The translations under genes were made by a program, and so were the position numbers. Shown here one piece after another: positions 1-32,000 of a stretch of 32,000 bases of DNA. The DNA comes from Candidatus Saccharimonadota bacterium (GTDB lineage Bacteria; Patescibacteriota; Saccharimonadia; Saccharimonadales; Saccharimonadaceae): NCBI GenBank assembly GCA_001897305.1, contig MKSO01000001.1, forward strand, positions 660,001 through 692,000, written 5' to 3'. Below the pieces are notes generated by a model. It had not been told where the DNA came from, did no database searches, and saw only the letters and a program-made list of their open reading frames with translations. Position 1 is the first letter of the stretch. The number at the start of each line of letters is the position of its first letter.

Positions 1-337
1 GAACACTTGAACGCTTATCATTCAGTTGAAACCCATAATCATTGCCGTATTGGCTAATGTACAGCTTATCGCCTGGCTTTACTGATTGTAGTTGCCGCTT
101 GAATGGAGTGATACCGATACGGAACGATATAGCCAGATCGCTTTCGGTAGGCGAGGATGATAAAGAATATACCTTGCCGCCATTTAGGTTTGTATCTGCA
201 AAATTTATATCTATCCAATCCCCAGCCTCAAACTGAAAACCAATTGGTCGCTCAAAATAAACCGACATACTGTTGTCGCCAATCAGCTGAGTACGAAGAA
301 CGGTTAAGCCGACCTGAACATTTTTCGTTACGGGCAT
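1..337 (-). CDS. FNR-superfamily FAD-binding oxidoreductase, N-terminal part (CDS runs off the left edge)
   Basis: Open frame missing from the supplied track because it has no stop inside the window. ATG at 337 gives MPVTKNVQVGLTVLRTQLIGDNSMSVYFERPIGFQFEAGDWIDINF..GGKVYSLSSSPTESDLAISFRIG..VKPGDKLYISQYGNDYGFQL. The F-x-F-x-AG, x-YS-x-xSxP and GD-x-L-x-I pattern matches the FAD-binding barrel of ferredoxin-NADP reductase-like proteins. It starts 20 nt after the copB stop, same strand. Confidence 0.55.
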   Translation of the reverse strand, partial: MPVTKNVQVGLTVLRTQLIGDNSMSVYFERPIGFQFEAGDWIDINFADTNLNGGKVYSLSSSPTESDLAISFRIGITPFKRQLQSVKPGDKLYISQYGNDYGFQLNDKRSSV

Positions 338-357
338 CGTGTTATCTTCTCGCCGCC

Positions 358-2406
358 TTAGTGGCTATGACCCGGATGGTAATGAGCACGTCTTAGTAGC
401 TGTGCATTGATGGCTACAATTACCGTTGATAACGACATTAAAACAGCTCCTACGGCTGGCGACAGTAAAATACCGGATTTATAAAGCACACCGGCTGCTA
501 GTGGAATAGCGAGTACATTGTAGCCAGTAGCCCAAGCAAGGTTCTGTACCATCTTACGGTAAGTTGCTTTGGACAAATGAATAACCCTTAACACATCTCG
601 TGGATCGCTTTTAACTAAGATAATGTCGGCTGATTTAATGGCAACGTCAGTACCAGCTCCGATTGCCAATCCAATCTCTGCCTGAGTTAGAGCCGGTGCA
701 TCGTTAATGCCATCGCCAACAAAGGCTACTTTATTACCACTTTGCTGTAATTCTTTGACCTTATTGGCTTTATCCTCTGGACGTACCTCTGCAAAATACT
801 GGTCCAAACCGAGCTGTTTTGCAACATAAGCAGCAACATCTTGGCTGTCGCCCGTTACCATTGCCGTCTTAATACCCTCGGCTTTTAACCCAGCTATAGT
901 TTGTTTTGATTGCTCACGGATAACATCAGCTAAAGCAATCGCACCAATAACTACCTTGCCATCTTTGATTAGATACACCTCGGTCTTGCCATCCTTAGCA
1001 GCTTGCTTGGAATGCTGCTCTATATCAGCAGGTACTTTGAGCTTGTTTTCTTTGATGTACCGATGACTCGCTGCTGTGAAATTATCCTTACCGTGTAGTC
1101 TGCCTTTTACGCCAAGCCCAGGTAAAGCGGAAAAGTCTTCAACTTTATCAAAGTGAACGTGCCTTTTATTTGCTTCGTTGACGATCCCTTTGCCAACTAT
1201 ATGCTCACTGTTTTGCTCAAGGCTTGCGGTTAGATGCAGAATGTCCTCATCGGTATAACCTTTCGTTGCCCAAATATCCGTTACGCCGTGTTCGCCTTTA
1301 GTGAGCGTACCTGTCTTATCAAAGAGTACCCAATCAACTTTGCGAGCAGCTTCAAGTGCCAAACGCTTCCGTACCAGCAAACCGTTTCTTGCCGAAAGTG
1401 CAGTTGATATTGAAACAACTAACGGTATAGCCAAACCCAATGCGTGTGGACAGGCGATGATAAGGACGGTTACCGAACGTTCAAGAGCAAAGGCAGCATC
1501 TTTGGCAACGAGCCAGTAGATAAAAGTAAGTACGCCCGTAACTATTGCGATGAGCGTTAGTGCAAATGCCGCCTTGTCAGCAAGTACCTGCACATTAGAC
1601 TTTGAGCTTTGTGCTTCGGCTACAAGTCGCATAATCCCGGCAAGGGCAGTGTCTTCGCCGAGCTTTGTAACTTTGACCGTCAGTGAGCCGTCTTGGTTGA
1701 TCGTTCCGGCAACTACCTCGTCATTAACCGTCTTACTTGTCGGCTTGCTCTCGCCTGTGATAGCCGCTTCATTTACCGATGAACTACCCTCAGTGATTAC
1801 ACCATCTACCGGAATGCTCGAACCTGGACGGATCAATACCAAGTCGCCAACTTTTAGATCGCTTACGAGCACCTGCTTTGGATTACCGTTTACCAGCTTT
1901 TCGGCTTTATCGGGTAGGAGCTGAGATATAGCATCTAAGGCACTTTCAGCCTTAGCCACTGATGCCATCTCTAACCAATGCCCTAATAGCATAATCGTTA
2001 CAAGCGTTGCCAGCTCCCAAAAGAAACCCTCGCCCTCAATGAAGAACTGAGTTGCAACGCTGTATACATAAGCCGTGATAATTGCCAGGCTGATGAGTGT
2101 CATCATACCCGGCAATTTGGCTTTTAACTCGCCCCACGCACTTTTAATGAACACCATACCGCCATAAAAGAATATGATGGTGCTAAGAACGAATGGTACG
2201 TACTGCGACCCCGGAAAACTAGGCGGCGTAAAGTTCAGCCAGTGCTGTATCATCTCTGAATACGCCATAACAGGTATGGTCAGTATCAGGGACAGCCAGA
2301 ACTTATCTTTAAACATCGCCACAGAATGATCGGCGTGTTTATCGTGCTCCTGATGCTCGCCTGAACCGTGATGGTGTTCGTGATGTGCGTGGTGCGAGTG
2401 ATCCAT
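358..2406 (-). CDS. copB: Copper-translocating P1B-type ATPase, CopB-like (CPH motif, His-rich N-terminus)
   Basis: 682-aa ORF. His-rich N-terminus MDHSHHAHHEHHHGSGEHQEHDKHADH. P-type motifs ITGES, DKTGTLT and GDGINDAP. The transmembrane metal site is IIACPHALGLAIP (CPH), typical of the P1B-3/CopB subgroup. Confidence 0.93.
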   Translation of the reverse strand: MDHSHHAHHEHHHGSGEHQEHDKHADHSVAMFKDKFWLSLILTIPVMAYSEMIQHWLNFTPPSFPGSQYVPFVLSTIIFFYGGMVFIKSAWGELKAKLPGMMTLISLAIITAYVYSVATQFFIEGEGFFWELATLVTIMLLGHWLEMASVAKAESALDAISQLLPDKAEKLVNGNPKQVLVSDLKVGDLVLIRPGSSIPVDGVITEGSSSVNEAAITGESKPTSKTVNDEVVAGTINQDGSLTVKVTKLGEDTALAGIMRLVAEAQSSKSNVQVLADKAAFALTLIAIVTGVLTFIYWLVAKDAAFALERSVTVLIIACPHALGLAIPLVVSISTALSARNGLLVRKRLALEAARKVDWVLFDKTGTLTKGEHGVTDIWATKGYTDEDILHLTASLEQNSEHIVGKGIVNEANKRHVHFDKVEDFSALPGLGVKGRLHGKDNFTAASHRYIKENKLKVPADIEQHSKQAAKDGKTEVYLIKDGKVVIGAIALADVIREQSKQTIAGLKAEGIKTAMVTGDSQDVAAYVAKQLGLDQYFAEVRPEDKANKVKELQQSGNKVAFVGDGINDAPALTQAEIGLAIGAGTDVAIKSADIILVKSDPRDVLRVIHLSKATYRKMVQNLAWATGYNVLAIPLAAGVLYKSGILLSPAVGAVLMSLSTVIVAINAQLLRRAHYHPGHSH

Positions 2407-2407
2407 T

Positions 2408-3091
2408 TTAGTGGCTCATCCCTGACATTGAATTATCAGAGGTTGAGTATTCCCAGTCTGTCTGCCACTGCTTCATCTGAGCAATTTCCTTGCTTTGTGC
2501 ATCAACAATGGCTTTTGTAAGCGTCTTTACCTCTTGGTGCTGAGCGTTTGTCTCGCCTGGATAAGCCATATTGATTGCCGATTGATGGTGTTCAATCATT
2601 GATGAAATGAACGCTTTGTCAAAGTCATCGCCGGTAAGATCTTTCAGTTTTTCGGTCATAGATGCCATATCATCCATCATCCCCATTGCCGAGTGATCCA
2701 TCATCATATCGCCACTGCTTGCAGGGTAACCCCACTGACTTTGCCAACTCTGCATATCGGTAATCTCTTTATTCTGAGCTGATATGATTGCGTTTGCCAT
2801 ATCTTTTAGTTCCTGATGCTTAGCGTTAGTCAATGCCAGATTTGCCATATCAACCGCCCCTTGATGATGGGCAATCATATTAGCAAGAAACATCCGGTCG
2901 TAGTCTTCGCCTTTTAGCTCATTGAACTGCTTATACTCAGCAGAGTTTTTATCTACCAAACTGGTGTCGGCTGTTTGCTGGGTAGAGTTATTGGTCGCAG
3001 CCTTATCACTCTTATTGGCAGCATAAATGCCAGCTCCGGCAACTACCGCCACAAGGATTACGACTGCAATGATGATCTTGTTCTTATTCAT
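2408..3091 (-). CDS. DUF305-family protein (two tandem DUF305 repeats), membrane-anchored/secreted
   Basis: Contains two copies of the DUF305 signature: DRMFLANMIAHHQGAVDMA and DKAFISSMIEHHQSAINMA. Start chosen at the internal ATG (3091, MNKNKIIIAVVILVAVVAG), which has GGAG 6 nt upstream and begins the signal/anchor helix. The track ORF extends to 3133. Only 1 nt lies between its stop and the copB start. Confidence 0.85.
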   Translation of the reverse strand: MNKNKIIIAVVILVAVVAGAGIYAANKSDKAATNNSTQQTADTSLVDKNSAEYKQFNELKGEDYDRMFLANMIAHHQGAVDMANLALTNAKHQELKDMANAIISAQNKEITDMQSWQSQWGYPASSGDMMMDHSAMGMMDDMASMTEKLKDLTGDDFDKAFISSMIEHHQSAINMAYPGETNAQHQEVKTLTKAIVDAQSKEIAQMKQWQTDWEYSTSDNSMSGMSH

Positions 3092-3136
3092 AGGTACTCC
3101 AAACATTAGGTTATTATCCGATTGCGTAAACAAATC

Positions 3137-3511
3137 CTATGTTCTGAATACCTGGAACAGAATATAGAACGGCACTTTAGGCGGCGGCTTTACTTCGCTG
3201 GCATATAGACGCTGCCTAACAAGGCTACTGGATAATTCCCACGTTTGCCCCTGTTGGGGTAGATGCACAGCGGTATTGTCCTCATCGTCGTCATCTTCAA
3301 GCTGCTTGGGATTGGTGCTTTCGTTGCTTAGAACCGCCGTACGGCACAGAGATGCACACGATGCGGCATCGCTGCTGGACTGATGGTTCATCCCGGTCAT
3401 CTCGTGCGACATTGTGCTCATTGCCGACGTATGCCCAGCAAAACCGATAGAGTTAATTAAAACAATAGCGACCAGAACCAGACTGTTCTTAATAGCTGCT
3501 AAATACTTCAC
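3137..3511 (-). CDS. Small secreted Met/His-rich protein (putative metal-binding), hypothetical
   Basis: 124-aa ORF with a GTG start and an N-terminal signal-like helix (LVLVAIVLINSIGFAG). This is followed by HTSAMSTMSHEMTGMNHQSS, a Cys pair (CASLC) and an acidic DDDDED run. It is packed between csoR and the DUF305 gene. I recognise no family. Confidence 0.55.
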   Translation of the reverse strand: MKYLAAIKNSLVLVAIVLINSIGFAGHTSAMSTMSHEMTGMNHQSSSDAASCASLCRTAVLSNESTNPKQLEDDDDEDNTAVHLPQQGQTWELSSSLVRQRLYASEVKPPPKVPFYILFQVFRT

Positions 3512-3513
3512 TT

Positions 3514-3798
3514 TTACTTACCCCTCACATTTGATAGCTCATAGAGTGCAAGTAGTTCTTCAACGGCTTTATCCTGCTCCGCTTCCGTGCTTGAGGAAAG
3601 GCTGTCTTTGATATGCGTACGGACGTGATTTTCCAATATGAGCTTATTGAGCGAGCCGATGGACTTTTGAATAGCAAGGCTCTGTGTGAGTATGTCCATA
3701 CAGTAGTCTTCATTTTCAATCATTTTTTGAACACCTCGCATCTGACCCTCAAGTATCTTTGCTCGGTGTAATGCCCGTTGTTTCAAATCACTTATCAT
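3514..3798 (-). CDS. csoR: CsoR/RcnR-family (DUF156) metal-sensing transcriptional repressor
   Basis: LHRAKILEGQMRGVQKMIENEDYCMDILTQSLAIQKSIGSLNKLILENHVRTHI matches the CsoR/RcnR four-helix-bundle family. Start set at ATG 3798 (MISDLKQR). The track start at 3834 is a TTG lying inside the predicted -35 box and operator. Confidence 0.88.
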   Translation of the reverse strand: MISDLKQRALHRAKILEGQMRGVQKMIENEDYCMDILTQSLAIQKSIGSLNKLILENHVRTHIKDSLSSSTEAEQDKAVEELLALYELSNVRGK

Positions 3799-3804
3799 AA
3801 CCCC

Positions 3805-3834
3805 ATGATAGTACCCCCAGGGGGTACTATGCAA
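3805..3834 (-). promoter_or_regulatory. Sigma70-like promoter of the csoR-copB operon (apparently leaderless)
   Basis: Minus strand reads TTGCAT-18 nt-TATCAT-GGGGTT-ATG. The -10 box ends 6 nt before the csoR ATG and there is no Shine-Dalgarno sequence. Confidence 0.6.
3808..3830. promoter_or_regulatory. Perfect 23-bp palindrome, CsoR-type operator (ATAGTACCCCC-A-GGGGGTACTAT)
   Basis: Two 11-nt arms are exact reverse complements around A3819. The G/C tract flanked by TAC/GTA resembles known CsoR boxes. It fills the promoter spacer and overlaps both hexamers. Confidence 0.75.
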
Positions 3835-3848
3835 GAGAGAATATCTAG

Positions 3849-4175
3849 GCTAGTAGTAGGGGGATTACACAGACATTCCACGACGATATTGCAACTGAGC
3901 TAGAAAAGAAACAGCAGGAACTGAATGACCGCCTAAAGTTGCTAACAAACGACAATAAACAGTTCCAAGTAACCGCCTCTTACCTGTTAGACTTGGCTCA
4001 ACGGGCAGAAATGCTGTTTAAAGAGAGCGATGATGACCTACGACAGAAATTGTTGGAATACGTACTTTCAAACATTGAATTAAAGGACAAAAAGCTGTCT
4101 TATATACTGAACGACCCCTTTAAAACAATCGTTGAGACAAAGAAAAAGAGCCTTGCGGCTCATAATTCAAACATT
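3849..4175 (+). pseudogene. 3' remnant of a large serine recombinase-like gene (no N-terminal catalytic domain, no start)
   Basis: The frame opens right after TAG at 3846 with no plausible start. It encodes ..FHDDIATELEKKQQELNDRLKLLTNDNKQFQVTASYLLDLAQRAEMLFKESDDDLRQKLLEYVLSNIELKDKKLSYILNDPFKTIVETKKK. From memory this resembles the C-terminal coiled-coil tail of 'recombinase family' large serine recombinases. The reading frame then runs into the antisense of tRNA-Gly. Confidence 0.45.
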
Positions 4176-4251
4176 TGGTGCGGGTACAGGGACTCTAACC
4201 CTGGGCCTCATCCTTGGCAAGGATGCGCTCTAACAGCTGAGCTACACCCGC
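4176..4251 (-). tRNA. tRNA-Gly (anticodon GCC), CCA encoded
   Basis: Reverse complement folds as GCGGGTG TA GCTC AGCTGTTA GAGC G CATCC TTGCCAA GGATG AGGCC CAGGG TTAGAGT CCCTG TACCCGC A CCA. This is a 76-nt cloverleaf with anticodon loop TTGCCAA. Confidence 0.9.
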
Positions 4252-4262
4252 ATACTCAGGGT

Positions 4263-4291
4263 ATTATAGCGGGTAGCGGGTGTTATTTCAA
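4263..4291 (-). promoter_or_regulatory. Promoter of tRNA-Gly(GCC)
   Basis: Minus strand reads TTGAAA-17 nt-TATAAT, with 11 nt to the mature tRNA 5' end. Confidence 0.65.
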
Positions 4292-4302
4292 GATGTTAGC
4301 CT

Positions 4303-4767
4303 CTATTTAACGAGCTCGTAAAACACATAGGGTGATCGATGCCCGGTTGCGTAGGCAGCTATATCAACCTCGGCTAAGAAATCTGGCTTTATAGGCACCT
4401 GCTTTGGGTTTACAAAAGCTACGCGCGATAATTCAGCTGCACCGTGGCTGGTGTTTTCAAAATCGATGGTATTAAATAGCGGCGAATCTTCTACCAGCAT
4501 ATGGAATTCGAGTTCTTCGTCAAAACCCTCGCGACCCGACATAAACTGCTGAATAAAAGCCACTTTGTTTGTTGCCTTGGCGATGACGCCAAGTTCTTCG
4601 AAGACCTCTCGCTCGACACCTTCTTGTAATGTTTCGAGCGGGTCGAGCCCGCCGCCCGGTAATGCCCAGTAGTCAGATTCACTACCGTCATCATTTTTAT
4701 GTTTGACCGCTAAAATAGTATCGCCGCGAACAACCAGTGCGCGGACGTTAATGCGTCGTTTTTCCAT
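4303..4767 (-). CDS. NUDIX hydrolase
   Basis: Nudix box GGGLDPLETLQEGVEREVFEELGV (GX5EX7REUXEEXGU). Start set at ATG 4767 (MEKRRINVRALVV), preceded by AAGGAGAGG. The longer track ORF (to 4842) would translate the conserved leader element. Confidence 0.88.
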   Translation of the reverse strand: MEKRRINVRALVVRGDTILAVKHKNDDGSESDYWALPGGGLDPLETLQEGVEREVFEELGVIAKATNKVAFIQQFMSGREGFDEELEFHMLVEDSPLFNTIDFENTSHGAAELSRVAFVNPKQVPIKPDFLAEVDIAAYATGHRSPYVFYELVK

Positions 4768-4796
4768 GTGCCTCTCCTTATAGGTATTGTACTTAT

Positions 4797-4866
4797 TGGT
4801 TAGAAGCGTGAGTGGTTCGGCACGCCCGAACTTGCAGCGCATAGAGGAACCTAGTGGTTCATAGTG
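4797..4866 (-). ncRNA. Conserved structured 5' leader element, copy 1 (upstream of NUDIX)
   Basis: Minus strand reads CACTATGAACCACTAGGTTCCTCTATGCGCTGCAAGTTCGGGCGTGCCGAACCACTCACGCTTCTAACCA. It is homologous to 25271..25340 and has two hairpins (GAACC/GGTTC and GTTCGG/CCGAAC). See findings. Confidence 0.55.
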
Positions 4867-4871
4867 TCGTT

Positions 4872-4899
4872 AGTGTAGCACGAAGAATACTTTTTACAA
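4872..4899 (-). promoter_or_regulatory. Promoter of the NUDIX leader
   Basis: Minus strand reads TTGTAA-16 nt-TACACT. The conserved leader block begins 5 nt after the -10 box. Confidence 0.5.
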
Positions 4900-4937
4900 A
4901 AAACAATTGCGCGCAACTTCTCCACGTATTCCAAGAA

Positions 4938-5108
4938 CTACTTCATAGCCGATATCATAAGACCGATAAAGACACATATTGGCGCTAAAACAAAAACACC
5001 AACAAAACTATAGCGCCACCACCAATGGGGTTTAAGTTCCTGGCCCTTAAGGACAGCTTCGGCTTCTTCTTTGCTCATAGGTTTATGATGCCAACCTTTA
5101 TCCGACAA
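4938..5108 (-). CDS. Possible small membrane protein (46-56 aa), hypothetical
   Basis: Below the track cutoff. From the TTG at 5108 (GAGGT 4 nt upstream) or the ATG at 5078: ..MSKEEAEAVLKGQELKPHWWWRYSFVGVFVLAPICVFIGLMISAMK. It has one C-terminal hydrophobic helix. No family recognised. Confidence 0.25.
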   Translation of the reverse strand: MSDKGWHHKPMSKEEAEAVLKGQELKPHWWWRYSFVGVFVLAPICVFIGLMISAMK

Positions 5109-5281
5109 CGTTACCTCAATGTATTTATAGCCAAATGTGAATGTAAATACGAAAAAATATGGAAATAGCCATAATTCAGAATAATATCTTTATTCTGTGC
5201 TATTTGTTTTGTTAGGTTCTTTCTACCCCAACCAAAAAAAATATATACAATCCTGTTTCACTTATCTTATAAACTCTAAAG

Positions 5282-5356
5282 TGGTGCGGGCGGGGAGAGT
5301 CGAACTCCCGTCTCAACCTTGGGAAGGTCACATAATGGCCGTTATACGACGCCCGC
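5282..5356 (-). tRNA. tRNA-Gly (anticodon CCC), CCA encoded
   Basis: Reverse complement GCGGGCG TC GTATAACGGCCATTAT G TGACC TTCCCAA GGTTG AGAC GGGAG TTCGACT CTCCC CGCCCGC A CCA, 75 nt. Confidence 0.88.
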
Positions 5357-5393
5357 TCTATACTCTAGCGTATCATATATTTTATCCCCACTG

Positions 5394-5903
5394 CTAGAAC
5401 CGCGGGGGCACTTCTTTTGTCATAACAGTGGGTACGCGACCTGCCCTACGTGAATATTGTAATGCCCATAGGTAGGGTCGCCCTCGAATCTTGGAAGTGT
5501 CTTCACTTTTTTGGGCCAGCCGCTTCATAGCTTGCTCGTCTAGCGTGGGTGTGCTCCCAGGCCCAGCTCGGCGTTCATACTGCGTGGCTTTGTTATACTC
5601 ATCAATACTATCGTCACCGCACACACCTTTCACAGACCCTAAGCCCGGGCTGGCCACCCACATTAAATGCCCGGAAATAAATAACCAAGCCACTAGTGCA
5701 ACAAGTACAATACCAACTAAACCTGTCAAAATATCTTCTTCATACCACCCTCTTATATAAATAACGCGAGGCCTGGCGAGGAAATTGCTTCCAACACAAA
5801 ACCCGCCGCCAGGCGGACCTTTCGATCCTGCAAAGGTTTCCCAATGCAACGCGCAAACGAGCCTGAACGACGGGTTCAGTAGTTTGCGCGTTTTTGCCAC
5901 CAT
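5394..5903 (-). CDS. Hypothetical protein; only the C-terminal two-thirds (one TM helix plus soluble tail) looks protein-like, true start uncertain
   Basis: 169-aa track ORF. The first ~55 codons (..GSKGPPGGGFCVGSNFLARPRV..) overlap a run of strong hairpins and look non-protein-like. The remainder contains LTGLVGIVLVALVAWLFISGHLMWVA plus a charged tail. No family recognised. Confidence 0.3.
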   Translation of the reverse strand: MVAKTRKLLNPSFRLVCALHWETFAGSKGPPGGGFCVGSNFLARPRVIYIRGWYEEDILTGLVGIVLVALVAWLFISGHLMWVASPGLGSVKGVCGDDSIDEYNKATQYERRAGPGSTPTLDEQAMKRLAQKSEDTSKIRGRPYLWALQYSRRAGRVPTVMTKEVPPRF

Positions 5904-5982
5904 GCCTTTCGCTATAAAAGCTACTCAGGTTAGGTGGGATCGCCGAATTGTAATAGCGCATTCAAAAAGAATGCTTAAAGTT

Positions 5983-6011
5983 AGTATAGCGAAACACGCT
6001 CAACCAGGCAA
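5983..6011 (-). promoter_or_regulatory. Sigma70-like promoter directly downstream of the LD-carboxypeptidase stop
   Basis: Minus strand reads TTGCCT-17 nt-TATACT. The predicted +1 is near 5976, at the start of the hairpin-dense region. Confidence 0.5.
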
Positions 6012-6025
6012 ATAATATAAACGTT

Positions 6026-6979
6026 CTAGATAATAATAGTCACGGTGTCTTTTTTAGCTTTAAGTATAATTTTCTTACCAATTGGTATCGTAACCATTGG
6101 AAGTGTGTGGCCAAAATCAACATTATATACAATGGGTATTTGCCCAAGGTTTTTAGATTGCAGTATACTCTCTATATCTCTCGGTTTTACAGCACTTCCC
6201 TTTTGAAACCGTCCAATCACAAGGCCTTTCAGGTTCTGCCTAAAACCGGGCAGCTGTAATAAAGATTCAAAACGGCGCGATACCTCTCTGGCGGTATATT
6301 CACCCGCTTCATCATCATCTTCCAATAGGAAAATAAAAGGTTCTTTAAAACACGGTTGATACGGCGTACCTTGGAGTAGATAAAAAGTGCCCAAGTTGCC
6401 GCCCAATGCCAATGCTTCAACTTCACCGATGGTAAAAGTTTTCCAGGCTGTAGTTTTATACCGCCGTTGACCATATTCAGCCCACCTGTCACTTTTTTGT
6501 AACAAGGTTGGCACAGCTTGCATGGCTGCATTAAAAGCCCTTAGTGTATAGCGCCACTCGGGCATACGCCCGATAGTTGAAAAATTTGGTCCTAGAAAAC
6601 AGCTTACACCCGCCTTGACGTAAAGAGCATTAATTAGCACTGTAATATCAGAAAAACCAATTAATGGAATTGGGTTTGCTACTACCGCCTCCCAATCAAT
6701 AAGTGGCAGTATCTCGTTTGCAGACCATCCACCAGATAAAGCCATGACGAGTTTTACATTCTTATCCCTATAGGCATCATTAAAATCGTTTGCTCTGTCT
6801 TCTTTAGTGGCTGTTCCAAAATGCAACACAGCCTCGATCGATTTCCCAAAGGTTACTATATACCCTAACGATTCTAAGCGCTTTTGAGCACGTGTATATT
6901 CACGCTTATAGTTGGTAACATCAAGACTGCGTGAGGGTGCGATCACCCGAATTTCATCGCCTTTTTTTAATTGCATCAT
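6026..6979 (-). CDS. S66-family LD-carboxypeptidase (LdcA/MccF-like)
   Basis: IRVIAPSRSL N-terminus, nucleophile motif GFSDITVL, and C-terminal VDFGHTLPMVTIPIG (catalytic His), as in peptidase S66. Start set at ATG 6979 (MMQLKKGDE), 1 nt after the upstream stop. The track start at 7042 overlaps the upstream gene. Confidence 0.85.
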   Translation of the reverse strand: MMQLKKGDEIRVIAPSRSLDVTNYKREYTRAQKRLESLGYIVTFGKSIEAVLHFGTATKEDRANDFNDAYRDKNVKLVMALSGGWSANEILPLIDWEAVVANPIPLIGFSDITVLINALYVKAGVSCFLGPNFSTIGRMPEWRYTLRAFNAAMQAVPTLLQKSDRWAEYGQRRYKTTAWKTFTIGEVEALALGGNLGTFYLLQGTPYQPCFKEPFIFLLEDDDEAGEYTAREVSRRFESLLQLPGFRQNLKGLVIGRFQKGSAVKPRDIESILQSKNLGQIPIVYNVDFGHTLPMVTIPIGKKIILKAKKDTVTIII

Positions 6980-6980
6980 C

Positions 6981-7811
6981 TTACTCCATTCTAGCAGCCA
7001 CAAGCGCCCTGCTTCCATATTGCCGCATACACTCGGCTTCATCGTTTGTTAAAAATTCCAACCCCGTCTCGGCCATACCTTCACGATACGGCAGTTGAAC
7101 GATAATCGGATTAACCCCTAGGTCTTGGGTTACCTTATTAATCGCAGGGTATACCACCCTATCCATAAAGGCTGCCAAATCTCCGCTGCCCGCATTTGGT
7201 CCGCCATCAAAGTCTTCATATAAAGCGCCAAAAACAGATGCCAGTGCCATCGTTGCAGGATAGTAAAATGGTGCTAGATTTCCAGATTCCCAACCAAAGC
7301 GCCGCGCCTGATACCTGTACCACTCACCCATATCGAATGTATTGTTCACCGTATCTTCATTGCCATCATTGCCAAAAACCAATTGACGGATAGCTTGTTG
7401 ATATTCAGTCGAATTGTACCCGAACAATGTCCGCAACTCACCAACGCCACCAGAGCGTTCATCGATAGGTACAACCCATTGACGAGTGCGTTGGCCTTTC
7501 GTCCATCGAATTGGTGGCCTAATGGTTTGAACTTTTTCAGCATTGCGCTCAGTGTACTTATCCCCCATATACGAAGCCCAGTATGGCGTGAATCCTGCGT
7601 CGCGAGCCTCGTCGGCAAAAAGACGGTCTTCATCAGTCGCCCGTGGTACATAGCGGGCAAGAAAAGCCGGCACGGTTGTTTCATCGGTAAAACAGGCAGC
7701 CGGTGCCTTCACGCCCAAATAACACATCACTCTTTCTCGTAATTCTTTGTTATTTCGGCGCTCCATTATCAGGTCAAACGCCGCCTCTTTTGATGTATAA
7801 ATAGTTTCCAT
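6981..7811 (-). CDS. Hypothetical protein (276 aa), no recognisable family
   Basis: Clean ORF with normal composition: METIYTSKEAAFDLIMERRNNKELRERV...GGPNAGSGDLAAFMDRVVYPAINKV... It is tightly coupled to the S66 peptidase gene. Confidence 0.6.
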   Translation of the reverse strand: METIYTSKEAAFDLIMERRNNKELRERVMCYLGVKAPAACFTDETTVPAFLARYVPRATDEDRLFADEARDAGFTPYWASYMGDKYTERNAEKVQTIRPPIRWTKGQRTRQWVVPIDERSGGVGELRTLFGYNSTEYQQAIRQLVFGNDGNEDTVNNTFDMGEWYRYQARRFGWESGNLAPFYYPATMALASVFGALYEDFDGGPNAGSGDLAAFMDRVVYPAINKVTQDLGVNPIIVQLPYREGMAETGLEFLTNDEAECMRQYGSRALVAARME

Positions 7812-7846
7812 AGCATGCTCTTTCTAAATAGTTAGTATTACAACGT

Positions 7847-7872
7847 AAAAAGCCAGCATCGCGCTGGCTTTT
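7847..7872 (-). terminator. Intrinsic terminator after the TrpR-like gene (symmetrical, A-run/T-run on both sides)
   Basis: AAAAA GCCAGC ATCGC GCTGGC TTTT. A 6-bp GC-rich stem with U-tracts in both orientations. Confidence 0.7.
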
Positions 7873-7888
7873 ATAGAAGACTCTATAG

Positions 7889-8221
7889 CTACTCAGCACG
7901 AGCTGGCGATAGATGATCGTGATGTGCTGCGGCTAATTGAAGTGCTACTGAATACCCACCAGTTCCATTTTGGAGCCACTGGCTAATACGTGCGATTGTT
8001 CTGCTGCTGAGCTTTGATTGCTTTGCAATTTCCGTATACGTTTTACCTTCTTGCAGCATCTTAGCTGCCTCTAACCGTGCGCTTAATTCGGTTATCTCTT
8101 TCTCTGTCATAACATCACGTAAAAAGTTTTGCATCAAAGAAACATCTGAAATATCAGCGAGCGATTGAGCAAGCTGTAAAGTCATTCGATTGTCCCAGAT
8201 ATTTTTTTGATCGTTTATCAT
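7889..8221 (-). CDS. TrpR-like DNA-binding protein, YerC/YecD family
   Basis: FLRDVMTEKEITELSARLEAAKMLQEGKTYTEIAKQSKLSSRTIARISQWLQNGTGGY matches the YerC/YecD Trp-repressor-like family (HTH plus the GxGGY tail). Confidence 0.8.
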   Translation of the reverse strand: MINDQKNIWDNRMTLQLAQSLADISDVSLMQNFLRDVMTEKEITELSARLEAAKMLQEGKTYTEIAKQSKLSSRTIARISQWLQNGTGGYSVALQLAAAHHDHLSPARAE

Positions 8222-8227
8222 GCGTTA

Positions 8228-8257
8228 TACTTTACTAAAGTAAAGTACTTTTGTCAA
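8228..8257 (-). promoter_or_regulatory. Promoter of the TrpR-like gene with an embedded 20-bp palindrome (candidate operator)
   Basis: Minus strand reads TTGACA-17 nt-TAAAGT-ATAACGC-ATG. The palindrome TACTTTACT-AA-AGTAAAGTA (8228..8247) covers the -10 box and part of the spacer. Confidence 0.5.
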
Positions 8258-8260
8258 TAC

Positions 8261-8287
8261 AAAAAGAAAATCGCCCTTAAGGGCGAT
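8261..8287 (-). terminator. Intrinsic terminator downstream of tRNA-Phe
   Basis: Minus strand reads ATCGCCC TTAA GGGCGAT followed by TTTTCTTTTT. Confidence 0.75.
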
Positions 8288-8301
8288 GTCTTCATACAAT
8301 T

Positions 8302-8377
8302 TGGTGGCTCCTCCCAGACTCGAACTGGGGACACAAGGCTCTTCAGGCCTCTGCTCTACCAACTGAGCTAAAGAGCC
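8302..8377 (-). tRNA. tRNA-Phe (anticodon GAA), CCA encoded
   Basis: GGCTCTT TA GCTC AGTTGGTA GAGC A GAGGC CTGAAGA GCCTT GTGTC CCCAG TTCGAGT CTGGG AGGAGCC A CCA, 76 nt. Confidence 0.92.
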
Positions 8378-8387
8378 ACACATTGTT

Positions 8388-8457
8388 ACACTGGGCCTTC
8401 GGGCCTCTGCTCTACTATTGTTCATATGCTTCTTCGAAGCAATGAGTTAAAGAGCTG
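8388..8457 (-). pseudogene. Degenerate partial copy of tRNA-Phe (acceptor 5' strand, D-arm, anticodon arm; no T-arm)
   Basis: Minus strand reads CAGCTCTTTAACTCA[27-nt insert]TAGAGCAGAGGCCCGAAGGCCCAGTGT, compared with the tRNA GTGGCTCTTTAGCTCAGTTGGTAGAGCAGAGGCCTGAAGAGCCTTGTGT. Identical blocks are GCTCTTTA, CTCA and TAGAGCAGAGGCC (13 nt). The insert contains the hairpin TGCTTC-GAA-GAAGCA. Confidence 0.6.
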
Positions 8458-8475
8458 CTCGTTAGTAACTTGCTT

Positions 8476-8504
8476 ATTGTACTGAAACAGGGGTACTTTT
8501 TCAA
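8476..8504 (-). promoter_or_regulatory. Promoter driving the pseudo-tRNA leader plus tRNA-Phe
   Basis: Minus strand reads TTGAAA-17 nt-TACAAT. Confidence 0.55.
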
Positions 8505-8522
8505 GTATAACCCCGTTTCAGT
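8481..8522 (-). terminator. Long stem-loop after the SPFH gene (terminator-like, no clear U-tract)
   Basis: ACTGAAAC(A)GGGG .. CCCCGTTTCAGT, a 12-bp stem with one bulge. It begins 10 nt after the stop. Its 3' half overlaps the tRNA-Phe promoter. Confidence 0.35.
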
Positions 8523-8531
8523 CTTGCGTAA

Positions 8532-9293
8532 CTATTTCTTGTTTAAGCCGTCACCAATTTTCTGAACCGCATCAATCAGTTCGATTGGGAACAAAAGCGT
8601 TGTTTTCTGGCTTGGTTCGGTGCTAATACGTTCAATGGTATTAAGCGTACGAAGGTTTAGGGCACCTGGTGTACTAGCAATAATACGGGCCGCTTCGGCG
8701 AGTGTTTGAGCGGCGGCTTTTTCACCCTCGGCATTAATAATGTTGCTACGGCGTTCACGTTCAGCTTCGGCTTGCTTAGCCATGGCACGCTTCATGTCTT
8801 GTGGCAATTCGATGTTCTGGATTTTCACATTCTCAACATCAATACCCCATTGTGATGTTTGGGTATCAACAATCTCTTTAATCTTTTCGCTAATAACCTC
8901 ACGCTTTGAAAGCAGTTCATCAAGTTCAAAGTTACCCGTAATATCACGGAGTGCCGCTTGAGCAAATTGGCTGGTCGCATATACGTAGTTGGTTGTTTCA
9001 AGCACCGCTTTAGCTGGGTCGAGCACACGGAAATATACTACAGCATCAACACCAGCCGTAACGTTATCTTTTGTAATAACTTCTTGTTTCGGTACGTCAA
9101 TTGGCGTTGAACGAACATCAACACGCGTAAGAGTTTGGAAAATAGGAATAACAATCCGAAGACCGGGGTTACGAATACCCGTAAAACGCCCTAGGGTTAA
9201 TACCACTCCTCGTTGATACTGGTTAATAACCTTAAGGCCACTCAAAATAAAGATAGCTACCGTTATACCAACAATCCACAATAATACGTCCAT
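8532..9293 (-). CDS. SPFH/Band-7 (stomatin/prohibitin-like) membrane protein
   Basis: N-terminal TM helix followed by the SPFH core (RVDVRSTPIDVPKQEVITKDNVTAGVDAVVYFRVLDP...) and an Ala/Glu-rich coiled coil. Start at ATG 9293 with AGAGGAGG 7 nt upstream. The track start is 9320. Confidence 0.88.
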   Translation of the reverse strand: MDVLLWIVGITVAIFILSGLKVINQYQRGVVLTLGRFTGIRNPGLRIVIPIFQTLTRVDVRSTPIDVPKQEVITKDNVTAGVDAVVYFRVLDPAKAVLETTNYVYATSQFAQAALRDITGNFELDELLSKREVISEKIKEIVDTQTSQWGIDVENVKIQNIELPQDMKRAMAKQAEAERERRSNIINAEGEKAAAQTLAEAARIIASTPGALNLRTLNTIERISTEPSQKTTLLFPIELIDAVQKIGDGLNKK

Positions 9294-9318
9294 GCACACC
9301 TCCTCTAGTAGTATTTCC

Positions 9319-9347
9319 ATTATACCAAGCTGAAAGCCGGCTGGCTA
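9319..9347 (-). promoter_or_regulatory. Candidate promoter of the SPFH gene
   Basis: Minus strand reads TAGCCA-17 nt-TATAAT, ~25 nt upstream of the ATG. Confidence 0.4.
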
Positions 9348-9381
9348 GGAAGCAACCAGTTTTACCGCTATAATAGGAGTA

Positions 9382-10563
9382 ATGGAAGGTGCATCGCGAA
9401 TACCCTTAGCCGAACGTATGCGGCCTACAACACTCGATGAAGTGATTGGCCAAACACACCTTTTAGGCGACCACGAAATACTACGCCAAATTGTGAAAAA
9501 CCGCGAGCCCGTCAGCCTGATTTTATGGGGTCCGCCTGGCAGTGGTAAAACCACTTTAGCACGCGTTATTGCTAGTGAAGTCGATGCTGAGTTTATTGAG
9601 TTATCAGCCGTGACAAGTGGTAAAAAAGACGTTGAGAAGGTTGTTGAGCACGCCCGCCAAAACTGGAACCTGCAACTACGTACCATTCTTTTTGTTGACG
9701 AGATTCACCGTTTTAATAAAGCTCAGCAGGATGCTTTTTTGCCTCATGTAGAGTCGGGCCTTATTACGCTTATTGGCGCAACCACCGAAAACCCCAGCTT
9801 CGAAGTGATCACTCCCCTTCTAAGTCGCAGTCGCGTCTTAGTACTTGAACCACTAATAAAAGAAGACATGCTGGCGATTTTAAAACGTGCTGTCGAAGCC
9901 GAAAAAGCCAGCAAACGCGTCAGCGATGAAGCCCTCGACTATATTGCAGAACTATCCGGCGGTGATGCTCGCGTAGCCCTTGGCAACTTAGAGCTCGCGT
10001 TAAACTTCAATAAGAAGGTTACCGTTGAAACAGTCAAAACAGCAGCCCAAAAACGAGTCCCTGGCTACGACAAAAAAGGCGACATGCACTATAACGTTAT
10101 CTCGGCTTTCATTAAAAGCATGCGCGGCAGCAACGTTGATGCCACATTATATTATTTAGCTCGTATGCTTGATGCCGGTGAAGACCCAAAGTTTATCGCC
10201 CGACGAATGGTTATTTTTGCTAGTGAAGACATCGGCCTGGCTGGCAATGGCGCTCTCGGTTTAGCACTCAATGCTTTTCAAGCCGTTGAACGTGTTGGCA
10301 TGCCTGAGTCTAATTACATACTTTTTCATGTCGCCACGGCGCTGGCAAAATCTGAGAAATCTCGTCAAACTTCAAACGCCATGTATAAGGCTCAGCAATT
10401 GGCAAAACAATACCCCGATGCATCTGTGCCGCTCCATTTACGTAATGCCCCAACAAAACTTATGAAAGACCTTGGGTATAACAAAGGATATAAGTGGGAA
10501 GCCGATTTTAAACACGATAAAGGCTTTTTACCTGATGAGTTAAAAGATGAAAAGATCTTTTAA
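9382..10563 (+). CDS. rarA: Replication-associated recombination protein A (AAA+ ATPase, MgsA/RarA)
   Basis: [16 protein letters not shown], Walker [12 protein letters not shown], Walker [12 protein letters not shown], and the C-terminal MgsA domain ([39 protein letters not shown]). Confidence 0.93.
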
Positions 10564-12162
10564 CTACGGACGATAATCCCTCTTGAGCGCTTCATACACA
10601 CCATTAGTCCACCCAAACCCATCTTGAAGTACATACTCGCCGCCACCGCCAAGCCCTTCGCCGCCACTTACATCATATTTTTCAACAAACTTACGAGTGG
10701 TCGCATAGACCTTATCGTTTAGCTCAAGCCAACGCTTGGCAATTTCATCGGCCAGGTCGGTATGGTTGTATTTACGAAGCCCTTCAATCGCAACCCATTG
10801 CAAAGGCGCCCAGCCATTTGGCGCATCCCACTGCTGGCCGTTTTCGATGAGTGTTGTAACTAAGCCACCAGGCTGAAGAAAATCTTTGCGGATCACATCG
10901 GCGACTTTGTCGGCTTGCTCTTGCGTTGCTATACCCACGAATAAAGGAAATACACCAGCTAAACTAGTGACCGATGTATGAACTCCGTGGTGAAAATTGT
11001 AATCCTTATAAAAGCCTTCTGTCTCACTCCATAGATACTCTTGAATTGCAACGCTCCGTGCCTGTGCACGCTTACGAAACGCCCGTGATTGCACTAAATT
11101 AAAGGAAGCTTTATACCCATCGGCAATAGTCACTTCTAAATGGTATAAAAGGCTGTTTAAATCGACAGGGAGAATATCGGCGGTATGAATTGTACGAATA
11201 TCAAGCGGGTCCATAAACCACCGCGAACTAAAATCCCAACCCGATTCCGCTGCTGCTCGCAGGTGCAAATACAACCGACTGGCATCTTTTCGACCAGAAG
11301 TTTCGGCCGTTTCAATATCCTCGCGTAGCGACTCTGGGCGCGGCGTTGATTTATTATCGTAATAACGATTTAAAAATACACCGCCCGGTAGCCTTACCAC
11401 TCGCCGGTACGCACTGTGCTCGGTAATATCAACTTTCGTGCGGCCCTTCATCCAAAAACGGTACTCAGCAGTTAGATACGGAAGGTAATCACGCAGCGCT
11501 TTTCGACCGCGATGACTTGCCACCAAGCGTACCATATGTGAAAAGAATGGTGGCTGCGAACGGCTCAATAAGTATGTGCGATTAGCAGTTGGTATGTAAC
11601 CATACTTACGAATAAGGTGCGTATAGTTTTTCATCATGTGCTCTATAGCTAGCCATTTGCCGCCCGAGGCCAACCCAAGCATAATGAAATACGTATCCCA
11701 ATAAAATTGCTCGTTAAAACGACCGCCGGGCACAATGTATTTATACGGTAGAGCCAAAAGCGAACCCTTGGTTACCCGGTTGCGTCGCTCTAGAAACTTC
11801 CAGAGTTCGTCAATGTGTTCTAACGGCGTGTGATCTGGGCTACTTTCGTAAGCACGCCGGTAGCTTTCATCACGGCCATCATAAAAGTGACGGTCAACAA
11901 ACTCTCGCAGATCAAAATTAGGGTCTTTTTTTAGAAGTGCATACTCTTCTTTAATGGACTTCAAGCGATGGGCCGGTACTAAATCGACAAAAGTTTTGCC
12001 ATCACCGTATACATTCATTTTCTGGACATCAAGCAACAACTCGCCGAGCTTTTCGTCAACATCTTTCCCAGACTTTAATAATATACCGGTCGTTTTTACC
12101 AAAGCCGTCTTCAAAGGGTCGGTCGACAAAGGAATAGGTGGTATGTTTATTTTTTTCACCAT
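10564..12162 (-). CDS. Alpha,alpha-trehalase (glycoside hydrolase family 37)
   Basis: Both trehalase signatures are present: PGGRFNEQFYWDTYF and QWDAPNGWAPLQW. Confidence 0.9.
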   Translation of the reverse strand: MVKKINIPPIPLSTDPLKTALVKTTGILLKSGKDVDEKLGELLLDVQKMNVYGDGKTFVDLVPAHRLKSIKEEYALLKKDPNFDLREFVDRHFYDGRDESYRRAYESSPDHTPLEHIDELWKFLERRNRVTKGSLLALPYKYIVPGGRFNEQFYWDTYFIMLGLASGGKWLAIEHMMKNYTHLIRKYGYIPTANRTYLLSRSQPPFFSHMVRLVASHRGRKALRDYLPYLTAEYRFWMKGRTKVDITEHSAYRRVVRLPGGVFLNRYYDNKSTPRPESLREDIETAETSGRKDASRLYLHLRAAAESGWDFSSRWFMDPLDIRTIHTADILPVDLNSLLYHLEVTIADGYKASFNLVQSRAFRKRAQARSVAIQEYLWSETEGFYKDYNFHHGVHTSVTSLAGVFPLFVGIATQEQADKVADVIRKDFLQPGGLVTTLIENGQQWDAPNGWAPLQWVAIEGLRKYNHTDLADEIAKRWLELNDKVYATTRKFVEKYDVSGGEGLGGGGEYVLQDGFGWTNGVYEALKRDYRP

Positions 12163-12226
12163 AGCCCTTTTAGTATACGTTGGTCACGTACCCATAAGCA
12201 ATAAAACAATCCTTAAAAATTGAAGC

Positions 12227-14044
12227 TTATTTATTGCGCTTGCGTTGGTTAGGGTCAAGATATCGCTTACGAAGGCGCAGGTTTTGTGGCGTAACTTCAA
12301 GTAACTCGTCGTCTTCAATAAAGTCGATACATTGCTCAAGGCTCAGGTCGGTAAATGGAGTCAACTGAATCGTACCGTCACTTGATGAACTACGCATGTT
12401 GGTAAGTTGCTTACCTTTACAAACATTAATATCAAGGTCGCCTGAACGGTTGTAGAGGCCAACGATCATACCTTGGTATACTGTGGTACCTGGGCCAACG
12501 AACAATTCGCCACGTGCTGCAGCAGTATCAAGTGCATAAGCAGTTGTTTGGCCAGCTTCAAAAGCTACCAATGCACCATTACGCATTTGCTGGAGCTTAG
12601 GGCCAAGTGGTTGGTAGCCGTGTGGCAAACTGTTCATGATAACAGTACCTTTAGTAGCGGTAAGCAACAGGTTACGAAGGCCAATCATCGCACGAGTTGG
12701 AATGATGTAGGTAATACGGGTAGTGCCGCTACTCGTCTGTTCTTGCTTTAAAGTAGTTGCACGGCGAGCACCAAGTTCCTGACTGACCGCACCGAGGAAT
12801 TCAGCCGATACTTCAATAAGTAGCTCCTCGACAGGCTCTTTGACTATACCATCTTCTTCAATTGTTACTACCTGCGGGCGACCAACTTCAAATTCGAAGT
12901 CTTCACGACGGAGTGTTTCAATTAACACAGACAGGTGAAGCTCACCACGGCCCGAAACCACGAAGCCAATTCCCTCTTCGGTCACACGGAGCGACACGTT
13001 AGTTTCAAGCTCTTGCTTGAGGCGATCACCAATTTGGCGGCTGGTGTTGTACTTAGCTTCTTTACCTTTCAGTGGGCTGGTGTTTGGACCAAGGTACATA
13101 CTAATAGTTGGTGCTTCGATGTCAATGACGGGCAAAGCCTCAGGCTGTTCTTTATCAGCTAGCGTTTCACCAATGTGCGCATCAGCAATACCAGTAACGG
13201 CAATAATATCACCCGCGCCAGCTTCGTCAATTTCTTCACGTTGCAGTCCACGGTAACCGAAGAGCTTATCAACTTTAGCGTTTACCTGTGCACCGTCACG
13301 CTTAATAAGCACGATTTGCTGACCTTTCTTAAGTGTGCCGCGGCTAATCCGACCAATGGCGTACTTACCCAGGAAAGAATCGTATGAAAGTGAAGTCACG
13401 AGCATTTGGAATGGCTTATCGCTTTCAACGGTTGGGGCAGGAATGTCGTTAATAATAGCGTCGAAGATAGGTGTTAGGTCAGTGTGCTCACTTGGGTTGT
13501 CGGGTAGTTCGTTCCACGCTTTACCTTCACGGCCAATAGCGTAGTACACAGGGTAGTGCAGTTGGCTGTCGTCAACTGCCAGTTCCAAAAAGAGTTCTGA
13601 AACTTCATCGAGCACCTCGTCAATACGACGTGATGGTTTGTCGATCTTGTTAATTACTACTACTGGCTTAAGGCCAAGCTCAAGTGCCTTCGAAAGCACG
13701 AACTTTGTTTGTGGCATTGGGCCTTCTTGGGCATCAACGATGAGAAGTACTCCATCGGCCATGTTAAGCGTACGCTCTACCTCACCAGAAAAGTCGGCGT
13801 GGCCTGGGGTGTCAATAATGTTAATTTTGTAGTCACCGTAGTAAACGGAAGTTTGCTTCGCAGTGATGGTAATACCGCGTTCGTGCTCTTGGTCACCACT
13901 GTCCATAATCAGCGATTGTTCCATCTCGGCCTGGTTGGCACGGAAAGTATTGCTTTGCTTTAAAAGGCCATCAACAAGAGTGGTCTTGCCGTGGTCGACG
14001 TGGGCGATAATCGCAACGTTGCGAATCTGGTTTGGATCTTTCAT
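12227..14044 (-). CDS. typA: Translational GTPase TypA/BipA
   Basis: [17 protein letters not shown] (G1), DTPGHADF (G3), NKID (G4), and an EF-G-like domain layout. Start set at ATG 14044; the track start at 14077 is a TTG. Confidence 0.93.
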
Positions 14045-14114
14045 GATTTTTACAAAAAAATTACGCCCTTGAGACAATTATTTCCGTATTAATCCCAGGG
14101 CTTCCTTATCTATA

Positions 14115-14143
14115 ATTATAGCATAGGCAACAACCGAGGTCAA
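14115..14143 (-). promoter_or_regulatory. Promoter of typA
   Basis: Minus strand reads TTGACC-17 nt-TATAAT, ~70 nt upstream of the ATG. Confidence 0.65.
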
Positions 14144-14159
14144 ATGGCGGACCCCGCAG

Positions 14160-15626
14160 CTACGGCCCAAGCGGCAAAGAGTTTACGTCACGACCTTGAT
14201 CGTCACAGCGCGGATTAGCACTCCCGCTTCGACGCGCAGACTCACAATACACCGAAACATTTACAGCACCGCCACCCTCATTAGAACGACTGGACGTTGT
14301 AAAATCGGTCTTACATGCATAGGAGGCATAGTACGTGACCGTCTCGGCATATTCACCGACATCCCAACCAAGATAGCGAACATAAGGGTCATCTAGAGTG
14401 CTCGTTGTATTGTAATACCCGGTTGTCGGTCTACGTGAGGTTGCGCCATTGCGGTACAGTCCAATTGTGCTATCTGCTACCCATGTATCAGCCGGACAGT
14501 ATGTCGTAAATTTACTATACTGCATAAGGTATCGATACCCCGCAGCCCAACTGACATCTCCGCCATATACCGGCGAGGCGGGAGCGATAATAGATCGTGT
14601 TACATTTGGAGTGCTTGTAGCCACCACCTCACTGCTGGTTGCATCACTTCCCTGACAGCGTGCCTTGGCACTGGCTATGTAGTTTTTGCCCTGAAAGGCA
14701 TTGCTCGTTTGCGACGATGTTGTTGTCCACGACCCGTATACTACCGCTGAGCTATCACTTGTCCTTACTCGCCCACTGCTTATACCCAATGCATATTGCA
14801 ACGTTGTTCCCGAAGCGCAGGTTACACCGGAAGCCGAAACAGTAACTTGCGCATCACCATTCACAAGATTTACGGCTGCTGACACCGTACCGGATGGTGG
14901 AGCAATACTTGTTACTTCGTTACCCGTCGCCGACTTTCCAATGTCAGCACCTACATACGGTGTTACTCTAAAGTAATACCGCTTACCTGAAATTAGCCCC
15001 GAGGCACTCGTGGAAAGGCCCTGTACTGTCGATGTGGTTGGCGAAGACATCGTGCTTGAAGTGCTACGTTCAACTCGATAGTTTGTAGCGTTTGGTACCT
15101 TAATCCATGACAGGCTTATCTGAGACGGCGAGTCAACCGTTAGTGTCAACTGGGTTGTGCCAGATGTAGCAATAGACCCATTATTACGACTTTTAAAGGT
15201 AACAATGCTTCCGTCTTTCTCTTTTTTATATTGCATAGTCCAACCCAGGCATTGCTCGTTCCCCTGGCAATTATCACCTACGTACGAATAATTATCGCCA
15301 CTGGACGACGAGAGACTCGAACAAATGATCGCATTTGCTCCACCAGACTTAGGCGATGTTACTATGTCTGTATTAATATCTAATAATGACGAAAGGTTAC
15401 TAGCCGACTGAGTCATTTGACTGCAGTTTGGGTACTCACCATTTTTTGCGTAGTATTTTTCGAGGGCATCGGTAATAGCTGTGATATTCGTTTCACGCCC
15501 ACTATCACGAGCGCCCTGTAGGTACTGCGTCATACCCGCCGCGCTTATAGCCACGAGAATGGCAAGCACCGCAATAACTATAATAAGCTCGACTAGCGTA
15601 AAGGCTTTGTAATACCGAGCTATCAT
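14160..15626 (-). CDS. Large type IV pilin-like protein (class III signal peptide plus FN3-like domain plus Cys-containing C-terminal domain)
   Basis: N-terminus MIARYYKA/FTLVELIIVIAVLAILVAISAAG, a prepilin-type methylation/cleavage motif with Glu+5. The FN3-like segment is LTLTVDSPSQISLSWIKVPNATNYRVERS...GLISGKRYYFRVTPY. Ser/Thr-rich. Confidence 0.8.
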   Translation of the reverse strand: MIARYYKAFTLVELIIVIAVLAILVAISAAGMTQYLQGARDSGRETNITAITDALEKYYAKNGEYPNCSQMTQSASNLSSLLDINTDIVTSPKSGGANAIICSSLSSSSGDNYSYVGDNCQGNEQCLGWTMQYKKEKDGSIVTFKSRNNGSIATSGTTQLTLTVDSPSQISLSWIKVPNATNYRVERSTSSTMSSPTTSTVQGLSTSASGLISGKRYYFRVTPYVGADIGKSATGNEVTSIAPPSGTVSAAVNLVNGDAQVTVSASGVTCASGTTLQYALGISSGRVRTSDSSAVVYGSWTTTSSQTSNAFQGKNYIASAKARCQGSDATSSEVVATSTPNVTRSIIAPASPVYGGDVSWAAGYRYLMQYSKFTTYCPADTWVADSTIGLYRNGATSRRPTTGYYNTTSTLDDPYVRYLGWDVGEYAETVTYYASYACKTDFTTSSRSNEGGGAVNVSVYCESARRSGSANPRCDDQGRDVNSLPLGP

Positions 15627-16483
15627 TATTTGGCCTGCCTATCGACCAGTGCGCTCAAAACACCATTCCATTTTGCCTCAGAGATAGTGCGCTGCAGTTC
15701 TGGTGAACTAACTACGCCATCATCATTCACTTTCCCTGCTAAATCACCAATGTACTGCCATGTGCCGTCCGTATTACCAAATAAGTATTTATCAGCTAGT
15801 CGATCCTGCTCAGGTTGGCGGTAGGTAATAGCTATGAGCGCGCCACTAATGCGAGATTCATTAGTCTGCGTACGACTCACCAGGGCAACTCCTTGAGACT
15901 TGATTGTTGACGCTACGTCATCCGGGAGCACAGCCAGAAGTGCCTGTACTCGCCCAACCTCCTCGCTAATGGCCTGGGTATCGCTGCACGCAAATGAATA
16001 TTCTAGAGCACCAGCTCTCTGTAAAAGACATTGAAACAGGTTGTTTTTAAAGACCGCTATTGCCTGCTGGAGATGCGCTGGCTCTTGATAGCTTAGATCT
16101 TGGCCAGCAAGCCCCTTCTTAAGCGCTTCAACAAGCACTGCTTCATCAATGTGCTTAGTATTTACCGCATCAGTTTGAAATACAGCCCTATGCGAACTTT
16201 GTATGGTTACTTTAGATAGATTTTCAACACCACTATCAACAACGATATTTTCGTGCACCAGACTGTCCTGTGAATTATAACTGAAACCTGGGAGCGCTTC
16301 GGCCATTGTAGCCCTAGCACTTTCTACTACCGTCGTAATATCTGTACTGGAAGCCGGTTGTTTACCGCCAGACGTTCGATAAAACACAGTGCAAACAATC
16401 AAAACAATAGAAAAAACACCTAGCACTATGCCTATCGACAAAAGAGCCCATTTGATAATTTGTCTGTTGTCTTTTGTAACCAT
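15626..16483 (-). CDS. Hypothetical membrane-anchored protein, translationally coupled to the pilin-like gene
   Basis: 285-aa ORF with one N-terminal TM helix (WALLSIGIVLGVFSIVLIVCTVF). Its stop and the pilin start overlap (TAATG). No family recognised. Confidence 0.6.
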   Translation of the reverse strand: MVTKDNRQIIKWALLSIGIVLGVFSIVLIVCTVFYRTSGGKQPASSTDITTVVESARATMAEALPGFSYNSQDSLVHENIVVDSGVENLSKVTIQSSHRAVFQTDAVNTKHIDEAVLVEALKKGLAGQDLSYQEPAHLQQAIAVFKNNLFQCLLQRAGALEYSFACSDTQAISEEVGRVQALLAVLPDDVASTIKSQGVALVSRTQTNESRISGALIAITYRQPEQDRLADKYLFGNTDGTWQYIGDLAGKVNDDGVVSSPELQRTISEAKWNGVLSALVDRQAK

Positions 16484-16533
16484 TACTACAATAATCTTAT
16501 GCTACAAAGAATAAATTTACTATAGTATATAAC

Positions 16534-16558
16534 AAAAAAAGCCACCGTATCTGATGAC
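16534..16558 (-). terminator. Weak intrinsic terminator after tRNA-Leu
   Basis: Minus strand reads GUCAUC AGAUAC GGUGGC (6 bp, two G-U pairs) followed by U7. Confidence 0.45.
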
Positions 16559-16630
16559 CTGTTTTATAATTTCACCCAACTCACTATCTAGGGCGTTCGG
16601 AAACGATGGATTATCGTGGTAATCCCTGTT

Positions 16631-16717
16631 TGGTGCGCGTGAGAGGACTTGAACCTCCACGTCCTTGCGAACACTAGCACCTCAAGCTAGCCTGTCTACC
16701 AATTCCAGCACACGCGC
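16631..16717 (-). tRNA. tRNA-Leu (anticodon GAG), long variable arm, CCA encoded
   Basis: GCGCGTG TG CTGG AATTGGTAGA CAGG CTAGC TTGAGGT GCTAG TGTTCGCAAGGACGT GGAGG TTCAAGT CCTCT CACGCGC A CCA, 87 nt. Confidence 0.9.
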
Positions 16718-16764
16718 ATGTAAATGTAACAAAATAAACTACCCGATCGGTAGTTTACATATCT

Positions 16765-16841
16765 TGGTGGGCGCTGAGGGATTCGAACCCCCGACCCTCT
16801 CGGTGTAAACGAGATGCTCTAGCCAACTGAGCTAAGCGCCC
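16765..16841 (-). tRNA. tRNA-Val (anticodon TAC), CCA encoded
   Basis: GGGCGCT TA GCTC AGTTGGCTA GAGC A TCTCG TTTACAC CGAGA GGGTC GGGGG TTCGAAT CCCTC AGCGCCC A CCA, 77 nt. Confidence 0.92.
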
Positions 16842-16852
16842 GACATCTGGTG

Positions 16853-16881
16853 ATTATACAGAAAAAATGTCAGCGAATCAA
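16853..16881 (-). promoter_or_regulatory. Promoter of the tRNA-Val/tRNA-Leu pair
   Basis: Minus strand reads TTGATT-17 nt-TATAAT, with 11 nt to the tRNA-Val 5' end. The geometry matches the tRNA-Gly(GCC) promoter. Confidence 0.65.
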
Positions 16882-16892
16882 GAGGGTAATCG

Positions 16893-18689
16893 TTACGGCG
16901 TCTGGAAAACGCGCTCCGTACCTACCGTCCAGTACAAAACGTTCTGATAGCGATCAAGCCCAGAAACCAGTACCGCATCGGGTGCCAAAGCACGGACGTT
17001 AGCCGTATGCACGTATTGGACCGTTGATTGGTACAAGCCTATCGCTGGAACATCACTAAGCCATTGGCGGGCAAAATTGGTATATTTCGCATCGCGTAAG
17101 TTTGTTTCCGTTCGAGAGCGGGCACTCACCAAAGCCTCATCGCCAATACCGCTTTTGTAATTTGATAGGTTAAGGCCTGAAGACACCTGAGAGCTATGCC
17201 AGTAGGCGTATACATCGGGGTCACCGCCAATAACCAATTGGTAAAGCAATACATCGTAATGGCGGGGTTGTAGAATATCTTGCGCTACGTTTTGCGCTGG
17301 GTCACTAGGGTCAACGATGCTTGTCGTCACCGTTATACCCAACGAACGCCACTGCTCGGATAGCACATTTAAGGCTGCTTCAAAGTCGCTGTTCTTGGTT
17401 GTTACAACAGTAAGAGTAAGTTCCTTGCCCTCTTTTTTGCGTAACGAACCTTCGAGTTTCCAGCCCGCCTGGTCAAGCAGTTCGGCTGCCTTTTGAGCAT
17501 CATACGTAGGTTCGGCCGGCAAGTTTCCACCGCCTACCTGGGAATCAATAAACGGTAGCCAGAGGGCAGGAAGTTTGTCAGAGATAGCCGTTCGCACGGC
17601 AGCCGTATTCGTGCCCGCCTGCAAAGCCTGTCTGACCTTTTGATCTTGCAAGATAGTACTAGTTGTATTAAATAGAGCGTACACACCATTATTCACCGGA
17701 ACGTAATCAACCGTGTAACGCGCACTGTTTATTGATTTGGCAGCAGTAACCGAAATATCACTAGCGGCATTAACCTCAGAGGTTGCCAGAGCTCGCTTGA
17801 CTGTATCGATATCCTTGTACACATGAAGTTGTATGCGACTCAGTTTTGCCGCACCTTTGTAGTAGTTGTCGTTACGAGCCAAGTAGATAATTTTACGACC
17901 ATGCGTGGCATCGACATCTTGAAGCAACTTAAGTGAAAAAGGTCCGCTTCCCACTGGGTTAGAGCTAAAGGCATTTTCGCGTAGTTGCGAAGGTTCTACA
18001 TCACGCAGTACGTGCTCGGGAAGGATTGGCAATGAACGCAAAGCGTGCGGAAAAGCTGCATACACGGCCGGCAAACTAAACGCTACCGTTACATCATCAA
18101 CAGCCTCAACTTTCACACCAGTCCAGCCAGTAAGAGTTGAGCGAGTAGCAGCATTTTGCAATAACCCAACCGTAAACACAACATCTCGAGCCCGTACATA
18201 GCGACCATCACTCCACTGCGCATCTGGGCGAATGGTTAAAGTGTATGTTTTTTGATCTTCACTGACCTTCATACTGTCAGCTAGATCATAGTTTAAATGA
18301 CCAGTACTATCGTAGGTAAGAAGCCTCGAGAAAAGTAATTCACTTGCCGCATCTTCAGCGTTTGATTGCGCAAAGATTGGGTTAAGCGTATTGACTGGCC
18401 CAACTACAGCTTCGGCATACGTACCATTACTTGCCCCGACCGTGGTTTGGTACTCGTTTTGATACCACCAAAACTGTAACCCCGTAGCCCCAATAAGCAC
18501 CCCAATAACAAGTACCCAAAGCGCAATGTGTCGGCGAGCCTCGCGAAAGTTATCCCATCGTTTAAATACAAAACGACGAGCGTGCCGTACGGTAGCGCTC
18601 TCTACCCTTTTCATGCGGCGCGACAAATCCTTAGAGCTAAAGCTCATTTTTGGAAGACGACGCCACTTACCCGGTTCGTTATCAGCCAC
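16893..18689 (-). CDS. Family-5 extracellular solute-binding protein (peptide/nickel ABC-type, OppA/DppA-like), membrane-anchored
   Basis: N-terminal TM helix (IALWVLVIGVLIGATGLQFWW), then SBP_bac_5-like sequence (..LLFSRLLTYDSTGHLNYDLADSMKVSEDQKTYTLTIRPDAQWSDGRYVRARDVVFT..). No cognate permease or ATPase genes are adjacent. Confidence 0.8.
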   Translation of the reverse strand: MADNEPGKWRRLPKMSFSSKDLSRRMKRVESATVRHARRFVFKRWDNFREARRHIALWVLVIGVLIGATGLQFWWYQNEYQTTVGASNGTYAEAVVGPVNTLNPIFAQSNAEDAASELLFSRLLTYDSTGHLNYDLADSMKVSEDQKTYTLTIRPDAQWSDGRYVRARDVVFTVGLLQNAATRSTLTGWTGVKVEAVDDVTVAFSLPAVYAAFPHALRSLPILPEHVLRDVEPSQLRENAFSSNPVGSGPFSLKLLQDVDATHGRKIIYLARNDNYYKGAAKLSRIQLHVYKDIDTVKRALATSEVNAASDISVTAAKSINSARYTVDYVPVNNGVYALFNTTSTILQDQKVRQALQAGTNTAAVRTAISDKLPALWLPFIDSQVGGGNLPAEPTYDAQKAAELLDQAGWKLEGSLRKKEGKELTLTVVTTKNSDFEAALNVLSEQWRSLGITVTTSIVDPSDPAQNVAQDILQPRHYDVLLYQLVIGGDPDVYAYWHSSQVSSGLNLSNYKSGIGDEALVSARSRTETNLRDAKYTNFARQWLSDVPAIGLYQSTVQYVHTANVRALAPDAVLVSGLDRYQNVLYWTVGTERVFQTP

Positions 18690-18702
18690 GAACTACTACT
18701 AC

Positions 18703-18930
18703 CTAGCTAGGAATTAAAAGGCCAACCAAAATCGAAAGGACAAAAATAACAGCAAAAACGATCGTAACCTCGAAAAGGTTTTTATCAACACCGCGACGAG
18801 TAGTATACAGTTCACCAGAACTACCAAAACCAGCACCGAGCGTAGCACCTCGTTGTTGCAAAAGTATAGCCAATACAAGTAATACAGCTGAACCGATAGT
18901 AACGAATTGAAGAATAGTATTAATTGACAT
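18703..18930 (-). CDS. secG: Preprotein translocase subunit SecG
   Basis: MSINTILQFVTIGSAVLLVLAILLQQRGATLGAGFGSSGELYTTRRG...: two TM helices flanking a Gly-rich loop, ~75 aa. AGGAG lies 6 nt upstream of ATG 18930. Confidence 0.8.
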   Translation of the reverse strand: MSINTILQFVTIGSAVLLVLAILLQQRGATLGAGFGSSGELYTTRRGVDKNLFEVTIVFAVIFVLSILVGLLIPS

Positions 18931-19318
18931 GCGTACTCCTGCTTTTTTCAGCGCGAATTTCAATCGCAGCACTTACTATATAGTTTACCAGACTTAGAAT
19001 AATTCCGGTAATTATTGAGTTGCCAAATGACATAGCAATGCCCGGTGCGATCAACAGCGATATATATACCAACACACCATTCACAATAATAGTAAACAGC
19101 CCGAGCGTCAGCAAAATAGCAGGCAATGAGACAATCACTAGAAGTGGTTTAAATAAACTATTGATAATCGAGAATATCAAACCGGCGAATAGAAATCTCC
19201 AGAAACCAGCCGTAACATCAACATGGTTATAGCCGGTACCTAATATGCGCACACTCACCCATAACCCGAGCGCGGTTAACACCCAACGCAGTACAAATAC
19301 AAGAACTTGTTGTTTCAT
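18920..19318 (-). CDS. Four-TM 'phage holin family 4 / DUF360 (YvlD-like)' membrane protein
   Basis: 132 aa with four hydrophobic helices. The pattern LFKPLLVIVSLPAILLTLGLFTIIVNGVLVY is typical of PF04020-type proteins (recalled, not searched). Its 3' end overlaps secG by 11 nt. Confidence 0.65.
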   Translation of the reverse strand: MKQQVLVFVLRWVLTALGLWVSVRILGTGYNHVDVTAGFWRFLFAGLIFSIINSLFKPLLVIVSLPAILLTLGLFTIIVNGVLVYISLLIAPGIAMSFGNSIITGIILSLVNYIVSAAIEIRAEKSRSTHVN

Positions 19319-19340
19319 TATTACTGATTAGTATAGCACA

Positions 19341-20543
19341 TTAAAGGTCGGTCGAGAGAGCCGCACTCAAGTTCTCGTTTCCCGCCTCCGTTACTAAAAT
19401 ATCGTCCTCAATACGAACTCCAATGCCTTCTTCGGGTATGTATATGCCTGGTTCAACTGTCAGAACCATACCGGGTTGAAATTCCTTATAGCCACCCAGA
19501 GATTCATGTACATCAATACCAAGGCCATGACTAATAGCATGGGGGAAGTATTTTCGGTAGTCGGCTGGAGTGTTCAAGAGGCCCAAACTGCGAAGCGCTT
19601 CTTTCATAATAGTATCGGTGCCGTCTTGATAGTCTTTGAAGGTAACACCCGGCCGGATGAGGTCGATAATAGCAAAATGCGCCTTCTGTACCGCTGCGTG
19701 CACGGCCTTTTCACGACTGGAAGGCTCGCCTATTGCATACGTACGGGTAATGTCGGCACAATAGCCATTGAAACGGGCGCCAATATCAATTAATACAAGA
19801 CCATTTTTCGGTAATGCGGCATTATTTTTCGCATAATGGAGCGTACAGGCATTACTACCACCAGCAACGATCGGTTCGTAGGCATGCTGTGCGTTGTGAC
19901 TACGAAATACATAGCCGAATTCTGCTTCAAGGTCATATTCATACTGTTTACTTAGTAGTGCGTTATGAGCCGTCTTGAACGCCTTGACAGTATTCCCAAT
20001 TGCCTCTCGCATAATAGTTAGTTCATCAGTGTTTTTTTGAGCGCGCTGGCGTGCAATAATAGGCCGTATATCAACAAGCTCCCCTGCCATTTTCTTTAGC
20101 ATGTCCGAAAGCGCCTTTTGTGCAGGGTTATGATGAAAACTGTTATAACGACGATAGGGATCCGGCCCTACAACCCCCACTTTGCGATACTTCTTTACCG
20201 CAGCGCGTAACAACCTCAAGCCCTCATTCCGCGGTACCACCCTATCGACACCGCTCGTATTACATATCTGGCTAAAATCATGCTGGCCATTAAAAATGGC
20301 TTCCGTATCAGATATTTTTGGCGCAATCAAAACACTCTCTGTATCATCAACCAGCAAAGTCCATCCCGGTTCATCAATCCCCGTTAAGTAATAGAAATGA
20401 GCCTCCTGAATAAAGGGGGCTGACGCATCATTCGTTTGCTGCATAGGCGTAAATGACCCAACAACAAAGAGGTCTAGATCATGCTGCTCTTTTAACTTGG
20501 CTTGCAAGAGTGTACGGTGACTGTGAAAAAGGGTCTGCGCCAT
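19341..20543 (-). CDS. Xaa-Pro aminopeptidase / prolidase (peptidase M24B)
   Basis: Metal-ligand motifs are present: [36 protein letters not shown] and RIEDD. Confidence 0.9.
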
Positions 20544-21631
20544 TATTTTGTCAGTGTAACAGAAGTAAGCTGCTGGTCATAGACAACAGTTGATGCGGGT
20601 GACTTATTAGTGTATGAAAGATTGATAGCTGCCGAGGCTCCAGATGCAGGTGGTTTGAAGTAGAATGTTGGTCCGAAGGTGCTAATACCAGCAGATAATG
20701 CCGAGAACGACTGCGTAATACTAGTACCGTATGTTGTACCATCAGACGAAACGGTTGCACCATTTGTTGCCGTAATCGTAACATCCACCTGACCACAATT
20801 TCCCTCGCTACAACCCCTTGAAGATGGCACCGTCAAAGAACCACCAATAGCAATTACTCCAGTTGAAGGAAGCGTGTCACCGTAGGTAATTTGATACGCA
20901 CCGCATGTCGCATTACTACAGTGTACGTAGGCTACGTTTGTATAGTTAAACGTATAATTCCAACCATCAACAGGTGTTTTAACTGAACGCACAGTTGACC
21001 AACTACTCTGTATACCTGACACAACCGCCGCAACTCGATAGTAATAGGTAGTATTGGCTGAAAGTCCTGTTTGCGTGACCGGAAAGGCGGAGGCACCGGC
21101 CACATCCGAGCTGCTCATACTGCTTGTGAATGAAGAATTCAAAGCGCGTTGCAATACATACTTTGTTGCGTTATTAGTAGCGGTCGTTAATGATACGGTT
21201 ATTGAGGTCGATGACGCCGCGGTTAGGGATATACTTGGGGTTTGCATTACACAACTGCCCGACTGAAGTGTTTTATCATCTCCGCTGCGCGTATCAACAT
21301 AAAACGTGACCGCACTATACTGTTGGCTCACGGCTTGAATACAATACCCCTTGCTATCACCGTCTATATAAGCAACAGTTACCCCATCACTAGCTGCAAA
21401 CGTCGACGGTATTCTTAGCGGATAGCCCGTATCGCTAAAATTACGAGCGTCTTCCATTGCTGATATAGCATGGCCAAGATCACTTTTTACTTCGTCCGTA
21501 GCTATTCTCTGCCGCCACGCCCCATAGCCAATAACAGATATAGCAGCCAAAATACCAATAACAACTATTACAATTACGAGCTCAACTATCGTAAAACCGT
21601 TTTTATTTTTGATTTGTCTTAGCTGTGGCAT
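20543..21631 (-). CDS. Large type IV pilin-like protein 2 (class III signal peptide plus FN3-like domain plus Cys-containing C-terminal domain)
   Basis: MPQLRQIKNKNG/FTIVELVIVIVVIGILAAISVIGYGAW (G-1, F+1, E+5). The FN3-like segment is ISLTAASSTSITVSLTTATNNATKYVLQRA...GLSANTTYYYRVAAV. Start set at ATG 21631, which avoids overlap with uvrC. Its stop overlaps the aminopeptidase start (TAATG). Confidence 0.82.
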   Translation of the reverse strand: MPQLRQIKNKNGFTIVELVIVIVVIGILAAISVIGYGAWRQRIATDEVKSDLGHAISAMEDARNFSDTGYPLRIPSTFAASDGVTVAYIDGDSKGYCIQAVSQQYSAVTFYVDTRSGDDKTLQSGSCVMQTPSISLTAASSTSITVSLTTATNNATKYVLQRALNSSFTSSMSSSDVAGASAFPVTQTGLSANTTYYYRVAAVVSGIQSSWSTVRSVKTPVDGWNYTFNYTNVAYVHCSNATCGAYQITYGDTLPSTGVIAIGGSLTVPSSRGCSEGNCGQVDVTITATNGATVSSDGTTYGTSITQSFSALSAGISTFGPTFYFKPPASGASAAINLSYTNKSPASTVVYDQQLTSVTLTK

Positions 21632-21641
21632 ACTTGGCCTC

Positions 21642-21671
21642 ACTATAGCATAAGCGTGTTTACCCCTGCAA
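21642..21671 (-). promoter_or_regulatory. Candidate promoter of pilin-like gene 2, overlapping the uvrC stop
   Basis: Minus strand reads TTGCAG-18 nt-TATAGT-10 nt-ATG. Confidence 0.4.
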
Positions 21672-23216
21672 ATAGCCCATGATCTGCTCGGCTTTTTGAG
21701 TGCCAACAACTTCTGCTAGCTTTTCTACAGGCACCTCTTTTAAAGCCCTAACACTCCCAAAGGTTCGTATTAATTTTCGACGCGTGGCTGGGCCAACGCC
21801 TGGTATATCTTCGAGTACGCTGGTTGTTTGTTTATTGCGTTTCAAAACGGTATGATAACTAACCGCGAAGCGGTGCGACTCATCACGGATCCGTTGAAAC
21901 AACTTAGTAACGTGGGAATACTTTGTAATACCGGCACCTGTACTGGCGCGTAGGTTTTTGGAGTGCCCCGAAGCATTCGTTTGACCCGGGTGTAAGTTGA
22001 CTACATAAAACTCACCCGATCGGCTGACAAACACATCACTGTTTTGATTTTTCATTAAGTCTTGTAGCTTGTCCGTTGCAATGTGCGACTTCGTACCGTG
22101 TACAATAACTTCTTCTTCACGTTTAGCAATGCTAATAATGGGTACCTGAATTTCTCGTTCGTCCAGCGCCCGTATTGCCGCTTCAAGCTGACCCTTGCCT
22201 CCGTCTATTAATAAAAGATCGGGCATACCCCAGCTTTTTATATTTTTCTCACTAAAACGTCGAAATAGTACTTCGTGCATATTGGCGTAATCGTCATTTC
22301 GCTCGGCCGTTTTAAACTTGCGGTAATTCGCCCGGTCGCTGACACCATTAGTAAATACCACCATACTCGCCACTACATTTTGTCCGCTCATATGGCTAAT
22401 ATCATAGCCTTCAATGCGGGCGGGAATTTTTGATAAACCAAAAAGTTCCACCAAATCACCCAGGGCTTTATCTTTGCTAATATCCAAAAACTCTCGGTCG
22501 CCAAACATAATTTTCTGCTGTAATGCCCGTAAATCATTAAGCTGGTTGCGAAAATGGGCGGCGTTTTCAAAGTCGTGCAGCTTGGCGGCTAAGCGCATCT
22601 GCTTTTCGATATCACGAATAATTGCTTTTCGCCCACCTTCAATGTAACGGACCAGTTGGCGCAATACTGCTTTGTATTCATCTGATGACACGCCGGGTCG
22701 AGGGCTTAAGCCAATGTGTGAATCCAGGTCGGGCCGTTGGCCGGGCTTAGGCGCTTTTGTGTAATAGGGAAAAATTTTACGCAGGTAACGGAGCGCTTTT
22801 TTAATAGCAAAGCCATTGTAGTACGGGCCGAAATAATCAGCACCGTCATCGATTGGGTTACGCGTAAAACTAACTGTTGGCCATGGGCTTTTCATGTCGA
22901 TACGCACGAAGGTTTGTGATTTGTCATCGCGCAGCAAAATATTGTAGCGCGGCATATAGCGCTTCACCATTTCCGATTCTAAAAATAAAGCGTCCAGCTC
23001 ACTTTCGGTCTCGACCCAATCGGTATCTTCAATTTCTTCAACCAACGCCCTGGTTTTGATATCCATATCACGGGTGCTTTGAAAGTACTGCCGTACTCGG
23101 TTCTTTAGTACCGCCGCCTTACCTACATAAATAATTTCACCAGTCTTTGACTTATGAAAATACACCCCTGCCGAACGAGGGAGGATTTTCAGCTTTGCTT
23201 CAAGTACAGCGTTCAT
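21660..23216 (-). CDS. uvrC: Excinuclease ABC subunit C
   Basis: GIY-YIG N-terminus (GVYFHKSKTGEIIYVGKAAVLKNRVRQYF), a UVR-like helix (FENAAHFRNQLNDLRAL), an endonuclease V-like region, and a C-terminal (HhH)2 (IPGVGPATRRKLIRTFGSVRALK). At 518 aa it is short for UvrC. Confidence 0.9.
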   Translation of the reverse strand: MNAVLEAKLKILPRSAGVYFHKSKTGEIIYVGKAAVLKNRVRQYFQSTRDMDIKTRALVEEIEDTDWVETESELDALFLESEMVKRYMPRYNILLRDDKSQTFVRIDMKSPWPTVSFTRNPIDDGADYFGPYYNGFAIKKALRYLRKIFPYYTKAPKPGQRPDLDSHIGLSPRPGVSSDEYKAVLRQLVRYIEGGRKAIIRDIEKQMRLAAKLHDFENAAHFRNQLNDLRALQQKIMFGDREFLDISKDKALGDLVELFGLSKIPARIEGYDISHMSGQNVVASMVVFTNGVSDRANYRKFKTAERNDDYANMHEVLFRRFSEKNIKSWGMPDLLLIDGGKGQLEAAIRALDEREIQVPIISIAKREEEVIVHGTKSHIATDKLQDLMKNQNSDVFVSRSGEFYVVNLHPGQTNASGHSKNLRASTGAGITKYSHVTKLFQRIRDESHRFAVSYHTVLKRNKQTTSVLEDIPGVGPATRRKLIRTFGSVRALKEVPVEKLAEVVGTQKAEQIMGYLQG

Positions 23217-23245
23217 TTCTTCTATTATACGCGAGGATGGTATGT

Positions 23246-23280
23246 AAAAAAATCACCACCACGTCGTACCGTGATGGTGA
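23246..23280 (-). terminator. Intrinsic terminator after the DUF308 gene
   Basis: Minus strand reads TCACCA-U-CACG-GUACGA-CGUG-G-UGGUGA followed by U7. Confidence 0.7.
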
Positions 23281-23298
23281 AATAGTATGTTTATATGA

Positions 23299-23853
23299 TT
23301 ATTTAAGATCTTTTTGGGCACGGAATGCAAAAGCGATCACCAACGAACCGTACAGCACCGCGTACAGACCAACCACCCATACTACCGCTAAACCGGCAGA
23401 AACTGGGTAAAGCAGGGTAATGATACCGGCAATGATACCGATAGCACCCGCTAAAATGCTGAAGATGCGATCATCACTAGTACGATCCGCGTCAAACAAT
23501 CCCTCTAATAGATCGACGACGCCACGGACCAAGAATGTTAACCCAATAAAGAATACGAAAATAGCAGCAGCGGCTACTGGGTTGCGCAGTAGATATACCG
23601 CCAGTCCGACAGCGAGTACGCTAAAGAGTAGTTCAAGCCACCAGAACTTGTTTGTTCCCAGTGACGCGAGGCCTACGATGACCCCCACAATACCCCATAC
23701 AAGTACAAATACACCGAAGAGTACGATCAACAGTGCAACGGTAAGGCCTGGCCAAAATAATGCCAAGACACCGAATAAGATTGCCAATACACCCTGAGCG
23801 ATTGCGAGCCCCCAAAGCTGTTTAGCCAATGGACCCCATTGATTTTTTGCCAT
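23299..23853 (-). CDS. DUF308 (HdeD-like) integral membrane protein
   Basis: Repeating GxLxxxxGxxxLxxP helices: GVLAILFGVLALFWPGLTVALLIVLFGVFVLVWGIVGVI. Start at ATG 23853 with GGGAG upstream. Confidence 0.75.
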   Translation of the reverse strand: MAKNQWGPLAKQLWGLAIAQGVLAILFGVLALFWPGLTVALLIVLFGVFVLVWGIVGVIVGLASLGTNKFWWLELLFSVLAVGLAVYLLRNPVAAAAIFVFFIGLTFLVRGVVDLLEGLFDADRTSDDRIFSILAGAIGIIAGIITLLYPVSAGLAVVWVVGLYAVLYGSLVIAFAFRAQKDLK

Positions 23854-23892
23854 ACACACACTCCCTTTAAGGTTTGTGTCTCTAGTATAGTC

Positions 23893-24807
23893 CTATGCGA
23901 ATTGTTTGTTAAGAGAACTCTCAGCTTTGGTCTTGCAAGCTGCCGTATGATAAAGCAAATCCGGAAGTTTCTTACAATCCTCGCAGATAAGTACTAAATC
24001 GTTACAATTTGCATAGGCGCAGTTTTCGAAGTTGCTGGTTTTACCACCGCAATGGGTACACTTGCCTATGGTTTTGGCGTGGTCAGAAAATTCCATGGTC
24101 ATGCGGTTGTCAAAGACGCGAAGTGAGCCTTCCCATAGGCCATCGTCGCCATAAGCTTCACCGTACTTTACGATACCGCCATCAATTTGGTAGACATCCT
24201 TGAAACCACGCTTTTTCATCATGGCCGAAATAACTTCACAGCGAATACCGCCCGTACAATACGTAATGACTTTTTTATCTTTTATATCATCGTACTTGTC
24301 ACTTTCAAGTTCGGCAATAAAGTCACGTGAGGTATTTGTATTGGGTACAATCGCATTTTTAAATTTCCCAATCTTCGCTTCATGCTCGTTGCGTCCGTCA
24401 AAGAAGACAACATCATCACCAAATTGCTCAATAAGTTCATGTACTTGTTTTGGCTTGAGGTGAACGCCACCGCCCACTACACCATTGTCATCAACTTCAA
24501 ATTCATCATCGCTATTTTTAAAACCCACTAATTCACGGCGGTGCTTAACACTCAGACGCGGGAAATCTTCACGGCTGCCATCGCTCCATTTAAAAACAAT
24601 ATCTTTGAATCCTGGATATTCTTTTGTGGCTTTGGCATACACCTTAAGGTCATCGATATTACCACCTACCGTACCGTTTAGTCCATGTCGGCTCACCAAA
24701 ATACGGCCTCGTAAATTAAGGCTCTCGGCAAGCGTTTTTTGCCACAGCTTTACCGCCTCTGGATCGGCAATGGGCGTAAATTTATAATAAAGAAGAATTT
24801 TTTGCAT
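23893..24807 (-). CDS. trhO: Rhodanese-domain tRNA uridine(34) hydroxylase (UPF0176/YceA, TrhO)
   Basis: [44 protein letters not shown], rhodanese active-site loop YCTGGIRCE, and a C-terminal Cys cluster CTHCGG..C..C. Confidence 0.85.
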
Positions 24808-24862
24808 TGGTATTTATTATAGCACATTTTACCCCAACTTTCTAGGGGTGTATACTTGCAGT

Positions 24863-25231
24863 ATGAGTTACCAGGAAAGCAAAGATGTCACGGTATACAT
24901 AGCGCAATTTGATCATCCAGTACGAGATCGACTCACCCAATTACGTCACTTGATTCAGTCTCGGTTTCCTCACAGTATTGAAGATATTAGCTACGGCATG
25001 CCCTGCTACAGACCGGCCACAGGTAAGCGCGGCGTAGTATACTTCGCTGCCGCGAAAAAACACATCGGGCTTTATGCAGTTGTCGATGCCGAACCTAATG
25101 AACCTATACACCCAGTGCTACAAAAGTATAAAACGGGACGCGGTACCCTGCAGTTCAAAAACACAGCACCTTTCCCCATAGATTCAATCAATGAAATTCT
25201 ACTATACCAGGCGACAAAATTAACCGTATAA
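24863..25231 (+). CDS. DUF1801 (YdhG-like) domain protein
   Basis: VTVYIAQFDHPVRDRLTQLRHLIQSRFP..ISYGMPCY....VVYFAAAKKHIGLY...GTLQFKNTAPFP matches the DUF1801 pattern. ATG 24863 is preferred over GTG 24848 because TTTACC-17 nt-TATACT ends 6 nt upstream of it. Confidence 0.75.
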   Translation: MSYQESKDVTVYIAQFDHPVRDRLTQLRHLIQSRFPHSIEDISYGMPCYRPATGKRGVVYFAAAKKHIGLYAVVDAEPNEPIHPVLQKYKTGRGTLQFKNTAPFPIDSINEILLYQATKLTV

Positions 25232-25235
25232 TCGC

Positions 25236-25264
25236 TTTACAAAACCTTTATTATCTCTTATAGT
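25236..25264 (+). promoter_or_regulatory. Promoter of the GreA-like/ABC exporter operon leader
   Basis: TTTACA-17 nt-TATAGT. The conserved leader block begins 6 nt after the -10 box. Confidence 0.55.
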
Positions 25265-25270
25265 AATTGG

Positions 25271-25340
25271 CACTATGACCCGTATGGGTCCTCTATTCGA
25301 CGACGTTCGGGCGTGCCGAACCAATCGCGAGTCTCTTCCA
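25271..25340 (+). ncRNA. Conserved structured 5' leader element, copy 2 (upstream of the GreA-like gene)
   Basis: CACTATGACCCGTATGGGTCCTCTATTCGACGACGTTCGGGCGTGCCGAACCAATCGCGAGTCTCTTCCA. It is homologous to the minus strand of 4797..4866 and has hairpins GACCC/GGGTC and GTTCGG/CCGAAC. Confidence 0.55.
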
Positions 25341-25372
25341 CTACAAATATAATTCTTAAATAAAGGAGCTGT

Positions 25373-25834
25373 ATGTCCTTAGAGTTTTTTATTCTCTCTG
25401 AAGATCTATCATGGCTTGATGCCCGCATCCATGAGCTTGATAAAACAATCCAAGACCTTGGGCCCGAGTTTTACGATGTATTCAACCAATCATCAGAAAC
25501 ATGGCACGATAACGCACCATTCGATGCGCTGCGTGACAAGCAGTCTGTATTATTTGCTGAATATACTCACCTGCGTGCCATTCGTCAAAAAGCTCAGCTT
25601 TATAGAGACGCAAAAGATGATTCAGTTGTATCAATAGGAAAATATATAACCATCAACAATAAGAAATTTCATATAGCTGGTGACTGGACACGAAATGCCG
25701 GCAAAACCCTTAATGGCATCACTACTATAAGCCGGCAATCGCCTTTGGCTCAAGAAATAATAGGAAAACCAGCAGGAACCCTTACAAAGTATGGAATAAT
25801 TGAAAATATAGTGAGTACATATGGCGACAAATAG
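25373..25834 (+). CDS. GreA/GreB-family transcription elongation factor-like protein
   Basis: 153 aa. The N-terminal coiled coil has the tip-like segment SSETWHDNAPFDALRDKQ (compare GreA ..DLSENAEYDAAKEEQ). The C-terminal domain has VSIGKYITI and ISRQSPLAQEIIGKPAG (compare GreA ISxxSPxGxALLGKxxGD). AAGGAG lies 5 nt upstream. Confidence 0.7.
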   Translation: MSLEFFILSEDLSWLDARIHELDKTIQDLGPEFYDVFNQSSETWHDNAPFDALRDKQSVLFAEYTHLRAIRQKAQLYRDAKDDSVVSIGKYITINNKKFHIAGDWTRNAGKTLNGITTISRQSPLAQEIIGKPAGTLTKYGIIENIVSTYGDK

Positions 25835-27569
25835 AAATACCCTCAAGATTTACCTCGGGCAAATTAAATATCACTTGCCGACGTTTATTATTGCTCTTAT
25901 TTGCATGCCAGCAACAACGCTGCTTATTGATACAGGTCTAGCGTACTTCTTAAGTATGGCTATTGGCGATCTTTCATCGGGCAATACCGCAGCCATGCAG
26001 CAGCATCTTCTATTCGCTGCAATCGTTGGTGGGGCTGGGGTGCTTACAAACTTCATAGGGTTTCAAGCGCTCGTGCAGCACGAGTCACGAATTCGCACGC
26101 GCCTTTACAATTTTGTATTTAGCGCCCTTCTATACAAAGATCTTCAATTCTTTGTAAACGAAAAGGTTGGAGCACTTACAAGCAGGTTCATTGACTTCAC
26201 CCGTTCGCATATTCTCATTCAAGACCTATTGATCATTCGTACACTCGGGTTCAGCCTTTCATTGATCGTAGGGCTTATCATCGTGTCGCAAAGTGCACCT
26301 TTACTGGCGCTTATACTACTCGGGCTCATTATCCTTATAGTGGTTCAAATCAAGGTCTTCACCACTATTCGCGCACCGTTTCGTCACAGACGCAAAAAAT
26401 TAATCGGTGAAATACACGGAGAAATTGCCGACTCCGTAACCAATAGTTTGATGGTAAAAACCTTTGCACAGGAAGAGCACGAAAAGCAGCACTTATACAA
26501 ACGAACTAAGGAACTTGAAAAGGTATTTATTAAAGACATCGCACTTTTTGGCGTTGACGGCACTATCCGTACTAGTATTATGATTTCTACGCAAGTCATC
26601 GCAATTGGTATTGCCGCAACTATGGTCGCAAATGGCCAACTTACCATTGCAATTGCTATATTTTCAATGGCCTACCTGCAACGCCTAGCTTCACAAACCT
26701 TCCAATTAGGCGAACTCATTAACGGCTACGACGAAGCACTCCTCCAGGCCGCACCAATGAGCGACATTCTCACCAAACCCGTCACTGTTTTCGACCAACC
26801 TGGGAGCAAGAAACACATCATAAAAACACCTGCTATAGCATTCCATAATGTCTCGTATCATTACAGCGAAAGTGGTGCGGATGTTATTAAATCATTAGAG
26901 TTAGACATTCCAGCGGGTCAGCGGGTTGGACTAGTGGGACACTCTGGGGCTGGCAAAACAACAATCACTCACCTGCTTCTTCGCTTTGCCGACGCTACGG
27001 GAGGTTCGATAACTATCGATGACGTAGACCTACGTGACTACACACAACAGTCACTTCGTCAACAAATTTCCTACGTTCCACAAGAGCCATTGTTGTTTCA
27101 CCGAAGCCTACGCGAGAACATTGCTTACGGCAATCTCAAAGCATCTGACACTCAAATACGAAAAGCCGCCGAACAGGCAAATGCCCTTGAGTTTATCGAC
27201 GCACTTCCTGATGGGCTCGATACATTAGTTGGTGAACGTGGCGTTAAGTTATCAGGTGGGCAGCGACAGCGTGTCGCCATAGCTCGAGCCATCTTAAAAG
27301 ACGCACCGATATTAATATTGGATGAAGCCACAAGTGCTTTAGACAGCGCCAGTGAGTTGTTAATCCAAAAATCCCTTGGTACTTTAATGAAAGGTCGCAC
27401 CAGTATCGTCATAGCCCACCGTCTTTCAACCATCGCCAAGCTGGATCGTATTATAGTAATGGATGATGGTAAAATAGCCGAAGACGGTACACACGACGAA
27501 CTCCTAAAACGCGGTGGTATATACGCGAAACTATGGGCCCACCAATCTGGCGGATTTATCGAGGAATAA
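25821..27569 (+). CDS. ABC exporter, fused permease/ATPase subunit (MsbA/MdlB-like type I exporter), subunit 1
   Basis: Six-helix TMD followed by an NBD: Walker A GHSGAGKTT, Q-loop, signature LSGGQRQR, Walker B ILILDEATSALD, H-loop IAHRLST. The start overlaps the GreA-like stop by 14 nt. Confidence 0.9.
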   Translation: MATNRNTLKIYLGQIKYHLPTFIIALICMPATTLLIDTGLAYFLSMAIGDLSSGNTAAMQQHLLFAAIVGGAGVLTNFIGFQALVQHESRIRTRLYNFVFSALLYKDLQFFVNEKVGALTSRFIDFTRSHILIQDLLIIRTLGFSLSLIVGLIIVSQSAPLLALILLGLIILIVVQIKVFTTIRAPFRHRRKKLIGEIHGEIADSVTNSLMVKTFAQEEHEKQHLYKRTKELEKVFIKDIALFGVDGTIRTSIMISTQVIAIGIAATMVANGQLTIAIAIFSMAYLQRLASQTFQLGELINGYDEALLQAAPMSDILTKPVTVFDQPGSKKHIIKTPAIAFHNVSYHYSESGADVIKSLELDIPAGQRVGLVGHSGAGKTTITHLLLRFADATGGSITIDDVDLRDYTQQSLRQQISYVPQEPLLFHRSLRENIAYGNLKASDTQIRKAAEQANALEFIDALPDGLDTLVGERGVKLSGGQRQRVAIARAILKDAPILILDEATSALDSASELLIQKSLGTLMKGRTSIVIAHRLSTIAKLDRIIVMDDGKIAEDGTHDELLKRGGIYAKLWAHQSGGFIEE

Positions 27570-27575
27570 TAGAGT

Positions 27576-29360
27576 ATGAAAACGAAAAAAATACCAATTG
27601 AACAACAGCCCGAGACTATTGCAAAAGTACTACGGTATCACTGGCGCCATGCTATGAAATATCGCAAAGAAGTTATTGCAAGCTTTGTAGTTGGACCTAT
27701 TTCAATTGTTATCGACCGTTATATATCGCCTATCTTTATCGCACTCCTTTTAACGGCCATACAGCAGAATACAGCCACGTTGCAAAATTCGATATGGCTG
27801 ATTGTTGGCTACGCTGCCACACAGTTGATTGGGTTTGTTGTTGGTTATCGCGTTAATCTTCATACCATGTGGTCAGTTCAAATTTATGGCGCCCGCGATA
27901 TTAACCAAGAGGCCTATGATGCCATCGCGCGTCAATCGCTAGGCTTTCACAATAATCGGTTTGCTGGCTCATTAGTTTCTCAGGTGAATAAAACCAGTGC
28001 TGCATTTTTTGCCTTCTGGAATATGGTTATCTTTGAAATCATGTTTGCAGTAGTGGCAATTATTGCAACACTCATTAGCGTCGGAATTTTGGCATGGCCG
28101 CTCGCTATTATACTTGCGCTAACAGTGGGGTTATTTATTACCGCATCATATTTTGGGACTCGGTTCATGCGTCCACGCCAGGTGGCACGCTCCAAAGCAA
28201 ATACAAAAGTATCCGGTCAGCTCTCTGATTCAATTGCCAATATTGCAACCGTCAAAATTGAAAGCAATGAAAGAATAGAACGTCAGCGCCTTACGTCGCT
28301 ACTTGACGATGTATTGAAACGCGAACGACACGTGCGTCGTGGCACCATGGCTACTACCACCATAACGTCGTCACTCATTGCTATTAGCCGAGTACTTGCG
28401 CTTGTGGTTGCTGTTTGGGCTGTTCAATCCCATGCCATAAATGCCGGCGTCGTTTATCTCATTATCACCTACACTTTTAACTTGTTTATGGAGTTATGGA
28501 ATATTAGCAACGCCCTTCGAACCATGTATCAAATCACCGGCGACAGCGAGGAGCTACTTTCAATCATCAATCAGCAGTCCGACATTACCGACACAACCAA
28601 AACAGCACTCAAGGCGCCGCACGGTGAAGTACGCATTAGCGACTTAACCTTTGCCCATGAAGATAACGACCCGTTGTTTACTAATTTCGACCTTACTATT
28701 CCCGCTGGTCAAAAGATAGGCGTTGTGGGCGTGAGTGGTTCGGGCAAAACCACCCTTACTCGTCTACTTCTTCGTCTCTCAGAACCGCAGTCCGGTACGA
28801 TTACAGTAGATGGCCAAGATATTTCCAAAGTAAGCCTAGACTCCCTTCATAACGCAATAGCTTATGTGCCTCAAGAACCCTTGCTTTTTCATCGCAGTCT
28901 AGCCGAAAATATTGCCTATTCTAAACCTAAAGCAACGATAGGTAATATCAAGAAGGCAGCCAAAGATGCCCAGGCTTATCATTTTATTAGCTCATTAAAA
29001 GAAGGTTTTGACACGCTGGTTGGCGAGCGCGGCGTTAAGCTCTCGGGCGGACAGCGCCAACGGGTTGCAATTGCCCGAGCGATTCTAAAGGACGCACCTA
29101 TTCTAGTGCTCGACGAAGCAACTAGTGCGCTCGACAGCGAGAGTGAGGCGCTTATTCAAAAAGCCCTAAAAAAGCTCATGGAAGGACGTACTAGCATCGT
29201 CATCGCTCACCGACTTTCCACCATAGCCAAGCTCGACCGTATTATCGTTATGGAAGATGGCGCTATTATAGAAGACGGTTCGCACGAGCAGCTTCTAGCC
29301 AAAAACGGAAAGTACGCCCAGTTATGGGCGCACCAATCCGGTGGATTCATTGAAGAATAA
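27576..29360 (+). CDS. ABC exporter, fused permease/ATPase subunit, subunit 2 (probable heterodimer partner)
   Basis: TMD plus NBD: Walker A GVSGSGKTT, LSGGQRQR, ILVLDEATSALD, IAHRLST. It starts 6 nt after the subunit 1 stop, with GAGGAA upstream. Confidence 0.9.
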   Translation: MKTKKIPIEQQPETIAKVLRYHWRHAMKYRKEVIASFVVGPISIVIDRYISPIFIALLLTAIQQNTATLQNSIWLIVGYAATQLIGFVVGYRVNLHTMWSVQIYGARDINQEAYDAIARQSLGFHNNRFAGSLVSQVNKTSAAFFAFWNMVIFEIMFAVVAIIATLISVGILAWPLAIILALTVGLFITASYFGTRFMRPRQVARSKANTKVSGQLSDSIANIATVKIESNERIERQRLTSLLDDVLKRERHVRRGTMATTTITSSLIAISRVLALVVAVWAVQSHAINAGVVYLIITYTFNLFMELWNISNALRTMYQITGDSEELLSIINQQSDITDTTKTALKAPHGEVRISDLTFAHEDNDPLFTNFDLTIPAGQKIGVVGVSGSGKTTLTRLLLRLSEPQSGTITVDGQDISKVSLDSLHNAIAYVPQEPLLFHRSLAENIAYSKPKATIGNIKKAAKDAQAYHFISSLKEGFDTLVGERGVKLSGGQRQRVAIARAILKDAPILVLDEATSALDSESEALIQKALKKLMEGRTSIVIAHRLSTIAKLDRIIVMEDGAIIEDGSHEQLLAKNGKYAQLWAHQSGGFIEE

Positions 29361-29361
29361 C

Positions 29362-30102
29362 CTACTTGTTTGCGTCAACGTTTGACTGCTTTGGTCCATC
29401 CTGGCCTTTACCGCCTGGACGGGTCTCTTCTACTTGCGTGTCCTGCGGTGTATCGCTACCATGCTCCGCTTCAACGTTATCAGCACTTGGGTCTTCAGCA
29501 TCGCCGGCCGCAGCTTCGTTAGCTGCTTCTAGTGCCGCTGGCTCGTATACATTGGCAACAACGAGTTCAAGATCTTGTTCAACATCCGCATATTCCACAC
29601 CTTCAGGTAGTGTTACATCTGCAAGTGTCACCTTATCTTCGTTGGTTGCAAGGTTTAAAATTGATACCGTCAGCGCTTCGGGCAGGTCAGCTGGTTTAGC
29701 TTTAATTTGAACCGTCTCAATAGCCTGAAGCACGATAAGTCCGGCTTTTTCAGCCTCACTTTCGCCAAGGCCTTCTAGGTGAATTGGCACTTCAGCATGC
29801 ACGACATCACTTGCTTTTACGGCATGAAAGGCAACGTGTTGAATACGCGCTTTAACAGGGTCTCGCTCGATGTCCTTGATAAGAGCAATCCTCTTTTTTG
29901 AGTCAACGGTCAAGTGCACGGGCGTGTGCTTGCCAGCCTCTCGCACTACTTTTTCCAGTACGTTGTATTCAGACTGCACGAGGACTGGTTCAAACCCATG
30001 TCCATATACAACCCCCGGTACAAGACCTTCACGTCGTAGGTGGGTAACTTTTTTACCTCGTTGCTCGCGGACTGCGAGTGTTAGTGTTATCTTATCTCCC
30101 AT
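29362..30102 (-). CDS. rplY: 50S ribosomal protein L25/general stress protein Ctc, with a long acidic C-terminal tail
   Basis: LRREGLVPGVVYGHGFEPVLVQ and the Ctc-type second domain. The ~60-aa Ala/Glu/Asp-rich tail is low-complexity. AAGGAGGAG lies upstream of the ATG. Confidence 0.88.
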   Translation of the reverse strand: MGDKITLTLAVREQRGKKVTHLRREGLVPGVVYGHGFEPVLVQSEYNVLEKVVREAGKHTPVHLTVDSKKRIALIKDIERDPVKARIQHVAFHAVKASDVVHAEVPIHLEGLGESEAEKAGLIVLQAIETVQIKAKPADLPEALTVSILNLATNEDKVTLADVTLPEGVEYADVEQDLELVVANVYEPAALEAANEAAAGDAEDPSADNVEAEHGSDTPQDTQVEETRPGGKGQDGPKQSNVDANK

Positions 30103-30164
30103 GTCTCTCCTCCTTTTCGTTGGATACCTTTACGGAAATTTGATATTGCACTTACTATTATACG

Positions 30165-30189
30165 CTTTAAGCTGTAAGAAAGCTTAAAG
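30165..30189. repeat. 9-bp perfect inverted repeat in the rplY/dedA divergent intergenic region
   Basis: CTTTAAGCT-GTAAGAA-AGCTTAAAG. Confidence 0.5.
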
Positions 30190-30237
30190 ACATGATGTAT
30201 AGTTGCCAGAGAGCCTACGTGCTACAATAGTAAGCAC

Positions 30238-30912
30238 ATGATTCCCGGTGTTGATATTCTCGATTTTATTGTTAGGGCAAGTATATTCGGCGTGGCATTA
30301 GTTGTGTTTGCCGAGTCCGGTCTTCTTATTGGTTTTTTCTTACCAGGTGACAGCCTATTGTTTGCCACTGGTTTTTTGATTCAAACCGGCCTGCTTCACT
30401 TCAACATCCATCTTGCCGTCCTTCTTATTTTTGTCGCCGCTGTACTTGGTGATAGCGTTGGCTACACCTTCGGCCGCAAACTTGGGCCGCGCGTTTTCAG
30501 TCGGCCAAATGCACGGCTTTTCAAGCAAGAGTATGTTAAGCGTACTCAAGATTTTTACGAAAAACACGGTGGTAAAACAATTATTATTGCCCGATTCGTC
30601 CCTATTGTCCGTACTTTTGCTCCAATCGTAGCCGGTGCCGGTAAAATGGAGTACAAAAGATTCCTCACTTTTAACATTATTGGCGGCTTGCTTTGGACTG
30701 CCGGTATTACCTACATGGGGTATTTCCTTGGTCACCTTTTCGAACAAGCTGGTATCGAAATCGATCAAATTCTTCTTCCGCTCATAGCCATTATCATCCT
30801 TATTTCAGTACTTCCTCCAGCAATCCATATTCTTAAGGATAAGAAAAATCGTTCTGCTTTATGGGAAGGTGCGAAACGTCAGCTCAAGGCGCTTTTTGGG
30901 CCTAAAAAGTAA
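30238..30912 (+). CDS. dedA: DedA-family (VTT/SNARE-associated domain) membrane protein
   Basis: FLPGDSLLFATGFL, GRKLGPRVF and ARFVPIVRTFAPIVAGAGKMEYKRFLTFNIIGGLLW are typical DedA motifs. An extended -10 (TGcTACAAT) ends 9 nt upstream of the ATG. Confidence 0.88.
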   Translation: MIPGVDILDFIVRASIFGVALVVFAESGLLIGFFLPGDSLLFATGFLIQTGLLHFNIHLAVLLIFVAAVLGDSVGYTFGRKLGPRVFSRPNARLFKQEYVKRTQDFYEKHGGKTIIIARFVPIVRTFAPIVAGAGKMEYKRFLTFNIIGGLLWTAGITYMGYFLGHLFEQAGIEIDQILLPLIAIIILISVLPPAIHILKDKKNRSALWEGAKRQLKALFGPKK

Positions 30913-30966
30913 GCTTGCCCCGCAGGTTGCAAAATACTTCGTAAGTCATCATACTAATGGTTACTT

Positions 30967-32000
30967 ATGGGGCATCACTCGCATAAACATTTAGGTGCAA
31001 TAGCCCACGATGACGGCGTTGATTTTTCTGTTTGGGCACCCTTTGCTAAAGCCGTTAGTCTTTTACAATGGGAAGAATTTGGATGGGCTGAGACCCCTAT
31101 GCAAAGCGACGACGAAGGCTATTGGTTTATTAAAGATGTTGATTCTGAGCCTGGCAAAATATATAAGTATCGCATCACCACCCAAAGTGACCAGATACTG
31201 GATCGCAATGACCCCTATGCTCGCCAACTGACCGATTCTGATGACGGCTCATCAGTTATAGTTGACTACTCGTTCGACTGGGAAGATGCCGATACATTCG
31301 TTCTGACACCGCACAATCAAGCGATCATTTACGAGCTCCACGTGGGGACTTTTAATAAACCCGATGCTTCGACAACCGGCACCTTTGCCGATGTTATAGA
31401 AAAGCTGGATTATCTCGTATCACTAGGAGTCAATTACATCGAGCTCATGCCTGTGACAAGTATGGCGCGTAGTCATGGCTGGGGGTATGCACCTAATTAT
31501 ATTTTTTCCATTGAAAACAGCTACGGTGGAAGGCATGGACTCCTTGAACTTGTCAAAGCCTGTCATCAAAAAGGGATCGGCGTCATCATCGACGTGGTCT
31601 ACAACCACTTCTTCGGATCACGAGAGGAAGTAGCTACCGATTTATGGCAATACGACGGCTGGAGCGAAAATGATTTGGGTGGCATCTATTTTTATAATGA
31701 CGAACGCGGGATGACACCATGGGGTGGTCGACCTGATTATGGACGACCAGAAGTACGCCAATTCTTTCTGGATAACGTCGCCATGTGGTTTAGCGAATAT
31801 AAAGTAGATGGCCTGCGGGTAGACTCCACTATCTATATGCGCAACATTGATGGCAATAACGATAATCACGCCCTCGACATTCCAGATGCCTGGAGTCTAA
31901 TGGCAGAAGTCACCGATCTTGCCCATAAAATTAACCCCAACGCCTTGATGATTGCCGAGGATAACTCAACCAACCCCGGTATCGTTACAGCTACCGATCA
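30967..32000 (+). CDS. GH13 alpha-amylase-family glucan enzyme with CBM48/E-set N-terminus (branching-enzyme-like), 5' partial, runs off the right edge
   Basis: Open frame not in the track (no stop). MGHHSHKHLGAIAHDDGVDFSVWAPFAKAVSLL.. is CBM48-like. GH13 regions are GVNYIELMPV, GIGVIIDVVYNH, KVDGLRVDS and MIAED. Branching enzyme versus trehalohydrolase cannot be decided by eye. Confidence 0.75.
   Translation, partial: MGHHSHKHLGAIAHDDGVDFSVWAPFAKAVSLLQWEEFGWAETPMQSDDEGYWFIKDVDSEPGKIYKYRITTQSDQILDRNDPYARQLTDSDDGSSVIVDYSFDWEDADTFVLTPHNQAIIYELHVGTFNKPDASTTGTFADVIEKLDYLVSLGVNYIELMPVTSMARSHGWGYAPNYIFSIENSYGGRHGLLELVKACHQKGIGVIIDVVYNHFFGSREEVATDLWQYDGWSENDLGGIYFYNDERGMTPWGGRPDYGRPEVRQFFLDNVAMWFSEYKVDGLRVDSTIYMRNIDGNNDNHALDIPDAWSLMAEVTDLAHKINPNALMIAEDNSTNPGIVTATD

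Follow-up and report, generated by a model that had tools for sequence, protein, structure and literature searches.

Two MDR-NUDIX RNA motifs (RF02918) lead a NUDIX hydrolase gene and a GreA-like/ABC-exporter operon in a Saccharibacteria genome

The two structured 5' leaders found in this stretch of DNA, one ahead of a NUDIX hydrolase gene and the other ahead of an operon coding for a GreA-like protein and ABC exporters, can be assigned with high confidence to a known family, the MDR-NUDIX RNA motif (RF02918), whose members are cis-regulatory 5' leaders of Saccharibacteria (TM7). When the window (the whole 32,000-nt stretch analyzed here) was scanned against Rfam 15 at gathering thresholds, both elements matched RF02918 (type Cis-reg) along the whole model, positions 1-59 of 59; copy 1 attained 62.7 bits and copy 2 62.6 bits (E about 9e-10 for the whole window), as compared with a gathering score of 54.9 bits. 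At E <= 1 the sense strands of the two leaders matched no further Rfam family. The name of the family, with its MDR-type ABC exporter and NUDIX hydrolase, covers both of the gene contexts that had been noticed in the initial annotation. That annotation had proposed a candidate new cis-regulatory RNA belonging to no known class and had itself named a search of Rfam as the way to check this; the search returned a confident family match, full-length in both copies and with scores exceeding the gathering threshold, and the proposal of a new class is thereby refuted.

The chance that we are dealing with a previously undescribed cis-regulatory RNA is thus close to nil. The name "MDR-NUDIX", like any ligand for the motif, was not found in the searchable literature, and the element is easily overlooked without an Rfam scan; however, in addition to the two copies in the window, all 15 of the homologous genome loci described below pass RF02918, and full-length matches of this kind identify the element as a known family rather than a new class. 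Weinberg et al. (2017) reportedly described the family as one of 224 candidate structured RNAs. As far as the main text of that paper goes (PMC5737381), the motif name is absent from it, and a search for literature on riboswitches with NUDIX, TM7 or Saccharibacteria yielded nothing relevant; among the searchable papers the accession RF02918 turned up in a single one, on the annotation of an unrelated genome.

Position and architecture of the two copies

The initial annotation had described a block shared by two leaders in the same orientation relative to the gene downstream, and this description is exact in both coordinates and sequence. Copy 1 covers 4866 to 4797 of the minus strand and copy 2 covers 25271 to 25340 of the plus strand; each is a block of about 60 nt on the coding strand, directly 5' of the NUDIX hydrolase gene and of the GreA-like/ABC-exporter operon, respectively. 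In a pairwise alignment of the leaders the two copies are identical in CACTATGA, TCCTCTAT and the 19-mer GTTCGGGCGTGCCGAACCA. A degenerate core pattern, ACTATGANCCNNNNGGNTCCTCTA, matches the window exactly twice when up to 3 mismatches are allowed, as against 0.01 matches expected by chance, and none of 100 shuffles contained two or more matches. A search of the window with our own covariance model, with its filters off, returned no third credible copy.

The motif spans about 59 nt and opens with a 5-nt single-stranded ACUAU tail, which is followed by a 5-bp helix, P1, with a free loop, a junction of the form (C)CUCUAY, and a bipartite P2 stem, whose P2a and P2b segments are parted by an asymmetric internal loop and whose P2b segment is capped by an RCGNG loop. 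Copy 1 (4806..4865, minus strand; 60 nt; 70.6 bits with our model R1) displays these elements as the tail at 4865-4861, P1 at 4860-4856 with 4851-4847, the junction CUCUAU at 4846-4841, P2a with its 5' strand at 4840-4836, including one bulged C, and its 3' strand at 4809-4806, and P2b at 4831-4826 with 4820-4815, closed by the loop GCGUG. In copy 2 (25272..25330, plus strand; 59 nt; 72.7 bits with R1), P1 is formed by 25277-25281 with 25286-25290, the junction CUCUAU occupies 25291-25296, P2a pairs 25297-25300 with 25327-25330, and P2b pairs 25305-25310 with 25316-25321, again with the loop GCGUG.

The helices drawn by eye in the initial annotation are those of the Rfam consensus: its first hairpin corresponds to P1 and its 6-bp hairpin to P2b, with P2a supplying the closing pairs around the latter. 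Between the two copies P1 reads GAACC/GGTTC (copy 1) versus GACCC/GGGTC (copy 2) and the closing part of P2a reads GCG..CGC versus TCG..CGA, while P2b is GTTCGG/CCGAAC. Copy 1 forms all 15 of the consensus pairs, with the one bulged C, and copy 2 forms 14 of the 15, with one A/G mismatch in P2a. Both also carry the unpaired blocks of RF02918, namely the 5' ACUAUGA, the CCUCUA junction, the (A/G)CGNG loop and the ACC..CU of the 3' internal loop, and their location, 38 nt 5' of the NUDIX coding sequence for copy 1 and 42 nt 5' of the GreA-like gene for copy 2, likewise fits the family. The departures from the consensus are the loop GCGUG in both copies, where the consensus has ACGAG, and the bulged C in P2a of copy 1, and we see no essential difference: the P1/P2a/P2b architecture, the conserved blocks, the NUDIX and MDR-type ABC exporter context and the Saccharibacteria homologues are all the same.

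Homologues and covariation

Searching 185,579 species genomes for an exact pattern yielded 15 loci, of which 13 are labelled as Saccharibacteria or Saccharimonadales and two only as 'bacterium'; the named genome matches are all from Saccharibacteria MAGs. A second, complementary pattern added 64 metagenome loci, three of which (L051, L068 and L075) hold copies near-identical to those of the window. With our own covariance model, built from 17 copies, we obtained 82 strong copies along with one degenerate variant, which is present in two loci.

Across 71 distinct homologues 97.1% of the cells in the three helices are paired, as against 84.8% upon shuffling, and compensatory double changes occur in 10 of the 15 pairs. 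The corresponding covariation score is 0.340, compared with 0.112 for shuffled alignments and with 0.01-0.06 for registers in which the 3' partners are displaced by 1-3 columns, with the qualification that the homologue alignment was fitted to the model and is hence biased towards the structure. Taken by themselves, the P1 pairs show exchange between UA, AU, CG and GC in about half of the sequences, and in a mutual information analysis with APC correction on 70 distinct sequences only the Rfam helices stand out. As the covariation, the P1 exchanges and the separately computed mutual information agree, we regard the RNA structure as real. The claim that the substitutions between the two leaders preserve pairing is thereby borne out, both for the window copies and for the 82 strong homologues, in which the helices are likewise retained. 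Candidate pseudoknots or tertiary pairings between the tail, junction and loop were rejected, since the ACUA-UAG and loop-CUC pairings are broken by observed variants and the mutual information recovers the Rfam helices only.

While the helices covary, the unpaired blocks are nearly invariant in the homologues, with the proviso that CCUCUA was forced by the search: both patterns demanded TCCTCTA, so that the invariance of this block in the collected set follows from the patterns and its conservation rests on the Rfam consensus. The P1 loop, on the other hand, ranges from 3 to more than 20 nt, and the P2b loop is an ACGG, ACGA or ACGU tetraloop in several homologues. The motif is thus aptamer-like, in that its covarying stems are set around junction and loop positions of high conservation.

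These data bear directly on the reading of the block as a DNA-level element, either an operator for a transcription factor immediately 3' of the promoter or a mobile repeat of the MITE type. The P1 inverted repeat does span +6 to +19, a region in which roadblock operators are located, and the window holds two copies within 32 kb. However, the arms of P1, P2a and P2b change jointly with their pairing kept and the P1 loop varies widely in length, which is the signature of RNA pairing and not of a protein-DNA site. Nor were terminal repeats, target-site duplications or scattered copies found, the window itself holding only the two. The initial annotation had held out a DNA repeat or MITE as what copies in random orientation or position would indicate; the orientation relative to the gene and the distance from it are constant in all copies, both in the window and among the homologues, and a DNA-level origin is extremely improbable.

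Promoters, downstream genes and the apparent regulon

Each copy was said in the initial annotation to start at the predicted +1 of a sigma70-like promoter, and we could confirm this for both. The promoter of copy 1 (4872..4899, minus strand), read from the sequence, has a -35 box TTGTAA at 4899-4894, a 16-nt spacer and a -10 box TACACT at 4877-4872, with an extended -10 TG at 4880-4879; it scores just under the threshold of our consensus scan. The first A of the motif (4865) is the 7th base past the -10 hexamer, i.e. the canonical +1. The promoter of copy 2 (25236..25264, plus strand; TTTACA-17-TATAGT) was found by the scan with 10 of 12 matches, and the motif begins 8 bases past its -10 hexamer. 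The same layout is conserved in 69 homologous upstream regions, with a -35 element TTGC at about -35, a TG at -15/-14 and a -10 element TATAMT at -12 to -7, counted from the first nucleotide of the motif, and with mostly a pyrimidine at -1. Of 63 distinct sequences, 49 have their best -10 hexamer ending 6-8 nt ahead of the motif. This conserved spacing places the A of ACUAUGA at the canonical +1 of a sigma-70-type promoter, making it the predicted transcription start site, an arrangement that we did not find described for this motif in the searchable literature. A sigma-dependent pause element, with TATGAN as a -10-like hexamer, was also considered and dismissed, as the key last position of the hexamer is a covarying P1 base.

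The gene downstream of copy 1 (4303..4767, minus strand) codes for a NUDIX hydrolase of 154 aa (Pfam PF00293, E = 7e-15). A start at the ATG at 4842, which would give a 179-aa ORF, was rejected as an in-frame extension through the motif, and the N-terminus with the pattern M..RR.NVR aligns with homologues starting at the ATG proximal to the Shine-Dalgarno (SD) sequence. Its relatives are only of the generic MutT/NudI type and sub-threshold, and a weak, sub-threshold similarity to the RNA pyrophosphohydrolase models of NCBIfam is one among many others; no substrate can therefore be assigned by sequence. The operon behind copy 2 begins with the gene for a small GreA-like protein (25373..25834, plus strand; 153 aa) with weak matches to the GreA C-terminal region (PF01272, 19.9 bits, below the cut-off; TIGR01462, E = 2e-8) and with no sequence match in the PDB. 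It is followed on the same strand by two genes for MDR/MsbA-type ABC exporter half-transporters (25821-27569 and 27576-29360; Pfam ABC_membrane and ABC_tran), which are co-oriented with it, overlapping or abutting, and whose best matches are MsbA/SmdAB-like, all under the equivalog cut-offs.

This organization recurs in the homologues. A same-strand ORF with a recognizable SD lies downstream of 72 of the 73 distinct leaders, the lone exception being cut by the end of its locus, and the distance from the end of the motif to the start codon is mostly 30-50 nt in these 72. The downstream genes fall into three classes, with 21 NUDIX, 9 GreA-like and 42 ABC exporter genes. Every NUDIX or GreA-like homologue in the fetched loci sits directly behind a copy of the motif; ABC exporters often come next after the GreA-like genes, and the exporter genes are present as single genes, pairs or sets of four. 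Several copies of the motif are present per genome in the window and in the loci L034 and L035. P2a is closed mostly by a G-C pair in the NUDIX class, as against mostly U-A in the ABC and GreA-like classes, and this class-specific difference is the very double change seen between the two copies of the window. The closing pair marks two leader lineages of old standing that exist side by side in the same genome.

Possible modes of control

From the end of the motif to the start codon the spacer measures 38 nt in copy 1 (4768..4805, minus strand; SD AAGGAGAGG at 4779-4771) and 42 nt in copy 2 (25331..25372, plus strand), which has the pyrimidine tract GUCUCUUCC directly 3' of the motif and the SD AAGGAG at 25363-25368. 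Among the homologues the region between motif and SD contains 6.7% G and 22.8% C, as against 19.8% G in control upstream regions, a rough control since many of these are coding. Such a composition, G-poor with more C than G, is rut-like, but the spacer is just 30-50 nt long, and Rho-dependent control would be a speculative possibility. A scan for terminator-like sites on the sense strand of either leader was empty, in line with the earlier remark that neither copy is followed by a U-tract terminator, and we rejected an attenuator based on an intrinsic terminator on this ground and in view of the short (38 and 42 nt), G-poor spacers. A leader peptide was set aside as well: the reading frame opened by the AUG within ACUAUGA is 3 codons long in copy 1 and 25 codons long in copy 2, the AUG is replaced by ACG or AAG in 9 of 70 homologues, and the covariation of P1 at the RNA level speaks against such a reading.

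Whole-leader folding did not reveal an SD-sequestering helix common to all classes, with the mean predicted probability of the SD being unpaired at 0.40 when unconstrained and 0.48 with the aptamer fixed. In the NUDIX class, however, the 3' strand of P2a together with the pyrimidine tail (GCGC-YUYU) is able to pair with the SD region. In copy 1 this tail, GCUUCU (the last 2 nt of P2a and 4 further nt), can pair with AGAGGC of the SD region, with a predicted duplex energy of -9.5 kcal/mol versus -5.9 for shuffled tails (z = -1.6). Across the class the tail/SD duplex, which overlaps the 3' strand of P2a, has z < -1 relative to shuffled tails in 9 of 21 leaders, and cognate tail/SD combinations average -7.59 kcal/mol versus -6.78 for non-cognate ones (permutation p = 0.027, a marginal value that is uncorrected for relatedness). 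No cognate signal was seen in the ABC (n = 35; p = 0.99) or GreA-like (n = 7; p = 0.95) classes; a universal tail/SD sequestering helix was therefore rejected, the signal being confined to part of the NUDIX class. Other candidate interactions fared no better: for the junction CCUCU as an anti-Shine-Dalgarno the median predicted SD pairing to the junction is 0.003, and inspection showed no covariation between the third pair of P1 and the base after the AGGA of the SD; mimicry of the 16S rRNA 3' end (GGAUC-CCUC) is at odds with the free covariation of the GGAUC arm. The G-poor spacer of 30-50 nt, the missing terminator and the lack of a universal SD-sequestering helix, with a weak signal in the NUDIX class only, are likewise points that we did not find described for this motif in the searchable literature.

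Given membership in RF02918, we see about an even chance that the motif is an orphan riboswitch aptamer, which would sense an unwanted nucleotide-like or xenobiotic molecule and raise the expression of a hydrolyse-and-export gene set via translation or mRNA stability; that it is a true riboswitch specifically for a nucleotide-like toxin is a candidate reading whose odds fall at or somewhat short of even. Under this proposal the RNA would act as the aptamer for the unwanted small molecule and would switch on a small detoxification regulon, in which the NUDIX enzyme might hydrolyse the compound and the ABC pump might export it, with the control being exerted after transcription initiation, at the level of translation or mRNA stability. 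For leaders of the NUDIX class, copy 1 among them, the likely route is that P2a would compete with the helix formed by its own 3' strand and the pyrimidine tail with the SD region; since this tail/SD helix excludes P2a, a ligand-stabilized aptamer would free the ribosome-binding site and thus constitute an ON switch. Against this mechanism count the lack of an alternative helix common to the three classes, the small shift in predicted SD accessibility on fixing the aptamer, and the marginal strength of the NUDIX-class signal.

Two known systems offer parallels for such a riboswitch. The ykkC subtype 2c riboswitch binds nucleoside diphosphates and switches on NUDIX and HAD hydrolase genes, and it is thought to raise expression upon the build-up of an unwanted nucleotide (PMC7266159). 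The MDR-NUDIX RNA resembles it in being a 5' leader ahead of NUDIX hydrolase genes, but its fold, size and taxa are unrelated and its gene set includes co-regulated ABC exporters; the ykkC models of Rfam, moreover, gave no match in either leader at E <= 1. The other parallel is with the guanidine-II (mini-ykkC) hairpins with ACGR loops, which are toxic-ligand ON riboswitches ahead of efflux pumps. Here too we have a small, hairpin-based leader before multidrug-type exporters, with an ACG(N)G loop on P2b. However, only one of the two MDR-NUDIX hairpins bears the ACG loop, the P1 loop varies freely, there are extra conserved junctions, and the association with NUDIX genes ill fits guanidine; mini-ykkC gave no Rfam match in either leader, and the likeness is one of resemblance and not of membership.

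A different reading, which we consider rather doubtful, is that a trans-acting protein binds the single-stranded blocks and hairpins of the leader and thereby represses or activates the whole regulon, the candidate binders being the GreA-like factor, the NUDIX enzyme or an unlinked RNA-binding protein. There is no convincing expression platform common to the classes; a CUAY element precedes each of the hairpins (A-CUAU-P1 and CCU-CUAY-P2), giving the look of tandem sites; the multiple copies per genome in the window, L034 and L035 amount to a regulon; and the GreA-like gene is always linked to the motif. Yet many loci comprise just the motif and an ABC exporter, with no candidate regulator nearby, the GreA-like protein has no sequence relative in the PDB and the NUDIX is generic, so that neither marks RNA binding, and the invariance of about half of the positions, in the junctions, is also typical of metabolite aptamers.

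Less probable still is a 5'-end-dependent mRNA stability element, in which the fold, with or without a ligand, would gate the access of an enzyme to the ACUAU tail, be it an RNA pyrophosphohydrolase or decapping NUDIX or an RNase J/E-type nuclease, with the co-regulated NUDIX possibly acting on the 5' end itself as feedback. The fixed -10 spacing in most homologues, which makes ACUAU the predicted 5' terminus of the transcript, is in keeping with this, as are the missing terminator and general SD-sequestering helix and the place of the NUDIX gene, with its weak, sub-threshold resemblance to RNA pyrophosphohydrolase models, as a core member of the regulon. But this NUDIX is equally weakly like MutT, NudI, NudG and NadM-type proteins, which gives no RppH or NudC assignment; ABC exporters are ill-suited to a feedback loop of RNA decay; and the fixed spacing may merely reflect compact intergenic regions. 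Promoter preferences in NCIN capping are such that a pyrimidine at -1 disfavours NAD-type capping, and the mostly pyrimidine -1 position in the homologues is hence unfavourable to it. More speculative again, and in our estimate a long shot, is that sensing involves the 5' terminus itself, through the triphosphate, or else a non-canonical nucleotide cap, on the conserved pppA-CUAU tail. In that event the RNA would control decay or decapping that depends on the 5' end, with a Saccharibacteria-specific 5'-end-sensing regulon whose NUDIX would act on that end; the reading derives from the location of motif nucleotide 1 at the canonical +1 in most homologues together with the absence of an ordinary expression platform.

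Finally, while the two copies in the window are further instances of the catalogued RF02918 and not a new class, they come from a lineage of ultrasmall episymbionts whose gene regulation has been little explored, and of which some members are now cultivable and transformable (PMC11665869). The start at +1, the G-poor spacer, the missing terminator, the class-specific P2a pair and the weak SD competition limited to the NUDIX leaders narrow the range of mechanisms by which this RNA may act. In biological terms, the motif ties a NUDIX hydrolase, a GreA-like factor and MDR-type ABC exporters of Saccharibacteria into one apparent regulon.

GreA-like genes and exporter sets behind the motif

The GreA-like family, of about 150 amino acids, is represented in the window by the gene at 25373-25834 (+), behind the second copy of the MDR-NUDIX RNA motif, and by homologues in seven of the fetched loci carrying the motif (L013, L017, L021, L023, L034, L035 and L044). 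Its members share a conserved N-terminus, ..ILEDDK..RI.ELEK.IQDLGPEFYEVFNQSSETWHDNAPFD; the family has no sequence relative in PDB, and its matches to GreA are sub-threshold only. In the fetched loci these genes occur only directly behind the motif, often with ABC exporters next. The motif-controlled exporter set differs among genomes, ranging from one to four genes, since in locus L064 (892-7973, -) four ABC exporter genes follow in tandem behind a single copy of the motif.

Degenerate variant and motif-SD spacers

Upstream of the GreA-like gene in L035 lies a degenerate variant of the motif (562-618, -; 20.5 bits), and the same variant occurs in L071 (2994-3050, +). It retains P1 and CCUCU but has, in place of P2b, a GUCC-UUCG-GAC hairpin without the ACG loop. 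The variant is arranged back-to-back with a normal motif copy of the class preceding NUDIX genes, the two being only ~55 nt apart with divergent promoters.

Across 72 leaders, the spacers between the motif and the Shine-Dalgarno sequence (SD) are unstructured, A/U/C-rich and strongly depleted in G (6.7% G, 22.8% C), with examples in the window at 4780-4805 (-) and 25331-25362 (+). Such G-poor spacers could offer ribosomes a standby site, or could amount to short rut-like tracts.

Neighborhood of copy 1 and the NUDIX gene start

Just upstream of the promoter of copy 1, the NUDIX-gene leader, is the 3' end of a short ORF of 49 codons (4932-5078, -), which was read by eye and is below the length covered by the ORF list; its product is probably a single-pass membrane peptide, MSKEEAEAVLKGQELKPHWWWRYSFVGVFVLAPICVFIGLMISAMK. 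Five genes for tRNAs also lie in the window, each of them on the minus strand (4179-4251, 5285-5356, 8305-8377, 16634-16717 and 16768-16841); the NUDIX stop codon is followed after only ~50 nt by one of them. A full-length match to the sRNA LOOT (Rfam RF03000; 55.8 bits versus a gathering score of 46.4) spans 5815-5936 (-) and overlaps the 5' part of two mechanically listed ORFs on the same strand, 5394-5903 and 5740-5961; the listed starts of both are therefore probably wrong.

The longest ORF of the NUDIX gene itself (4303-4842, -) begins at an in-frame ATG (4842-4840) within the CUAUGCG junction of the motif. Homologue N-termini and the SD instead point to the ATG at 4767 as the real start. 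Gene callers that favor the longest ORF would hide the motif RNA within a 179-aa CDS.
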